Source: Paenibacillus sp. (GTDB lineage Bacteria > Bacillota > Bacilli > Paenibacillales > Paenibacillaceae). Taken from it: a DNA stretch of 64,000 bases. Location: positions 9 through 64,008 of the forward strand of contig DAMDOU010000003.1 of assembly GCA_032083065.1 (NCBI GenBank), given 5' to 3'. Below the pieces are notes generated by a model. The model was given only the letters and a program-made list of their open reading frames with translations. It was not told the origin of the DNA and made no database searches. Made by a program: the position numbers and the translations under genes. Shown one piece after another: positions 1 through 64,000 of the stretch (position 1 is the stretch's first letter; each line of letters begins with the position of its first letter).

Positions 1-1043
1 TTTACTTCCCGCATGTTTTTCAACAGATCGGTCCAGGAAATACTTCGGATGCGGAATTCATGTCCAACACGTCGATCTATCCGACGGCGGCGGTAGCCAT
101 GTCCAAAGGGTACGGAAGCCGTGAGCTTCCAAGCTTGCCGCGCCTGCTGCAGCAACACGGATATGTGGCTAACACATTTCATATTAACAAGGTAACCTTT
201 TGGGATCGTAATAAGCTGTACCCGGCTTTGAATTTTGATAAATATTATGACAAGCCGTCCTTTAAGAATGATCACTTCAATGATTTCGGAGCATCGGATG
301 AGGAAATGTACCGGGTCGGGATCGAGGAATTAACGAAATTGGAGAGCGCGGGTCAGCCATTTTACGCCCAGTTTGTCACAACGTCCAGCCATTCCCCGTT
401 CGTAGTTCCTGAAGACAAGGTGCAAATTCAGCTCCCCGAGGACCTGAAAGGCACGAACTTGGGCAATTATATTACGGCTGTTAATTACACGGACTATGCC
501 ATCGGGAAGTTGATCGACCAATTGAAGGAAACCGGCATGTGGGATAATACGATGTTGGCGATTTACGGCGACCATTTCGGCATCCAGCCGAGCGAGACGG
601 GGGCGGACGAAATCCGGGAGAAGCTCGGAATTGCCTATGACGACCGGATCAGCCGGTTCAATATTCCGTTTATGCTGCATATTCCGGGCCAAGAGCTGGG
701 ACTCGTCCCAAAGGTCACCGGTGGCCAGGTCGACATGATGCCGACGATCGCTAACCTGCTTGGAGTGTCTTTAAAGGAGGATAAGTTCACCGCGTTCGGA
801 CAGGACTTACTGAATATCGACCGGAATGTGGTCGGGATGCGGTATTACTTGCCGACAGGCTCTTTCTTCAACAATGAGGTCATGTTCGTACCTGGTCAGG
901 GATTCGACGACGGCACGGCGATCTCGCTGGAAACCTTGGAACCGGTAACTGATATTTCCGGTTACCGCAGCGATTATGAATACGTGACACAACTGATGAA
1001 GCTTTCGGACGAGTACGTTAAACTGCTGCCGAAGCGGCATTAG
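1..1043 (+). CDS. LTA synthase / phosphoglycerol-transferase family protein (sulfatase-type extracellular domain); 5' end lies outside the window
   Basis: Frame 3 is open from nt 3. The translation YFPHVFQQIGPGNTSDAEFMSNTS... carries the LtaS-family GNTSDAEF motif and TTSSHSPF. The ORF-track entry 60..1043 is only the part after an internal Met. A strong terminator follows. Confidence 0.85.
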   Translation, partial: YFPHVFQQIGPGNTSDAEFMSNTSIYPTAAVAMSKGYGSRELPSLPRLLQQHGYVANTFHINKVTFWDRNKLYPALNFDKYYDKPSFKNDHFNDFGASDEEMYRVGIEELTKLESAGQPFYAQFVTTSSHSPFVVPEDKVQIQLPEDLKGTNLGNYITAVNYTDYAIGKLIDQLKETGMWDNTMLAIYGDHFGIQPSETGADEIREKLGIAYDDRISRFNIPFMLHIPGQELGLVPKVTGGQVDMMPTIANLLGVSLKEDKFTAFGQDLLNIDRNVVGMRYYLPTGSFFNNEVMFVPGQGFDDGTAISLETLEPVTDISGYRSDYEYVTQLMKLSDEYVKLLPKRH

Positions 1044-1095
1044 GACAATTGATGCTTATGCTATGCTTAATCGGCTCAGGCCGCAAAAATTAAAA

Positions 1096-1139
1096 GGGCA
1101 GCTCCCTCATCTACGGATGAATGGGGAGCTGCCCTTTTT
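1096..1139 (+). terminator. Rho-independent terminator after the LtaS-family gene
   Basis: GGGCAGCTCCC, a ~17-nt loop, GGGAGCTGCCC, then TTTTT. Confidence 0.8.
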
Positions 1140-1383
1140 ATTAAAGAAAAGATCTATATAAGCTGAACAAAAGAAAGAGATGTAGACAAGGGAGTAAAAT
1201 GATTCCGAAGAAGCTCAAAGCTTTCTGGAAGAAAGCTGCATCGGAAGCATATGCTTGCGGTCGCCTTTGGTTCCGGATTTCTACCTCTTAAGAATTTGCA
1301 AAATCAAGAAATCTGGAACCAACAGTGATCGTAGGAACATTTTACGTACTTGTACAATCATCCATTTCAACAGTTCAGCTTAT

Positions 1384-1800
1384 CTATCCTAAAATGCGAT
1401 ATGACTGATGGACACTCTTATTTATGATCTCGGGAGCTTCCTCCATTTGCAGCCTGTAAGCAGTTTCGCTCAACTGGCCTGCTGCGAAGCGCTGGGTCAA
1501 CTGTTGTTGGAATTGCTCCGTCTGCAGTTGGATGACAGAGTCTACTTCTTTATCATTGGTTTTCGCAATGTCTGCCAACGACTGTCCTTCCAGCAAGGAG
1601 TCATACAATACACGGTCGTCAGATACGCCGAGGGAATCGATGAATCGGTCCTTTCCGGTTTCCTTCGATTTGTCCAGATGAGACAGCATCACCGGAAAAG
1701 CGGCGGCATAGGCTTTGCTAGAAGTATGGCCGGAAATGCCGGGAATGACGGTAATTACGCAAGCCATGGTGCCTACGATGACGATCTTTTTTATATTCAT
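1384..1800 (-). CDS. Small secreted hypothetical protein (138 aa)
   Basis: N-terminal signal peptide (MNIKKIVIVGTMACVITVIPGISG...AYAAA). AAGAGG RBS about 10 nt upstream of the ATG. The overlapping plus-strand ORF 1408..1836 has no such signals. Confidence 0.6.
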   Translation of the reverse strand: MNIKKIVIVGTMACVITVIPGISGHTSSKAYAAAFPVMLSHLDKSKETGKDRFIDSLGVSDDRVLYDSLLEGQSLADIAKTNDKEVDSVIQLQTEQFQQQLTQRFAAGQLSETAYRLQMEEAPEIINKSVHQSYRILG

Positions 1801-2017
1801 ATAGAAGAAACCTCTTTCATTGTCGGATTTATGTAGCTATCCTTCTACAAGTAGTACGGCTAGGCAGCCTAGTTAGTTTCAGTTTTCAGGATTCTAAATT
1901 TTGGACGATGGGTAATTTTTGTTAGGATGCTAAATTGCAGAAACTTTTATCTGGCCCGATGCGTCATATAGTCAGGAAGAAGATTATGCTGTGTTTAAAT
2001 TGAGGGAGGATGAAACT

Positions 2018-5000
2018 GTGAGGAAAATATGGACTACGCTTTTAGCGGCGATTCTGTTCGTGCCTATGCTGATGCAAAATACAGCGCAAGCCGCTACGCC
2101 TATCAGCGTGTATATTGATGGAAACAAACTGGCCACGGATCAGGCGCCGGTGTCTGTCCAAGGACGCGTGCTTTTGCCGCTCCGCGCGATCTTCGAGGCG
2201 TTGGACGCCACGGTGAATTGGAACCAGTGGACGCAAACCGTAACAGCGACCAAGAACAATACAACCGTTGTTTTAAAACTTAAATCCAAAACGGCAACGA
2301 TCAATAACGAGACCGTTTCGCTCGATGTGCCAGCCCAGGCGATTAAAGGCAGAACGATGGTACCGGTTCGCTTTGTGAGCGAGGCGCTCGGTGAAGCCGT
2401 CAACTGGAATTCCAAGTCGAAAATGGTAACAATCGTTACCGGTAGTTCTTCAGAACAGCCGGGGACATTGTATCCGGTATCTTATGTCACTTTGCGTGAT
2501 GTTGGTAACGCGGGAGACGGACGGGATCTGCAGGTTAGCTTCTCGCGCTCTTCCAACGAATCGGTGGTGGACCATTACCGAATTATGATCGTGAAGGCGG
2601 CCAATGCCTCCAACTTTAATCTGGCATCCGCTTTGAAAGTAACGTCGGCCAATTATTCGACGGTACAGCCCAACGGTTCCGATCCGTCCATCACGTTATC
2701 CTCGGGTGCGAGGGATGTCGATGGGGCACTCATTCAGTCCAACCAATCCTATGTTGGTTATGTTTTGGCTGTAGGAAGAAGCAATGCGGGCAACGCATTA
2801 TCCAATGCCTCTTCCAAAATCACCCTGGATACGGGAGTTTCCGTAGCCGCAGCTACGAATGTAAGAGCCAATGATATCAGCGACTACACAGACGGTCGCG
2901 ATTTGTCCGTGAGTTTCACTCGTGCCTCGTCGGAGAGTGATATTTCGGGATACCGTGTCTTCATCGTGAAGACCAAAGATGCGGGCAGCTTTAATCTGGC
3001 TGCGGCCAATGCCAATCAATATTACACGACTGTGAACAAGTCGACAGGAAGTAATACCACTTTGACAGGGACGCTGAGTTCTTCTTCGCGGGATACTTCC
3101 GGCGAACTGATCAAAAATAACGTTTCTTATACCGCGTTCGTCCTCTCCGTGAGCAATACGAGCGCGTCCAATAAGCTGTCTTCCGCTTCTTCTGCTATCA
3201 CGCTCGGCGTCGGAACTGTAGCGGCACCGATCATTACACAGGTTGAAGATAGAAGCGATAATGGGGATGGCCGGGATCTGCGGGTCAGCTTCACCAAAAT
3301 TTCGGATGAGTCCAAAATATCGGGCTACCGGATCTTTGTAGTTAAGGCCAATGACTATTCGAACTTTACACTGGCCAAGGCTAATGGCGTCTCCAGTTCG
3401 AATTACACCGAGTTCAACAAGACGGGATATAATCAAAACCAAACCTTGTCCTCAACAACGAGAGATGTCGACGGTGCTCTGATCCGTAACGGAGTCAGCT
3501 ACCGCGTGTTCGTTATGGCGGTCGGCAATGGCAGCAATACGGGGAATAATGCTTTGTCCTCTGCATCGTATGCCATAACCCTGTTGAACAATTACAGTGT
3601 GGGCTCCGTCTCGAATCTGAATGTTAGCGACGTAAATGATTACAACGACGGTCGTGACCTGCTGGTTTCTTTTAACCGGGCATCCGATGAGTCGAATATT
3701 AGTGCTTACCGCATTTTGGTGGTGAAGGCTTCTAAATCCGGAAGTTTTACGCTTGCGAAGGCTAATGATGTGGATAGCAGAAATTATACCCTGGTGAACA
3801 CAGGAAGTAATTTCAGCAAAGTCTTGTCCAGCAGCTCGCGTGATGTTGACGGAGACTTGATCCGCAACGGAGTTAGCTACCGCGTGTTCGTCCTGTCCGT
3901 TGGCAGAGGCAGCTATGCAGGGGACAATACGTTGTCCCAAGAATCATCACAGATTACACTGGGCAATAACTACGGCGTAGGGGCTGCTTCGACTCCTGTG
4001 CTGAATGATATCAGCGACTACGGCGATGGCCGTGATCTGCAAGTTACTTTTAACCGCGCTTCAGATGAATCCAATATCAATCATTACAAAGTTATCGTAG
4101 CAAAGGCAACGACCACACTTGACTTGGCCAAGGCGAATGCGAGTCCGTATTATACTACGGTATACAAAGCCGGAAATACACTGACTCAAACATTAGGCTC
4201 AAATGCCAGAGACGTTGACGGTGATTTGATTCAGAACGGGGTCAAGTACCGGGTATATGTTTTGTCTGCAGCCAATAACAATTATAGCGGTAATAATGCC
4301 CTATCTTCCGCTGCGGAGATTACGTTGGCAAACGGATCGGAAGTGAAGGAAGTTAGCAGATTGTCATTTGTTATTGATGGCAATACAGGAACAGCTAGTG
4401 ATATCAAAGTCAGCTTCAACAAACCGTCCAACGAGTCGAATATTTCGGAGTACCGTATTTTAGTGGTACCTGCATCGGATGCGAATAATTTCACACTGGC
4501 AGATGCCAATTCAGCCCGGGATTATACTAGGGTAGCTAGTGGAGGTGGGCACGCCAATAATGTTCCGCTAGACAATATGAAAGACTATTTCGGAAGAACG
4601 GTTACCCCCGACACTCCGTATAGACTGATCGTTTTGTCGGTAGCTCGATCCGGCCAAGGTGCAATGGCCACTTCTAGTCAATTTAAAATTAATCCGGCTC
4701 CCCAAGCGCCTGTAACCGCAGCAGCAGTAGCTAGTGCTATTGCAACGGCAGTAAATACCACTGAGATTCGCGTTAATTTTACTGAGCCGGCCGACAACGC
4801 TAATGTTGCTACTTCTTATGCGCTCATCGCAGTGAAGGAAGGGACGCCTATGGATTTGAATGCGGCAGTCAACGCTTATTCAAGCGGGAATCTCGTGAAG
4901 GTAGTAGGCAAGGGGCAGGGAGAGGGAACGATCTCCGTGGACACTTCAGGTAATCCGCTTAGCACATCGGATTCAGGATACGATATCTATATCCTGTCGA

Positions 5001-5089
5001 TTCCTACAGATGCCAGCAATCCAAGCCTTTACGGTTTGTCAGGAAAGTTTACTGTTGCTGCAAGCCCAGCTGTAACGGCAACTCCTTAA
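2018..5089 (+). CDS. Large secreted protein: copper-amine-oxidase-N ('stalk') domain followed by 7 tandem Fn3-like modules
   Basis: GTG at 2018 sits 7 nt after GGGAGGA. Signal peptide VRKIWTTLLAAILFVPMLMQNTAQA. CuAO-N-like segment (RVLLPLRAIFEALDATVNWN...GRTMVPVRFVSEALGEAVNWN). Then repeated modules with GDGRDLxVSFxRxSDESxISxYRIxVVKA ... RDVDGxLIxNGVSYRVFVLSVG. No LPXTG or SLH motif seen. Confidence 0.85.
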   Translation: MRKIWTTLLAAILFVPMLMQNTAQAATPISVYIDGNKLATDQAPVSVQGRVLLPLRAIFEALDATVNWNQWTQTVTATKNNTTVVLKLKSKTATINNETVSLDVPAQAIKGRTMVPVRFVSEALGEAVNWNSKSKMVTIVTGSSSEQPGTLYPVSYVTLRDVGNAGDGRDLQVSFSRSSNESVVDHYRIMIVKAANASNFNLASALKVTSANYSTVQPNGSDPSITLSSGARDVDGALIQSNQSYVGYVLAVGRSNAGNALSNASSKITLDTGVSVAAATNVRANDISDYTDGRDLSVSFTRASSESDISGYRVFIVKTKDAGSFNLAAANANQYYTTVNKSTGSNTTLTGTLSSSSRDTSGELIKNNVSYTAFVLSVSNTSASNKLSSASSAITLGVGTVAAPIITQVEDRSDNGDGRDLRVSFTKISDESKISGYRIFVVKANDYSNFTLAKANGVSSSNYTEFNKTGYNQNQTLSSTTRDVDGALIRNGVSYRVFVMAVGNGSNTGNNALSSASYAITLLNNYSVGSVSNLNVSDVNDYNDGRDLLVSFNRASDESNISAYRILVVKASKSGSFTLAKANDVDSRNYTLVNTGSNFSKVLSSSSRDVDGDLIRNGVSYRVFVLSVGRGSYAGDNTLSQESSQITLGNNYGVGAASTPVLNDISDYGDGRDLQVTFNRASDESNINHYKVIVAKATTTLDLAKANASPYYTTVYKAGNTLTQTLGSNARDVDGDLIQNGVKYRVYVLSAANNNYSGNNALSSAAEITLANGSEVKEVSRLSFVIDGNTGTASDIKVSFNKPSNESNISEYRILVVPASDANNFTLADANSARDYTRVASGGGHANNVPLDNMKDYFGRTVTPDTPYRLIVLSVARSGQGAMATSSQFKINPAPQAPVTAAAVASAIATAVNTTEIRVNFTEPADNANVATSYALIAVKEGTPMDLNAAVNAYSSGNLVKVVGKGQGEGTISVDTSGNPLSTSDSGYDIYILSIPTDASNPSLYGLSGKFTVAASPAVTATP
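2477..5056 (+). repeat. Seven in-frame tandem coding repeats of ~375-381 bp (~125 aa) inside the 2018..5089 gene
   Basis: The DGRDL motif recurs at aa 176, 301, 426, 553 and 679 (ORF-track numbering), a period of 125-127 aa. The last two modules are diverged (ASDIKVSFNKPSNESNISEYRILVV; TEIRVNFTEPADN). Confidence 0.8.
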
Positions 5090-5137
5090 TGATGTGATAA
5101 TAGCTTTGAGAGAACTTCAAGGTTCTCTATGATCTTC

Positions 5138-5173
5138 AAAACTGCCGATTCCCTAAGGAATCGGCAGTTTTTT
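5138..5173 (+). terminator. Rho-independent terminator of the repeat-protein gene
   Basis: CTGCCGATTCC-ctaa-GGAATCGGCAG followed by TTTTTT. Confidence 0.8.
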
Positions 5174-5250
5174 GCGTGAAAGCCAGCCCCATATACCGGA
5201 GGAGGTAGTCTGGCGCTCGAGAAGAAAGTTAGAATCACCATAGCGGCCAT

Positions 5251-5446
5251 AGCGGACTTTTAGGGTCTTATTTTCTCGAATTCAGACTTGAGCTGATAAA
5301 TAAGGCCTTTTTAGGGTCTTATTTATCTCCATTTCGCTGATAATTGGCCTTTTGTGGCTACATCCGCATAATAAGACCCCGAAAGTCCTCTATTTTCCTT
5401 ACATGCAAGATAATCACTCAAATAACGCCCAAAAAGTCCCTTATTT
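5251..5446. repeat. Intergenic cluster of ~27-nt quasi-palindromic units: two direct, two inverted, plus one degenerate
   Basis: Unit approx AAATAAGGGACTTTTTAGGGTCTTATTT. Copies at 5251-5274 (+), 5298-5324 (+), 5368-5396 (inverted) and 5420-5446 (inverted), with a degenerate copy at 5340-5365. Loop centres are spaced 51 / 72 / 51 bp. Confidence 0.6.
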
Positions 5447-5504
5447 CCACCCAACATGTCTATCTGGATGAGGGACAGTATGGGAACGATTCCACGCATT
5501 CATG

Positions 5505-5533
5505 AAAAAAACCGCGGAAACAGCTCCCGCGGC
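5505..5533 (-). terminator. Terminator of the yjfB-like gene (minus strand)
   Basis: The minus strand reads GCCGCGGGAgctgtTTCCGCGG followed by TTTTTTT. Confidence 0.6.
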
Positions 5534-5549
5534 AACAAAATACTTCTAT

Positions 5550-5729
5550 TTACACTCGTATATCTACATTTTTACCCAAGTTGGGATTGCCTGTGCTCTG
5601 CTCCAGCATTTGAACCAGATTCTGCCCCTGTACCTCCGCCTGATTTTTGGCCATGCTCAGTACCCGGATTCCCACGGCTTGAGAAAGAGCGGTCTGGCTC
5701 ATAACTGTAGCTGTTGCTGCAATATCCAT
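5550..5729 (-). CDS. YjfB-family putative motility protein (59 aa)
   Basis: MDIAATATVMSQTALSQA...LVQMLEQS...NPNLGKNVDIRV fits the YjfB pattern (MDIA..MSQ....ML....P.LG..ID). The ATG at 5729 is 5 nt after GGGAGG. The GTG at 5735 in the ORF track abuts the RBS. Confidence 0.7.
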   Translation of the reverse strand: MDIAATATVMSQTALSQAVGIRVLSMAKNQAEVQGQNLVQMLEQSTGNPNLGKNVDIRV

Positions 5730-5749
5730 AATCACACCTCCCTATATTA

Positions 5750-5777
5750 TTATCGGCAGGGCCTTCCGTTTTCTTTT
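5750..5777 (-). promoter_or_regulatory. Possible sigma-D-type promoter for the yjfB-like gene
   Basis: The minus strand reads GCCGATAA (7/8 to the SigD -10 GCCGATAT) at 5757-5750. Only a weak AAAA/AAAG -35 sits 15-16 nt upstream. B. subtilis yjfB belongs to the SigD regulon (recalled). Confidence 0.3.
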
Positions 5778-5888
5778 CCCGATTTGACAATCGTTTGAAA
5801 CCTTTTGTACGCTAACACTGGATAAACATTAGAAGCATGCGTGTTTTGTTTTCATAGAATACAGATAAACCGTAAGGGGGAGCATGTT

Positions 5889-6905
5889 GTGGAGAATTTA
5901 AGCAGCTTTGTTCTGCCGGACGGTACTTTAAACGGAAGCCATCTCTGGAAAAGAGAGCCGTTATATCAAGGGATGAACGGAAAAATCGTGGAACGTTTCT
6001 ATTCCTCTCCGGAACGGAGTTATATTTTTAAACCGCTGACGAACGCGGAGAGCATGGACAGGGAAGCCTGGATACACCGGCATGTGCTGAACTTATTTCC
6101 GTCTGTGTATCCCCAACTGTTGGCGTCCTCGGAAACAGGAGCGGGGGAGGCAGGCTGGTCGGTGTTTGAAGATCTCGGTCCGTTGCGGCATGAGTATAGC
6201 GTGGAACTAGCCATGGAGGTCGTGAAGCAGATGGCTTGGTGGCACGCCTTTCCGGAATCGCATTGGAACGGTCTGACCGGACAAGGGAACAAGCCTCCGA
6301 TAGAGACAATTTCGGCCGCCCTGATGGAACGAAGAGATGAAGTTAACGCGCTCCTGAAGGAGGCCGGATCAGCGGTGCAATTGAATGAACTCCTCCACGG
6401 CCTAGCGGAAGCGGAAGGGAATGCTTACCTCAAAACTAAGGTTTTGAGTCATGGCGACTTGCATCTCGGCAATTATGCTAGGGGAGCGAACGGAAGGCTA
6501 TACATTATCGACTGGGAGCATGTGCATTTGAACACCCCGTTTTGGGATTTGTACCATCTCCTCGATATGTCTCATCCGTTGTTTCCAAAGACCTTACCCG
6601 CATCGGAGCGGGAGAAGCTCCTCGGCTACTACCTGAGGCAGTCTGCCTATCATGGGCGCAATTGGAACCGGGATGAGTTCATTCATGGCTATTGTTGTTT
6701 CTCTGCGGTGTTCTCCTTATGGATGTTGCTGCTCATTACCGGCGATCTCATAAGAGGGGATAGCGTCTGGCCCCAAGAACGGCTGTGGGCACAAAAGAGT
6801 GAAGCTATGGATAACCTGAGCGGCTGTTTAACAAGACTTTCTCTGGTGAATGATGACAGAGATATACCGCCTCAGCAGTCTCCGACCGCAAGTGGAGAAT
6901 TTTAA
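5889..6905 (+). CDS. Phosphotransferase-fold (APH / choline-kinase / CotS-like) kinase family protein
   Basis: HGDLHLGNY catalytic loop and IIDWEH metal-binding motif. GTG at 5889 is 6 nt after AAGGGGGAG; the ORF-track start 5841 has no RBS. Confidence 0.75.
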   Translation: MENLSSFVLPDGTLNGSHLWKREPLYQGMNGKIVERFYSSPERSYIFKPLTNAESMDREAWIHRHVLNLFPSVYPQLLASSETGAGEAGWSVFEDLGPLRHEYSVELAMEVVKQMAWWHAFPESHWNGLTGQGNKPPIETISAALMERRDEVNALLKEAGSAVQLNELLHGLAEAEGNAYLKTKVLSHGDLHLGNYARGANGRLYIIDWEHVHLNTPFWDLYHLLDMSHPLFPKTLPASEREKLLGYYLRQSAYHGRNWNRDEFIHGYCCFSAVFSLWMLLLITGDLIRGDSVWPQERLWAQKSEAMDNLSGCLTRLSLVNDDRDIPPQQSPTASGEF

Positions 6906-6925
6906 AGAAGAAGGGAGATCGGACA

Positions 6926-7924
6926 TTGAAGAAAGTCGGTTTAGTGATGCGAAAAATCCAGTTTGCCGAATCTCAAGGCCCTCGCGTTTTTGCCGAAAGG
7001 CTGCGGGATATCGCCAGGGAGCTTGGCGTGGAGATCGTCTTTATCTCTCCCGAGCGCCATGTCAGCGGACATGATTGGATCCCCGGCTATGAGCATGAAA
7101 AAGGGGACCTCGTCAACTATGATATTGTGCTGGACCAAATCTACCGCGAGGGAATTGAGCATGTCATCTACACGGTGTCCGGGTTTACTTTTCTCAAAAT
7201 GTTTCTTCCTAAGAGTGTGTTATTCCCGCACAGTTTTCCCGACCCGGCCTTGACCGGGTATGAAATGATGAAGCCGTTCTACAGTATCGTGGACAAGGCA
7301 ATTGTACAGACGGAATTTCTAAAGCGGCAGCTCGATACGGTGTTTGGCGTAAGGGAAGTTGACGTTATTCCGATCGGTTTCAGCGAGGAGCTGGCTAACC
7401 GGCATTTTGACCCTGATTCTGTGGTGGACAACCGTATCCTATGGATTGGCCGGGATGAGGAGAACCGGCGTCCGGATCTGGTGCTGGAATACGCCCGCCG
7501 GAATCCGGACAAAGAAGTATTCATGGTCTTCGGGGGCGTGCGTTATAAAGAGAGCATGAAAAAATATGATATCCCGTCCAATATTCATTTGCGGTTTGCC
7601 TTATCACAGGATGAAATATTTGCGTTGATGAATTCGGCGAAAGTGTATTGGAGTTGTTCCAAATTCGATACGTTCGCCATGCCGTTGACCGAAGCATTGG
7701 CCATGGGCAAAATCGTCGTCAAGCCGGAGCATCCCTGCTATGACCATATCAGCTCCCGTCATGCTTTTGCGGGAAATGAGAAGAATTGGTTTGAACTGGT
7801 GAACATGGCGTCGGCTTCTCCGCTCCGGGTCTCGATGGATAACCGGGATTACGCCTTCTCCAAATTCTCCAGTTCCGTGATGAAGCAGGGGTACCGGGAC
7901 TTTTTTGACAAGTGGCTGCGGTAA
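6926..7924 (+). CDS. GT-B fold (GT4-like) glycosyltransferase
   Basis: C-terminal half has ILWIGRDEENRRPDL...VFMVFGG...FAMPLTEALAMGKIVV, an E-x7-E-like GT4 region. TTG start 8 nt after GAAGGGAG. Starts 20 nt after the kinase-like gene. Confidence 0.7.
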   Translation: MKKVGLVMRKIQFAESQGPRVFAERLRDIARELGVEIVFISPERHVSGHDWIPGYEHEKGDLVNYDIVLDQIYREGIEHVIYTVSGFTFLKMFLPKSVLFPHSFPDPALTGYEMMKPFYSIVDKAIVQTEFLKRQLDTVFGVREVDVIPIGFSEELANRHFDPDSVVDNRILWIGRDEENRRPDLVLEYARRNPDKEVFMVFGGVRYKESMKKYDIPSNIHLRFALSQDEIFALMNSAKVYWSCSKFDTFAMPLTEALAMGKIVVKPEHPCYDHISSRHAFAGNEKNWFELVNMASASPLRVSMDNRDYAFSKFSSSVMKQGYRDFFDKWLR

Positions 7925-8019
7925 ATTCATTTTGATTAAGGTGCAGGGCAAGGAAATACGAGGATGCGTCTAACATAGGATATATTAAAGCGCTATCTTG
8001 GCGAAACGGGGGATTTACG

Positions 8020-8925
8020 ATGACACTGGGACAACGATTGGGCTATGGAGCCGAAGCCAAACTGTTGATTATCAATGCTGATGATTTCGGCATGTGCCAT
8101 GCCGAAAACCTGGCGATCCAGCAACTGTTTCAAGAAGGGGTTATTTCCTCGGCCACGCTGATGGTTCCCTGTGGCTGGGCAAAAGAGGCGGCGCAATGGA
8201 GCGCGTCCCATCCGAATCATCAAGTTGGCGTACACCTGACTTTTACCAGCGAATGGAGCGGTTATAAATGGGGGCCGGTGACCCGGAATGGAGATGTCAG
8301 CAGCCTGGTTACGAAGGAAGGTTATTTCCCGGCTGACTGCGCCTCCTTTGAATCGCAAGCCGACCGGGAGCAGGTCCGCCTGGAAATGATCCATCAGATC
8401 GAAATGGCCCGTTCCATGGGGATCGATCCAACTCACCTGGACAATCATATGGGCAGTTTATATGGGCTTGCAACCGGCAATCATTTCTTGGATGTCGTAT
8501 TTGAAGTTTGCATTCAGTATGGGCTTCCGTTCCGGATGCCGCGCTCCCTGCCGGAAATGGATAAAGTTCCGCCGGAAGCCGCAGAAGTTGCAAGACGCGT
8601 CGGCGAGCTGGCCGATCGTATGGGGGTCGTGATTCTGGACGATTTGATCGGCCTTCCCTTTGGCAAACAGCCTGGTGAAACTTATGATTCTTATAAAGAG
8701 GATATGATCGCCGTCTTAAAATCTCTAAAACCGGGAGTATCGGAAATTATCATCCACCCGGCCTTTGCAGGCGATGAACTGCGCTCCATCCATCATGAAT
8801 GGGAGAAGCGGCAATGGGATTTCGAGCTGTTCCGTGATCCTGAAGTAAGAGAAGTCATGCAGCAAGAGGGGATCCAGCTAATTCGCTGGAAGGAACTACG
8901 GGAAGTGCAGCGCAAGGGGCAGTAA
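8020..8925 (+). CDS. YdjC / ChbG / HpnK-family carbohydrate deacetylase
   Basis: LIINADDFGMCHAENLAIQQLFQEGVISSATLMV, HLTF and THLDNHM match the YdjC-family metal and active-site pattern. RBS ACGGGGGA. Confidence 0.85.
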   Translation: MTLGQRLGYGAEAKLLIINADDFGMCHAENLAIQQLFQEGVISSATLMVPCGWAKEAAQWSASHPNHQVGVHLTFTSEWSGYKWGPVTRNGDVSSLVTKEGYFPADCASFESQADREQVRLEMIHQIEMARSMGIDPTHLDNHMGSLYGLATGNHFLDVVFEVCIQYGLPFRMPRSLPEMDKVPPEAAEVARRVGELADRMGVVILDDLIGLPFGKQPGETYDSYKEDMIAVLKSLKPGVSEIIIHPAFAGDELRSIHHEWEKRQWDFELFRDPEVREVMQQEGIQLIRWKELREVQRKGQ

Positions 8926-8960
8926 CCGGAAACCCGAAGGCCGCAGTTCGGTCGACTAGA

Positions 8961-9746
8961 TTACGGAAGATGATAGTAAGGAACACTTAGGGATGGAATG
9001 AACCCGAGTTTTTGCGCCAGGCCATAAGAAGCTTCATTCTCTCTCCGACATGACCAGACCGGATCCAATCCGTTCTTCAGGCAGTATGAGATCAGAGCAC
9101 GGCTGACTTGGAGGGCGTATCCCTTGCCTCGGGCTTCTGCGGCGGTCTCAATGCCGATTTCCAATTGGTTGCCGATCACGTAAGCGGAAAAAGCGGTGGA
9201 CACAGCAACGTCATCTTCAATAAGGCTAAAACCGACACCGTTAGCAAGGAATTGTTCCGCATTTCTCCAATAATCCCTCGGATTGACTTGCCCATCCACG
9301 GTAAGGAATATTTCTTTGGTCATAGGAGTAATTACAGGCAGGTCAGAGTAAGAATGGGGTGTTGCGGCTTCAAACCTTTGGCGGTTAAAGGTGAAATTAA
9401 CCCTGGAGTTTTCGATAATTAAACCCGAATGAGTCCATTGCCGGATATAATCATTCCAACTGTCCGGGTACACCTGAAGCCACTCCTGCTTTGCCCTGAG
9501 CCCGTGGGAGCCCATAAGATAACGCTGTAATTCTTGATAAAAGATCTCGTTCTCTGTCTGCCCGAACAACAGTGACATGCCTTGGGGATGTACAATATAA
9601 AACGCGGATGGCTCCATCATCTTATCCACGAAAACGGCCCCTTGAACGTGTCCATTAATGACAGCTTGTGCAAATAGGGTGTTGATCGGCAGCTTTTGGA
9701 GCGGTTCAGTGACTTTGGGGTAACTATCTACGTTTAAACGGATCAT
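8961..9746 (-). CDS. GNAT-family N-acetyltransferase
   Basis: C-terminal acetyl-CoA-binding-like region EARGKGYALQVSRALISYCLKNGLDPVWSCRRENEASYGLAQKLGF. Confidence 0.75.
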   Translation of the reverse strand: MIRLNVDSYPKVTEPLQKLPINTLFAQAVINGHVQGAVFVDKMMEPSAFYIVHPQGMSLLFGQTENEIFYQELQRYLMGSHGLRAKQEWLQVYPDSWNDYIRQWTHSGLIIENSRVNFTFNRQRFEAATPHSYSDLPVITPMTKEIFLTVDGQVNPRDYWRNAEQFLANGVGFSLIEDDVAVSTAFSAYVIGNQLEIGIETAAEARGKGYALQVSRALISYCLKNGLDPVWSCRRENEASYGLAQKLGFIPSLSVPYYHLP

Positions 9747-9844
9747 AACGGTTTCTCTCCTCTTTCACGGATATTCTGATTATTTGAAACCATCATACCA
9801 AGATTTATCACATATAAAGAACCTCCAAAATCACACTAAAATAT

Positions 9845-9887
9845 AAAAAAGTCGGTGCCAGGAAGATGATCCCTGCGCCGACTTTTT
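9845..9887 (-). terminator. Terminator of the LOV-GGDEF-EAL gene
   Basis: GTCGGTGCCAGG...CCTGCGCCGAC hairpin flanked by A6 and T5. On the minus strand the stem is followed by TTTTTT. Confidence 0.75.
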
Positions 9888-9951
9888 GTGTTTTGATTCT
9901 ATTTATTCCACGAGGTAGTAGGACGGACGCCCCGGTCTACTCCGAACTCGA

Positions 9952-11679
9952 TCAGCTCATGCTGTTCCGGAGCATCTCCTCCATAGCGCCGCTATTGACG
10001 GGGCGGCTATAGTAGAAGCCCTGAATTTGATCGCAATCATTCTGGCGGAGGAAGTCACACTGCTCTTTGGTCTCTACGCCTTCCGCCAACACGGTCAAGC
10101 CCAGCGATTTCCCCAATTGGATAATCGATTGGAGGAGCGAACTGTCTCTTGGGGAGGCGGGCGTATTTTGGATAAAGGTCCGGTCGATCTTGAGTACCTG
10201 AAGCGGAAGCTCTTTCAGATAATAAATAGAAGAATATCCTGTTCCAAAATCGTCGATCGACAATGATATCCCGCGTTGTTTCAGTGAATCAAGCCGGTCC
10301 TTGATCAACACGGGATCGTTCAACAGCGATTCGGTAACCTCGAGCTCTAAATATTTTGGTTCCAGCCCGGTTTGCTCCAATACCGTTTCTACCGTATGAA
10401 CGAACTGCGGATGCCGGAACTGAACGGCCGACACGTTGACGGAAATCGGTAATTTGGGATAGCCGGCATCCTGCCATTTCTTATTGGTGCGGCAGGCTTC
10501 CCACAAAACCCATTCTCCCAGTTCAACGATAAACCCGCTGTCCTCGGCAATCGGGATAAAGGAAGCGGGAGAAATCCGGCCTTGCACCGGATCATTCCAC
10601 CGGATCAGCGCCTCCAGCCCGGTAAGGGCCATGGTCGCAAGGTCGACCTTCGGCTGATAGAATAGTTCAAATTCGCCTTCCGCGAGAGCCCGTGGTAGAT
10701 TCTTCTCGATTTGGACCCGCTCCAGGAGCTTATCCACTAAATAATAATCGAAGTAGTGCGGGTCGCTTAACGATTCGCTCTTGGCTTCTTTCATGGCCAG
10801 CTCTGCGTGCTTCAACAGTTGAGATACATCTTGTCCGTCATCCGGATAGATGCTGATGCCCATACCGAATCCGATGCTGATTTCTTCGTCGTGCGCCATA
10901 TAAGGCTTCTTTAACATTACGCTTAAGTCGACGGCCATTCTATGAATTTGCAGGGGATCGGAAAGACGGGATAACAGAATGATAAATTCATCGGCGAAGC
11001 TGCGGCAGATAGGGGTTCCATTACCGAAGCAACTGCGGATCCGGTCCGCAACACCGACAAGAAGCTCATTGCCTGCCGCTTCCCCGTAACTTTCATTTAT
11101 ATATCTGAATCGATTCAGGTTTACCCGCAAAATGGCTGCGGTTTTCTGTTCGCTGCCGGTTATGGACAGCTCCGATTTAACAACTTCCTTAAAACGGCTC
11201 ATGTTCAAAAGACCTGTAATCGGGTCGAAGTAGGTGAGTTGGCGGATCTTCTGATTGGAAGCGTCCCGCTCCTCCACTTCTTTGGTAACATCGAACTGGA
11301 GTCCTATAAAATATAGCGTTTTACCGTCCGAATCAAGAATGGGGCTAATGATGAACTGATTCCAGAAAGTGCTCCCGTCTTTTTTGTAATTTTTGATCGT
11401 TACCGTATCCGAGTGTCCTTCTTTGATCGCCCGGCGAATGACGCCAAGATGTTCTTTATCCGTCTCTTCGCCTTGAAGAAACCGGCTATTTCGCATCAAA
11501 ACCTCATCCCTGGAATACCCGGTAATCTGCTCGAAACCTTGGTTAACATAAACGAGCGGATTGTCCTTTGAATTGGGATCGGTAATCGCCAGACCAACGT
11601 TCATCAAATCGATGGCACTCAGTAAGGCGGAAGCATTGATCATAGACTCGATTCGGGTAGGATAGACTTTCTTGTCCAC
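9952..11679 (-). CDS. LOV(PAS)-GGDEF(degenerate)-EAL c-di-GMP phosphodiesterase-type signalling protein
   Basis: YtvA-like LOV core: ITDPNSKDNPLVYVNQGFEQITGYSRDEVLMRNSRFLQGEETD...NYKKDGSTFWN...GLQFDVT. The GGDEF site reads SFADEF. EAL motifs are intact (LEALIRW, DDFGTGYSS, KIDRTF, EGVET, QGFYYSRP). GTG at 11679 is 7 nt after AGGGGG; the ORF-track start 11763 lacks an RBS. Confidence 0.85.
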   Translation of the reverse strand: MDKKVYPTRIESMINASALLSAIDLMNVGLAITDPNSKDNPLVYVNQGFEQITGYSRDEVLMRNSRFLQGEETDKEHLGVIRRAIKEGHSDTVTIKNYKKDGSTFWNQFIISPILDSDGKTLYFIGLQFDVTKEVEERDASNQKIRQLTYFDPITGLLNMSRFKEVVKSELSITGSEQKTAAILRVNLNRFRYINESYGEAAGNELLVGVADRIRSCFGNGTPICRSFADEFIILLSRLSDPLQIHRMAVDLSVMLKKPYMAHDEEISIGFGMGISIYPDDGQDVSQLLKHAELAMKEAKSESLSDPHYFDYYLVDKLLERVQIEKNLPRALAEGEFELFYQPKVDLATMALTGLEALIRWNDPVQGRISPASFIPIAEDSGFIVELGEWVLWEACRTNKKWQDAGYPKLPISVNVSAVQFRHPQFVHTVETVLEQTGLEPKYLELEVTESLLNDPVLIKDRLDSLKQRGISLSIDDFGTGYSSIYYLKELPLQVLKIDRTFIQNTPASPRDSSLLQSIIQLGKSLGLTVLAEGVETKEQCDFLRQNDCDQIQGFYYSRPVNSGAMEEMLRNSMS

Positions 11680-11887
11680 TGTAAGACCCCCTAAAAATGA
11701 ACCGTAAACGGGTTGTTTAACTAATGATGTCCGGTATACGGGAGTACATCTCAGTTCCATCATACATGGGGGCCATTCAGGAAATCAATGGATAGTTTTT
11801 TGACAGCCGAAAAATGAGTACCCCGAAACGAAATCTGGAACATTACTCCACCGTTCGAATCGGCGTACAATAAAAACATGCCTAATT

Positions 11888-11901
11888 TGAAAGTGCTTAC
11901 A
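11888..11901 (+). promoter_or_regulatory. Candidate catabolite-responsive element (cre) upstream of ABC operon 1
   Basis: TGAAAGTGCTTACA has one mismatch to TGWAANCGNTNWCA (central CG is TG). It lies 32 nt upstream of the permease ATG. Confidence 0.35.
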
Positions 11902-11932
11902 CAAGGGCAACGAACAGCTTGGAGGTCATAGG

Positions 11933-12901
11933 ATGGAAATGCAACAGACAACGCAACCCGCAGCCATGACACAAAAAGAGACGCCTCCTCCCGCGAGGCG
12001 AAAATGGCTCAAAAAACTGTACACACAAAGACATATTCAAATCATGGCGCTACTCGGCATCGCCTGGATGATCGTGTTCAACTACGTTCCGATGTACGGC
12101 ATCATCATTGCGTTTAAGGACTATGACATCATCAGAACCATTTCCGAAGCCCCGTGGGCCGGACTGGAGCATTTCAAGGAATTTCTGAGCGATGAGAATT
12201 TCGGTTATGTCATGAAAAATACGCTTGGCATCAGCTTGCTCAAGCTACTGACGTTCCCGCTACCCATAATATTCGCGCTTTTCCTGAATGAGGTTCGCTC
12301 GCTACGCTTCAAGAAGGCAATTCAGACGATTTCGTACCTTCCTCACTTCCTCTCTTGGGTCGTGCTGGGCGGAATCCTTGCAACCTGGTTGTCGGATGTA
12401 GGGATTTTCAATGAGATCTTCATGGCTCTAGGCTTTATTGATCATCCGATTTCATTCCTGGCTGAACCTAAATATTTCTGGAGCATTATCATTACTTCGG
12501 ATGTGTGGAAGGAACTCGGATGGTCTGCCATCATTTATCTGGCTGCAATTACGAGCATCTCTCCTGAAATGTACGAGGCGGCACGGATCGATGGTGCCGG
12601 TCGATTCCAACAAATGTGGTACGTCACGCTTCCAGCGATCAAGGCCACGATCAGCATCTTGTTCATTCTGGCCGTCAGCGGTGTGATGAACTCCAACTTT
12701 GACCAGATTCTGGTCTTGCGCAACTCCTTGAACGACAGTGCAAGTAATGTTATTGATTATTACGTGTATTACACAGGGATTTCTTCAGGCCGTTACTCGT
12801 ACTCTGCGGCGATCGGATTGTTTAAATCCGTTATTGCGATTACGTTGCTGCTGATTGCGAACCAAGTATCCAAAAAACTCAACGACACTTCGTTGTTTTA
12901 G
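11933..12901 (+). CDS. Sugar ABC transporter permease (LplB / YtcP-like)
   Basis: Multi-TM protein with an N-terminal basic tail (RRKWLKKLYTQRHIQIMALLGIAWMIVFNYVPMYGIIIAFKDY) and an EAA-like loop (MYEAARIDGAGRFQ). GGAGG RBS 7 nt upstream. Confidence 0.9.
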   Translation: MEMQQTTQPAAMTQKETPPPARRKWLKKLYTQRHIQIMALLGIAWMIVFNYVPMYGIIIAFKDYDIIRTISEAPWAGLEHFKEFLSDENFGYVMKNTLGISLLKLLTFPLPIIFALFLNEVRSLRFKKAIQTISYLPHFLSWVVLGGILATWLSDVGIFNEIFMALGFIDHPISFLAEPKYFWSIIITSDVWKELGWSAIIYLAAITSISPEMYEAARIDGAGRFQQMWYVTLPAIKATISILFILAVSGVMNSNFDQILVLRNSLNDSASNVIDYYVYYTGISSGRYSYSAAIGLFKSVIAITLLLIANQVSKKLNDTSLF

Positions 12902-12919
12902 GCCAAGGAGGACCTGCAC

Positions 12920-13810
12920 ATGTTTTTATCAAGCCGTAGAACAAAAGGTGAAGTTGTCTTTGATACTCTGAATAATCTGGGCATGCTTCTTATCTGTTTT
13001 GTTACGTTGTATCCGATCTGGTACGTATTGATCAATGCATTTAATGATGGCAAGGATGCCATGCTCGGAGGCATATACTGGTGGCCGCGGGTGTTCAGCC
13101 TGGAGAACTTCAAGGCGGTATTCATTAACCCGGGCATTATGACCGCGATGCTGCTTACTATTGGGAAGACTCTGCTCGGGGTGGTGGCGCACGTATTCTT
13201 CACGGCCATGGTAGCTTACGCGTTCTCGCGTAGAGACCTGATTGGTGGTAAGTTATATATTCTGCTGGGGACGATCACAATGATTTTCTCCGGGGGACTA
13301 ATTCCAACGTACCTCCTGATTCGGGATTTGCACTTACTTGATACTTTTTGGGTTTATATCATTCCGGTACTGTTCAGTTTCTTCGACCTGATCATCTTCA
13401 TGACCTTCTTCCGTGATATTCCTGACGGATTAGAGGAAGCGGGCCGAATTGACGGAGCGAACGACTGGACGATTTTCCTAAAAATCGTACTTCCGGTATC
13501 TATGCCGGTGCTTGCAACCATCGCTCTATTCCACGGCGTCTATCAATGGAACGATTACTTTACGGGGATTATCTACGTCAACCAGGAATCACTGCAGCCG
13601 ATTCAAACCTTTCTATATCGGGTTGTGGCTCAGTCCAGCTCTAATATCATGACGACCGCGGTACAAGGAAGTGCGATAACCAAGACGGTTACCTCGCAAT
13701 CGGTCAAGCTGGCGACGATGGTCGTTACGACACTTCCGATCGTATTTGCTTATCCGTTCCTGCAGCGTTACTTTGTTAAGGGAATGATGATCGGTTCCAT
13801 CAAGGGCTAA
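12920..13810 (+). CDS. Sugar ABC transporter permease (LplC-like)
   Basis: Six-TM MalG-like protein with EAA loop (LEEAGRIDGANDWTIFLKIVLP). AAGGAGG RBS 8 nt upstream. Confidence 0.9.
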   Translation: MFLSSRRTKGEVVFDTLNNLGMLLICFVTLYPIWYVLINAFNDGKDAMLGGIYWWPRVFSLENFKAVFINPGIMTAMLLTIGKTLLGVVAHVFFTAMVAYAFSRRDLIGGKLYILLGTITMIFSGGLIPTYLLIRDLHLLDTFWVYIIPVLFSFFDLIIFMTFFRDIPDGLEEAGRIDGANDWTIFLKIVLPVSMPVLATIALFHGVYQWNDYFTGIIYVNQESLQPIQTFLYRVVAQSSSNIMTTAVQGSAITKTVTSQSVKLATMVVTTLPIVFAYPFLQRYFVKGMMIGSIKG

Positions 13811-13922
13811 TCTCAAATTGAGCCCCCATTATTTCAGTAACTCCTCCTGGCCGCCGTCAAACGGCGGTTCTGGAGTTGCACATTATAGCATTTATACAAA
13901 ATCAGAAAAGGGGTAAAAAAGC

Positions 13923-15608
13923 ATGGGCATGAAAAGTAAGTCCAAAAAAATGATGATGCTTTTGATGGCATGTATCATGGTTCTGTCTCTGGCTGCTTGT
14001 GGCGGTAACGGTAATAATGCAGCCAAATCAGAAAGCGCTAACAACACCAAGACGGATACGGCGACGCCGTCCGAACCGGCTGCTGCACCATCGGCTGATG
14101 AACCGGGCTGGAAGTCCGACACGTCTCCGATTACGTTCGACTGGTATTTGAACTTTGCCTGGTTCGCTAATAAATGGGGGGTTGACCCAACATCCCAGTA
14201 TGTTACCAAAAAGACAGGTGTTGACGTTAACTTTATCATTCCGGCCGGTAATGAGAATGAAAAGCTGAATACGCTGATTGCATCCGGCAAATTGCCTGAC
14301 TTCATCACGCTTGGCTGGTATGAAGACGGCGTGAAGAAAATGATCGAAGGCGGCCTCGTTGAGCCGTTGAACAAATTAGCTGAAGAGTATGATCCATACT
14401 TCTTTAAAGTAGCCGACCCTGACAAACTGGGCTGGTATACCCAAGAGGACGGCAATGTCTACGGATATCCGAACTCTTCTTCATCTCCAAAAGACTATGA
14501 GAAATATGGCGATACTTATGTATCCAACCAAACTTTTGTAGTCCGCAAGGATATTTATGAAGCGATCGGCAGCCCGGACATGCGGACGCCAGAAGGCTTT
14601 GTTGCTGCTCTGAAGAAAGCAAAAGAAATGTACCCTGAGATCGACGGTCAACCGATGATTCCGCTCGGCTTGCATGAGTTCACGGCAACCGGCAATGATT
14701 CCTTGGAAGGCTACCTTCAAAACTTCTTGGCTATTCCAAGAGAAAAAGACGGCAAGCTGTACAACCGTGAAACCGATCCAGAATACGTTACCTGGTTGAA
14801 AACACTGCGTGAAGCTAACCAGGAAGGTTTGCTGGCAAAAGATATCTTTATCGACAAACGCGCTCAAATGGAAGAGAAAATCGTACAAGGCCGCTATTTT
14901 GCCATGTTGTACCAACGTACAGACTTTGCAGCTCAATTGGGTACGTTGTTCCAACAAGATCCTAACAAGATCTATATTGCTGTAGACGGACCTGCGAACA
15001 GCAACTTGGATGCACCGCAAGTGAATGGTCCTTCGATCTCCGGCTGGACAGTAACCTTGATCTCCAAGGATGTTAAGGACAAAGCTCGTGCGATCAAGTT
15101 CCTGAGCTACCTGATGAGTGAAGAAGGACAAAAAGACCTTTATCTTGGTGAAAAGGGCGTCAGCTATGATACAATTGACGGCAAAGACCAATTTAAACCT
15201 GAAGCATTTGAACTGATGAACAGTGACCGTGCGGCATTCGACAAGCAATATGGTTCTTCGTTCACATTCTGGATGATGCAGGATACTAACATTACGCATC
15301 AATGGACTCCTGAATCTGTTGAGCCATACAAGCAATTGGAAGACTGGACTCGCGGTAAGACGAAGAGTGTCTCGGAATTCGACTTGCTGGATCCGTTGGC
15401 CAACTCCGATGAGGGGATTATCCTTACTAAGATCAAAGATTTACGTAGCAAGACGCTGCCTAAGCTGTTAATGGCTTCTTCCGAAGCTGAATTCGATAAA
15501 ATCTGGGCGGAATACACTAAGAAACAAGAAGACCTAGGCTTGGCTAAGGTCATTGCCTTCCAACAAACGAAATATGAAGAGAACAAGAAGAAGCTTGGCA
15601 TGCAATAA
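13923..15608 (+). CDS. Extracellular solute-binding lipoprotein (LplA-like, large family-1 SBP)
   Basis: Lipobox LSLAAC-GG after a signal peptide, then a low-complexity linker. Its 561 aa is typical of LplA-type polysaccharide or oligosaccharide binders. Confidence 0.9.
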   Translation: MGMKSKSKKMMMLLMACIMVLSLAACGGNGNNAAKSESANNTKTDTATPSEPAAAPSADEPGWKSDTSPITFDWYLNFAWFANKWGVDPTSQYVTKKTGVDVNFIIPAGNENEKLNTLIASGKLPDFITLGWYEDGVKKMIEGGLVEPLNKLAEEYDPYFFKVADPDKLGWYTQEDGNVYGYPNSSSSPKDYEKYGDTYVSNQTFVVRKDIYEAIGSPDMRTPEGFVAALKKAKEMYPEIDGQPMIPLGLHEFTATGNDSLEGYLQNFLAIPREKDGKLYNRETDPEYVTWLKTLREANQEGLLAKDIFIDKRAQMEEKIVQGRYFAMLYQRTDFAAQLGTLFQQDPNKIYIAVDGPANSNLDAPQVNGPSISGWTVTLISKDVKDKARAIKFLSYLMSEEGQKDLYLGEKGVSYDTIDGKDQFKPEAFELMNSDRAAFDKQYGSSFTFWMMQDTNITHQWTPESVEPYKQLEDWTRGKTKSVSEFDLLDPLANSDEGIILTKIKDLRSKTLPKLLMASSEAEFDKIWAEYTKKQEDLGLAKVIAFQQTKYEENKKKLGMQ

Positions 15609-15620
15609 TAAGCCATGTCC

Positions 15621-15645
15621 AAAAGCCCGCGAGCAGCGGGCTTTT
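15621..15645 (+). terminator. Terminator/attenuator after the SBP gene
   Basis: AAAAGCCCGC-gagca-GCGGGCTTTT. Confidence 0.7.
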
Positions 15646-15674
15646 GGGTGTTTACGTAAAGGAGCCATCAGCTA

Positions 15675-17588
15675 ATGAAGAGCAGGCGCTGGTCGGGGAT
15701 ATGGGATTCTTTCATGTATTGGTTTGGGCGCCGTTCGTTGCAAAGCCGCCTGATTGCTTCCTATATTTTTATTATTTTGGGACCTAGTATGTTGGTGTCC
15801 TTTTATTCATATGGAATGATTAACAACATGTATGTGCGCGATGCCAGGGAGAAGAACCAATCCCTGCTGGATATGGAGGAATTGCACATTCATACGCAGA
15901 TCGAGTCCATGACCCGGGCCATGGAAGTCGCGTATGAAGATCTGGATGTAAGAAACTATCTGGCTAATACAAGCGAGCCTAATACCGAAGATTTGGTGAA
16001 TTTCAGCAATAACAGCTTCAAAGATCTGACACGTATTCAATACTATAACCCTAATGTGGAGCATCTCCGCATGTTCTCCAGCAACAACATTATTGAAATT
16101 TGGCCGCTGTTTCTGCGCGAGAGCCGAGTGGCTGACGAAGTATGGTACCAGAAGGCAGAGCAAATGAAGGGAATAGAATCCTGGTCCTTCCTCTCCAATG
16201 ACCCGGATATTCTTAACCGATTTAAGGGGCAGACTCCGGCACTAACACCGAAAGTGTCTCTTCTCCGTGAAATGAGCATTCCGGCTAATCATCATGTGGG
16301 TATGGTTCAGGTAGACATGCTGTTGGAGAAGTTTAGCCCCAGAACCTACTCGGTCATTCAGGATAGCCAATCGCAAATGCTGATTGTGGATAGCGAAGCC
16401 CAGATTTTTACCCGGGATGAAAATTCCCTCCTTGCTTCAAATCCGGGTATTAGTACGGTGATTCAGGAGCGGCTACAGCATTACAGAACAACCGGGGAGT
16501 GGGACATTAATTACACCGAAAACGGAAACTCATTTCTTCTGCTGCACAAACCGATCGAGCGGATCAACGCGGATTTGCTCAATATCGTATCTATGGACAG
16601 TGTACTGGAGGAAATATCACATACACGTAATTTATTGATCGGAGCCAACATCGGTTTTATCACGCTCGTAACCGTCATTGCCTATATTTTGAATGCTTTT
16701 ATCCTAAAGAATCTTCGCCTGCTGACCGAGGAGATGAAGAAGGTCCGCAAGGGAGAGACATACAGCGGGATCGTTATCCGCGGCGGCGGTGAGGTGGGAG
16801 AGCTAGCGCATCACTTCTCGAAGTTGATGAATACCGTCAATACGCTGGTAGCGCAGGCTGTGTATAAGCAAGCATTGACCAAAGAGGCGGAACTGCGCAC
16901 GCTTCACAACCAAATTGACGCTCATTTCCTGTACAATACATTAGAAAATATTAAAATGTTGGCCGAGATCGAGAACCAAAGGGCCATCTCCGATGCGCTG
17001 ACTTCTCTCGGCGGGATGATGAGATACAACTTCAAATGGTCCGGGGAATATGTGAAGCTTCGCGATGAAATCCGGCATATCGAGAACTATACAGAGGTTA
17101 TGAATATCCGATTTGATGAGCCCATTCAGCTCCGGCTTGATATACCTCCCGATGACATGGAACTGGAGGTGCTCAAGATGTCGCTTCAACCGCTTGTCGA
17201 GAATGCCGTAAAGCATGCTTGGACGGGAGAAGATCCAGGGACCCGGGAAATCTCGATTCAGGTGGATGAATGGGAGCAGAATGTAGTGAGGATGATCGTG
17301 ACTGATAACGGTGTCGGGATCGAAGAGGAAGCTCTGAGAGGGCTGAATCAGGAATTGGAGTCGGTCGGTCTGATGGAGAAAGTTCCCCGCGGTTTCGGGA
17401 CTAAGTCAGGCTCACACGGCATTGGCCTTCGCAACGTGCAAGAGCGGATCAGGATCTATTACGGGCAAGAGTATGGTTTGAAGGTATTCAGTGAGCAGGG
17501 GCGGTTTACCCGGATAATCATGACATTACCAAAAGTGCTGTTAACTGGGAGGGTAGGCACGGATGACAAAATTGATGATCGTCGATGA
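15675..17588 (+). CDS. Sensor histidine kinase, YesM-like (2 TM, Cache-like, HAMP, His_kinase, HATPase)
   Basis: HAMP region (LTEEMKKVRKGE...GEVGELAHHFSKLMNTVN). H-box region (QIDAHFLYNTLENI). ATPase boxes (NAVKHA, DNGVGI, GIGLRNV). Confidence 0.9.
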   Translation: MKSRRWSGIWDSFMYWFGRRSLQSRLIASYIFIILGPSMLVSFYSYGMINNMYVRDAREKNQSLLDMEELHIHTQIESMTRAMEVAYEDLDVRNYLANTSEPNTEDLVNFSNNSFKDLTRIQYYNPNVEHLRMFSSNNIIEIWPLFLRESRVADEVWYQKAEQMKGIESWSFLSNDPDILNRFKGQTPALTPKVSLLREMSIPANHHVGMVQVDMLLEKFSPRTYSVIQDSQSQMLIVDSEAQIFTRDENSLLASNPGISTVIQERLQHYRTTGEWDINYTENGNSFLLLHKPIERINADLLNIVSMDSVLEEISHTRNLLIGANIGFITLVTVIAYILNAFILKNLRLLTEEMKKVRKGETYSGIVIRGGGEVGELAHHFSKLMNTVNTLVAQAVYKQALTKEAELRTLHNQIDAHFLYNTLENIKMLAEIENQRAISDALTSLGGMMRYNFKWSGEYVKLRDEIRHIENYTEVMNIRFDEPIQLRLDIPPDDMELEVLKMSLQPLVENAVKHAWTGEDPGTREISIQVDEWEQNVVRMIVTDNGVGIEEEALRGLNQELESVGLMEKVPRGFGTKSGSHGIGLRNVQERIRIYYGQEYGLKVFSEQGRFTRIIMTLPKVLLTGRVGTDDKIDDRR

Positions 17589-19173
17589 TGAGAAGAATAT
17601 CCGATTCGGCTTAAAGACGATGATAGAACGCGAGTTTCCGGAGGAATTTGAAGTGATCTCGGCAACTCAAGGGGCCGAGGCGCTCGAATTATACCGGACC
17701 GAAGGTGCGGAAATTATCATTACGGATATTCGCATGCCTGTTATGGATGGGATTGCCCTGATTGAGCAGATTTCGGCAGAACCGCTGCCGAGTGTTCAGA
17801 CCGGACAGCCGTTGGTCATTATTTTAAGCGGGTATGAAGACTTCGAATATGCCAAGGCTGCGATCCGTTATCAAGCTGTCGATTATTTGTTGAAGCCCAT
17901 CCGCCGTGACGAATTGTTCGGAGCGCTGCAGAAATGCAAGGATAACCTGGTCAAACGCACACAAATGGCGGAACAGTTAGCTGTCACGGAGAGCTACAGG
18001 CAACAGGTCCAAGCGGGAATACTGCTGGATTTGATGATGTTAGAGGATTTTACCGAAGCGGATGCAAGAAGGTTAAGCTCTGAAATAGATTTTGAGCGGT
18101 ACAGTTCTCCATTTTCAGTTGCCGTGCTGACTTATAAATATGAGGACGGCAGCAGGATGAAGAAGGATGAGTTGAAGTCGCTTGCCGAGCATATGTTTAA
18201 AACTGTGGAAGGTCAATTGAAAGTGTCTCTGCTGGATCGGGAGGGTAGAGTCGTTCTGATAGGAGGGCCGCAACGTAAATTTGCGGAGCTATCGATTTTG
18301 GCAGATGAGAAGGAGCTCGACGGTTTATTGGTTGGAGTGAGTGAAGAAGGCGGCCGCTTACAGGATCTCACCAAATGTTACAGGCAGGCGGTGGAATCCT
18401 TGAGCTACACGTTCATTTATCCGAAGACGCACCTGATTTGGTTTAAGGAGCTGCCTGCAAAACGACCGTACTATGCGGTTCCAAAGGAAGATATCCGTAA
18501 GCTGGGCAACATTCTCGGCACCAAACAGGAGAAGGAGATCGGGCAGCTGCTGCATGAAATATTTAAGATTGACCAATTGGCGGGGATGGATATCGACTAT
18601 CTGCATGCCGTAAGCAATCAGATTAATGAACAGGTCCTTGACGAGGTATTCCGGATGTATGGGGAAGCATCCATTGAGGTCATTAAGCTCTACCGCAAGG
18701 TGGGGGACCTGTCCAATTTCCGCCATTTCCATGATTATTTCCGTTCTCTGGAACAACTAATGCTCAGCCTGAACGAATATATTAAAGAGATTCGCTCGGC
18801 ACATAGCGAGCACGGGGATATGAAGGATGCTGTACATTATATTGAGACAAACTACCATCGTCCACTAAATATGGCGATCGTGAGCAATTATGTATCCTTA
18901 AATTACTCCTACTTCAGTGAGGCATTTAAGGCCTATACCGGGGAGAGCTTCGTAACTTATCTGAAGAAGGTAAGGATCCGCAAAGCCAAGGAATTAATCG
19001 GCAAAGGATCGCTCAAATTGTCGGAGATCAGCGCGGCAGTCGGATTTGAGAACTCCCGGCACTTCTCCCGGGTATTCAAAGAGCTTGAAGGTATATCTCC
19101 CTTTGAATATCGCGGCAAGCTGTTTGTCGGAAGTGAAAGTCTCAACGAGCGGGAATCACCGGAAGAAGAGTAA
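17563..19173 (+). CDS. Response regulator with AraC-type HTH output (YesN-like)
   Basis: Receiver domain (MIVDDEKNIR...IITDIRMPVMDG...KP). C-terminal AraC HTH (SNYVSLNYSYFSEAFKAYTGESF...GFENSRHFSRVFKELEGISPFEYR). Overlaps the kinase gene by 26 nt. Confidence 0.9.
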   Translation: MTKLMIVDDEKNIRFGLKTMIEREFPEEFEVISATQGAEALELYRTEGAEIIITDIRMPVMDGIALIEQISAEPLPSVQTGQPLVIILSGYEDFEYAKAAIRYQAVDYLLKPIRRDELFGALQKCKDNLVKRTQMAEQLAVTESYRQQVQAGILLDLMMLEDFTEADARRLSSEIDFERYSSPFSVAVLTYKYEDGSRMKKDELKSLAEHMFKTVEGQLKVSLLDREGRVVLIGGPQRKFAELSILADEKELDGLLVGVSEEGGRLQDLTKCYRQAVESLSYTFIYPKTHLIWFKELPAKRPYYAVPKEDIRKLGNILGTKQEKEIGQLLHEIFKIDQLAGMDIDYLHAVSNQINEQVLDEVFRMYGEASIEVIKLYRKVGDLSNFRHFHDYFRSLEQLMLSLNEYIKEIRSAHSEHGDMKDAVHYIETNYHRPLNMAIVSNYVSLNYSYFSEAFKAYTGESFVTYLKKVRIRKAKELIGKGSLKLSEISAAVGFENSRHFSRVFKELEGISPFEYRGKLFVGSESLNERESPEEE

Positions 19174-19242
19174 GAATAAGAAGAGCCGGAACATAAATGA
19201 ATTAACGAAGAAAGCGGCATTCATCTCATGACATCAACCTAA

Positions 19243-19290
19243 GGCAGTTCCCTGTACACCTCCGGTGAGCAGGGGCTGCCCTTTTTATTT
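19243..19290 (+). terminator. Terminator after two-component system 1
   Basis: GGCAGTTCCCTG...CAGGGGCTGCC followed by CTTTTTATTT. Confidence 0.7.
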
Positions 19291-19340
19291 CAAGTGTATT
19301 CCCGTGCAATGGGCTCATCCTTTGCCTAAAGCCCGCTTAT

Positions 19341-20162
19341 TTACGGCATTTTCTTTTCGGCCTTTAGAATCGATGCCGATATTTTCTCTTCCAAGTTGTA
19401 CATGTTCTGCTTGTTCTTCTGGACCTGAGCAGAGAGTGTAAGCAAGCGGGCCAGCGCATCGGAGCTGCGATCGGCGTCGCTTTTTTTTACAGCAGCTTTA
19501 AAATTGCTCCACTCCGTGGTAATCAGCTTGTTCGAGGATGAAATGATGCTTTTCTCCGATTTGATCTTGGTTTTATGCGGATCGACTTCCCCCAATATTT
19601 TGCGGATTTCTTCCGTCTTCCGGGTTCTCTCCTTTTTGGCCGCCTGCAGTGCCGATTCTTTGTTTCGAATGTCCTGCCTTGCCAGCGTGCTGGCCGTCTT
19701 TAACCCGTCGGCTTGTGTCTTGAGCAAGGAGTACAACGATTTGTCCTTCAGCTTCTTAGCGGCGGTGGCCTGTTTGCTGACCGTAGAGTAAGAGTCGAAT
19801 AGGGGCTGGTACTTGTTTTTTACCGATTTGACCTGCTCATCCAGCTTGGCGATGGTACTCTTATCGATCTCCTTCAACTTTTTTCGGGCGGCCGTTAGCC
19901 TGGTTTCGTTGTTGTAATGCAGCGCCGAGATTTTGGAGTCCAAGGAGGACAGGTCCTTCTGTGTCTTGGAGAAATCGGCGTACTGTTTGAGAAGCTTGGT
20001 CCGCTTTGTGCCTCCGGCCTCGTCGGCCGCCTTGTTGACTTGGGTGTTCAGGGAATCGGTAAATTCAATGGCCGCCGCCATGGCGGTCCGTTCCCCCCAA
20101 GCCGACATCGTCAACATGGTGAAGATGAGCGCATACGCGGTAATTCGGGCATACTTTTTCAT
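19341..20162 (-). CDS. Secreted coiled-coil hypothetical protein (273 aa)
   Basis: The ATG at 20162 follows GAGAGGTGG. Signal peptide MKKYARITAYALIFTMLTMSAWG...AMAAA. The rest is K/E/S-rich heptad-like sequence. The ORF-track N-terminal extension to 20255 runs through a terminator hairpin. Confidence 0.65.
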   Translation of the reverse strand: MKKYARITAYALIFTMLTMSAWGERTAMAAAIEFTDSLNTQVNKAADEAGGTKRTKLLKQYADFSKTQKDLSSLDSKISALHYNNETRLTAARKKLKEIDKSTIAKLDEQVKSVKNKYQPLFDSYSTVSKQATAAKKLKDKSLYSLLKTQADGLKTASTLARQDIRNKESALQAAKKERTRKTEEIRKILGEVDPHKTKIKSEKSIISSSNKLITTEWSNFKAAVKKSDADRSSDALARLLTLSAQVQKNKQNMYNLEEKISASILKAEKKMP

Positions 20163-20229
20163 GGAAACCACCTCTCTAGTTCTTTGATCCGGCGGACAGA
20201 AGCAAGCCGGTGTGAGACCGGAACACGAC

Positions 20230-20276
20230 AAAAAACACCCGCAAGCCAGGCGCAATCGGCCTTGGCAATACGGGTG
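20230..20276 (-). terminator. Intrinsic terminator or attenuator inside the leader of the 19341..20162 gene
   Basis: The minus strand reads CACCCGTATTGCCAAGG-ccgattgcg-CCTGGCTTGCGGGTG followed by TTTTTTG. It lies 68 nt upstream of the ATG. Confidence 0.6.
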
Positions 20277-20321
20277 CTTCCCTTATCTTTCCGTCGTATC
20301 TCGGTATCCTATTATTTGTAA

Positions 20322-20351
20322 AATATACACGAAGTGTCCTGAATTTGTCAA
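20322..20351 (-). promoter_or_regulatory. Sigma-A-like promoter (TTGACA-18-TATATT) on the minus strand
   Basis: The minus strand has TTGACA (20351-20346), an 18-nt spacer and TATATT (20327-20322). The predicted TSS is about 85 nt upstream of the terminator T-run. Confidence 0.45.
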
Positions 20352-20375
20352 TGCGCTGACCGGAAAGGGTGACGT

Positions 20376-20522
20376 TTACCGGGGCTGCAGATCGGCTTGC
20401 ACATATTCCAGCTTGCGGAGAATCTCCTTCTGCCACTTAACATCCCCCAAGCTGACCGCCAGGTTCAGCAGATCCAAGTAATCGTCGATTTGTAGCGAAG
20501 ATTTGCGGGTAGATACTTTCAT
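20376..20522 (-). CDS. Unannotated small ORF (48 aa), hypothetical
   Basis: MKVSTRKSSLQIDDYLDLLNLAVSLGDVKWQKEILRKLEYVQADLQPR. AAGGAG RBS 9 nt upstream. Too short for the ORF track. Lies directly downstream of the Fur box. Confidence 0.4.
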   Translation of the reverse strand: MKVSTRKSSLQIDDYLDLLNLAVSLGDVKWQKEILRKLEYVQADLQPR

Positions 20523-20578
20523 GGGCTTCCTACTCCTTTATGTGAATAATAAATGAATCGCTTTTGTTTGAATGGAAA

Positions 20579-20620
20579 GATAATGATAATCATTATCATA
20601 TGCTGTTAATTATCATTATG
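20579..20620. promoter_or_regulatory. Fur box (perfect 19-mer) plus an adjacent weaker site
   Basis: GATAATGATAATCATTATC at 20579-20597 is 19/19 to the classical Fur consensus. It contains the Bacillus 7-1-7 core TGATAATCATTATCA (20584-20598). A second, weaker site TTAATTATCATTATG is at 20606-20620. Confidence 0.75.
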
Positions 20621-20728
20621 CACAATAAAGAGCAAAAAGTAAATAAGGAGAATCTCCGCGAATCACTGTTCACTTGACAACCTCCTGTATTTATGGAAAA
20701 TGAGGAGAAATAATACAAGGGAGGCACT

Positions 20729-21535
20729 ATGGAAACTGAATCTCTGCTAAAAGTGGAAGAGCTGGCGCTAAAAAAGTATAAGATCTTCAAGCAAAGCCAG
20801 CTTCGTTACATCGCCAGAGCCATGCTTGCGAGCATGTTCATCGGATTCGGGGTCATCGTAGCCTTCAAGAGCGGGAACTTCTTCTACATGGAGCATTCCC
20901 CGTTGACTTATCCGATGGCCGCCATTACGTTCGGCGCGGCAATTATCCTGATCGCTTATGGCGGAGGGGATCTGTTTACCGGAAATACATTTTATTATAC
21001 TTATGCGGCGCTGCGAAAGAAGCTGAAATGGCTGCAAGTCGTTAAACTGTGGGTCTTAAGCTATATTGGGAATATTTTGGGAGCCTGTGCCTTTGCGCTG
21101 CTAATTTATTTGACCGGACTTTTTGACGATACCGCTGTCAACAGCTTCCTGTTGAATGTCGTGGAGCACAAAATGAGCACCTCGACCATAGAGTTGTTCT
21201 TCCGGGCGATTCTATGTAATTGGCTAGTCTGTCTAGCCTTCTTCGTTCCGATGTCATTACAGGGCGATGGCGCCAAAATGTTTGCGATGATGCTGTTCGT
21301 TTTTTGCTTCTTTATTTCGGGATATGAGCACAGCATTGCTAATATGTGTACATTTGCCATTGCACTGGTGTTGAACCACCCAGGCACCATTTCCTTTGGC
21401 GGGGTCGTGCACAATCTGATTCCGGTCACGCTGGGCAATCTGGTAGGCGGTGTTTTGTTAATGGGCTATATGTACTATTTTGTTAACAAACCGTTTTTGG
21501 ACGCGGAGAATACGGACGATTCGGCAAAATTATAA
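20729..21535 (+). CDS. Formate/nitrite transporter (FNT) family channel
   Basis: GGDLFTGN and EHSIANM signature segments. Six hydrophobic helices. GGGAGG RBS. Confidence 0.9.
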   Translation: METESLLKVEELALKKYKIFKQSQLRYIARAMLASMFIGFGVIVAFKSGNFFYMEHSPLTYPMAAITFGAAIILIAYGGGDLFTGNTFYYTYAALRKKLKWLQVVKLWVLSYIGNILGACAFALLIYLTGLFDDTAVNSFLLNVVEHKMSTSTIELFFRAILCNWLVCLAFFVPMSLQGDGAKMFAMMLFVFCFFISGYEHSIANMCTFAIALVLNHPGTISFGGVVHNLIPVTLGNLVGGVLLMGYMYYFVNKPFLDAENTDDSAKL

Positions 21536-21542
21536 GAATGAT

Positions 21543-21586
21543 AAGACTGGTCGCGCTCTCACAGGAGTAGTGGCCGGTCTTTTTTA
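21543..21586 (+). terminator. Terminator after the FNT gene
   Basis: AAGACTGGTC, an 18-nt loop, GGCCGGTCTT (two G:U pairs), then TTTTT. Confidence 0.6.
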
Positions 21587-21791
21587 TGTGCAATCCAAGA
21601 TTGAAGAGTTAGGTAAAAAAGCCTATTTCAACCTACAAAAATATGTTAAAATTAAGCGAAATAGGATGAATATCCTGGAAAATTGCCTCTCTGTCACTAA
21701 TTCTGCAACAATGACTCCCGCTCCTTGTCCTCTTATTCTCTCATTTTACTCGCTAGGCAGTTGGGTGTAAGATCATAATTTCAAAGGGTGC

Positions 21792-24700
21792 ATGATGATG
21801 AAGCGAATACTTTGGATGTTCATTTTTGCCGTCATACTTATCACATCGTTCCATAATCCCGTTTTTGGCGCCAGTGGCGCCAGATATAACGTGGCCTACT
21901 ACACCGAACTTGATTACCCGCCTTATAAATTTAATCAGCATGGTTATCCTACAGGTTTTGATCTTGAACTGACCCGGATGTTGTTTGAAGAGGATCAATA
22001 TTCGATTTATTATACATTTGATAATTGGGAGTCGGCCTTTAACCGGCTTAAGAACCAGGAGATCGATACCGTCGGACTCATGGCGATAATGGATAACCGG
22101 AGGAATGATGTGCTCTATTCCAAACCGGTGATGCGTACATATACTGGCGTTTACGCCAAGGAATATTTTGAAGATCAGGTGACGATCGGGACGCTGCAGA
22201 ATTACAAGATCGGCGTGGCGGCAGGACAGTATACGGAGCAACAGCTTAAGGATGTTGCCGGCGTAGATAATTACAGCACTTTTTCAACAGTGGAAGAGGG
22301 ACTGATAGCGTTAAGACAAGGAAATATCGATCTTCTCTTCGAGAACCAACAGGTTGTCAATTACTTAATGATAAAAGAGGGGTTGAACGAGGAAATCCGC
22401 CAGGTGATGTCTGATTTGTACCCTGTAGACTTTGCTTACGGCATTAGCAAGGGTTCCCCTCAATTAGTGGAATATATTGATCAAAGAATCGATGAACTAC
22501 GTGGAGAGCAGAGTTATGAAGCTTTATATGAGCGGTATTTCTTTAAACACTCCGAATTTTACGCAGAAAGAGTCCGAAATCGTTTTATATTGGCCGGATG
22601 CGTGATCGTTATTCTCCTTGTCCTGAGTTATGTATTGCTTAAGCTGTACATCAACCGATTGCGGAGAACGATTCACGGGGAACAGGAATTTTCCAAAGAT
22701 GTGCTGGACCATACCAACCTGTTCATCTGGGCGGTGCAGGGAGATAAGGCAACCGTTCGCCTTAACAAATATGCCGAGTGGCTGATCGGTATTAAAGAAG
22801 AGGTTGCGATCGGAGCCAAATACGATGAACTGCCCGGCTTGAAGGAACGGTACAATGAGCTGTTCGCCCTTTTGGACGACGCGTTGTCCATGAAATTTGT
22901 GGATAACCGGGAGATGACGCTTGCGTGCGCGGACGGGAGCCCGCCCAAAGTGTTCCTGTTCCGGTCGGCTACGATCCGCGGCTTGTCCGGAGATCCGGAC
23001 GTGTTTGTAGTGGCGGGGATGGATATCCAGGAGCGCAAGTTATATGAGAACAAACTGCAAAACAGCTATCAAGAGTTGGAGGCCACTTATGAAGAACTAG
23101 CGGCGACTCAAGATGAATTGCAGGTTAATTATGAGCAATTGGTACAGAACCAGGAAATGCTTCGGCGGAACGAGGAGCGTTACCGCCTTGTTACGGAGGC
23201 TTCGAACGGAGGCATCTGGGAAATCGATCTGGTGCGAAAACGGTACTATTATTCCCAACGCTGGTTCGAACTTCTCGGATACTCTCATGAAGATCATGTC
23301 ACGAGCGAGATGGTGACGGACATCGTTCATCCGGACGATATTCTGAAATATGAACGCGCGATGGAAGCCGCCAAGATGAGAGGCAATTCCCTGTTCGAAT
23401 GCGAATATCGGCTGCGAATGAAGAGTGGGGAATACCGCTGGTTTCAGGCTAGAGGGAAAATTGTTTATAATGAGGATGGTGATTCCATCCGGTTTACCGG
23501 CTCTAATTCCGATATTCATGAACTGAAGGTGTCTCAGGAGCGTTTGCAGCATTTGGCATACTATGATGCGCTCAGTGACCTGCCGAACCGGCTATATTTG
23601 TTGGAAGAGATGGAATCCGTATTCTCCCGTCCCGGCGCGAAGGCCGCATTATTCTTCGTGGACACGGATAATTTTAAATATATTAATGATACGCTTGGAC
23701 ATAAATTCGGAGACCGCCTGCTAGTGGAGGTTAGTTCCCGTCTCTCAAAAATTATTGGAGAAGAAGGGATACTGTTCCGGCTGGGCGGAGATGAATTCGT
23801 AATTCTTATGAGAGAAATTGAGCGGCAAGAGCAGGCTGTTGAACTTGCCGACCGCCTGCTCGAGGGGTTCAAAATACCTTTTCAAATTAATGACAGCGAT
23901 CTTTATGTAACGGTGAGCATCGGAATTTCCTATTATCCTCAGGATGGTGTCAGCGCGGAAGAGATATTGAAGAATGCAGACGTAGCCATGTATGCTGCTA
24001 AAGAAGCGGGCAAGGGAAAATACATGGTCTTTGATCCATCCTTCCTGCAAGCATTTAATGAGCGGGTCCAACTGGAGAAATATTTGCGGCAAGGATTGAA
24101 GAACGAAGAGTTTCTGCTATATTATCAGCCTCAGCTAAGCTTGAAAACCGGCCGGATTACCGGGTTTGAGTCACTGATCCGCTGGAACAGCCCGGAGCTC
24201 GGCTTCGTATCTCCGCTGACGTTTATCAAGGTTGCGGAGGACAGCAGGCTGATTGTTTCCATTGGCGAATGGGTTATTTTGCAGGCATGCAGGTTTGCTA
24301 AAGGGTTACAGGACAAAGGCCTAGGACATTATAAAATTGCGGTCAATATTTCGGTGATCCAACTGATTCAGGATAATTTTGTTGATAAGGTGATGGAGGC
24401 GCTGGAAATCACAGGCCTTGAACCGCAATACTTGGAGTTGGAAATCACGGAATCGACCATTGTGGAGTCATTTGACCGGCTCATTCCGAATCTCACCTTC
24501 CTTAGATCCAAGGGGATTCAAATCGCGCTCGATGATTTCGGAACGGGGTATTCGTCTCTCGGATATTTAAAACAATTGCCGATCACGACCTTGAAAATCG
24601 ATAAAACCTTTATCGAGCATGTGCCGAACGGTGAGGATAATCGTTCCCTCGCCCGGGCGATTGTGCTGATCGGTCGGAAAATGGGACTTGAAGTCGTGGC

Positions 24701-24875
24701 CGAAGGCGTGGAAACGGATCAACAAATGCATTATGTCAAACGAGCGAAATGCGATATGATTCAAGGATACCTTATCAGTAGGCCGCTTCCTGAAGAGGAA
24801 GCCATCCGTCTCATTCGAAGCAATCCGGTCTATGATATCGGCGGGAAAACTTCCGCCATGAGCAATACCGGGTAA
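21792..24875 (+). CDS. Membrane c-di-GMP signalling protein: periplasmic SBP_bac_3-like sensor, TM, PAS, coiled coil, PAS, GGDEF, EAL
   Basis: N-terminal signal/TM segment and a family-3 SBP-like domain (YYTELDYPPYKF...). PAS region (ERYRLVTEASNGGIWEIDL...). Intact RLGGDEFVIL. EAL domain with FESLIRW, DDFGTGYSS, KIDKTF, EGVET and QGYLISRP. Confidence 0.9.
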   Translation: MMMKRILWMFIFAVILITSFHNPVFGASGARYNVAYYTELDYPPYKFNQHGYPTGFDLELTRMLFEEDQYSIYYTFDNWESAFNRLKNQEIDTVGLMAIMDNRRNDVLYSKPVMRTYTGVYAKEYFEDQVTIGTLQNYKIGVAAGQYTEQQLKDVAGVDNYSTFSTVEEGLIALRQGNIDLLFENQQVVNYLMIKEGLNEEIRQVMSDLYPVDFAYGISKGSPQLVEYIDQRIDELRGEQSYEALYERYFFKHSEFYAERVRNRFILAGCVIVILLVLSYVLLKLYINRLRRTIHGEQEFSKDVLDHTNLFIWAVQGDKATVRLNKYAEWLIGIKEEVAIGAKYDELPGLKERYNELFALLDDALSMKFVDNREMTLACADGSPPKVFLFRSATIRGLSGDPDVFVVAGMDIQERKLYENKLQNSYQELEATYEELAATQDELQVNYEQLVQNQEMLRRNEERYRLVTEASNGGIWEIDLVRKRYYYSQRWFELLGYSHEDHVTSEMVTDIVHPDDILKYERAMEAAKMRGNSLFECEYRLRMKSGEYRWFQARGKIVYNEDGDSIRFTGSNSDIHELKVSQERLQHLAYYDALSDLPNRLYLLEEMESVFSRPGAKAALFFVDTDNFKYINDTLGHKFGDRLLVEVSSRLSKIIGEEGILFRLGGDEFVILMREIERQEQAVELADRLLEGFKIPFQINDSDLYVTVSIGISYYPQDGVSAEEILKNADVAMYAAKEAGKGKYMVFDPSFLQAFNERVQLEKYLRQGLKNEEFLLYYQPQLSLKTGRITGFESLIRWNSPELGFVSPLTFIKVAEDSRLIVSIGEWVILQACRFAKGLQDKGLGHYKIAVNISVIQLIQDNFVDKVMEALEITGLEPQYLELEITESTIVESFDRLIPNLTFLRSKGIQIALDDFGTGYSSLGYLKQLPITTLKIDKTFIEHVPNGEDNRSLARAIVLIGRKMGLEVVAEGVETDQQMHYVKRAKCDMIQGYLISRPLPEEEAIRLIRSNPVYDIGGKTSAMSNTG

Positions 24876-24972
24876 GCGCAGAACGCGTAGTTTGAGTTAG
24901 ATTTGCAGTAAGGGCAGGAGATTCGCACGGTCTTCTCGAGCTTTTTAACACATCATGTAGGGAGGATCTCCA

Positions 24973-25917
24973 TTGAAAAAGGTTATTTTAGATGTTGATA
25001 CGGGTGTGGATGATGCCATGGCCATTGTCTATGCCGCACATTCACCGGAGCTGGAACTGATCGGGATTACGACTTGCTTCGGCAATGTTACCGTAAAGGA
25101 AGCTACGCGAAACACACTGGCGGTGCTGGAGAAGTTGGATAAACAAGGTAAGCCGGGCAAGTCGATTCCGGTTATCGAGGGTGCGAAGGAAACCCTCCGT
25201 CGCGGGGAGAAAACCCAGTATTCCAGACATGTTCACGGCGAAGACGGACTTGGTAACGCGTTGACGAATCAGCCGCAAGGCAAGCCAGAGCCGGGGGAAG
25301 CGGCAGATTATATCATTGAACAGGTAAGACGACATCCGCATGAACTGACGATTATTGCAGTAGGCCCCTTAACGAATCTAGCGCTGGCCATCGAAAAGGA
25401 TCCGGAAATCGTGACATCGTTTAAGGAGGTTATCGTGATGGGCGGTGCGGTAGGCGTACCGGGCAATGTGACACCTTACGGTGAAGCCAATATTGTGGCC
25501 GATCCCGAAGCTGCGGCTGTGGTGTTCGGTTCAGGCCTACCGCTGACGCTGGTCGGCCTGGACGTTACGCTGCAAACACTGCTGCCCAGAGCGCACCTGG
25601 ATGTATGGCGGTCATCCGGCCGAAGCGACGCGATGTTTCTTGCAGAGATGAGCGAGTATTATATGGACTTTTATGAATCATGTTATCCCGGAAAGGGAGG
25701 CTGCGGTTTGCATGACCCGTTAGCGGTAGGGGTTGCCGTAGATCCCGGTCTGGTCCGCATTGAGCCGATGCGGGTAACGGTCGTTACCGATGGAGAACAA
25801 ACCGGGAGAACAGTGGGGGCGCTGGAGGGTGAATCGAAAATCGGTGTTTGTACCGGTGTGGATGCGGATCGATTCCTGAAGCATTTTACGAGCAGGATTG
25901 CAGGCGTGGAAATATAA
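24973..25917 (+). CDS. Inosine-uridine-preferring type nucleoside hydrolase (Rih family)
   Basis: N-terminal DVDTGVDDAMAI (DXDXXXDD motif). TTG start 6 nt after GGGAGGA. Confidence 0.9.
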   Translation: MKKVILDVDTGVDDAMAIVYAAHSPELELIGITTCFGNVTVKEATRNTLAVLEKLDKQGKPGKSIPVIEGAKETLRRGEKTQYSRHVHGEDGLGNALTNQPQGKPEPGEAADYIIEQVRRHPHELTIIAVGPLTNLALAIEKDPEIVTSFKEVIVMGGAVGVPGNVTPYGEANIVADPEAAAVVFGSGLPLTLVGLDVTLQTLLPRAHLDVWRSSGRSDAMFLAEMSEYYMDFYESCYPGKGGCGLHDPLAVGVAVDPGLVRIEPMRVTVVTDGEQTGRTVGALEGESKIGVCTGVDADRFLKHFTSRIAGVEI

Positions 25918-25920
25918 ATC

Positions 25921-25965
25921 AAAAGCGCGGGTAGTAGGGGATATGTTCCCTAACCCGCGCTTTTT
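25921..25965. terminator. Bidirectional terminator between the nucleoside hydrolase gene and xylR
   Basis: AAAAGCGCGGGT...ACCCGCGCTTTTT, flanked by an A-run and a T-run. Confidence 0.75.
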
Positions 25966-26013
25966 GTTCAAAGTTTCCTGTATAGCCCCAATCCTTACTG
26001 CCCTTTTGAAGCC

Positions 26014-27189
26014 TCACTCGATGGTAACGTCCGGGTCCGTAAGGAAGGCCGTAATCGGCATTGAAGCGGCGCCGAGCGCAGTGGAACGGATGCCCAGCTT
26101 GGCGAAGTCGACATGCGTTTTCTTGCGATGGTACGACAAACTCCGGTTCTCGATCGTGCGCAGCATGGCGTCTTCAAACAGTTCTCCGGCCAGCGACAAA
26201 CGGTTGCCGATGACGATGAGCTCGGGGTTGAGAATGTTGACCAGATTCGCCAGTCCGACACCGAGTTGGGAACCGATCTCGTTTAGCAGGGAAACGGCGG
26301 TATGATCACCCTGTTTGGCCGCTTTTAGAATCCCCTCCAGATCAGGAGCTTCGCCCTTCCATTCTACGGTTGCCGCACGATCAAGCAAGGCTTTCTCCGA
26401 GGCCAGGGTTTCCCAACAGCCACGGTTGCCGCAGCGGCAGAGCGGGCCATTCTCGGCAATCGTCATATGTCCGACTTCGCCGGAGAAATTGGAAGTTCCA
26501 CGGTATAGCTCTCCGCCGACGATGATTCCCGAACCGATTCCGACGCCAAGACTTAGATAGATTAAATTGAGCGAATCGCGTCCGGCACCGTACAGCTTCT
26601 CACCAATTGCACCGGCATTCGCCTCATTGTCTATATGAATGTTGCCGCTAAAGTCGGCGTCCAGCGCTCCAGCAAGATCGACATTGTCCCAGCCCAGATT
26701 GGGGGCGGAAACGACGCGGTTCTTCTCATTAACGAGTCCGGGTACTCCGATGCCGACACCGACGATCCCGTAAGGAGACTCGGGCAGCTTGCGCTTAAGC
26801 AGCGAGATTGTTTTACGAATTTGTTCAAGAACCGTTTCGGGAGAGAAGTCCGTTAGCGGAACGTTTTTTTCATGGAGAACATTGCCTTCCAAATCAACCA
26901 AAATGGCCAGCAGATCGCTGACCCGGATATCTATGCCGATGGCGAAGCCCGCATGTTTATTGAACAGCAGCAGTGTCGGTTTGCGCCCGCCGCTCGATTC
27001 TCCCGGACCGATCTCCGTAACCAGATTGCTGTCGATCAGTTCGGACACGAGCGAGGAGACGGTGGCTTTATTCAGGCCGATGCCGGCGGAAATATCCGCG
27101 CGGGACAAGGGCTGTCGCTGACGGATCGTGTCCAGCACAATGCTCTTGTTCATCTTCTTAATCAACTGCTGGTCGCCGGTAATTTTCAT
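26014..27189 (-). CDS. xylR: ROK-family xylose repressor
   Basis: N-terminal wHTH (LSRADISAGIGLNKATVSSLVSEL). ROK sugar-kinase fold with a CRCGNRGCWE zinc motif. Divergent from xylA. The ATG at 27189 is 5 nt after GGAGGA. Confidence 0.9.
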   Translation of the reverse strand: MKITGDQQLIKKMNKSIVLDTIRQRQPLSRADISAGIGLNKATVSSLVSELIDSNLVTEIGPGESSGGRKPTLLLFNKHAGFAIGIDIRVSDLLAILVDLEGNVLHEKNVPLTDFSPETVLEQIRKTISLLKRKLPESPYGIVGVGIGVPGLVNEKNRVVSAPNLGWDNVDLAGALDADFSGNIHIDNEANAGAIGEKLYGAGRDSLNLIYLSLGVGIGSGIIVGGELYRGTSNFSGEVGHMTIAENGPLCRCGNRGCWETLASEKALLDRAATVEWKGEAPDLEGILKAAKQGDHTAVSLLNEIGSQLGVGLANLVNILNPELIVIGNRLSLAGELFEDAMLRTIENRSLSYHRKKTHVDFAKLGIRSTALGAASMPITAFLTDPDVTIE

Positions 27190-27256
27190 GACAATCCTCC
27201 GTATACGCTTGCTCTTATCTGTCATCATAACATAAAAATAAAAAGCTAACTGAATA

Positions 27257-27285
27257 ACTTAGTTAGTTTACTAGACAAACTAAGT
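27257..27285. promoter_or_regulatory. xyl operator (XylR binding palindrome)
   Basis: AGTTAGTTTAC-TAG-ACAAACTAAGT (27261-27285). Half-sites match 9/11 with each other and resemble the Bacillus xylO halves AGTTAGTTT / AAACTAACT (recalled). Lies between xylR and xylA. Confidence 0.6.
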
Positions 27286-27417
27286 ATAACGTGATACGAT
27301 CTAGTTGAAAAGGGCACGAACTTAAATTTACGGGGTATGCTACCTTGTTAAATCTTTAAGGGAGCCCTTTTGAAAGGGCTTACCAAAAAATTAAAATCAT
27401 GCAGGGAGGACTCAAAA

Positions 27418-28734
27418 GTGAGTTATTTCAAGAACATTAGCAAGATTTCGTATGAAGGCACAGGCTCCACCAACCCTCTGGCATTTAAACATTATAACGA
27501 AAATGAAGTTGTACTCGGAAAATCGATGAAAGACCACCTCCGGTTTGCTGTAGCTTACTGGCATACATTTACAATGAACGGTACCGATCCTTTTGGTGCT
27601 GCGAACATGATCCGTCCTTGGGAAACCGTATCCGGCCTGGATCTGGCTAAAGAACGTGTAGAAGTAAACTTTGAATTCCTCGAGAAGCTCGGCGCTCCTT
27701 ACTATTGCTTCCATGATGTTGACGTAGCTCCGGAAGGCGCAACATTGAAAGAATCCAATGCGAATCTTGATGTGATCGTCGCTAAACTGAAAGAAGGCAT
27801 GAAATCTACAGGCGTTAAGTTGCTTTGGAATACGGCTAACATGTTCTCGAACCCGCGTTATGTCCATGGTGCAGCAACGACTTCCAATGCCGACGTATTT
27901 GCTTATGCAGCTGCTCAAGTTAAAAAAGGCTTAGAAACTGCAGTTGAACTGGGCTCCGAAAACTACGTATTCTGGGGTGGCCGCGAAGGTTACGAGTCCC
28001 TGTTGAACACGGATATGGGCCTTGAGCTCGACAACCTGGCAAGATTCTTCCATATGGCTGTCGACTATGCCAAAGAAATCGGCTACACCGGCCAATTCCT
28101 GATCGAGCCAAAACCAAAAGAGCCTACAAAACACCAATATGATTTCGACGCAGCTACTACGATTGCGTTCTTGCAAAAATACGGTTTGGATAAGCACTTC
28201 AAGCTTAACCTGGAAGCTAACCATGCTACTTTGGCAGGCCACACATTCGAACATGAACTGCGCGTTGCCCGCATTAACAACATGCTCGGTTCGATCGACG
28301 CCAACCAAGGCGACATGCTGCTCGGCTGGGATACCGACGAATTCCCGACTGACCTGTATTCCGTTACACTTGCTATGTACGAAATTCTCGAAAACGGCGG
28401 CATCGGCTCCGGAGGCGTAAACTTCGACGCGAAAGTAAGACGTACTTCTTTCGAGCCTGAAGATTTGTTCTACGCTCACATCGCAGGTATGGATACCTTT
28501 GCGAAAGGCTTGAAAGTAGCTGCAAAAATGAAAGAAGAGAAATTCATCGACGGATTGCTTGAAGAGCGCTACTCCAGCTTCAAATCGGGCATCGGCGCTG
28601 ACATCGTGTCCGGCAAAGCCAACTTCAAATCGTTGGAAGCTTATGCACTTGAGCACAGTGACATCCGTAACAAATCGAACCACCTCGAACTGGTGAAAGC
28701 CCGTTTGAACGAATATATCTTCGGAACAAAATAA
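27418..28734 (+). CDS. xylA: Xylose isomerase
   Basis: [26 protein letters not shown]..., WHTF, FHDVD and [17 protein letters not shown] are class II XylA hallmarks. GTG at 27418 is 7 nt after GGGAGGA. Confidence 0.95.
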
Positions 28735-28790
28735 GCAATCGGAATGAGAATGAACGAATACCGGTGCGATTGATCTTTGATTGAAACAGC

Positions 28791-28817
28791 AAAAAGGGAC
28801 GCCTGCCGTCCCTTTTT
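28791..28817 (+). terminator. Terminator between xylA and xylB
   Basis: AAAAAGGGACG-cctgc-CGTCCCTTTTT. Confidence 0.75.
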
Positions 28818-28894
28818 GTGGTATTTGGCCTGTTTATTTAGGCACGGTGCAGTGCTGTTTAATTGACTAGTTGAGTGAAGGGAGAGCGTCACGG

Positions 28895-30391
28895 ATGAAA
28901 TACGTTATAGGGATTGACCTTGGCACAAGCTCGGTAAAAACGGTGCTGGTGAACAAGGAAGGAGAAATTAAAGGGGAAGCTACCGCGGCTTACCCGCTAA
29001 TTCAGGAGCGTCCGGGCTACAGCGAGCAAAATCCGGAGGAATGGGTCAATGGTACGGTAGCCTGCTTGAAGCAACTGCTTCAGGAGAACGGCATTTCGGG
29101 GGAAGATATCGAGGGCGTATCTTACTCGGGACAAATGCACGGCATGGTTTTGCTGGATGAGCAGAATAACGTGTTGCGTAATGCGATTCTGTGGAATGAT
29201 ACGCGCACGACGAAGGAGTGTCGGGAAATCGAGCAGAAGCTCGGCGGCAAGCTGCTCGATATTACGCGTAATGCAGCCCTGGAAGGATTTACGTTGCCGA
29301 AAATCCTGTGGGTACAAAAGCATGAGCCCGAGCTGTTCGCCAAGGCGGCACGCTTTGTGCTGCCGAAGGACTACCTGCGCTACCGGATGACCGGGCGCGT
29401 AGAGATGGAAATCTCCGATGCCGCAGGCACGCTGCTGCTGAACGTTCCGGAAGGAGCTTGGAGCGAGGAAATCGCTCAGGCGTTTGGCCTTCCGGAAGGG
29501 TTCTGCCCGCCGCTGGTCGGCAGCACGGAGCAAACCGGCACGCTGCTGCCGGAATTCGCGCAGCAGTGCGGGCTCTCACCGAACACCCGGGTGTTCGGCG
29601 GCGGCGCGGACAATGCCTGCGGCGCGGTAGGCGCCGGCATTGTCCGTAAGGGCGATGCGCTGTGCAGCATCGGCACGTCCGGCGTTGTCCTCACGTATGA
29701 AGAGGACAAGAACAAGGACTTCGCCGGCAAGGTGCATTTCTTTAACCACGCGCATCCGGGCGCTTTTTACGCCATGGGTGTGACCCTGGCGGCAGGCTAC
29801 TCGCTGAGCTGGTTCAAGGACTCGCTCGCGCCGGAGCTCAGCTTCAATGAAATGCTTGAGCCTGTCGGCTCGTTGCCTCCGGGTGCGGACGGCCTGTTGT
29901 TCACGCCGTATCTGGTCGGCGAACGCACGCCGCATGCGGACAGTGTTATCCGCGGCAGCTTCATCGGCCTGTCCGGCACGCACCGCCGTGAGCATCTCGC
30001 CCGTGCGGTAATGGAAGGCATCACATTCTCGCTGGCTGAATCCGTGGCTTTGTTCCGCGAAGCCGGCATCACGATCGAACGCGTCATCTCCATCGGCGGC
30101 GGCGCCAAGAATCCGGTCTGGCTGCAAATGCAGGCCGACATCTTCGGCACGCCGGTCGTGTCGCTGAAGAACGAGCAAGGCCCGGCGATGGGCTCGGCCA
30201 TGATGGCCGCCGTCGGCTGCGGCTGGTTCGGCAGCCTGAAAGAGTGCGCCGATAAATTTATCGGCTACGGCAAAACCTACGAGCCGATCCCGGCTAACGT
30301 AGAAACTTACGGCCGCCTGTTCAAGCTGTATCAGCAAGTTTACTCCGCAACCCGCTCGCTGAACGAAGGGCTGCAAGAATTCCGCGGCTAA
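28895..30391 (+). CDS. xylB: Xylulokinase (FGGY family)
   Basis: MKYVIGIDLGTSSVKTVL..., QMHG, and GGGAKNPVWLQMQADIFG. The ATG at 28895 is 8 nt after GAAGGGAGAG. Confidence 0.95.
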   Translation: MKYVIGIDLGTSSVKTVLVNKEGEIKGEATAAYPLIQERPGYSEQNPEEWVNGTVACLKQLLQENGISGEDIEGVSYSGQMHGMVLLDEQNNVLRNAILWNDTRTTKECREIEQKLGGKLLDITRNAALEGFTLPKILWVQKHEPELFAKAARFVLPKDYLRYRMTGRVEMEISDAAGTLLLNVPEGAWSEEIAQAFGLPEGFCPPLVGSTEQTGTLLPEFAQQCGLSPNTRVFGGGADNACGAVGAGIVRKGDALCSIGTSGVVLTYEEDKNKDFAGKVHFFNHAHPGAFYAMGVTLAAGYSLSWFKDSLAPELSFNEMLEPVGSLPPGADGLLFTPYLVGERTPHADSVIRGSFIGLSGTHRREHLARAVMEGITFSLAESVALFREAGITIERVISIGGGAKNPVWLQMQADIFGTPVVSLKNEQGPAMGSAMMAAVGCGWFGSLKECADKFIGYGKTYEPIPANVETYGRLFKLYQQVYSATRSLNEGLQEFRG

Positions 30392-30443
30392 TATGGCCAG
30401 GCAGGGTAGTCAGCGTTAAACTAGCTGAATAAAAATATTGCAA

Positions 30444-30486
30444 AAAGCGCGTGATTCTATTTTTGTTGAAGAGAACCACGCGCTTT
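30444..30486. terminator. Hairpin terminator, probably bidirectional (xylB on plus; stronger for the minus-strand hrtBA read-through)
   Basis: AAAGCGCGTG, a 23-nt loop, CACGCGCTTT. Only T3 follows on the plus strand, but T5 follows on the minus strand. Confidence 0.5.
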
Positions 30487-30542
30487 GACGTTTTGAAGCC
30501 AACTAACTAGTCTTGCCTGGGGCCTGGCCACTTTGCCGATAA

Positions 30543-30829
30543 ATTACCTGTATTATCTACAGGTAATTTGCTCGAATCCGGCCATTCCAGATAATTACCT
30601 GTATTACCTACAGTTAATTCTTATCCTTTCCGCCTTTTTCGCTCTAAGCGCCTAAATTAACTGTAGACTTTCCAGCTAAGTTGTTCGAAACAGGCTTACC
30701 GCACGAAATAACTGTAGGTTTTCCAGCTAACTTATGGGGCTAGACTTGGCGAGTTCAACTAACGAGCCTGGCCCCCAGTAGAAGAAGGCCCACTCCTAAG
30801 TTCCGGCCAACTGCACGAATGAGTTACCT
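30543..30829. repeat. 287-bp four-hairpin modular element, copy 1
   Basis: Identical to 30955-31241 except for 2 nt. Modules have loop centres at 30555, 30606, 30668 and 30719. The first is AAATTACCTGTA-ttatc-TACAGGTAATTT. Confidence 0.9.
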
Positions 30830-30954
30830 AACTGCAAGAATGGTTACTTTAACTAACGGGTCTCCAAACCGCGCACATGATGCAAACCCTCCAGTAACTA
30901 GTAACTTCATGCTTTATTGCTAGATACTCGTGGGAGGACGGTCGGAAGAGTTAT

Positions 30955-31241
30955 ATTACCTGTATTTCCTACAGGTAATTTGCTCGAATCCGGCCATTCC
31001 AGATAATTACCTGTATTACCTACAGTTAATTCTTATCCTTTCCGCCTTTTTCGCTCTAAGCGCCTAAATTAACTGTAGACTTTCCAGCTAAGTTGTTCGA
31101 AACAGGCTTACCGCACGAAATAACTGTAGGTTTTCCAGCTAACTTATGGGGCTAGACTTGGCGAGTTCAACTAACGAGCCTGGCCCCCAGTAGAAGAAGG
31201 CCCACTCCTAAGTTCCGGCCAACTGCACGAATGAGTTACCT
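30955..31241. repeat. 287-bp four-hairpin modular element, copy 2
   Basis: Offset of 412 bp from copy 1. The only differences are in the first hairpin loop (tttcc vs ttatc). Ends 3 nt before the hrtA stop codon. Confidence 0.9.
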
Positions 31242-31243
31242 CG

Positions 31244-31981
31244 TCATGCCTCTGACAGCTGGCCGTCCTCAATGTATACAACGCGGTCGCATAGATCGAG
31301 CATGCGCTGGTCATGGGTAACCATGACGGCGGCTTTGCCGCGATGTTTGACCTCGTCGGCCAGCATCTGCACGACGTCGCGGCCGCGCTCGGAATCGAGG
31401 CTGGCGTTCGGCTCGTCCGCGAGGATGATCTCGGGGTCGTTCATCCAGGCGCGGGCGATGGCGGCGCGTTGTCTTTCGCCGCCGGAGAGCGACTCCGGGT
31501 AATGGCGCAGCCGGCGGCCTAGACCGAGTCGTTCGAGCAGCTCGTCGGCTTTCTTCTTGGACTCGCTCTTCGGTTTGCCGGCCAACTCGCCGATCAGCAG
31601 CAGTTGGTCCCGAACGGTTAAGTACGGGATCAAATTCGCGGATTGGAATATGAATCCGATCTTAGCCAGCCGCACATCGTTCAGTTCCGGCCCGGAAAGC
31701 TTGCTGATATCCTGGCCGCTGATCAGAACCCTTCCTTCGGTAGGCGACAGCAGGGCTCCCGCAATGGAGAGGAACGTGCTTTTTCCTGCTCCCGAAGGGC
31801 CGACGACCGCCACGAATTCCCCGGCCTTTACCTCCAGCGATACCTGGTCAAGCACATGGACCGAAGCATCGCCGTCACCATAAACTTTGCTGACTTTGTC
31901 GAGCAGTAGCTTCGTTTCCACGCCTGAGTTCGTGTGTATTCCCAATTTCATATCTCGTTCTTGAATCGTAGTAGTATTCAT
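31244..31981 (-). CDS. hrtA: Heme-efflux ABC transporter ATP-binding protein
   Basis: Walker A GPSGAGKST, signature LSGGERQR, Walker B ILADEP. The start ATG overlaps the hrtB TAA (ATAATG), indicating translational coupling. Confidence 0.85.
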   Translation of the reverse strand: MNTTTIQERDMKLGIHTNSGVETKLLLDKVSKVYGDGDASVHVLDQVSLEVKAGEFVAVVGPSGAGKSTFLSIAGALLSPTEGRVLISGQDISKLSGPELNDVRLAKIGFIFQSANLIPYLTVRDQLLLIGELAGKPKSESKKKADELLERLGLGRRLRHYPESLSGGERQRAAIARAWMNDPEIILADEPNASLDSERGRDVVQMLADEVKHRGKAAVMVTHDQRMLDLCDRVVYIEDGQLSEA

Positions 31982-33117
31982 TATGCGGCCCTCCCGATTG
32001 CTTCGATTGCGTCCACTTTAGCTACCCGGTACAGTGAGAGCAGCGAGCCTGCTACGGCTACGGCCAGGAATAACAACGAACTGCCGCCGACCAGACTAAA
32101 GTTCAGTTCAAAAGGCATGCTGTCCGGCAGCACGGACGAAACGCCGTAAGTTAAGGCGATCCCAATCGCCAGGCTGACGACGGAAAGAGAGAGAACCTGG
32201 GCGAGCATACTTCGAGCCAGAAATCCCGTCTTGGCGCCGATTGCTTTGAGTACGCCGAATTGGTTCATTTTCTGGATTGTGATCACGTAAAAGAATACGG
32301 CGAGGACGAATGCAGCAATAATAAACAGGAACGCAATCATCATCAGCAGGGAACCTTGCTCTTCCTTGTAGCCCGGAATTCCCTTCAATGCTTCGGACTT
32401 GCCGATTACTTCCACACCGGATACCTGCTCCCCGATGAAATCGGCTGTGGAACCGGACGCCTTCAGGGTGATCGCGTTAAACGGAACAACCTGACCGGTG
32501 CCTTTAATTGCGCTGTTTGAGCCGCCGGCGACTGTCTGCCATGCCGCGAAATTCATGTGGATGACCGGGGCGTGGCTGAACGATTGGCCTTCCGTAAATC
32601 CAATGATCGTAAACTGCCGGCCTGAGGCCTGGTCCTCGATAACATCGCCCAGCTTCAGTCCTTCCGATTGGAATGACGAATCGGCGACGACTTCATCCGC
32701 CGTAGCATCGTCGATCATTTGCCCTTCCGTTACTTTTGGGGCAAGGAAGCCTTCAGCCTCGACGGCAAAAAAGGCGGCATCGATCTTTTTGGGCGAACCG
32801 ACCTTTGTCACTGAAGACATCTGAACCCCCAACGGTGCGACATCCGTGTTTTCGCCTGTATCAGCGTTTCCGAGCAACGCATTGACTTCCGCCAGCTTAT
32901 CGGCCGTTAGTGCGGAGCGGTTTAGGCGGTGATCGCTATTCTGATCCAGCACTAGATAATCTGTGTTCATATTTTGAATCGAAGAGGCGTTATCGGAGGA
33001 CAGCCCTTTGGCCAGACCGGAAACGAATAGAACCAGCCAGGCGATCAGGACCATGATCAAACAAATCAACATATAACGCGTCTTGGCATGCTTTAATTCG
33101 CGTATAGCCAGAAACAT
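31981..33117 (-). CDS. hrtB: Heme-efflux ABC transporter permease (FtsX/MacB-type, 4 TM)
   Basis: MFLAIRELKHAKTRYMLICLIMVLIAWLVLFVSGLAKGL..., FFYVITIQKMNQFGVLKAIGAKT... and KVDAIEAIGRAA closely follow the S. aureus HrtB pattern (recalled). An HssR box lies upstream. Confidence 0.85.
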   Translation of the reverse strand: MFLAIRELKHAKTRYMLICLIMVLIAWLVLFVSGLAKGLSSDNASSIQNMNTDYLVLDQNSDHRLNRSALTADKLAEVNALLGNADTGENTDVAPLGVQMSSVTKVGSPKKIDAAFFAVEAEGFLAPKVTEGQMIDDATADEVVADSSFQSEGLKLGDVIEDQASGRQFTIIGFTEGQSFSHAPVIHMNFAAWQTVAGGSNSAIKGTGQVVPFNAITLKASGSTADFIGEQVSGVEVIGKSEALKGIPGYKEEQGSLLMMIAFLFIIAAFVLAVFFYVITIQKMNQFGVLKAIGAKTGFLARSMLAQVLSLSVVSLAIGIALTYGVSSVLPDSMPFELNFSLVGGSSLLFLAVAVAGSLLSLYRVAKVDAIEAIGRAA

Positions 33118-33232
33118 CTTTAACTTCAGCTCCTATCCTGCAGCGTCACCGCATAACGTTGAATCGTATCGTATCGTACGGTTCGGTGCGCGGTGCGCTT
33201 ATTATTTGTATGCGGGTGATTGCCGCACTTCA

Positions 33233-33265
33233 AATATAAACAGGATGTATGAACGCAATATGAAC
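33233..33265 (-). promoter_or_regulatory. hrtBA promoter with HssR direct-repeat box
   Basis: The minus strand reads GTTCATATT-GC-GTTCATACA (33265-33245), matching the S. aureus HssR site GTTCATATT-NN-GTTCATATT at 16/18. A TATATT -10 follows 7 nt downstream (33238-33233). Confidence 0.75.
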
Positions 33266-33297
33266 GGAAGCTGAGCCGGCAATGAAAGAGACGAGGA

Positions 33298-34683
33298 TTA
33301 CTGAGTCGGCAAAGTGATGCGGAACCTCGTACCTACTCCGAGTTCGCTCTCTACCTCGATTTCTCCGCCGTGCATTTCGACGATCTTTTCCACGATCGCA
33401 AGACCAAGACCGCTGCTGCCCTCTTTGCGGTTGCGCGATTTGTCCGCTCGGTAAAACCGTTGGAATATGTTCTGTAGATTCTCTTCCGAAATTCCGATGC
33501 CGGTATCGGCAATTTCCACCGTGATGGATTCTTTCCCTCGAGGAAGCAGCCGAATCGAAATCGTACCGCCGTTTTCCGTAAACTTGATGCTGTTGGTGAT
33601 CAGGTTAATCCAGACCTGGTGCAGCAGCTTACTGTCGGCATGGATGACGAGCGAGGGAAGCTCCATTTTGATCGCGAGCTCTTTTTCACGCCAGCTCCAT
33701 TCGGTCATGAACAGCACTTGCTTGATTTGAGCCCCCACATCAAAAGAGCTCTTCTCCAGAATCGCTTCCTCCTTCTCCAATGAGGCAAGGGTCAGCAGTT
33801 GCTTGCTCAATTGCGACATTCTCCGGCTCTCATCCTCAATGATCGAAAGGTAGCGGCGGCGCTGTTCCTCCGGCAGATCGGCGGTCAGCAGCGTATGTGA
33901 GAATCCTTGGATCGAGGCTAGCGGAGACTGAATTTCATGAGAGACGTTGGAGACGAATTCCTGACGCATCGCTTCGAGTTGCTCCAAACTTTTTGCCATA
34001 TTAGAAAAATTAACGGCGAGCTTGCCGATTTCATCGTCCCGCTTTACGTCCAGTTTAATGTTGTATTTCCCCCGCGCCAGCATTTTGGTGGCTTCCGTCA
34101 GTTTGACGATAGGCTTAACGATATATCGGGTGCTGAACGTAACCAGGATAATGCTAAGCACAATAGACACGAGAAGGATCATCGCAAAAAAGGTCCGCAT
34201 TTCCCCGAACTGCACCATAGCATTAGGGCGGAGGAATAAGGCATAGGCCGGTTCACCGGGGCGGTGGAGCGGCACGCCAATCGTATTGCTGAGGGCATTG
34301 TCGAAGAACCCCGTAATGAACAGACCCGTCGGGAATTCGTTGATCCCATGGTACACTTGCCCGTCGAGAACCGACCGGACCACTTCCGGATCGATCCCCG
34401 TTTTTCGGAAGTTTTGTCCGTAAAAGGTACCCTGGCCCTGCTCATCCGCCAAATAAAATTGATACCCGAGCTTTCCGATATGGTCCAGGTACGGAGCGAG
34501 AGACAGCTCTCTGTTGTCCTCGTAGAATTGTTTGATTTGCTCGGCCATATGGGTGACCTTGCTGTCATTATACGGTTTAAGGTTGTACTGGTAATAAATG
34601 TTCGAGGCGAAAAAGGCGAGGGTACTGCTGAGAATCATCACGAGCACGGTGGTTGCGACGATACGATGATAGAGATTTCTCAC
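33298..34683 (-). CDS. hssS: Heme-sensing histidine kinase
   Basis: Two TM helices with an extracytoplasmic loop, HAMP, H-box FVSNVSHEIQSPLASI, and ATPase boxes (NSIKFT, DTGIGI, GLGLAIV). Overlaps hssR by 4 nt. Context includes hrtBA. Confidence 0.85.
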   Translation of the reverse strand: MRNLYHRIVATTVLVMILSSTLAFFASNIYYQYNLKPYNDSKVTHMAEQIKQFYEDNRELSLAPYLDHIGKLGYQFYLADEQGQGTFYGQNFRKTGIDPEVVRSVLDGQVYHGINEFPTGLFITGFFDNALSNTIGVPLHRPGEPAYALFLRPNAMVQFGEMRTFFAMILLVSIVLSIILVTFSTRYIVKPIVKLTEATKMLARGKYNIKLDVKRDDEIGKLAVNFSNMAKSLEQLEAMRQEFVSNVSHEIQSPLASIQGFSHTLLTADLPEEQRRRYLSIIEDESRRMSQLSKQLLTLASLEKEEAILEKSSFDVGAQIKQVLFMTEWSWREKELAIKMELPSLVIHADSKLLHQVWINLITNSIKFTENGGTISIRLLPRGKESITVEIADTGIGISEENLQNIFQRFYRADKSRNRKEGSSGLGLAIVEKIVEMHGGEIEVESELGVGTRFRITLPTQ

Positions 34684-35354
34684 TTCGTGACCTCCAGTTT
34701 ATAACCGACCCCACGCACCGTTGTGATCGTAAAGTCGTCGCTGCAGCCGGAGAATCGGCTCCGTAGGCGTTTAATGTGCACGTCAACCGTCCGGTCATCG
34801 CCGGCAAAGTCGAAGCCCCAGATATTTGCGATCAGTTCATCGCGCGTGAAGATCCGGTTCGGATAGCTTGCTAATTGGGACAGCAAATCGAATTCCTTCA
34901 TCGGCAGCAGGAGCTGTTCCCCCTTGCACACGACCTCGTAGCTCTTCCGGTCGATCACCGTTTCGCCCAATCGAATCGTCTCGGCGTTGACCCTTTGATA
35001 CCGCCTTAGCAGCGCTTTGATCCGAAAGAGCAGTTCCTTCGGTTCAAACGGCTTGGTGACGTAATCGTCGGTTCCGACGGCGAAGCCGCGCTCCTTGTCG
35101 GATAACTGGTCTTTGGCTGTCAGTAAGATAACCGGGACATCGTAGTCCCGCCGAATTTCCTCGCAAAGCTGGAAGCCGTCCTTTCCGGGCATCATGACAT
35201 CGATCACGGCGAGGTGAACGGTACGGGAAGCCATAAACGCGGCGGCCTCCGTGCCGTCGGTGGCTTCGATTACGCCATAGCCTTCGATCTGTAAATAATA
35301 CGTAAGCAATTCCCGAATATGGGGATCGTCGTCGGCAATCAATATTTGGATCAT
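34680..35354 (-). CDS. hssR: Heme response regulator (OmpR family)
   Basis: ILIADDDPHIRELL..., DVMMPGKDGFQLC, LSDKERGFAVGTDDYVTKPFEPKELLFRIKALLRRY and DRTVDVHIKRLRSR are near-identical in pattern to S. aureus HssR (recalled). Confidence 0.85.
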   Translation of the reverse strand: MIQILIADDDPHIRELLTYYLQIEGYGVIEATDGTEAAAFMASRTVHLAVIDVMMPGKDGFQLCEEIRRDYDVPVILLTAKDQLSDKERGFAVGTDDYVTKPFEPKELLFRIKALLRRYQRVNAETIRLGETVIDRKSYEVVCKGEQLLLPMKEFDLLSQLASYPNRIFTRDELIANIWGFDFAGDDRTVDVHIKRLRSRFSGCSDDFTITTVRGVGYKLEVTK

Positions 35355-35456
35355 TTTTTTCGCATCTCCTTGACCTGAATGATGTCAATATAGCGCAATT
35401 GGGGAGGAGAAACAATGAAGCACAAATTTTGGTCACTAACTCCAAAAGTTTCTCCG

Positions 35457-35465
35457 TGCTATAAT
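35457..35465 (+). promoter_or_regulatory. Extended -10 promoter element (TGCTATAAT) for the two-component / mannoside locus
   Basis: Perfect TGnTATAAT 40 nt upstream of the kinase ATG at 35505. The -35 is weak. Confidence 0.45.
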
Positions 35466-35504
35466 TTAGGTTGACCGGCAGGCATATGGGGGGATGAGGA
35501 TGCC

Positions 35505-37334
35505 ATGATTCTCGGCAGGATCTATAGGAAATATTTGAAAAACAATCTCTTTATGAAAATTATTTTGTTCTTCTCGGTCATTACGATCATCACGATCATC
35601 ACGTTTTCCTACTTGATGTTCCGGTCGATGTCCGATGCGGCTGTCCGAAGGCAACTGGACGTGCAAAAAGGCGCTATTGAAAGCGTTAGCAACTATATTG
35701 GGGGCAAGTATGAATCGGTCCAGCGAATGATGCGGGATATTTACAGGGATGGGGAACTGGCCGCTAATACTTCCTACTTCATGGAACACCCATATCAAGA
35801 CTATATTAAATACCGGTTAGACCGGTTCTATAATGAAAGCGGATCCACTACCGATACGGTTCAGTATTTCAAGAATCAGATCGAAGATGATCGCGATATT
35901 GTCAGTCTGATGCTGTACAGCGCGGATCTGCAGCAATTATATGCCTACAACAGCATTAACCAGTTCAAAATCATTCCGACGAACGCCTCCAGATCATTTG
36001 TGCCGGATGCCATGTATTTGAAGGAGGACGCCAATGTGTCTCTTTCGAACATCTGGATTCGCAAGGCGGTCGACTTGCCGGATGTTCCGATGTACTCGGT
36101 GCGCGTGCCGATGAACAATAAACAGTCGCTCCGTAATATGGGACAGCTGCTCGTATATTTCGATACGGAGAAAGTGCAGACGAGCCTATCCAGATTCGAG
36201 GATGAACTGAAGGGTAGCATTCTGGTATTGTCCGGCGAAGGGGACGTAATATTCGACACTTCCGGCCTGTATTACGGTAAGAAATTCCCTTACCTGGAGC
36301 AGATCAACTCGACTTATGACGATGATGTGCTCGGAGAGGAAACTGTCATCACAAAACTGACGCAGAGCCAAGGCGGGTTTACGGTGCTCAGTGCGGTGCC
36401 GAAGCGGGAGTTGGCCAAGACGTACCGCGGGCTGCGCAATACGATTGTTACGATCAGCTCCATCTGCATCTTGTTCGCCATCGTAATTCCATCGCTGTTT
36501 ATCAGCAATTTTGCTCGGCGGACGTACGGAATAGTCCGGTTTACTCGCCGGGTGCGAAACGGCGATATGACGGCTCGAATCGCTGATGAACGGGATGATG
36601 AACTCGGGCTGATTTCCAAAAGCTTTAACAGCATGCTGGATGAGTTGAATCTGTATATCGATCGGGTGTATAAAGCGGAAATCAAGCAGAAGCATACCGA
36701 GCTTTCTGCGCTTGAGGCCAGGGTGAATCCCCACTTTTTGTACAATACCCTGGAGGTCATTCGCATGCGTGCGATTTCTCAGGGTGCTGGGGATGTGGCG
36801 GAGATGATCTATAGCTTGTCGGTGTTGTTCAAGGGCTATGTCCGGCAAAAAGCGAGATACACGCTAAAGGATGAGCTTGAGGCCTGCCGCATGTATTTGG
36901 AATTGTTCCGGATTCGTTACAAGGACAGGTTTGCCTATGACATCCGCTGCGATAAAGATTTGGAGAATAAGATTGTACAGAAAATGATTCTGCAGCCGGT
37001 GATCGAGAACTATATTCTTTACGGTGTGATGCCGAACCGAAATGATAATAGAATTATCATCGATATTGACCGAACGGCAGAAGAAGGAGGCCTTCGCGCG
37101 GTAGTAAGCGATAACGGACGGGGCATTGCCCCGGACCGGCTCGCGCAAGTCAGGCAGGGATTGCTGGATCCGAAGATGAACTCGGAATCGTTCGGATTGG
37201 GAAGTATCCATGAGCGATTGACGCTATTATATGGCAATTCATACGGGGTAGCTGTACAGAGTGAAGAGGGAAATGGAACGACCGTTACGGTATGTTTCCC
37301 TGACGTAGGGGAGGGGGAGCCTGAACATGTATAA
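35505..37334 (+). CDS. Sensor histidine kinase, YesM-like
   Basis: Two TM helices, HAMP (RRVRNGDMTARIADERDDELGLISKSFNSMLDELN), H-box region (RVNPHFLYNTLEVI), and HATPase (DNGRGI, GLGSIHERL). Confidence 0.9.
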   Translation: MILGRIYRKYLKNNLFMKIILFFSVITIITIITFSYLMFRSMSDAAVRRQLDVQKGAIESVSNYIGGKYESVQRMMRDIYRDGELAANTSYFMEHPYQDYIKYRLDRFYNESGSTTDTVQYFKNQIEDDRDIVSLMLYSADLQQLYAYNSINQFKIIPTNASRSFVPDAMYLKEDANVSLSNIWIRKAVDLPDVPMYSVRVPMNNKQSLRNMGQLLVYFDTEKVQTSLSRFEDELKGSILVLSGEGDVIFDTSGLYYGKKFPYLEQINSTYDDDVLGEETVITKLTQSQGGFTVLSAVPKRELAKTYRGLRNTIVTISSICILFAIVIPSLFISNFARRTYGIVRFTRRVRNGDMTARIADERDDELGLISKSFNSMLDELNLYIDRVYKAEIKQKHTELSALEARVNPHFLYNTLEVIRMRAISQGAGDVAEMIYSLSVLFKGYVRQKARYTLKDELEACRMYLELFRIRYKDRFAYDIRCDKDLENKIVQKMILQPVIENYILYGVMPNRNDNRIIIDIDRTAEEGGLRAVVSDNGRGIAPDRLAQVRQGLLDPKMNSESFGLGSIHERLTLLYGNSYGVAVQSEEGNGTTVTVCFPDVGEGEPEHV

Positions 37335-38865
37335 GGTGTTTATTGTGGATGACGAGCCGTTTATTATCGATGGCCTGTATGATATCGTCGATTGGGCCCG
37401 AATGGGGATGGAGATCGTTGGTCAGGCCGAAAACGGGCAAGCCGCACTGGAGGCTTTAAGTCATATACCTGCAGATATATTGATCACCGATATTTCCATG
37501 CCGGTCATGAATGGATTGGATCTGATCCGCGGGGTGCGGTCATTCAAGCCCGATTTGAAGGTAATTGTGCTGAGCGGCTATGACGAGTTTGCCTATTTGA
37601 AGGAAGGTATGGCGCTCGGAATAGAAAATTACTTGCTGAAGCCGATCAATTTGGAGGAATTCCAGGCAACGCTGGAGACGATATGTAAAAAGTTGGATAC
37701 GACGCGGGCAAGCGCGGCATCGGAGCTGAGCGAGCAGAGCGTGCGGATATTGCGGGACAATGTTCTAAGTCGATGGTTATGCTGCCAGATCGGATCGTCC
37801 GAGTTTCAGGAACGGGCCGACCTGCTTGATATTCGCCTTGAGAGACAATATGCGATGCTCACCCTGCTTCGTACGGAGCACTCCGGCAATGAAGCATTCG
37901 AAACGGCAGAAAAATTTCTGGAGGCTTCCCCCTATGTGATCCTGTTTCGGAATATGGAAGGGGATATGGTGTTACTTCACAATTTTGACGATCCGGTTTC
38001 GGGGAGGGAAGAGGCAGACCGGCTTGAACAGGGCCTCAAGGTTGCCTTGAATTCCTTTGGCCCGATAAGGGCGGCGCAGGGGAGCGTGGAGAGGCTGGCG
38101 GACCAAGCGCACCTCAGCTATGCGAACGCCAAGAAAGCCCAGGAATATTTCATGATCTTCAAGGATCGGGAAACGTTAAAATATGAGAAGTTAAAAAGCC
38201 GGGTTCCATCGGGCAAAATTCCGTCCATCAACTGGAATGATTGCCTCAAGCTGTTCCTGGCCAGAGATAAGGCTGCACTTCTATCCAAAATTGATCAGGA
38301 CTTTAGCCAATTGGGCCAGGTTGAAGGCGTAACCCCCGGTTTTTTGCAGGATATCTCTCTGGAATGGATGCTCCGGTTCAAAATGCAACTTCAAGAAATA
38401 CGAAATGCCGAAGAACCCGGCCTCTTTTGGGACGGCTATAGCCGGATCCAGGCCGTCGGGTCGCTTGAAGAGCTGATCGGCATTGTGAAGGAGGCGGCCT
38501 CGGAGGCTGTCGATGCGCTAAACCGGGATGTTAAAAGCCCGGTCATTCAGCAAGTGTTGAATCATCTTCATGAATCGTACAATCAGGATCTTTCCCTGAA
38601 AACGTTAGGCTCGACGTATAATATCCACCCGGTTTACCTGGGACAATTATTTCATAAGGAAGTGGGGGAGTCATTTACGGAATATATCAACAGATACCGG
38701 ATCGAGAAAGCAAAAGAACAACTCAAGACGACACAGCATAAGGTCCAGGAAATCGCCCGGAACGTAGGGTATTGGGAGACCGGGTATTTCTATAAGCAGT
38801 TCAAGAAATATGTGGGGATATCCCCGACGGAATTTAAAGAGGTTGTTCAAAAGGTCATCTTATGA
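37327..38865 (+). CDS. Response regulator with AraC-type HTH (YesN-like)
   Basis: Receiver domain (VFIVDDEPFI...LITDISMPVMNG...KP) and C-terminal AraC HTH (GYWETGYFYKQFKKYVGISPTEFK). Overlaps the kinase gene by 8 nt. Confidence 0.9.
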   Translation: MYKVFIVDDEPFIIDGLYDIVDWARMGMEIVGQAENGQAALEALSHIPADILITDISMPVMNGLDLIRGVRSFKPDLKVIVLSGYDEFAYLKEGMALGIENYLLKPINLEEFQATLETICKKLDTTRASAASELSEQSVRILRDNVLSRWLCCQIGSSEFQERADLLDIRLERQYAMLTLLRTEHSGNEAFETAEKFLEASPYVILFRNMEGDMVLLHNFDDPVSGREEADRLEQGLKVALNSFGPIRAAQGSVERLADQAHLSYANAKKAQEYFMIFKDRETLKYEKLKSRVPSGKIPSINWNDCLKLFLARDKAALLSKIDQDFSQLGQVEGVTPGFLQDISLEWMLRFKMQLQEIRNAEEPGLFWDGYSRIQAVGSLEELIGIVKEAASEAVDALNRDVKSPVIQQVLNHLHESYNQDLSLKTLGSTYNIHPVYLGQLFHKEVGESFTEYINRYRIEKAKEQLKTTQHKVQEIARNVGYWETGYFYKQFKKYVGISPTEFKEVVQKVIL

Positions 38866-38957
38866 ACACGAACTTACTGGACTGGTCTAGCGGGTGTCTT
38901 ACGCTGGCCGGTTCTTTCTTTATTTTGAACAGTGAATTATTTAATTTCTCTTCTTTT

Positions 38958-38971
38958 TGAAAGTGTTTACA
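38958..38971 (+). promoter_or_regulatory. Candidate cre site upstream of ABC operon 2
   Basis: TGAAAGTGTTTACA has one mismatch to TGWAANCGNTNWCA. It is nearly the same word as the site at 11888. Lies 56 nt upstream of the SBP ATG. Confidence 0.35.
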
Positions 38972-39026
38972 TGCAATAAAGTAAAGAGAGCAAGAGGGCT
39001 TCAAAACAAAAGGGAGGTACACAATC

Positions 39027-40523
39027 ATGGGCAAAAAGAGAAAAACATTCTCCTTGCTGCTTACCTCGTTGATGGCGCTTACACTCGTCGTCAGCGGTTG
39101 TGGCGGTAACAAGGCGAATAATAACGCGGCTCCGGCGGACGGCGGAAACGCCGCCAAGACAGAGAAGCCGGTTGAACTGATCTGGTACACGATCGGACCG
39201 CCGCAGAAAGACCTTGATAAAGTTGTGGATGAAATCAACAAGTATACGAAAGAAAAGATCAATGCCACGATTGATATGAAAATGCTCGACTTCGGTGACT
39301 ACACGCAAAAGATGCAGGTTATGGCCGCTTCCGGTGAGCCGATGGACATTCTGTTCACTTGCTCTTGGGCTTTTGATTATGTGCAGAACGCTCGGAAGGG
39401 CGCATTCATGGAACTCGACGACCTGTTGGATAAATACGGCCAAGGCATTAAAGACACCATTGATCCGGCTTTCCTGGAAGGTTCCAAAGTAGACGGCCAT
39501 AACTATGCAATTCCGGCCAATAAAGAACTTCCGGCTCAGGAAGTATGGCGCTTCAACAAAGAGCTGCTTGATAAATACAACTTGGATGCCTCTAGCGCAA
39601 CAACATTCGAAAGTCTCGAGCCATTGCTGAAAACGATCAAAGAGAACGAGCCGGATATTACGCCGTACGCTATGCTTAAAGACTTCGTACCAGCGATGCC
39701 TTTCGATTATCTGATCGAAAAAATGCCGATGGTCGTACCTATGGATACGACAGACTATAAAGTCATAAATATTCTGGAAACCCCGGAACTGAAGGAAATG
39801 CTGAAAACTGTGCGCAAGTACTATGAGGCAGGTTACATTTCTCCCGAAGTAGCGACGACAACATCGGCAGAAGACCTATACAAATCGGGCAAATGGTTTA
39901 TGGACCGCGCTGCAACGCAGCCGTTCGCGGACAATCTGTGGTCGGCAAGCTATGGCTACCCGGTCGTTTCATCGCCGGCATCCAAGCCTTACATCTACAA
40001 CTGGTCGGTTATGGGCTCCATGCAGGCGATCTCCGCAAACTCCAAGTATCCTGAGAAAGCGATGGAATTCTTGAACCTGCTGAATACGGATTCCTACTTG
40101 CGTAACCTGGTTGACTCGGGGATTGAAGGCGTCCATTACGAAAAAGTCAGCGACAATGTCATCAAGAACTTGCCGGATTCCAAAAATTACGATATGCCAA
40201 CCTTCTCGCTGGGCAACATCATGATCAACTACCTGAATGAAGGCGACCCGGAAAACAAATGGGAAGAATTCAAGAAATTCAACGAGTCGGGTATTAATGC
40301 CCCACTGCTGGGCTTCAACTTCGATACTTCCAAAGTGTCGAATGAAATCGCTGCCGTTCAGAACGTGAAAGAAGAGTTCTGGTCTTCCCTGATGACCGGA
40401 ACCGTCGATCCGGAAGAATATTTGCCAAAAGCCAATGAGAAATTCAAAGCCGCAGGGCTGGATAAGATCATGGAAGAGGCTCAACGGCAAATCGACGAAT
40501 GGAGAGCGGCTAACAACAAGTAA
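39027..40523 (+). CDS. Extracellular solute-binding lipoprotein (sugar ABC)
   Basis: Lipobox LVVSGC-GG. Family-1 SBP of 498 aa. AAGGGAGG RBS. Confidence 0.9.
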   Translation: MGKKRKTFSLLLTSLMALTLVVSGCGGNKANNNAAPADGGNAAKTEKPVELIWYTIGPPQKDLDKVVDEINKYTKEKINATIDMKMLDFGDYTQKMQVMAASGEPMDILFTCSWAFDYVQNARKGAFMELDDLLDKYGQGIKDTIDPAFLEGSKVDGHNYAIPANKELPAQEVWRFNKELLDKYNLDASSATTFESLEPLLKTIKENEPDITPYAMLKDFVPAMPFDYLIEKMPMVVPMDTTDYKVINILETPELKEMLKTVRKYYEAGYISPEVATTTSAEDLYKSGKWFMDRAATQPFADNLWSASYGYPVVSSPASKPYIYNWSVMGSMQAISANSKYPEKAMEFLNLLNTDSYLRNLVDSGIEGVHYEKVSDNVIKNLPDSKNYDMPTFSLGNIMINYLNEGDPENKWEEFKKFNESGINAPLLGFNFDTSKVSNEIAAVQNVKEEFWSSLMTGTVDPEEYLPKANEKFKAAGLDKIMEEAQRQIDEWRAANNK

Positions 40524-40554
40524 TATCGCCGATAGCATTGTCATTCGGACTACT

Positions 40555-40592
40555 GGATCGGGCGGGTGAAGAGCTCTCGCCCGATCCTTTTT
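40555..40592 (+). terminator. Terminator/attenuator between the SBP and permease genes
   Basis: GGATCGGGCG, a 13-nt loop, CGCCCGATCC, then TTTTT. Confidence 0.75.
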
Positions 40593-40635
40593 AAATTTTA
40601 GGCCGGAGGGTTTATTACGATCAGGAGGGATGGAT

Positions 40636-41574
40636 ATGAAAATGGTCGGCGGTTTTTTTCGGAATGTGCTCAAGAATAAAGTATTGCTCCTCATGGTGCT
40701 TCCCGGGGCCTTATGGTTCCTCTTCTTCTCTTATTTGCCGATGTTCGGCACGGTGATCGCCTTCAAAGAATACCGGTTCAGCCGGGACGGCTTCTGGGCG
40801 AGCATTGTCAACAGCAAGTGGGTCGGCTGGGACAACTTCAAATTCCTGTTTAGCACGAACGACGCTTATGTAATTACGCGCAATACGCTGCTTTATAATA
40901 TCGCATTTATTTTTATAGGATTGGTCTTGTCGGTGCTGCTGGCGGTGGTGCTCTCCGAGATTACCAATAAGCGGACGGCTAAAATTTATCAAACCGGCAT
41001 GTTTATGCCGTATTTCTTGTCTTGGGTCATCGTCGGCTATTTCGCCTTCAGTTTCTTGAGTTCCGAGCGAGGCCTGTTGAACCAGATCTTTGAAATGTTC
41101 GGTGCCGAACCGGTTCAGTGGTACAGTCAGTCGAAATACTGGCCATTCATCTTAATTCTTGTATATCTGTGGAAAGCGGTCGGGTATAACAGCGTGGTTT
41201 ATCTGGCTGCGATTATGGGTATCGACCGATCCCTATATGAAGCCGCCATGATCGACGGAGCGAGCAAATTCCAGCAAATCCGCCGGATTACGATTCCGCT
41301 GCTCACCCCGATTATCACGATTATGACCTTGCTGGCGATCGGTAAGATTTTCTACGCCGATTTCGGTCTGTTCTATCAGGTGCCGAGAGATTCGGGAACC
41401 TTGTATTCGGTCACGAACGTCATTGATACCTATGTATACCGTGGACTCAAAACGACCGGTGAAATCGGCATGAGCACGGCCGCGGGTCTGTATCAGTCGG
41501 TTGTAGGCTTCATTCTGGTCATCACCTCAAACTATATCGTACGCAAATTCGACAAGGATAACGCCTTGTTCTAG
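40636..41574 (+). CDS. Sugar ABC transporter permease (LplB-like)
   Basis: FFSYLPMFGTVIAFKEY and EAA loop LYEAAMIDGASKFQ. The ATG at 40636 is 6 nt after AGGAGGG; the ATG at 40630 overlaps the RBS. Confidence 0.9.
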   Translation: MKMVGGFFRNVLKNKVLLLMVLPGALWFLFFSYLPMFGTVIAFKEYRFSRDGFWASIVNSKWVGWDNFKFLFSTNDAYVITRNTLLYNIAFIFIGLVLSVLLAVVLSEITNKRTAKIYQTGMFMPYFLSWVIVGYFAFSFLSSERGLLNQIFEMFGAEPVQWYSQSKYWPFILILVYLWKAVGYNSVVYLAAIMGIDRSLYEAAMIDGASKFQQIRRITIPLLTPIITIMTLLAIGKIFYADFGLFYQVPRDSGTLYSVTNVIDTYVYRGLKTTGEIGMSTAAGLYQSVVGFILVITSNYIVRKFDKDNALF

Positions 41575-41596
41575 ATCGCAGAAAGGAGTGAGTAAC

Positions 41597-42514
41597 GTGT
41601 CTCTGAGAAAAAACACCACACGCGATTTTCATCAGTTATCGACTCCATGGAATACCATCTTTAACCTCATTGCCGGCATTTTTGCCTTTCTCTGCGTCTT
41701 TCCGTTCGTGTTCGTCGTCATCATTTCCTTCACGGATGAGAAGGCGCTGGCCACCGACGGTTACCGGCTGCTTCCTTCCAAGTGGAGTCTGGAGGCGTAC
41801 CGGTATGTGTTTCAGACGGGGGATACGCTGCTTCGATCCTACGGCGTAACGATTCTCGTTACGGTGGTGGGAACGATCGTCAGCCTGCTGTTCATTGCTT
41901 TGTATGCTTACGCCATTTCGCGCAAGAACTTTAAATACCGTAATTTCTTCGCCTTTTTTGCCTTCTTCACCATGCTGTTTAACGGCGGTCTTGTTCCGAC
42001 CTATATTGTCGTAACGCAATTTCTGCATTTGAAGGACACGGTCTGGGCGCTGATTCTGCCGATGGCGGTAAACGCGTTCTACATTATGATTCTGCGGACG
42101 TTTTATAGCACCAGTGTGCCTGATGCCATTATCGAGTCGGGAAAAATCGACGGGGCCGGCGAATTCCGCACCTTCCTCAGACTGGTACTGCCGCTGTCGC
42201 TGCCGGGCCTTGCCACAATCGCGTTGTTCAGCACACTGGGGTATTGGAACGACTGGTTTAACGCTCTCTTGTATATCGATGATCCAAACCTGGTACCGCT
42301 GCAATCCATGCTGATGCGGATCGAAACGAGCATGCAGTTTATTCTGCAGAATTCGCAGAACAGCTCGCTTAATCTCGAAGCGCTTCGATCGCTTCCGCAG
42401 GATACTTCACGGATGGCCATGGTGGTACTGGCCACGGGGCCGATTGTTTTTGCGTATCCGTTTTTCCAACGTTACTTCATTCAAGGTCTTACGATAGGTG
42501 CAGTCAAAGAATAA
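41597..42514 (+). CDS. Sugar ABC transporter permease (LplC-like)
   Basis: EAA loop IIESGKIDGAGEFRTFLRLVLP. GTG at 41597 is 8 nt after AAAGGAG; the GTG at 41588 overlaps the RBS. Confidence 0.9.
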   Translation: MSLRKNTTRDFHQLSTPWNTIFNLIAGIFAFLCVFPFVFVVIISFTDEKALATDGYRLLPSKWSLEAYRYVFQTGDTLLRSYGVTILVTVVGTIVSLLFIALYAYAISRKNFKYRNFFAFFAFFTMLFNGGLVPTYIVVTQFLHLKDTVWALILPMAVNAFYIMILRTFYSTSVPDAIIESGKIDGAGEFRTFLRLVLPLSLPGLATIALFSTLGYWNDWFNALLYIDDPNLVPLQSMLMRIETSMQFILQNSQNSSLNLEALRSLPQDTSRMAMVVLATGPIVFAYPFFQRYFIQGLTIGAVKE

Positions 42515-42541
42515 AGACTTCAAGGAGCGGAGTGTAAACCT

Positions 42542-44854
42542 ATGATGTATAGAGACCAAACCAGGCCTGTGGGAGATCGGGTAGACCATCTGCTCGGGCT
42601 GATGACATTGGAAGAGAAGGTCGGCCAACTGGTTCAGCTATTCGGCTGGCAGACCTATGAGCATAGAAATGGAGCCGTCACGTTGACGGAAGAGTTTAAA
42701 CGGCAAGTGAAGTCAGGGAGCGTCGGCTCTCTTTACGGCGCGCTTCGGGCGGATCCGTGGACGGGCGTTACGCTGGAGAGCGGACTTTCGCCCCGTGAGG
42801 GAGCAGAAGCGATCAACGCGATTCAGCGTTATGCGATCGAGCATTCGCGCCTTGGCATCCCGCTCCTGATCGGAGAGGAATGCTCTCACGGCCATATGGC
42901 GATCGGGGCCACCGTATTTCCGGTGCCGCTCTTGATCGGCAGCACGTGGAACGTGGATTTGTACCGGGAGATGTGTCGGGCCGTGGCCCGGGAAACCCGG
43001 AGCCAGGGCGGGGCGGCGACCTATTCTCCCGTACTCGATGTCGTGCGTGATCCTCGTTGGGGCCGCACGGAAGAGTGCTTTGGCGAGGACGCCTTCCTGA
43101 TCGGCGAAATGGCGGTCGCCTCGATTGAGGGACTGCAGGGGAAGGACTTGTCTGCAGAGGATAGCGTTCTGGCTACCTTGAAGCATTTTTCCGGGTACGG
43201 CAGCTCGGAAGGCGGTAGAAACGCCGGACCAGCGCATATGGGTTGGAGAGAGTTGCTGGAAACGGACTTGCTACCATTTAAAAAGGCCGTGCAGGCGGGC
43301 GCGGTATCCGTGATGCCGGCCTATAACGAGATCGACGGCATCCCTTGCACGACGAATCGTCAACTGCTCGGCGACGTACTGCGCGGACAGTGGGGCTTCG
43401 ACGGCATGGTCATTACCGATTGCGGAGCGATCGACATGCTCGCTTCGGGTCATGACACGGCGGAAGATGGGCTGGACGCTGCGGTTCAAGCTTTGGAAGC
43501 CGGAGTGGACATGGAGATGTCCGGCGAAATGTTCGGCAAGTATTTAGTAGAAGCTGTATCTAGCGGAAGACTGGAGGTTTCCGTACTCGACCAGGCTGTA
43601 CGCCGGGTATTGAGTTTGAAGTTTCGGCTGGGGCTGTTTGAAGCCCCCTACGCCAATCCTGAACGGGCTGAGGAAGTCATCGGCTCCCGAGAGCATGTAT
43701 CGTTAGCCCGGCAAGTAGCCGTAGAAGGAATCGTCCTGCTCAAGAACGAGGGCGGACTGCTCCCTTTGACCGCAACTGCCGGTACGGGGAAGATTGCCGT
43801 GATCGGCCCGAATGCGGATGCTGCCTATAACCAGCTCGGCGACTACACCTCTCCGCAGCCGCGGCAGAAGGTGGCGACGGTACTGGACGGCATCCGGGCC
43901 AAGCTGGGGGCGGAACAGGCCGAGGATCGGCTGCTCTACGCGCCGGGTTGCCGGATTCGCGGCGATGCCCGTGAAGGATTCCCGAAGGCACTGGAATGCG
44001 CGGCCCAGGCGGATACCATCGTGATGGTGGTCGGCGGCTCCAGCGCCAGAGACTTCGGCGAGGGAACGATCGACCTGAAGACCGGCGCTTCGAAAGTAAC
44101 GGGACATTCCTGGAGCGACATGGATTGCGGTGAAGGTATCGATCGGATGAGCCTGGGACTGTCGGGCGTTCAGTTGGAGCTGATTCAAGAGGTCCACAAG
44201 CTGGGCAAACCGCTGATCGTTGTGTATGTGAACGGCCGGCCGATTGCCGAGCCTTGGATCGATGAGTACGCGGATGTCATTGTGGAGGCTTGGTATCCGG
44301 GGCAGGAAGGCGGACACGCGGTGGCCGACGTGCTGTTCGGCGACGTCAATCCGTCGGGGCGCCTGAGCGTGTCCATTCCAAAGCATGTTGGGCAGCTTCC
44401 GGTTTACTATAACGGCAAGCGTTCCCGGGGAAAAAGATACCTCGAAGAAGACTTGCAGCCGCGCTATCCGTTCGGATTCGGCTTAAGCTACACGGAATTT
44501 GAATATTCGGGATTGACCGTTGGGCCGGCTGCTGAAATCACGGCGGACGGAACGGCGACCGTCACGGTACAAGTGACGAATACGGGAGATCGTGCAGGCG
44601 CGGAAGTCGTGCAGCTTTACGTCTCAGACCGGGTGAGCAAGGTGACTCGTCCTGCGAAGGAACTTAAAGGGTTCCGTAAAGTATATCTCGCACCGGGAGA
44701 GACGCAAACTGTCGAGTTTTCGATCGGCGCGGAGCAACTGGAATACATCGGACCGGATTTGTTCCCGGTCGTGGAGCCGGGCGAGTTCGATTTGTGTATC
44801 GGAAGGCATGTGAATGATACGCAAAGCGTTACATTAACCGTACGGGAGGGATAG
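42542..44854 (+). CDS. Glycoside hydrolase family 3 (BglX-type exo-glycosidase)
   Basis: LTLEEKVGQL, the SPVLDVVRDPRWGRTEE region, the GFDGMVITDCGA nucleophile region, and a C-terminal Fn3-like domain (ELKGFRKVYLAPGETQTVEF). Confidence 0.9.
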   Translation: MMYRDQTRPVGDRVDHLLGLMTLEEKVGQLVQLFGWQTYEHRNGAVTLTEEFKRQVKSGSVGSLYGALRADPWTGVTLESGLSPREGAEAINAIQRYAIEHSRLGIPLLIGEECSHGHMAIGATVFPVPLLIGSTWNVDLYREMCRAVARETRSQGGAATYSPVLDVVRDPRWGRTEECFGEDAFLIGEMAVASIEGLQGKDLSAEDSVLATLKHFSGYGSSEGGRNAGPAHMGWRELLETDLLPFKKAVQAGAVSVMPAYNEIDGIPCTTNRQLLGDVLRGQWGFDGMVITDCGAIDMLASGHDTAEDGLDAAVQALEAGVDMEMSGEMFGKYLVEAVSSGRLEVSVLDQAVRRVLSLKFRLGLFEAPYANPERAEEVIGSREHVSLARQVAVEGIVLLKNEGGLLPLTATAGTGKIAVIGPNADAAYNQLGDYTSPQPRQKVATVLDGIRAKLGAEQAEDRLLYAPGCRIRGDAREGFPKALECAAQADTIVMVVGGSSARDFGEGTIDLKTGASKVTGHSWSDMDCGEGIDRMSLGLSGVQLELIQEVHKLGKPLIVVYVNGRPIAEPWIDEYADVIVEAWYPGQEGGHAVADVLFGDVNPSGRLSVSIPKHVGQLPVYYNGKRSRGKRYLEEDLQPRYPFGFGLSYTEFEYSGLTVGPAAEITADGTATVTVQVTNTGDRAGAEVVQLYVSDRVSKVTRPAKELKGFRKVYLAPGETQTVEFSIGAEQLEYIGPDLFPVVEPGEFDLCIGRHVNDTQSVTLTVREG

Positions 44855-44860
44855 GACATC

Positions 44861-47800
44861 ATGGAACGAATCAAGCGATTTCTAAGAGAGCTATCCGAGC
44901 GGGCCTGGCTGGATTCGCTCGAACTAAGGGGCTGGGATATATCTTCGGCCGTTTACAAGCTGCCGGGCGAATACGAGGATGTTGCCCCTTATCCGCAGGG
45001 CGGGGACTTCGAGCGGTTCCCGAGCCGCCAAGGCACGACATATTTCTTCCGGACCATCTTGCAAATTCCCGCCGAATGGCGGACCGGGTATGTCGGTCTT
45101 GTGTTTGAGTCGGGCGGGGAAGGACTGCTGCGGATCAACGGTAAATCCAGCCAGGGGCTGGATCGGAATCATACGTTCGTGACGCTATCCTTACAGGACT
45201 TGAGCGCTCCACTCGATTTGGAAATCGAGCTGTTCGATCCGGTGCCCGAGCCGATAGATCCATTGAATCAGCAGGCGGTGATTCAGCCGCCGATTACGGC
45301 GATCCGCAGCCAGATTGTCCTGGTCAACCGGCCGGTGCAGAGTTTGCTGTATTCAGCGAAGATCGTCTGCGATTCGGCCGTACTGCTTGGCGAGCAGGAC
45401 TTCCGTCGTACCCGGTTGATCGAGGCGCTTTATCATGCCATGGATGCCTGGGTGGCGATGGACGACGAGTCGATTCGTGAGGGCGGAGGAGTGGCTGCAA
45501 TCGAGCATGAACTGGCCCGGCGGGTCCGCGAAATCGGCGGAAATGCGGAAGGGACGATGCATATGATCGGCCAGTCCCATATCGATATCGCCTGGCTATG
45601 GCCGGCACGGGAAACGGTGCGGAAGACGAGCCGGACATTCTCGACGGTCGACGCGCTGATGAGCGAGTATCCGGAATACCGGTATACACAAAGCCAGCCG
45701 CAGTTGTTTGCTTATTTAAAGGACAACGATCCGGAGTTGTATGAGCGGGTTAAAGCGCGCATCCGTGAAGGGCGCTGGGAACTGGTCGGCGGTATGTGGG
45801 TCGAACCCGATTTGAACCTGCCGAGCGGCGAGTCGCTGATGCGGCAGATGCTATACGGTCAGCGTTTCTATCAGGAGGAGTTTGGCCTTACCTCGCAAAT
45901 CGAATGGCTGCCCGACACGTTCGGGTATTGCGCTTCCCTGCCGCAAATTTTGAAGCACGGCGGCATTTCCTACTTCATGACGACCAAGCTGGGATGGAAC
46001 GATACGAACGTGTTCCCTTACGACTTGTTCTACTGGGTGGGTATTGATGGTACGCGGATGCTCTCCTATCTGAATCACGGCGTCAACGAGAATACGCTGC
46101 CTAAAGACATTCACGATCATTGGCAGTCTTACCGGGAGAAGGCGGTTCATCCGGATCAAATGCTTCTATACGGCCATGGCGACGGCGGGGGTGGCGTTAC
46201 TCGCGAAATGCTGGAGTATATCAACCGCTCCGATTTGATGGTCGGTCAACCGGCCGGCGCGTATGGAACGGCGAGCGATTTCTTTGCCGGCGTGGATGCG
46301 GCAGAACCGGGGCTGCCGGAATGGCGCGGAGATCTGTATCTGGAGCTGCACCGCGGCACCTATACGACCCACGGCCGCAATAAGCGGAACAACCGCAAGG
46401 CGGAATTGCTGTACCGCGAGGCGGAGCTATGGAACACCTTGGCCGGAGCGGCTTCGCCGGGTACGGAACGTGCCGCCAGCCTTCAGTCGCTTCATGATGG
46501 ATGGAAGCTGATTTTGCTGAACCAGTTCCATGACATTATTCCAGGCTCGGCGATTACGGAAGCGTATGAAACCTCGGAGAAGGAATATAAAGAGATTTTC
46601 AGTCTCGGCGATGAGAGTCTGAACGATGGCTTAGCAGCGCTTATTAAGGGGATCGGAATGTCGGGCGAAGGCCAGCCATATATTGTGTTCAACAGTCTCG
46701 GCTGGGCCAGAGATATCATCGTTTTGATCGACAATGGCGGCGGCATCCGGCCTGGAGCGGCCGCGTTTGATGGAGACGGAAACCGCCTGGCTGTCGACCG
46801 GGTCAGCGGGGACGGCGGCGGTGTAGGAGTAGCGGCGGTTCAGGTTCGCGTGCCGAATGTTCCCGCATTCGGCTACAAGATTGTTTGGCTGCAGGGTGGC
46901 CATTTGCAGGCCGAGGAACACGGGGGGCTACCAGCAAGCTGGGATGGCGAAACGTGGGAGACGGAATATTACCGGATCGCCTTTAACGAGCGCGGAGAAA
47001 TCGTCAGCTTGCTGGATAAACAGGCGGACCGGGAGGTAGTGCGGCCGGGAGAGCGGGCCAACCGTTTCTTCTTCTTCCATGACCGTCCGACGCTTTGGGA
47101 CGCTTGGGATATCGATCCCCGGTACAATGAGCAACCTGCCGGCGAGGTGGAATTACTGGAACGGAAGCTGGTGCATCGGGGGGAAGTATCGGATGTGCTG
47201 CGGTTCCGCTGGAGATTGAACCAATCCGAAATTAGCCAGGATCTGATCCTCTATCATCATGACCACAGAATCGACTTTAAGACTAAGGTTGTTTGGAATG
47301 AAGCGCATAAGCTGCTGAAGGTCGGCTTCCCGGTCGATGTAGTGGCGGCGAAGGCTACCTATGAGATCCCTTTCGGCACCGTGGAGCGTCCGACACATCG
47401 CAATACGAGCTGGGAACAGGCCCAGTACGAGGTGTGCGGACATCGCTTTGCGGATGTGTCCGAGCGGGGATATGGCGTCAGCCTGCTGAACGACTGCAAG
47501 TACGGCTATGATGTGCTTGGCAGCACCCTGCGCTTGTCCCTGCTTCGGGCACCAAAATGGCCGGACGTCACCGCGGATTTGGGTGCTCACGAATTTACTT
47601 ATTCACTCTATCCGCATGAAGGAAGCTGGCAGGAAGCCCATACGGTTCGCAAGGCAGCGGAGCTGAACCAGGCGACCGTCGTGATGCCTGCCGGTGCGAA
47701 GCCTGGTATGATGCTGGGCACCCAGCCAGGTCAGCAGTTGAAGAAGCTGTCGGGCACGCATTCGTTTATCGGTTTTACCGGGGAACATGTCATCCTCGAC

Positions 47801-48019
47801 ACGGTGAAGCCTGCAGAGGACGGTAACGGCGTCATTCTGCGGTTGTATGAATCGGCGGGCGGTCGGGAGAATGTGGAAGTGAAATGGAACGGGCCGATTC
47901 AGGAAGCCTTCCTATCCGATGCGTTGGAGAATGAATTACAGCCGTTGGACCATCAAGAAGGCCGAATTGCGTTGTCTTTTTCTCCTTATGAAATCAAGAC
48001 GGTTCGGATTAACGGGTAA
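44861..48019 (+). CDS. Glycoside hydrolase family 38 alpha-mannosidase
   Basis: GQSHIDIAWLWP metal and catalytic N-terminal motif. Its 1052 aa and the conserved FHDIIPGS segment fit GH38. Confidence 0.9.
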   Translation: MERIKRFLRELSERAWLDSLELRGWDISSAVYKLPGEYEDVAPYPQGGDFERFPSRQGTTYFFRTILQIPAEWRTGYVGLVFESGGEGLLRINGKSSQGLDRNHTFVTLSLQDLSAPLDLEIELFDPVPEPIDPLNQQAVIQPPITAIRSQIVLVNRPVQSLLYSAKIVCDSAVLLGEQDFRRTRLIEALYHAMDAWVAMDDESIREGGGVAAIEHELARRVREIGGNAEGTMHMIGQSHIDIAWLWPARETVRKTSRTFSTVDALMSEYPEYRYTQSQPQLFAYLKDNDPELYERVKARIREGRWELVGGMWVEPDLNLPSGESLMRQMLYGQRFYQEEFGLTSQIEWLPDTFGYCASLPQILKHGGISYFMTTKLGWNDTNVFPYDLFYWVGIDGTRMLSYLNHGVNENTLPKDIHDHWQSYREKAVHPDQMLLYGHGDGGGGVTREMLEYINRSDLMVGQPAGAYGTASDFFAGVDAAEPGLPEWRGDLYLELHRGTYTTHGRNKRNNRKAELLYREAELWNTLAGAASPGTERAASLQSLHDGWKLILLNQFHDIIPGSAITEAYETSEKEYKEIFSLGDESLNDGLAALIKGIGMSGEGQPYIVFNSLGWARDIIVLIDNGGGIRPGAAAFDGDGNRLAVDRVSGDGGGVGVAAVQVRVPNVPAFGYKIVWLQGGHLQAEEHGGLPASWDGETWETEYYRIAFNERGEIVSLLDKQADREVVRPGERANRFFFFHDRPTLWDAWDIDPRYNEQPAGEVELLERKLVHRGEVSDVLRFRWRLNQSEISQDLILYHHDHRIDFKTKVVWNEAHKLLKVGFPVDVVAAKATYEIPFGTVERPTHRNTSWEQAQYEVCGHRFADVSERGYGVSLLNDCKYGYDVLGSTLRLSLLRAPKWPDVTADLGAHEFTYSLYPHEGSWQEAHTVRKAAELNQATVVMPAGAKPGMMLGTQPGQQLKKLSGTHSFIGFTGEHVILDTVKPAEDGNGVILRLYESAGGRENVEVKWNGPIQEAFLSDALENELQPLDHQEGRIALSFSPYEIKTVRING

Positions 48020-48057
48020 AGACGCCCGGATACAACTTATGCGAAGGAGCGAGTCAT

Positions 48058-49377
48058 TTGGAACAATTCAGACTGCCGAAAATACCGATGCCGAAGCTTG
48101 CGCTTCCGGCTGCGATTCAAGAGGTGTTGAAGGAAGCGGAGGAGAAGCTGGCGCATCGGCCGAAGTTGCTGCAACTGTTCAAGAACTGTTTTCCGAACAC
48201 GCTGGAAACAACGACAAAACTGATGGACGACGGAACGACGTTCGTTATTACCGGAGATATCCCGGCCTCCTGGCTGCGGGACTCGGTCGAGCAAGTGATC
48301 CATTACGTTCCGTTTGCCGGACAGGATGCTGATCTGCAGCGTATCATCGGGGGCTTGATCAAGCGGCATGTTCAATATATTCATATCGACCCCTACGCCA
48401 ACGCATTCAATGAGTCCGCTAACGATTGGCACTGGAACACGGCCGATGAAACGGAGATGTCGCCATGGGTGTGGGAGCGGAAATTCGAGATCGACTCGCT
48501 CTGCTTCGTCGTTCGCTTGGCCTATGCTTACTGGAAGGAGACTGGGCTTACCGATATTTTCGATGCGGGCTTCAAATCGGCGATGCGGGTGATCTACAAC
48601 GTGTTTAAAACGGAGCAACGTCATTTTGAGCAGTCGCCGTACCGCTTTACCCGCAACAACGGGATTCCGGAGGACTCGCTGCGTAACAGCGGCATGGGGA
48701 TGCCGGTCAATTACACGGGAATGGTCTGGTCGGGCTTCCGTTCCAGCGATGATGCCTGCGACTTCCATTACAACATTCCGGGTAATATGTTCGCGGTCGT
48801 GGCGCTGCGGCAGATGCAGGAATTTGCGGAATGGGTATTCCGCGACACCGGCTTCCTGGCCGAACTCAAGGAGCTGGAATTCGAAATCGACTATGGCATC
48901 AAGCTGTACGGGATTTACCGGCACCCGCAATTCGGTCCGATTTACGCCTACGAAACCGACGGCTTCGGCAATTACTGCCTGATGGACGATGCCGGGACGC
49001 CGGGACTGATGTCCATCCCTTATCTGGGGTATGTGAGCGCAGACGATCACATCTACCAGAATACCCGCCGGTTCGCCTTGAGCAAGGAGAATCCTTTTTA
49101 TTTCGAAGGTAAGGCCGCTAAAGGCATCGGCAGCCCGCATACGCCGAAGGACTACATCTGGCATATGGCGTTGTCCATGCAGGGGATTACCGCGCAAACC
49201 GCAGAGGAGAAGCTGGAAATGATCGCGATGCTGGAAGCAACGGATGCGGACACCGGATTCATGCATGAAGGATTCCATGCGGACGATCCGACCGTTTTTA
49301 CCCGCAAATGGTTCGCTTGGTCGAACAGCTTGTTCTCGCAACTGGTGTACCGGGCGATGCAGGCCGGGATTCTATAG
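48058..49377 (+). CDS. Glycoside hydrolase family 125 (metal-independent exo-alpha-1,6-mannosidase type)
   Basis: FVITGDIPASWLRDS plus a C-terminal WFAWSNSLF match the GH125 (DUF1237) pattern. TTG start 8 nt after AAGGAG. Confidence 0.85.
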   Translation: MEQFRLPKIPMPKLALPAAIQEVLKEAEEKLAHRPKLLQLFKNCFPNTLETTTKLMDDGTTFVITGDIPASWLRDSVEQVIHYVPFAGQDADLQRIIGGLIKRHVQYIHIDPYANAFNESANDWHWNTADETEMSPWVWERKFEIDSLCFVVRLAYAYWKETGLTDIFDAGFKSAMRVIYNVFKTEQRHFEQSPYRFTRNNGIPEDSLRNSGMGMPVNYTGMVWSGFRSSDDACDFHYNIPGNMFAVVALRQMQEFAEWVFRDTGFLAELKELEFEIDYGIKLYGIYRHPQFGPIYAYETDGFGNYCLMDDAGTPGLMSIPYLGYVSADDHIYQNTRRFALSKENPFYFEGKAAKGIGSPHTPKDYIWHMALSMQGITAQTAEEKLEMIAMLEATDADTGFMHEGFHADDPTVFTRKWFAWSNSLFSQLVYRAMQAGIL

Positions 49378-49380
49378 GAC

Positions 49381-49424
49381 GGGATCCCGTAGGATGGGAT
49401 CCCGTAGGATGGGATCCCGTAGGG
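49381..49424. repeat. Tandem 15-mer GGGATCCCGTAGGAT x3
   Basis: Copies at 49381-49395, 49396-49410 and 49411-49424 (the last partial). Each contains the palindrome GGGATCCC. Confidence 0.9.
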
Positions 49425-49467
49425 CCCGGAGCGCCAAACCTGAACCTGTTCCCTGGGCGATTTTCGG

Positions 49468-49655
49468 ATTAACTGTAAAACATACAGTTATTTTTCCAAA
49501 ATCAAGCTGAAAGTTAAAAATAGCTGTAAAAGCTACAGTTAAATTCCCTCCAAATTCCCGTTTCCTCAGGAACAGCTGGAATTAGATGTACCTTTTACAG
49601 TTAAATCTCTTCAACTCGCAATGGGCGAGAAAATAGATGTACTTTTTACAGTTAT
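49468..49655. repeat. Four-hairpin modular element, same family and geometry as 30543-30829
   Basis: TAACTGTA-aaaca-TACAGTTA, GCTGTA-aaagc-TACAG, ATGTA-ccttt-TACAG and ATGTA-ctttt-TACAG. Loop centres at 49480, 49531, 49593 and 49644 give spacing 51/62/51. Confidence 0.7.
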
Positions 49656-49701
49656 TTATCCATTATTTATCCATTATTTACTCGCCGCATGGCCTATCCA
49701 T

Positions 49702-49766
49702 ATCAAGCAATCAAGCAAGCAATCAAACAATCAAACAATCAAGCAATCGAGCATACAACCATACGA
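49702..49766. repeat. Imperfect octamer tandem repeat (ATCAAGCA)n just upstream of the GH130 RBS
   Basis: atcaagca atcaagca (agca) atcaaaca atcaaaca atcaagca atcgagca tacaacca tacgag. It is preceded by about 2.5 copies of an 11-mer (ATTTATCCATT) at about 49654-49682. Confidence 0.8.
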
Positions 49767-49785
49767 GAAAAAGGAGACCAGGAAC

Positions 49786-50772
49786 ATGAGCAAAATTATG
49801 GGTGAAAGCCTGACAAATATGCCTTGGCAGGAGAAGCCTGCCGGTTATAACGGACCGGTGTGGCGCTATTCCGCCAACCCGATCATTGCGCGCGATGCCA
49901 TCCCAAGCTCCAACAGCATATTCAATTCGGCCGTTATTCCGTTCGGAGACGGATTTGCTGGGGTATTCCGCTGCGATTCCAAATCAGTCAGCATGGATAT
50001 TTTTGCCGGATTCAGCGAGGACGGAATCAATTGGAATATCAATCACGAACCGATTGTGTTTCAAGGGGACGAACATGTCATTCAGCGGGAATACCGCTAC
50101 GATCCACGGGTATGCAAAATCGGGGACCGCTATTACATTTCCTGGTGCAATGGTTATCACGGCCCGACGATCGGCCTGGCATATACGACCGACTTCAAAA
50201 CTTTCCACCAACTGGAGAACGCCTTCTTGCCTTACAACCGCAACGGGGTCCTGTTCCCGCGTAAGATCGGTAATCATTATGCCATGCTCAGCCGCCCGAG
50301 CGATACGGGACACACGCCATTCGGCGATATTTTCTATAGCGAAAGCCCGGATCTTACGTTCTGGGGCAAACACCGCTATGTAATGGGTACGATCGACGGG
50401 GATGCTTCCGCATGGCAATCGAAAAAAATCGGTCCGGGACCCATCCCGATCGAAACGGATCAAGGCTGGTTGCTGATTTATCATGGTGTGATCAACACGT
50501 GCAACGGTTTTGTTTACCGCATGGGCTGCGCGCTGCTTGATCTGGATCAGCCGTGGATAGTTAAAGCCCGTTCGCGCAACTATATCCTGGGCCCGGAAAC
50601 ATTGTACGAGTGCGTGGGCGATGTGCCTAACGTGACTTTCCCTTGTGCGGCGCTCACGGATGCGGATACCGGCCGGATCGCCATTTATTATGGCTGTGCC
50701 GATACCGTAACAGGGCTGGCTTTTACGACAGTCGACGAATTGCTTGAGCATATGGAGAAGTATCCGCTGTAA
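49786..50772 (+). CDS. Glycoside hydrolase family 130 (beta-mannoside phosphorylase / hydrolase)
   Basis: [77 protein letters not shown] and NVTFPC are GH130 hallmarks. The ATG at 49786 is 9 nt after AAGGAG. Confidence 0.85.
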
Positions 50773-50823
50773 GCAGACGCAGTCATATAACTAGAATAGG
50801 CAACGAAAGGCGGGGAACACGGC

Positions 50824-53595
50824 ATGGCCAAAAAAAGAACGGCACATCTCATTTCGCATACGCATTGGGACCGCGAATGGTATTTGCCCTATGAGAAGCA
50901 TCATGTCCGGCTCGTTGCGCTCGTTGATGCGCTTTTGGACAAGTTGGACGAGGGTGGGGAATTCAAAAGCTTCTATCTCGACGGACAAACGATCATCCTT
51001 GACGATTACCTCCAGGTCCGTCCCGAGAATAAGGAGCGGCTGGAGAAACATATTCGGAATGGAACCATCCTAATCGGCCCGTGGTATATTTTGCAGGACG
51101 CATTTTTGACGAGCGGCGAAGCGAACATACGCAATATGCAGATCGGGCACCGGGATGCTAAGCGGTACGGGGAACCGGCCAAGATCGGCTACTTCCCCGA
51201 TACATTCGGCCTGGTCGGGCAGACTCCGCAGCTAATGCGGCAATCGGGGATCGGGAACGCCTTTTTCGGCCGTGGCGTGAAACCGACCGGATTCAACAAC
51301 ACCGTGTCGGAAGGTGATTATGAATCTTCCTTCTCCGAGCTGATCTGGGAAGGGCCGGACGGCTCGAAGGTACTCGGTATCCTGTTTGCCAACTGGTATT
51401 CGAACGGCAATGAAGTGCCCGTAGACGAGACGGAAGCTAAGGCGTTCTGGGATCGCAAGCTGGCGGATGCCGAGAAATACGCGTCAACCGGGGAACTGTT
51501 GTTCATGAACGGATGCGACCACCAGCCGGTTCAACTGGACCTGCCGGAGGCGATCGAAACGGCGTCCCGGCTGTATCCGGATACGGAGTTTGTGCATTCC
51601 AACCTGCCGCAGTATTTGCAGTCGCTAGAGGCGGCGTTGGACCGGGATTTATCCTCCGTGAAGGGCGAGCTCCGCAGCCAGCGTACGGATGGATGGGGGA
51701 CGCTCGTCAATACGGCTTCGGCACGGGTGTATTTGAAGCAGATGAACCAGAAAGGACAAGTCTTGCTGGAAAAGGTGGCTGAGCCTTTAGCCTCCATGGC
51801 TCATCTGCTTGGGCAGGATTACCCGCACCACCTGTTTACCTACGCCTGGAAAACGCTGATGCAAAACCACCCGCATGACAGTATCTGCGGCTGCAGCGTG
51901 GATGAGGTGCACCGCGAGATGGTAGCGAGGTTTGGTAAGAGTCGCCATGTTGCCGAGACGATTATCGACGACAGCAAGCAGGTGATTGCCGAAGCGGTCG
52001 ACACATCGGGATTTGCAGCTTATGGCGAAGATCCCTTGCCTTTGATCGCGATGAATACGACGGGTTGGGTGCGTACCGGAGTGATCACTATGGAGCTGGA
52101 TGCCGCCCGCTTATACTTGCGGGAAGGCTTTACGCTGGAAGAGACCGCCCGCCGGATGAAGGATACGGACTTGTCCGGCCGGGTTCTGGTGGACGAGGCC
52201 GGAAACACGGTGGATTGTTTCGTCGAGGATCTCGGACTCTTGTTCGGTTATGATTTGCCGGACGATAAGTTTCGACAACCGTACATGTGTCGCCGGGTAA
52301 GGATTACGTTTCAAGCGGAGAGCGTTCCTGCATTAGGGCTACGCGCCTATGCTTGGATACGCCGGGACAAAGCAACAGTTACAGTTGACGGACAGCCGCC
52401 GTCGGGCAATGTCTCACCGACTGTAGACTCCCTGGTGACGGAACATTATACGATGGAGAATGAATATCTTAAGGTGGAGATCGCCGAGGACGGTTCCTTT
52501 GCGCTGAGTGATAAAACCTCGGGTCGGACCTACCGGGACCTTGGCGTCTACGAAGATACGGGCGACATCGGCAACGAATACATGTACAGACAGCCGGAAG
52601 GCGAACAAGCGCTGACAACCAAAGGCATTGCCGCCCGCATTCGCGTGCTGGAAGATAAGCCTTACCGCGCTTCCGTGGAAATTCGCCATCTGTGGGAAAT
52701 CCCTGCGTCCGCGGACGATACGCTGGATGCGGAGCAGAGGGAACTTGTATATTATCCGGAACGAAAAGCACAGCGCAGTAAACGACTCATCCCGCTGGAG
52801 ATCACCACGGTATTATCGCTCGAAGCAAGCGGAAGAGGACTCCGGATCGAGACGAAGCTGAATAACCAAGCGAAGGATCATCGGCTGCGGATGTTGTTCC
52901 CGACGGATTTGGCCGCAACCACACATCGGGTCGATTCTATGTTCGAGATTGCCGTGCGGGACAATGAGCCGGCTCCCGAATGGAAAAATCCGAGCAACAC
53001 GCAGCATCAACAGAGCTTTGTGGAAATTGGCGATGGCATGGCCGGCTTGGCAGTAGCCAACCTGGGGCTAAACGAGTACGAAGTGTTGCGGGACGGCCGG
53101 AATACCATTGCCGTTACGCTGCTACGCTCCGTCGGCGAGTTGGGCGATTGGGGGCTGTTCCGGACGCCGGAGGCACAGTGTCTGGGAGAGCATACCTTTA
53201 CGATGGAACTCATCCCATATAGCAACGCCAAAGGGAGTGAGGCGTTCGATGCTTATGCTGAGGCTTATCGTTTCCAGATTCCTTGGACGGTTTGCCAGAC
53301 CGGCGTTCACTCCGGACAAATCGCCCCACGGTATACGCCGCTTCGCTGGGAGAGCGCCGAGCTTGCCTTCTCTTCCCTGAAAATGAACGAGGAATCGGGA
53401 GATCTGCTAATTCGTTGGTTCAATATGGGCGGCAAGGATACTGAACTGACCTTTAGCCCGGAAATTCCATCCGAATCTTTGTATAAGACGACGATCCTGG
53501 AGGAACCGGCAGCTTCTTTGCCCGGCAATACCGCCGGCGGGCTATCCCTGCCCGTAGGTCCTTGTGAGATTGTGACGATCGGACTCCGCAAATAA
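50824..53595 (+). CDS. Glycoside hydrolase family 38 alpha-mannosidase (MngB-like subgroup)
   Basis: HLISHTHWDREWYLPYE N-terminal motif and HPHDSICGCS. 923 aa. Confidence 0.9.
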   Translation: MAKKRTAHLISHTHWDREWYLPYEKHHVRLVALVDALLDKLDEGGEFKSFYLDGQTIILDDYLQVRPENKERLEKHIRNGTILIGPWYILQDAFLTSGEANIRNMQIGHRDAKRYGEPAKIGYFPDTFGLVGQTPQLMRQSGIGNAFFGRGVKPTGFNNTVSEGDYESSFSELIWEGPDGSKVLGILFANWYSNGNEVPVDETEAKAFWDRKLADAEKYASTGELLFMNGCDHQPVQLDLPEAIETASRLYPDTEFVHSNLPQYLQSLEAALDRDLSSVKGELRSQRTDGWGTLVNTASARVYLKQMNQKGQVLLEKVAEPLASMAHLLGQDYPHHLFTYAWKTLMQNHPHDSICGCSVDEVHREMVARFGKSRHVAETIIDDSKQVIAEAVDTSGFAAYGEDPLPLIAMNTTGWVRTGVITMELDAARLYLREGFTLEETARRMKDTDLSGRVLVDEAGNTVDCFVEDLGLLFGYDLPDDKFRQPYMCRRVRITFQAESVPALGLRAYAWIRRDKATVTVDGQPPSGNVSPTVDSLVTEHYTMENEYLKVEIAEDGSFALSDKTSGRTYRDLGVYEDTGDIGNEYMYRQPEGEQALTTKGIAARIRVLEDKPYRASVEIRHLWEIPASADDTLDAEQRELVYYPERKAQRSKRLIPLEITTVLSLEASGRGLRIETKLNNQAKDHRLRMLFPTDLAATTHRVDSMFEIAVRDNEPAPEWKNPSNTQHQQSFVEIGDGMAGLAVANLGLNEYEVLRDGRNTIAVTLLRSVGELGDWGLFRTPEAQCLGEHTFTMELIPYSNAKGSEAFDAYAEAYRFQIPWTVCQTGVHSGQIAPRYTPLRWESAELAFSSLKMNEESGDLLIRWFNMGGKDTELTFSPEIPSESLYKTTILEEPAASLPGNTAGGLSLPVGPCEIVTIGLRK

Positions 53596-53631
53596 AGCAG
53601 GTGTACTTCGCTTTGGAAGCCTGAAAAAATC

Positions 53632-53677
53632 AAAAAGGTACCGTAGCTTCACATTGTGAGGAGACGGTACCTTTTTT
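53632..53677 (+). terminator. Strong terminator closing the mannoside locus
   Basis: AAAAAGGTACCGT, a 19-nt loop, ACGGTACCTTTTTT. Confidence 0.85.
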
Positions 53678-53772
53678 GCGTCAATCGAGCATGGTGGATG
53701 CAACTATTATGTCTAAACTAGCGTTAATATAGGACAGGATACATATTTTAACAAAGAGGTGACTATCCATTT

Positions 53773-54579
53773 ATGAAAAAATTAATGCTAATTATACTTG
53801 GTATCATTATATTGATAGGTACGAACACAAATGAAGCCTCGGCCGGTTCCCTTCCCGAAAGTTCCAAAGTCCATTTGAAAGTCGGGCCTTATTTTGTTCT
53901 ATACACCAAGCCCGTAGCCCCGCTAGTTGACCAAAATCATCGTCTGCTTGTTCCGCTTCGTTCCATTGAGGATCTGTTTGGAGGCAAGGTTAAATACGAT
54001 TCTTCGATCAAGACAGCAAGTCTGAGTTGGCTGGGTCATGACTTCCAATTTTCAATTGGATCCAAGGATGCGAAAGTGGATAACCAAACAATTTCCATGG
54101 ATACAACCCCTGTACTAAAGCAGGGGGCGATGATGCTTCCCCTTCGTATCTTCTTAGATCAAACAGATATGGAGTACCACTGGGATAAGGAGCTGCAAGT
54201 ACTCGTTATAGATGATGACCGAGTTATTGTTGGGGAACCATTTAAAGACTTTGCGGGAAATGACTTATATAGCCAAAATGTAGATGGTGCATTCCGGATC
54301 GACAACTACACCCTATCTTCCGGTAAGAATCAAACCTTCAAACTAGCAATTACCGCCACTAATATTACTGACGATGATATTCCCGAAGGAAGATCAGATA
54401 TTCACCCACTTGTTTCTTTCGGGGCCAGCTATGGGGGCTTTTCGACGGATTCGTACAGCCGGCCTTTTTACCCGGCTCTTCCAAGTGTCGGTAAGGGGGA
54501 AGAAGTGGTTGTAACTCAATCGTACCCGTTAGTTGACGTAGATTATATTATTACAGTGGCAAGATTGTTTTCTGAATAA
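53773..54579 (+). CDS. Secreted protein with copper-amine-oxidase-N ('stalk') domain
   Basis: Signal peptide MKKLMLIILGIIILIGTNTNEASA. CuAO-N-like segment (RLLVPLRSIEDLFGGKVKYD...GAMMLPLRIFLDQTDMEYHWD). Confidence 0.75.
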   Translation: MKKLMLIILGIIILIGTNTNEASAGSLPESSKVHLKVGPYFVLYTKPVAPLVDQNHRLLVPLRSIEDLFGGKVKYDSSIKTASLSWLGHDFQFSIGSKDAKVDNQTISMDTTPVLKQGAMMLPLRIFLDQTDMEYHWDKELQVLVIDDDRVIVGEPFKDFAGNDLYSQNVDGAFRIDNYTLSSGKNQTFKLAITATNITDDDIPEGRSDIHPLVSFGASYGGFSTDSYSRPFYPALPSVGKGEEVVVTQSYPLVDVDYIITVARLFSE

Positions 54580-54600
54580 GTGATGGTCTGCCTGGTTTAA

Positions 54601-54651
54601 AAAGGGGGTGTCCCAAAAGTCATCAGTAGATGGCCGATGGGACACCTTTTT
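54601..54651. terminator. Bidirectional terminator
   Basis: AAAGGGGGTGTCCCA...TGGGACACCTTTTT. T-runs follow the stem on both strands. Confidence 0.8.
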
Positions 54652-54668
54652 ATATGACAGCTTGTCGG

Positions 54669-54851
54669 TAACGAATCTATGTATCCTTATTTGGGTGATT
54701 TAGGCTCTAGCTATAAACTAACGAATTTGAGCAACGCTATTTCATGAAATTGAGCGTGTAGAGTGTGAATTCGCTCCTAATAGCGTGTTTGAGATTCGTT
54801 ACAATTTCATAGTACCGTATTCAGCCCAAATAAGGTTTGTCAGATTCGTTA
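54669..54851. repeat. Intergenic inverted-repeat cluster (two direct plus two inverted TAACGAAT-type modules)
   Basis: TAACGAAT at 54669 and 54719. ATTCGTTA at 54794 and 54844. Arms 54719-54741 and 54779-54801 are inverted copies. CCTTATTTGGG (54685) pairs with CCCAAATAAGG (54825). Confidence 0.6.
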
Positions 54852-54954
54852 GTGAGTGGGGAACCATCTTCGCAGAACATCTATCACAAATAAAGAGCCA
54901 TCGAACAAGTAATTTTATCTGTTTTGGGACATTCCCTTTAAGTTATCGGTTTGG

Positions 54955-55815
54955 CTACGCTTCATTCCACATCCGGTTGACGTTATCGAAAGCGATTTTC
55001 GTACCGGACAGACAGTCTTCCATGCCTTCGTACTCGATGGATAGGAACCCGTCGTAACCCGAGTTCTTGATCCCACGGATGATTTCCGGCAGGTCGAGAT
55101 CGCCATGCCCGGCGATCGCACCCCGCAAGTGGTTGCCGCCGGCGCTTTGGAACCATCCGGCTCCCGGATTGCGATAAGATGGGCGGACGTAGAAGTCCTT
55201 AATATGGATCATCGAAGCAAACGGAAGATTGCTTTTTACGGCCGTCACCGGATTCTCGTCCACGCAGACGAAGTTGCCTACATCGAGCGTCGTTTTGTAG
55301 TTAGGCCGATCCACCGCATGGATCAGCGCCTGAACGCGATCGCTGGCCTGTACGTAATAGCCGTGGTTCTCCACGCTCGTTACGATGCCGTATTGCGCAG
55401 CATGGTCGGCGATTCGGCGGCAAGCCGCAGCGATCCGGTCCAGATCTTCATTGAATCGGAGTATCGAGGTGTCCTCGCGGGAAGCGACGTCATGCCGCAT
55501 CAGCTTCGCACCCAGCCGATGGGTGCGATCCACCTCGCGGATGACGCGAGCGATCTCCGCTTCATATTCCTCTTCCGTATCGGTGATGAAGTTGGCGCCG
55601 ACGGCGACATTGGAGATTTCCATGCCGACCGCCTTCGCCTTGGCTTTGATCTTCTCTTCCAATTCGGGATGTGTATCAAAGTCGAACCCCAGCCCCGGCA
55701 CGATTTCTATGTGACTGGCCCCGATGCCGGCCATCCATTCGATCGCTTCTTCAATGGTCATACGACCGTCTTGCATGGCTTGATATAAACTATATGAACT
55801 AATGCCTAATTTCAT
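54955..55815 (-). CDS. Sugar phosphate isomerase/epimerase (xylose-isomerase-like TIM barrel) family protein
   Basis: Alternating beta/alpha pattern with family-typical conserved positions (GASHIEI, VENH, MIHIKDF, LSIEYEG). AGAGGGAGAGG RBS. Confidence 0.85.
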   Translation of the reverse strand: MKLGISSYSLYQAMQDGRMTIEEAIEWMAGIGASHIEIVPGLGFDFDTHPELEEKIKAKAKAVGMEISNVAVGANFITDTEEEYEAEIARVIREVDRTHRLGAKLMRHDVASREDTSILRFNEDLDRIAAACRRIADHAAQYGIVTSVENHGYYVQASDRVQALIHAVDRPNYKTTLDVGNFVCVDENPVTAVKSNLPFASMIHIKDFYVRPSYRNPGAGWFQSAGGNHLRGAIAGHGDLDLPEIIRGIKNSGYDGFLSIEYEGMEDCLSGTKIAFDNVNRMWNEA

Positions 55816-55842
55816 AGTGAATCCTCTCCCTCTTTTAAGCTA

Positions 55843-56721
55843 TCAAGCTCGATATGATTGAATGAAAGATACCGCTTTGGCAATGTCCGCCGCGGGATTT
55901 GCGCCTACCTCGCGTTCGATCGTCAGGTAACCGGTGTATCCGATTTCCTGCAGCGCGGCGAAATAAGCTGGAAAATCGACGCTGCCCATGCCGAGCGGAA
56001 CTTCTTCGAAGGCGGCGCCGGAGGCGGCCATTTCGGCGATTTTGGCATGGTCCATCGCGCTGTGGCCGAGATACCCATACACGTCTTTTGGATCGACGTA
56101 TCGAAGCCGTTTGCCATCCTTCACATGCGTATGGACAATGTAATCACGCAGTGTCTTGGCCCCTTGGACCGGGTCGTCGCCCGTGACCATGACCATATTG
56201 GCCGGGTCGAAATTGACGGAGACTCCGTTCGTGCTGAGCGTATCCAGGAAGCTCTTCAAATGGGCCGCCGGTTCAGGGCCGGTCTCGATCGCAAAATAGG
56301 CGTTCATGCTCTTGGCATAGACGCCAAGCTCTTCGCAGGCTTGCTGCATGGCCTCATAGATGCGGCTGTTCGGGTCCTCCGGCACGATGCCGATATGCGT
56401 CGTGACGATATTCGTGCCGAGCTCGACGGCCAGATCGAGTATCCGCTTAGATTTATCGATCTTGTCCGGATTAGCTTCCGCGTCTTGAAACCCGTGTCCC
56501 GCGAGGTCCCCGCAGAGTGCGGACACTTCGAGTCCGAGGTCCTCGATGTAAGCCCGGAATTCCCGCCGATTCGCCCCTTTGAGCACCGCCGGGTCCATTT
56601 CGCCGGAAACGGCGTAAATTTGAACGCCGTCGGCGCCGACCTCCTTGGCCTTTTTCAAACCATCCCGCACGCCCAGCCCGAAGCTGTCGACAATGACGCC
56701 GATCTTATTGTTCAGTTTCAA
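55843..56721 (-). CDS. Sugar phosphate isomerase/epimerase (xylose-isomerase-like TIM barrel) family protein
   Basis: GADGVQIY, FAIETG, HTHVKDG and LTIEREV segments. TTG start 10 nt after GGAGG. Confidence 0.85.
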   Translation of the reverse strand: MKLNNKIGVIVDSFGLGVRDGLKKAKEVGADGVQIYAVSGEMDPAVLKGANRREFRAYIEDLGLEVSALCGDLAGHGFQDAEANPDKIDKSKRILDLAVELGTNIVTTHIGIVPEDPNSRIYEAMQQACEELGVYAKSMNAYFAIETGPEPAAHLKSFLDTLSTNGVSVNFDPANMVMVTGDDPVQGAKTLRDYIVHTHVKDGKRLRYVDPKDVYGYLGHSAMDHAKIAEMAASGAAFEEVPLGMGSVDFPAYFAALQEIGYTGYLTIEREVGANPAADIAKAVSFIQSYRA

Positions 56722-56753
56722 TGCGCATTCGCCTCCTTTTCGGAATAAAGAAT

Positions 56754-57812
56754 TTAAAAATGAATTTCTCTGCCTTCCGCGGCGGATTGATAAACCGCGT
56801 TCAAAATTTTAATCATTTCTACGCCGTCCTCGACGGGGCTGTTGGTTGTGATGTTTCCCAGGCAGCTGTCGATGAAATGGGCGATCTCATTGTTGAAGCT
56901 GCCCTGGAAGTCGAAGCCCGGCGTGCTGATTTGCGGATCGATATTAATGATCGTGTTGTGCCGTTCGGTCACGATAGACAGCACCGGCTCGATTTCGGCT
57001 CCGCCGCGTTCGCCGTAAATATTGACCTGGGCCGAGTTGTCCCGGGCATGGAGTGAAAAGCTGACGTCGACGAGGAGCGAAGCTCCGTTCTCGAACCGGA
57101 TCATTGCATTCGCCATGTCCTCCACCGTGTTCAGCGAAGCATCGTAATCGGCCGCCTTGTAAAAGTCGTAATTTTCTATGTTAGAGCGGTTACCCAGTTT
57201 GTTGTACGTATTGCCGCTTACGGATTTGACCTTGGGCTTGCCCATCAGATACCAGCACAGGTCGATCACATGCACGCCGATATCGATCAGCGGTCCGCCT
57301 CCCGAGCGTTCGCGGTCTGCGAACCATCCGCCCGGATTACCGAGTCTGCGAATCAGGCTTGCCTTGGCGAAGTAAATTTCGCCGAGGTCTCCGGCGTCGA
57401 TAAACTTCTTCAGCACGGCAATATTGGAGGCATGACGACGAACGTATCCGACTTGGAGAAGCTTGCCGGACCGGCGTACTGCATCCTCTACGCGCAGCGC
57501 TTCGTCAACGGTTTTGCAGAGCGGCTTTTCGCACAGGACATGCTTGCCGGCCTCTAACGCAGCGACACTGATTTCGGCATGGGAGTCGTTCCAGGTGCAA
57601 ATGCTGACGGCATCGATTTCCGGGAGGGCCAGCAAGTCGCGGTAATCGGTATACACATGGGGAATGTTGTATTTGCGGGCTGTTTCTTCGGCCCGTTCTT
57701 TGTTGAGATCGCAGACGGCAGTCAGTTCAACCCGCGGATCAGCTTGGTAAGCCTGAAGGTGGCTTTCCGAGATCGATCCGTTGCCGATGAGTCCAATGTT
57801 CAATTTGTTCAT
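56754..57812 (-). CDS. Gfo/Idh/MocA-family NAD(P)-dependent oxidoreductase
   Basis: Rossmann N-terminus LNIGLIGNGSIS and the VLCEKPL motif. The ATG at 57812 is 8 nt after AAAGGGTGGAAG. Confidence 0.9.
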   Translation of the reverse strand: MNKLNIGLIGNGSISESHLQAYQADPRVELTAVCDLNKERAEETARKYNIPHVYTDYRDLLALPEIDAVSICTWNDSHAEISVAALEAGKHVLCEKPLCKTVDEALRVEDAVRRSGKLLQVGYVRRHASNIAVLKKFIDAGDLGEIYFAKASLIRRLGNPGGWFADRERSGGGPLIDIGVHVIDLCWYLMGKPKVKSVSGNTYNKLGNRSNIENYDFYKAADYDASLNTVEDMANAMIRFENGASLLVDVSFSLHARDNSAQVNIYGERGGAEIEPVLSIVTERHNTIINIDPQISTPGFDFQGSFNNEIAHFIDSCLGNITTNSPVEDGVEMIKILNAVYQSAAEGREIHF

Positions 57813-57934
57813 TGTTACCGCTTCCACCCTTTCGTTATTCGCACGAATCTGCTACAATGTAACCGTTCGTTACGAGGGAATTTGTTTTATTTGTTCATTT
57901 GCAATTAATTTAACATGGATAATGAAAGGGGTGA

Positions 57935-58804
57935 ATGTACAGGGTGACAAAATATCTGGATTATATGATCAGTCCTAACCCGATTCGCGTGCTTCACCCG
58001 GCAGTCGATCCCAAACGTCGGAGAATCAAGTCGATCTCCTTGGTCGGTGCGGGTCATTTGCCCGGGAGAACGATGCAACGGGAGAACGCCGATTTCAAAG
58101 AATGGGCTTTTGTAGTGATTACCGGGGGTGCAGGATATTATCAGGTCCAAGGCGGGGAAAGACAGAAGGTCGAGGCGGGGTCCTGGTTTTGCCTGTTTCC
58201 CGGCGTCGTATTTAATTACGGGCCTTATGAGGGCGGGTATTGGGATGAATATTATTTCACCGTAGAAGGCGACAGGGTAGACGAATGGTTGCAGGATTGG
58301 CTCCATGAGCCGCATCTTGTCAAAAGCGCATCCGTAGACGAGGCGTTGCTGCACAAAATGGAGATGATGTTTATGCTGATCGACAGCGGGGTTCCGAGCA
58401 ATTTGGACCGGGCTGCGATGATACTGGAGTCGCTGTTGTACGAGCTTGTAGCGCAAGGAGACCAGGCCGAAGCGGGGAACCGGGGACGGTCTGCTTTGAA
58501 GATTATAGATGACATTTCCCGCTCCCTGTATCTGCCTCATGAGGCGGAGGATATCGCGTCCAGACATCATATTTCCGTATCCACGCTGCGAAGAATCGTG
58601 CTTGAATATACAGGTTATCCGCTCAACGAATTTATTCATCGGCTCAAAATTGCGGAAGCCAAAAATATACTTCTGAACACGGATATGAGTGTCAAGGAAA
58701 TCGGGGAGGCGCTGGGATATAAGGATATGTTTTATTTTTCGAGAGTATTCAAGCGAATTACAGGCACCTCTCCCCGGGGTTACCGCAACAGGATCGGGCA
58801 GTGA
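57935..58804 (+). CDS. AraC-family transcriptional regulator (cupin-like sensor plus HTH)
   Basis: C-terminal HTH pair (HHISVSTLRRIVLEYTGYPLNEF; GYKDMFYFSRVFKRITGTSPRGYR). Divergent from the oxidoreductase operon. The start codon is uncertain. Confidence 0.85.
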   Translation: MYRVTKYLDYMISPNPIRVLHPAVDPKRRRIKSISLVGAGHLPGRTMQRENADFKEWAFVVITGGAGYYQVQGGERQKVEAGSWFCLFPGVVFNYGPYEGGYWDEYYFTVEGDRVDEWLQDWLHEPHLVKSASVDEALLHKMEMMFMLIDSGVPSNLDRAAMILESLLYELVAQGDQAEAGNRGRSALKIIDDISRSLYLPHEAEDIASRHHISVSTLRRIVLEYTGYPLNEFIHRLKIAEAKNILLNTDMSVKEIGEALGYKDMFYFSRVFKRITGTSPRGYRNRIGQ

Positions 58805-58836
58805 ACATACACCAACCAAAGATGGAGGCAGCAAGA

Positions 58837-60753
58837 ATGAAAGTACATTTTAACGGGTTAACGGAAGATTTGGCGCTTGGAATTTCCGAATTGTCGGATA
58901 TGCTGGGTTTGGAAATTCAGTCCCTCGACGATGAAGATATAGTGAAGGTTGAAGTTGTCCAATGCAGCGGTCCACTGGTCGTCTCTCGGACGGGTACACA
59001 GGGCCGGATTCAATATGAGAGCAAGATTCATTTTTACCGCGGTTTGGGTCTGTTTGCGGAACATGCGAAGCAGGAGGATAAGTTCAAGATAACAGAACAG
59101 CCGAGATTTGATTTTAACGGAACGATGTTGGACGCCTCCCGCAACGGAGTGATGCGCGTAGAGACGATCAAGCAGTTTATCCGCTATATGGCGGTCATGG
59201 GGCTTAACGGATTAATGATGTATACCGAGGATACTTATGAAATCGAAGGCTTGCCATATTTCGGGTATATGCGGGGGCGTTATACGATCGAAGAGCTTCG
59301 GGAATGCGACGATTACGCCGATCTGTTCGGGATTGAGATGATCGCCTGCATTCAGACGCTCGGCCATCTGTTCCATGCGTTGAAGTGGAATTATGCGGAG
59401 CCGATTCGGGATCACAGTGATATTTTGCTTCCGGGAGCACCAAAAACCTATGAATTTATCGATCAAATGATCAGTACGGCAGCCAAGACCTTCCGGTCGA
59501 GACGCATACATATCGGTATGGATGAGGCGTTCCAGGTCGGATTGGGCCGCTATTTGCGTGAGAATGGGTTCCGCGACCGGTTCGAGATTATGAACGAGCA
59601 TGTCGGCAAAGTGCTTCAAATCTGCCAAAAATACAACCTTCACCCGATGATCTGGAGCGATATGTATTTCAACTTGTTAGCGAACGATTATCAGGGCCAT
59701 TTATACAATATTCATGCCGACTTTTCGGAGGAAAATATGGACAAAATTCCGGAAGGTGTCCAGTTTGTCTTCTGGGATTATGGCCGTGGCGATGAGGAAG
59801 GGTATGAGAAGCTGTTCGATATGCATCTTCAGCTGGGGTCGCCTCCGATCTTCGCAGGTGGCATTCATATGTGGAATTCGATGGCGCCGAATTACGGCAA
59901 GACCTGGACGACAAGCCATCCGGCCCTGTGCGCCGCCAAGAATAAGGGGGTCAAGGAAGTGTTCGCAACGGCTTGGGGGGATAACGGAACGGAAACGAAC
60001 CATTTCGTCATTTTAGCCGGATTACAGCTGTTTGCGGAGCACGGATACGGGGATGAAGTGGATGATGAGCATCTCGCCAAACGCCTGAAGGCCTGCACGG
60101 GACTGGATTTGTTTGATCTATTGGTTTCGCTAAAATATATGGATGAGGTCCCTGGGGTAGACGAAGGCAACCACTGGATGGCCAATCCAGCCAAATTCCT
60201 GTTGTGGCAGGACTTAATGTCGGGCATGTTCGACGGCCATATTACCCCCGAATCCGAAGCCGTGCTGCCGGCGCATTATGCAGAGCTTCAGAGAAAATGG
60301 CAGACCTGCAAGGAGGATTTGTCCAGCCCGTTCCATGAACTGTTCGACGTTTACGATAAATTGGCGGGCGTGTTGACTATGAAATCAACGCTTGGCGTAC
60401 GGCTGAAACGCTGCTATGAGGAACGGAGCATCGGTGAGTTGCAACGGATCGTTGCGGAGGAGTTGCCGGAATTGCTGCTTCGTGTGGAGAAACTACGGCT
60501 TGCCCATCGGGCGCTGTGGATGTTGACCTATAAACCGTTTGGCTGGGAAGTGCTCGATATCCGATACGGCGGGCTCAAGGCACGAATCCAATCGGCGGGC
60601 GACCGGATCAGCGATTATGCGGAAGGCCGGATAGAGGTTCTTGAGGAACTTGCGGCCGAGAGGCTGATCTTTGATCAGATCGGCACTCCGACGGCGCCGC
60701 TAAACGTAACGGGCCTGTATCAGTCCATAGTGACTGCCGCTTCGCTGACTTAA
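58837..60753 (+). CDS. GH20-like beta-N-acetylhexosaminidase (putative)
   Basis: TIM-barrel segment NGTMLDASRNGV...GLNGLMMYTEDTYE...IQTLGHL...RIHIGMDEA with a D-E catalytic pair as in GH20 HxGGDE. The ATG at 58837 is 8 nt after GGAGG. Assigned from motif memory only. Confidence 0.65.
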   Translation: MKVHFNGLTEDLALGISELSDMLGLEIQSLDDEDIVKVEVVQCSGPLVVSRTGTQGRIQYESKIHFYRGLGLFAEHAKQEDKFKITEQPRFDFNGTMLDASRNGVMRVETIKQFIRYMAVMGLNGLMMYTEDTYEIEGLPYFGYMRGRYTIEELRECDDYADLFGIEMIACIQTLGHLFHALKWNYAEPIRDHSDILLPGAPKTYEFIDQMISTAAKTFRSRRIHIGMDEAFQVGLGRYLRENGFRDRFEIMNEHVGKVLQICQKYNLHPMIWSDMYFNLLANDYQGHLYNIHADFSEENMDKIPEGVQFVFWDYGRGDEEGYEKLFDMHLQLGSPPIFAGGIHMWNSMAPNYGKTWTTSHPALCAAKNKGVKEVFATAWGDNGTETNHFVILAGLQLFAEHGYGDEVDDEHLAKRLKACTGLDLFDLLVSLKYMDEVPGVDEGNHWMANPAKFLLWQDLMSGMFDGHITPESEAVLPAHYAELQRKWQTCKEDLSSPFHELFDVYDKLAGVLTMKSTLGVRLKRCYEERSIGELQRIVAEELPELLLRVEKLRLAHRALWMLTYKPFGWEVLDIRYGGLKARIQSAGDRISDYAEGRIEVLEELAAERLIFDQIGTPTAPLNVTGLYQSIVTAASLT

Positions 60754-60765
60754 AGGTATTGTCCT

Positions 60766-60799
60766 AATAGAAGATCGCCCTTCGGGCGGTCTTCTATTG
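60766..60799. terminator. 15-bp hairpin between the convergent GH20-like and WYL genes
   Basis: AATAGAAGATCGCCC-ttcg-GGGCGGTCTTCTATT (one G:U pair). There is no clean U-tract. The WYL gene stop codon lies inside the right arm. Confidence 0.55.
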
Positions 60800-61744
60800 A
60801 TATGTTTTCAGCAAATCGGATAGCCGGTTCCTGATTTCGTCTACCAGCTCTTTCGGCTCCTTCACCGCCGCATCGCGGCCCAAGCCGATAAAAGTCTTCG
60901 CTAGAAACGGGATATCCTCCAGCGGGAAGGATCCGTTTAAATAGCCGGTTCCGTCTTCACGGATATGCAGATTCATGCGCCGGACTAACTCCGGATCGCA
61001 CGATTCCACGCCGATTTTACTGAGCTCCACATGAGCGCTGGCGATGTTCCGTTTCGACCGGATCTCATCCTCCCAATTTCCAAGGTGTATGTGACGGAGA
61101 TCCAGCGGACTTGCATCGGCATGTGGGACAGCGTTATGGATGCGGTCGCATCGGAACAGCCGGAAGTCTTTCCGTTCGAAGCAATAAGCAGGGCAATACC
61201 AGAGCCCGCCGCTGGCGTAGATGCCGATCGGCTGAATGATCCGGGGGGTCGGCTTAGGGCGCTGCGGGGATTCGTATTCGATGGCGACCACCTGCTGCCG
61301 GATCGCCGCATCCAGCAAGGTAGTCAGGTAAGGAAATTCCGTCTTTCTTTGCGGCGTGACGAAATCCACCCGATTTTTTAACTCGTCGATCCGGTCGCGA
61401 ACCTCCCCGGACATGTAATTGTAGAATTTGCCCAGCGCCTGGGCAGCTTCCGTTTCAAAGGGGAGATATTTATAATGGCGTAACGCATGGCTCGCAAAAA
61501 AGATGGACACCGCCTCCTCCTCAGTAAAAGCAATGGGCGGCAGCACCCGTTCGTTCAACACCTGATAGCCTCCGTGAGGGCCGACTTCGGAATACAAGGG
61601 GACTCCCAGTTCGCTGAGTTCCTGCAAATCCCTTAAGATCGTTCTCGAAGATACGCCGAATTCGTCGGCCAGTTCCCGGACGGTAAATTTCCGTTTCCGG
61701 TTGACGGTCATCATCAATTCCAGCAATCGCTTGGATTTCGGCAT
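60794..61744 (-). CDS. YafY-type transcriptional regulator (HTH plus WYL domain)
   Basis: N-terminal HTH (FTVRELADEFGVSSRTILRDLQELSELGVPL). WYL-like core (GGLWYCPAYCFERKDFRLFRCDRI). AGGAGG RBS 8 nt upstream. Confidence 0.85.
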   Translation of the reverse strand: MPKSKRLLELMMTVNRKRKFTVRELADEFGVSSRTILRDLQELSELGVPLYSEVGPHGGYQVLNERVLPPIAFTEEEAVSIFFASHALRHYKYLPFETEAAQALGKFYNYMSGEVRDRIDELKNRVDFVTPQRKTEFPYLTTLLDAAIRQQVVAIEYESPQRPKPTPRIIQPIGIYASGGLWYCPAYCFERKDFRLFRCDRIHNAVPHADASPLDLRHIHLGNWEDEIRSKRNIASAHVELSKIGVESCDPELVRRMNLHIREDGTGYLNGSFPLEDIPFLAKTFIGLGRDAAVKEPKELVDEIRNRLSDLLKTYQ

Positions 61745-61916
61745 GGTTCATGCCTCCTGCATATTTTTAGTAGTGATATAACTGGGACAAACTTTGTCAC
61801 TATTATGATCCACAATAAGAACCAAGTCCAACGGAAGCCGAAACGGCCCGGTATGCGGCAAATCTGAGTTCTTGCCTATGGTATACTTGCGTAATCAGAA
61901 AGGGGAGAGAAGGTTC

Positions 61917-62243
61917 ATGCTGGAGGAAACGACGGAACAACAACTTTTACAGCGGCTGGATACCGCGGACGGGAAGGAAGCGCTGTTCTTTCATACGCCG
62001 TTTTGCGGGACCTGTCGCCTTGCTGAGCGGATGCTGGACATAGTTGCGGTAACGGGCGGTATTGTTCAGGTGAGTAAGCTTAATATTAATTTTGCTCCGA
62101 CTCTGCGCGATCGTTGGCAAATCTCCAGTGTCCCCTGCCTGGTCATTCTGGAACAGGGGAATCCCGTACGCAAAGAGTATGCCATAGGGTCCGTGGTGGA
62201 CCTTCACCGATGGTTGGCAAGAGATGGAGAGTCAGTTCGCTGA
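61917..62243 (+). CDS. Thioredoxin-fold protein (CxxC)
   Basis: ALFFHTPFCGTCRLAERML with a CGTC active-site-like motif and a cis-Pro region (SSVPCLVIL). The ATG at 61917 follows AAAGGGGAGAGAAGG. Confidence 0.8.
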   Translation: MLEETTEQQLLQRLDTADGKEALFFHTPFCGTCRLAERMLDIVAVTGGIVQVSKLNINFAPTLRDRWQISSVPCLVILEQGNPVRKEYAIGSVVDLHRWLARDGESVR

Positions 62244-62360
62244 ACCCATTCCTATGTCTATCTATCCCTCACATTCCGATCTAGGCTAACACACAGTGTG
62301 ATCATCTCGCATAGAGTGTAAGGTATATTCAACTATCGGACTTGAAGGGAGTTTATCGAT

Positions 62361-63479
62361 ATGGCGGAACGGGAGCTTCATTATTTTGCCCGCGGTAATA
62401 CGGCGGCGGGGATGCACAGTCTGGTGAAATCCGTATTTCAAGGGGTGCGCACGCTTTATGTGCTTCAGGGGTACCCTGGAGGAACCGCAGAAATATTGGG
62501 CAGGCTGGCTTCGGAAGGGAAAATCCAGGGTTGGACGCTGCAACTGATTCACCAGCCGCTGGATAGCGATTTGCTGGAGGGCCTCATTATCGACGACCTG
62601 TCCGTCGGCTTGGTCGACGGGGCGGCATGGGGTGAGGACGTAGTTCTGGAGGAAACGGAAACGGTAGTCCGCTTCATTGATCTTCGTCCTGTGCTCGCCG
62701 CGGATAGGTTGGCTGCCGAAGCGGAAGCAATTCAAGAATTCGAGCGGGAAATCTCGGCGTTGTACGATAAAGCCTATGCTACCTTTCTGCAGACGCTGCG
62801 AATCCATGATGAATGGGAGAAGTTTTACATCGATAATCTGGATCGCGACAAAATGGATCAGTTAGCCGCGGACTGGAGCCACACTCACCTGACGCCGGAC
62901 GGAAACGGGGCCGGTACGCCGGCACGGGTAATTCACCGTTTCCTCGGAGCGGCCACATGGCGCGGGGCAGTCGACTTCGTGCCCAATTTGACCGATCGTC
63001 TGGACACGCGCATTTTCGTTAAAGGTCGTCCGGGTTCCGGCAAATCAACGCTATTCCGGAAGATCGCAGCGGTAGCGGAAGAGCGGGGCATCGATACGGA
63101 AGTCTACCATTGTGGATTCGATCCCGGCAGTTTGGATATGCTGATTTTTCCGGACCTAAGTTTGGCAATATTTGATAGCACGGCCCCGCATGAGCATTTT
63201 CCGGTCCGGGAAGGGGACCATATCTTGGATGTGTATGAAATGGCGATCACACCCGGCACCGATGAGAAATACGCGGATTCTATTCGCCGCGTGAAGGAAC
63301 GGTACACTGCATCCATGAAAGAATCGATTTCCCTGTTGGCCGAGGTGAAGGAGATCGTCCAGCGTTTGGAGGGAGTTTACCGGAACGCGGCAAACGAGCA
63401 AGCTTTGAATGAAATATCGGGCGGTCTGTTCGCTGAATTAAGCCGAGAGGTAGAAGTTCAAAACACGGTTTCGTCCTAG
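62361..63479 (+). CDS. Uncharacterised P-loop NTPase with internal duplication
   Basis: C-terminal half has Walker A FVKGRPGSGKSTL and DMLIFPDLSLAIFDSTAPHEH. The N-terminal half is a paralogous copy with a degenerate loop (VLQGYPGGTAEIL...EGLIIDDLSVGLVDGAAW). Confidence 0.75.
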   Translation: MAERELHYFARGNTAAGMHSLVKSVFQGVRTLYVLQGYPGGTAEILGRLASEGKIQGWTLQLIHQPLDSDLLEGLIIDDLSVGLVDGAAWGEDVVLEETETVVRFIDLRPVLAADRLAAEAEAIQEFEREISALYDKAYATFLQTLRIHDEWEKFYIDNLDRDKMDQLAADWSHTHLTPDGNGAGTPARVIHRFLGAATWRGAVDFVPNLTDRLDTRIFVKGRPGSGKSTLFRKIAAVAEERGIDTEVYHCGFDPGSLDMLIFPDLSLAIFDSTAPHEHFPVREGDHILDVYEMAITPGTDEKYADSIRRVKERYTASMKESISLLAEVKEIVQRLEGVYRNAANEQALNEISGGLFAELSREVEVQNTVSS

Positions 63480-63519
63480 TTGAACCCTTGTTCTGCGTGG
63501 TAACGAAATAGCCTTATAT

Positions 63520-63546
63520 GCCCGCTATAAACCTAGCGGGCTTTTT
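63520..63546 (+). terminator. Terminator after the P-loop NTPase gene
   Basis: GCCCGCTA-taaacc-TAGCGGGC followed by TTTTT. Confidence 0.75.
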
Positions 63547-63605
63547 GATATGATTATAGATACGACTGGAAATACATACCTTCTACAAGGCGGTGTCATT
63601 TGTAT

Positions 63606-64000
63606 ATGAACATAAAAGAAGCAATGGACGTGGTTGCGCGGATTTCCCGAAATATCGGACAGGTCGTAGTCGGCAAAGAAGAGACGATCGAGTTCTTGTT
63701 GGCCTCGCTGCTCGGAAATGGACATGTTCTGCTGGAGGATGTTCCGGGTACCGGCAAAACCTTGCTTGCGAAAGCGCTCGCAAAGTCGCTGAACGGAGAA
63801 TTCAAGCGGATTCAGTTTACTCCGGATTTGCTGCCCTCCGACCTCAGTGGAATCAACTTTTACAATCAGAAATCGGGCGATTTCGATTTTCGTCCCGGTC
63901 CGTTGTTTACTCATATTCTGCTGGCCGACGAGATCAATCGGGCTACACCCCGCACCCAATCCAGCTTACTGGAATGTATGGAAGAACGCCAGGTGACGAT
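63606..64000 (+). CDS. MoxR-family AAA+ ATPase; 3' end lies outside the window
   Basis: Own translation: MNIKEAMDVVARISRNIGQVVVGKEETIEFLLASLLGNGHVLLEDVPGTGKTLLAKALAKSL...ILLADEINRATPRTQSSLLECMEERQVT. It has Walker A, Walker B and a MoxR-type N-terminus. Absent from the ORF track because it has no stop codon in the window. Confidence 0.9.
   Translation, partial: MNIKEAMDVVARISRNIGQVVVGKEETIEFLLASLLGNGHVLLEDVPGTGKTLLAKALAKSLNGEFKRIQFTPDLLPSDLSGINFYNQKSGDFDFRPGPLFTHILLADEINRATPRTQSSLLECMEERQVT

Follow-up and report, generated by a model that had tools for sequence, protein, structure and literature searches.

The xylB/ABC ATPase gap and its tandem repeats

The window, by which we mean the whole 64-kb stretch of Paenibacillus DNA that was analysed, contains a long gap between a xylulokinase gene (xylB) and an ABC transporter ATPase gene (Table 1). 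No ORF of 60 aa or more was found in this gap, in agreement with the preliminary description of this DNA. The naming of xylB made there is upheld by an NCBIfam equivalog match well above its cut-off. The right-hand gene, named hrtA there, encodes an ABC ATPase of the MacB/LolD type that matches only generic models, and the name is plausible. Beyond the ATPase gene lie, in order, genes for an FtsX permease, a histidine kinase and a response regulator. A hairpin that had been put forward as a terminator is present between xylB and the repeats and is likely a bidirectional terminator, although the terminator scan did not call it; the scan called no promoter-like or terminator-like site in the xylB/ATPase gap. 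The repeat array lies past this likely terminator hairpin of xylB.

The array is composed of two direct repeats of 290 nt, offset by 412 nt, that differ at three positions (30542, 30555 and 30556). They had been described as 287-bp copies with two differences; this frame does include two of the three positions, which both belong to the site-1 loop. The 287-bp unit is repeated as claimed, but it splits into a dispersed core of ~190 bp, which we call family A, and a tail of ~95 nt that is specific to the locus and common only to the orthologous P. vini and Fontibacillus phaseoli loci. A 21-nt sub-repeat noted earlier in the tail was recovered at 30809-30829 and 30830-30850, and the repeat unit contains no transposase.

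Each core carries four palindromic sites with centres 51, 62 and 51 bp apart, and the same spacing, as claimed for the two copies, was found in all three sets of the window, the related set that had been placed at 49468-49655 proving to be a third, diverged core. The three sets align without gaps, and their conservation is restricted to the palindromes. The motif CTGTA-N5-TACAG, with at most one mismatch, occurs 12 times in the 64-kb window against 0.53 expected, a count reached in none of 100 shuffles.

Table 1. Features of the window and of a Paenibacillus sp. A14 gap (L152).
Feature	Position	Strand	Remarks
Family-B element	5247-5446	.	spacing 51/71/51; palindrome AAATAAGGAC-N7-GTCCTTATTT; directly past a terminator at ~5141-5175
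Xylulokinase gene (left)	28895-30391	+	NCBIfam XylB equivalog, 621 bits (cut-off 380)
Hairpin between xylB and array	30444-30486	.	18-nt arms, 89% complementary; equivalent hairpin in P. vini
Tandem duplication, first arm	30540-30829	+	core plus ~95-nt locus-specific tail (30733-30829)
Family-A core, copy A	30542-30732	.	sites 30542-30568, 30593-30619, 30655-30681, 30706-30732; centres 51/62/51 apart; palindromes start at 30548, 30599, 30661, 30712
Conserved block between copies	30837-30899	-	62 nt
Tandem duplication, second arm	30952-31241	+	99% identical to first arm; ends 2 nt before the ABC ATPase stop codon
Family-A core, copy B	30954-31144	.	sites 30954-30980, 31005-31031, 31067-31093, 31118-31144; palindromes start at 30960, 31011, 31073, 31124
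ABC ATPase gene (right)	31244-31981	-	only generic MacB/LolD/DevA-type models match
Family-A core, third copy, diverged	49467-49657	.	51/62/51; between GH125 and GH130 genes, mannoside operon; palindromes start at 49473, 49524, 49586, 49637 and span 49473-49651
A14 element			four sites, core TAACGGC...GCCGTTA, 50/60/50
A14 element			core AACGGGA...TCCCGTT, 51/62/51
A14 element			partial, family-B-like

A separate block in the spacer between the two copies stands out from the adjoining sequence by its conservation in P. vini, which has it twice, and in F. phaseoli. On the minus strand it presents a ribosome-binding site and a 9-codon micro-ORF, MCAVWRPVS-stop, running from 30878 to 30849. Across loci the peptide reads M(C/R/H)AVW(R/S)PVS-stop, and one codon pair, TCA versus AGT, encodes serine in both cases. 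This block belongs to the xylB/ATPase locus and not to the dispersed element.

Anatomy, symmetry and helical phasing of the element

The family-A site is 27 bp long with the consensus AATTARCTGTA-GGWWW-TACAGYTAATT, read from the inner to the outer half, and the four sites of an element are oriented two plus two, mirror-wise. Of 88 inner half-sites, 63 have G or GG directly after CTGTA, while outer half-sites have only A or T there, and because each site is polar in this manner the element as a whole is two-fold symmetric, sites 1 and 2 mirroring sites 3 and 4. Spacer 1 matches the reverse complement of spacer 3 to a fraction of 0.32 within elements and 0.33 between elements.

The modules had been described as four hairpins, a view that is not supported by comparison of the copies, since the two stem halves vary independently and sites 3 and 4 pair poorly (in the window, CTGTA...TCCAG leaves a T-C mismatch). 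A check for covariation across copies, proposed earlier, found none at the variable R/Y position of the stem, where the combinations AT (31), GT (21), AC (21) and GC (6) fit independence of the halves. Combinations of A with C equal those of G with T in number (21 each), although an A-C mismatch is not tolerated in hairpins of RNA or single-stranded DNA; each half-site is simply TTARCTGTA. Possible pairing of the loop of site 2 with that of site 3, or of site 1 with that of site 4, was rejected on inspection by eye.

The fraction of A/T per alignment column oscillates with a period of 10.3 bp over 16 independent copies and forms the dominant peak of the spectrum. With the spacer columns alone, none of 2000 column permutations reached the observed power at 10.3 bp, and the A/T phase is identical in 16 of the 16 copies tested and in register with the site centres. 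At this period the distances of 51, 62 and 72 bp correspond to five, six and seven helical turns, and all sites and A/T patches therefore come to lie on one face of the helix. Such same-face patches are a sequence signature of curved or wrapped DNA. Taken together, the lack of covariation, the polar sites with their symmetry and the 10.3-bp A/T phasing point to an element that would act as double-stranded DNA and not as a hairpin.

A dispersed family in Paenibacillaceae

One genome per species was scanned with a query of two sites whose spacing was allowed to vary from 46 to 56 bp, and this yielded 33 matches at 27 loci, 29 of the 33 having a spacing of exactly 51 bp. All intergenic matches are in Paenibacillaceae-type genomes. 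The family-A carriers within Paenibacillus are P. vini, P. allorhizoplanae, P. qinlingensis, P. contaminans, P. vietnamensis and P. whitsoniae, and those outside it are Fontibacillus phaseoli, Fontibacillus sp. BL9 and a Bacillales MAG; in P. vini at least nine loci pass the strict two-site pattern. A two-site query sufficed for a match, yet the other two sites are usually also there. Together, the scan and its follow-up brought the number of complete four-site elements to 24, from 10 or more Paenibacillaceae genomes, with exactly 51/62/51 spacing in 19 and spacings that include 52, 63 or 72 in the remaining five. Only the 27-bp sites are conserved, with a pairwise identity of 72-75%; spacers reach 31-36% and flanks 27%. 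These counts bear out the claim of a dispersed family with conserved module spacing; loss of the spacing among other genomic copies, named beforehand as the outcome that speaks against it, was not seen.

Matches in Cohnella (L122, L131 and probably L136) and in Marinilabiliaceae (L129) lie within ORFs, as coding repeats of 51 or 54 bp, and were left out of the family. A scan of viral contigs returned 120 matches, none of them related and nearly all at other spacings (triple operator-like sites ~22 bp apart, coding repeats), the plasmid and phage collections held no BLAST match to the unit, and the metagenome scan gave only three matches, none useful. The literature searched contained no description of these Paenibacillus repeats or of the site sequence.

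Genomic context

All family-A copies are intergenic, ~6-7 of them in convergent gaps, ~14 between co-directional genes and ~1 in a divergent gap, and many lie directly past intrinsic terminators, including two 5S rRNA terminators in P. vini. The neighbours are unrelated housekeeping genes, among them PFK, MatE, EcsB, SulP, LacI, GH130, aminotransferase and SDR genes. Clustering of the neighbouring ORFs returned no family above chance level, only histidine kinases, response regulators and ABC proteins of generic type, and a Pfam scan of 30 neighbouring genes revealed no consistent partner. We rejected an array of transcription-factor operators on the grounds that the neighbours are unrelated, that only ~1 gap is divergent and that the window gap has no promoter-like site. 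The possibility that the elements mark contig ends was likewise dropped; the locus blocks start at arbitrary positions.

Three of the nine long gaps (>200 bp) in the window carry such elements. Elements of this type take up a sizeable part of the longer intergenic regions of these genomes and can be misread as a terminator, an operator, a small RNA or a small ORF.

Turnover, dispersal and tandem amplification

The orthologous xylB/ATPase gap of P. vini holds three tandem copies with periods of 449 and 437 bp. These are 79-90% identical to each other and only 72-77% identical to the window copies, which among themselves reach 99%. The higher identity within a locus than between species indicates lineage-specific duplication or gene conversion, which the preliminary description had named, next to strong constraint, for the window pair. 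Tandem arrays were observed with periods of 265, 287, 385, 412 and 449 bp.

Elements are gained, lost and replaced at orthologous sites, with insertion polymorphism at GH125-GH130, downstream of xylB and at GH38-GH125. F. phaseoli and P. puldeungensis have one copy after xylB though the downstream gene differs, P. barengoltzii has none there (gap 147 bp), and in the closest relative found (L148; XylB 93% identical) the xylB/ATPase gap holds a family-B element instead. Only the window lineage has an element between GH125 and GH130, in a gap of 408 bp that in relatives is empty and 36 or 90 bp long, and the P. barengoltzii group carries a variant element in the adjacent GH38-GH125 gap, which is only 38 bp long in the window. 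In the one orthologous pair tested, the sites are 83% and the spacers 70% identical, and xylB third codon positions are also 83% identical.

Dispersal occurs as a discrete unit. The same-genome paralogues L127/L137 and L130/L135 are 73-75% identical over ~200-210 bp, that is, the four-site unit plus at most ~20 bp, and their flanks are unrelated. The outer half-sites form the inverted ends of the unit. No target-site duplication or sharp terminal nucleotides are visible at the paralogue boundaries, and filled and empty sites are too diverged to align. Near-identical copies at different loci were not seen, which gives no sign of recent bursts. The 8-kb flanks hold no autonomous partner, parent IS or transposase sharing the ends, and the sole transposase among the 30 neighbouring genes scanned is that of an unrelated IS3 element. 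This IS3 is itself inserted into a site loop with a target duplication of GTT, and it is the only case of half-elements flanking a gene.

Sister families with other palindromes

The window and other genomes also carry elements of the same layout built on different palindromes (Table 1). The family-B element of L148 has a spacing of 51/72/51 and a GC-rich hairpin in its centre, and it had been called as a 142-aa gene; in Paenibacillus sp. A14 three further elements lie side by side in one 1084-bp gap. The general module is composed of an A/T-rich outer arm (AAATAA/AATTAA), a family-specific core of 4-5 nt, a centre of 5-7 nt and the mirror image of these. The 10.3-bp phasing is found in the sister families as well. 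Families with other palindromes point to co-evolving protein-site pairs.

Interpretation

A duplicated spacer without function, drifting neutrally and alike between loci by chance or low complexity, would account for the essentially unconserved inter-site sequence. It is refuted, with hardly any probability left to it, by the excess of sites in the window over expectation and by 24 elements in which sites, spacing and phase are conserved across genera. It is very improbable that the array is a structured RNA, that is, a small RNA or the long 3' UTR of the ABC-transporter operon (the hrtBA 3' UTR of the preliminary description) whose hairpins stabilise the transcript or bind a protein. The window and P. 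vini arrays do sit between the ATPase stop codon and the sole nearby hairpin terminator, and sites 1 and 2 form hairpins of 11-12 bp. However, the stem halves are independent, sites 3 and 4 pair poorly, the two-fold symmetry favours neither strand and the 10.3-bp A/T phasing indicates double-stranded DNA, while at most other loci the element lies beyond terminators (including those of 5S rRNA) or between unrelated genes, in every orientation to its neighbours. The reported absence of an Rfam match was confirmed, no hit reaching the gathering score in the window and 18 loci and matches with E-values up to 10 being at chance level only. Recognition and mobilisation of single-stranded DNA hairpins by a RAYT-like HUH (Y1) transposase, as for REP/BIME sequences, is a little less improbable. 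The ~27-bp extragenic palindromic units in fixed-spacing clusters with a central inversion speak for such a system, as do the GTAG string in 63 of 88 inner half-sites, the palindromy kept between families of different core, and a core that as single-stranded DNA folds better than its shuffles (z = -3.2). Against this stand the missing covariation within the family, with mid-stem A-C as common as G-T, a GTAG that overlaps stem and loop instead of lying at the stem foot, the head-to-tail arrangement of the outer site pairs, which is rare in REPs (PMC3733652), and arms that show no REPIN-like complementarity. The A/T phasing plays no part in a hairpin model, and none of the 30 neighbouring genes scanned encodes a Y1 transposase.

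A tentative alternative, on balance unlikely, is that a conserved DNA-binding protein of Paenibacillaceae binds the phased palindromes with high affinity and that the elements are not mobile. Much as gyrase and IHF bind at BIMEs, a nucleoid-associated protein, topoisomerase partner or roadblock would wrap or loop ~190 bp at the 3' ends of transcription units, and the sites would be kept for the benefit of the host. Conserved sites together with helical phasing suit this chromatin or topology function, as do the position of copies behind terminators or in convergent gaps, which are places of positive supercoil build-up, the persistence of an element after xylB in three genera or species, and a site sequence that is the same in distant Paenibacillus and Fontibacillus species. 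It is opposed by the turnover of elements at syntenic positions, where they are gained, lost or replaced (in the closest relative found, a family with another palindrome has taken the same locus), by the several cognate proteins that coexisting specificity families would require, and by dispersal as a discrete ~195-bp unit. In a broader and somewhat more doubtful form, the elements would be a new class of genome-architecture site, a helically phased, curved ~190-bp DNA with four palindromes that nucleates a sequence-specific wrap or loop at the ends of transcription units, with co-evolving protein-site pairs (families A, B, C and D) in one genome; if true, this would be a Firmicute counterpart of the BIME-gyrase/IHF sites with its own dedicated binding proteins.

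The reading we prefer, to which we give about an even chance, is that of a new MITE/BIME-like non-autonomous mobile element, acting in cis and predicted from its sequence to assemble a nucleoprotein complex. We infer that a sequence-specific protein dimer binds each palindrome; the fixed layout, symmetry and 10.3-bp phasing give a concrete structural model in which four dimers would occupy one face of easily bent DNA and the whole would wrap or loop into a compact symmetric complex. This complex may bring together the ends of a non-autonomous element, namely a MITE in which each arm has two binding sites, one inner and one outer, and the built-in bendability would help the two ends of so short an element to meet. 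The element would spread by transposition, settle in terminator-proximal intergenic DNA, amplify locally by tandem duplication and be homogenised by gene conversion. Mobility is favoured by the discrete unit, the syntenic gain, loss and replacement, the coexisting clustered families, the avoidance of promoter gaps, the tandem amplification and the bendability. Several observations weigh against mobility: the paralogue boundaries lack target-site duplications and sharp termini, the 30 neighbours scanned include no transposase partner, only the unrelated IS3, and dispersed near-identical copies were not seen. In addition, the element downstream of xylB has long been kept across Paenibacillus and Fontibacillus, which fits a host function equally, its sites in the orthologous pair are no more conserved than xylB third codon positions, and palindromic binding sites are unusual for the ends of DDE transposases. 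Ends of the Tc1/IS630 style (TA followed by CAGT) were rejected, given that CAG is missing from the other families and that the outer half-sites show conservation. If the elements are mobile they would reveal a previously unknown transposition system, and if they are kept by the host, a new chromosome-organising site.

Comparison with known systems

Proteobacteria have a well-charted set of interspersed palindromic repeats (REP, BIME, REPIN and Correia elements), whereas in Firmicutes such repeats are poorly charted. REP and BIME sequences are short extragenic palindromic units that cluster 20-100 bp apart at fixed spacing (Nunvar 2010, PMC2817692; Di Nocera 2013, PMC3733652); the latter paper does not mention Firmicutes or Paenibacillus. 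Family A resembles them in its short imperfect palindromes, extragenic only and in many copies, in its position at 3' gene ends and in convergent gaps, in the presence of several families per genome, and in its tandem amplification and lineage-specific distribution. It differs from them in having no GTAG/CGTC tag at the stem foot, GTAG instead spanning the stem top and the first loop base, and in the absence of hairpin covariation, the head-to-tail outer site pairs, the fixed set of four two-fold symmetric sites with 10.3-bp A/T phasing throughout, and the lack of a RAYT (Y1/HUH) gene among the 30 genes flanking its elements. REPINs, which Bertels and Rainey reportedly described in 2011 as inverted REP doublets forming one long hairpin, likewise have short palindromes inverted at a fixed distance with less conserved sequence between them, but were rejected as a model given that the family-A arms are not complementary outside the sites (0.32 versus 0.33) and that there are four sites and not two. 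The earlier failure to match a CRISPR array is borne out by a fixed number of four sites, two of them inverted, and a match to Rfam CRISPR-DR11 of 20 bits against a gathering score of 45.

Multi-site MITE-like ends are found in IR/DR-type Tc1/Sleeping Beauty elements and in Correia elements with a central IHF bend. Family A is similar to these as a non-coding, discrete dispersed unit of ~190 bp with insertion polymorphism, two-fold symmetry, an outer and an inner site per arm, and built-in bendability. In contrast to them, every family-A site is palindromic on its own, the boundaries show neither a target-site duplication nor sharp termini, the 8-kb flanks contain no parent IS, and the copies are old, their spacers having diverged to saturation. 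Looped or wrapped repressor complexes include the GalR-HU repressosome, with operators 113 bp apart, and the wraps of the Lrp octamer. Family A shares with them candidate dimer sites on one face at whole helical turns, its sites 1 and 3 and its sites 2 and 4 also being 113 bp apart, but it is not located at promoters and instead occurs in tens of non-promoter gaps that are unrelated to one another. BIMEs and multi-site MITEs come nearest to the way in which it would work. As an interspersed extragenic palindromic repeat it belongs to a known type of sequence, and the fixed four-site, helically phased architecture appears to be the new feature of family A.

A sister repeat family built on the four-site plan

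The layout of four palindromic sites that characterizes the dispersed family-A element is shared by another repeat family in the window, built on a different palindrome and directly preceded by a terminator at about 5141-5175. In the closest relative found (L148), the gap between xylB and the ATPase gene contains this second family (5655-5856) in place of family A. A public gene call in L148 (5494-5922) predicts a 142-aa protein with no Pfam match, but the whole of the predicted gene falls within this gap and its repeats, so the call is probably spurious. Of the three different elements packed into the GH38-GH125 gap of Paenibacillus sp. A14 (L152), two have four sites and one is partial. One of the three is bracketed by a perfect direct repeat of 30 bp, AAATAGACAGCACCATGTCAGGTTTGATAC (641-670 and 838-867), which may mark an insertion or duplication.

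Coordinates of repeat elements and associated features
Feature	Location	Description
Second repeat family	window 5247-5446	four sites, spacing 51/71/51; palindrome AAATAAGGAC-N7-GTCCTTATTT
GATAATGATAATCATTATC	window 20576-20600	in divergent 473-bp gap
Conserved 62-nt block	window 30837-30899	between the two family-A copies
Micro-ORF	window 30878 to 30849, minus strand	9 codons, with ribosome-binding site
Repeats flanking third family-A element	window 49380-49425 and 49655-49745	
Family-A sites near 5S rRNA genes	L144 9-270; L121 1-277	Paenibacillus vini
IS3-family element	L146 6290-7580	P. vini; orfA and orfB with rve domain
GH38-GH125 gap	L152 41-1160	Paenibacillus sp. A14; 1084 bp; three different elements
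Phage triple palindromes (examples)	L003 2529-2588; L005 10508-10567	

Sequences associated with family A

P. vini has the 62-nt block twice (L141), and Fontibacillus phaseoli (L125) has it as well. The micro-ORF of the block encodes M(C/R/H)AVW(R/S)PVS*, with a serine codon that switches between TCA and AGT. Possible roles for the block are as a micro-peptide, as a leader or as a site for protein binding.

Repetitive sequence surrounds the third family-A element: a 15-bp unit, GGGATCCCGTAGGAT, occurs three times in tandem, an 11-bp unit, TTATTTATCCA, is repeated 2.3 times from a start within site 4's outer arm, and there is also a low-complexity stretch of the CAATCAAGCAA type. All of these repeats lie within the mannoside operon gap, and the corresponding gap measures 36-90 bp in relatives.

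The P. vini IS3-family element interrupts a family-A site precisely at its loop and has generated a 3-bp target duplication (GTT); the interrupted site belongs to a long tandem array with a period of 265 bp, whose units each have a fifth site. In at least two P. vini rRNA operons, family-A sites follow the 5S rRNA terminator by 25-30 bp.

Elsewhere in the window, GATAATGATAATCATTATC closely resembles the consensus of a Fur box.

Similar palindromes outside the family

Tandem repeats of 51 bp carrying CTGTA-N5-TACAG occur inside ORFs of a Cohnella metagenome-assembled genome (L122 and L131, with the same repeat sequence in L136) and are therefore 17-aa protein repeats; the 51-bp period that they have in common with family A is probably coincidental. 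In many phage contigs (viral L001-L120), palindromes resembling ACTGTA-N5-TACAGT occur in threes at intervals of about 22 bp. These look like an operator set and may indicate which type of repressor recognises this half-site. Their spacing is unrelated to that of the family-A element.
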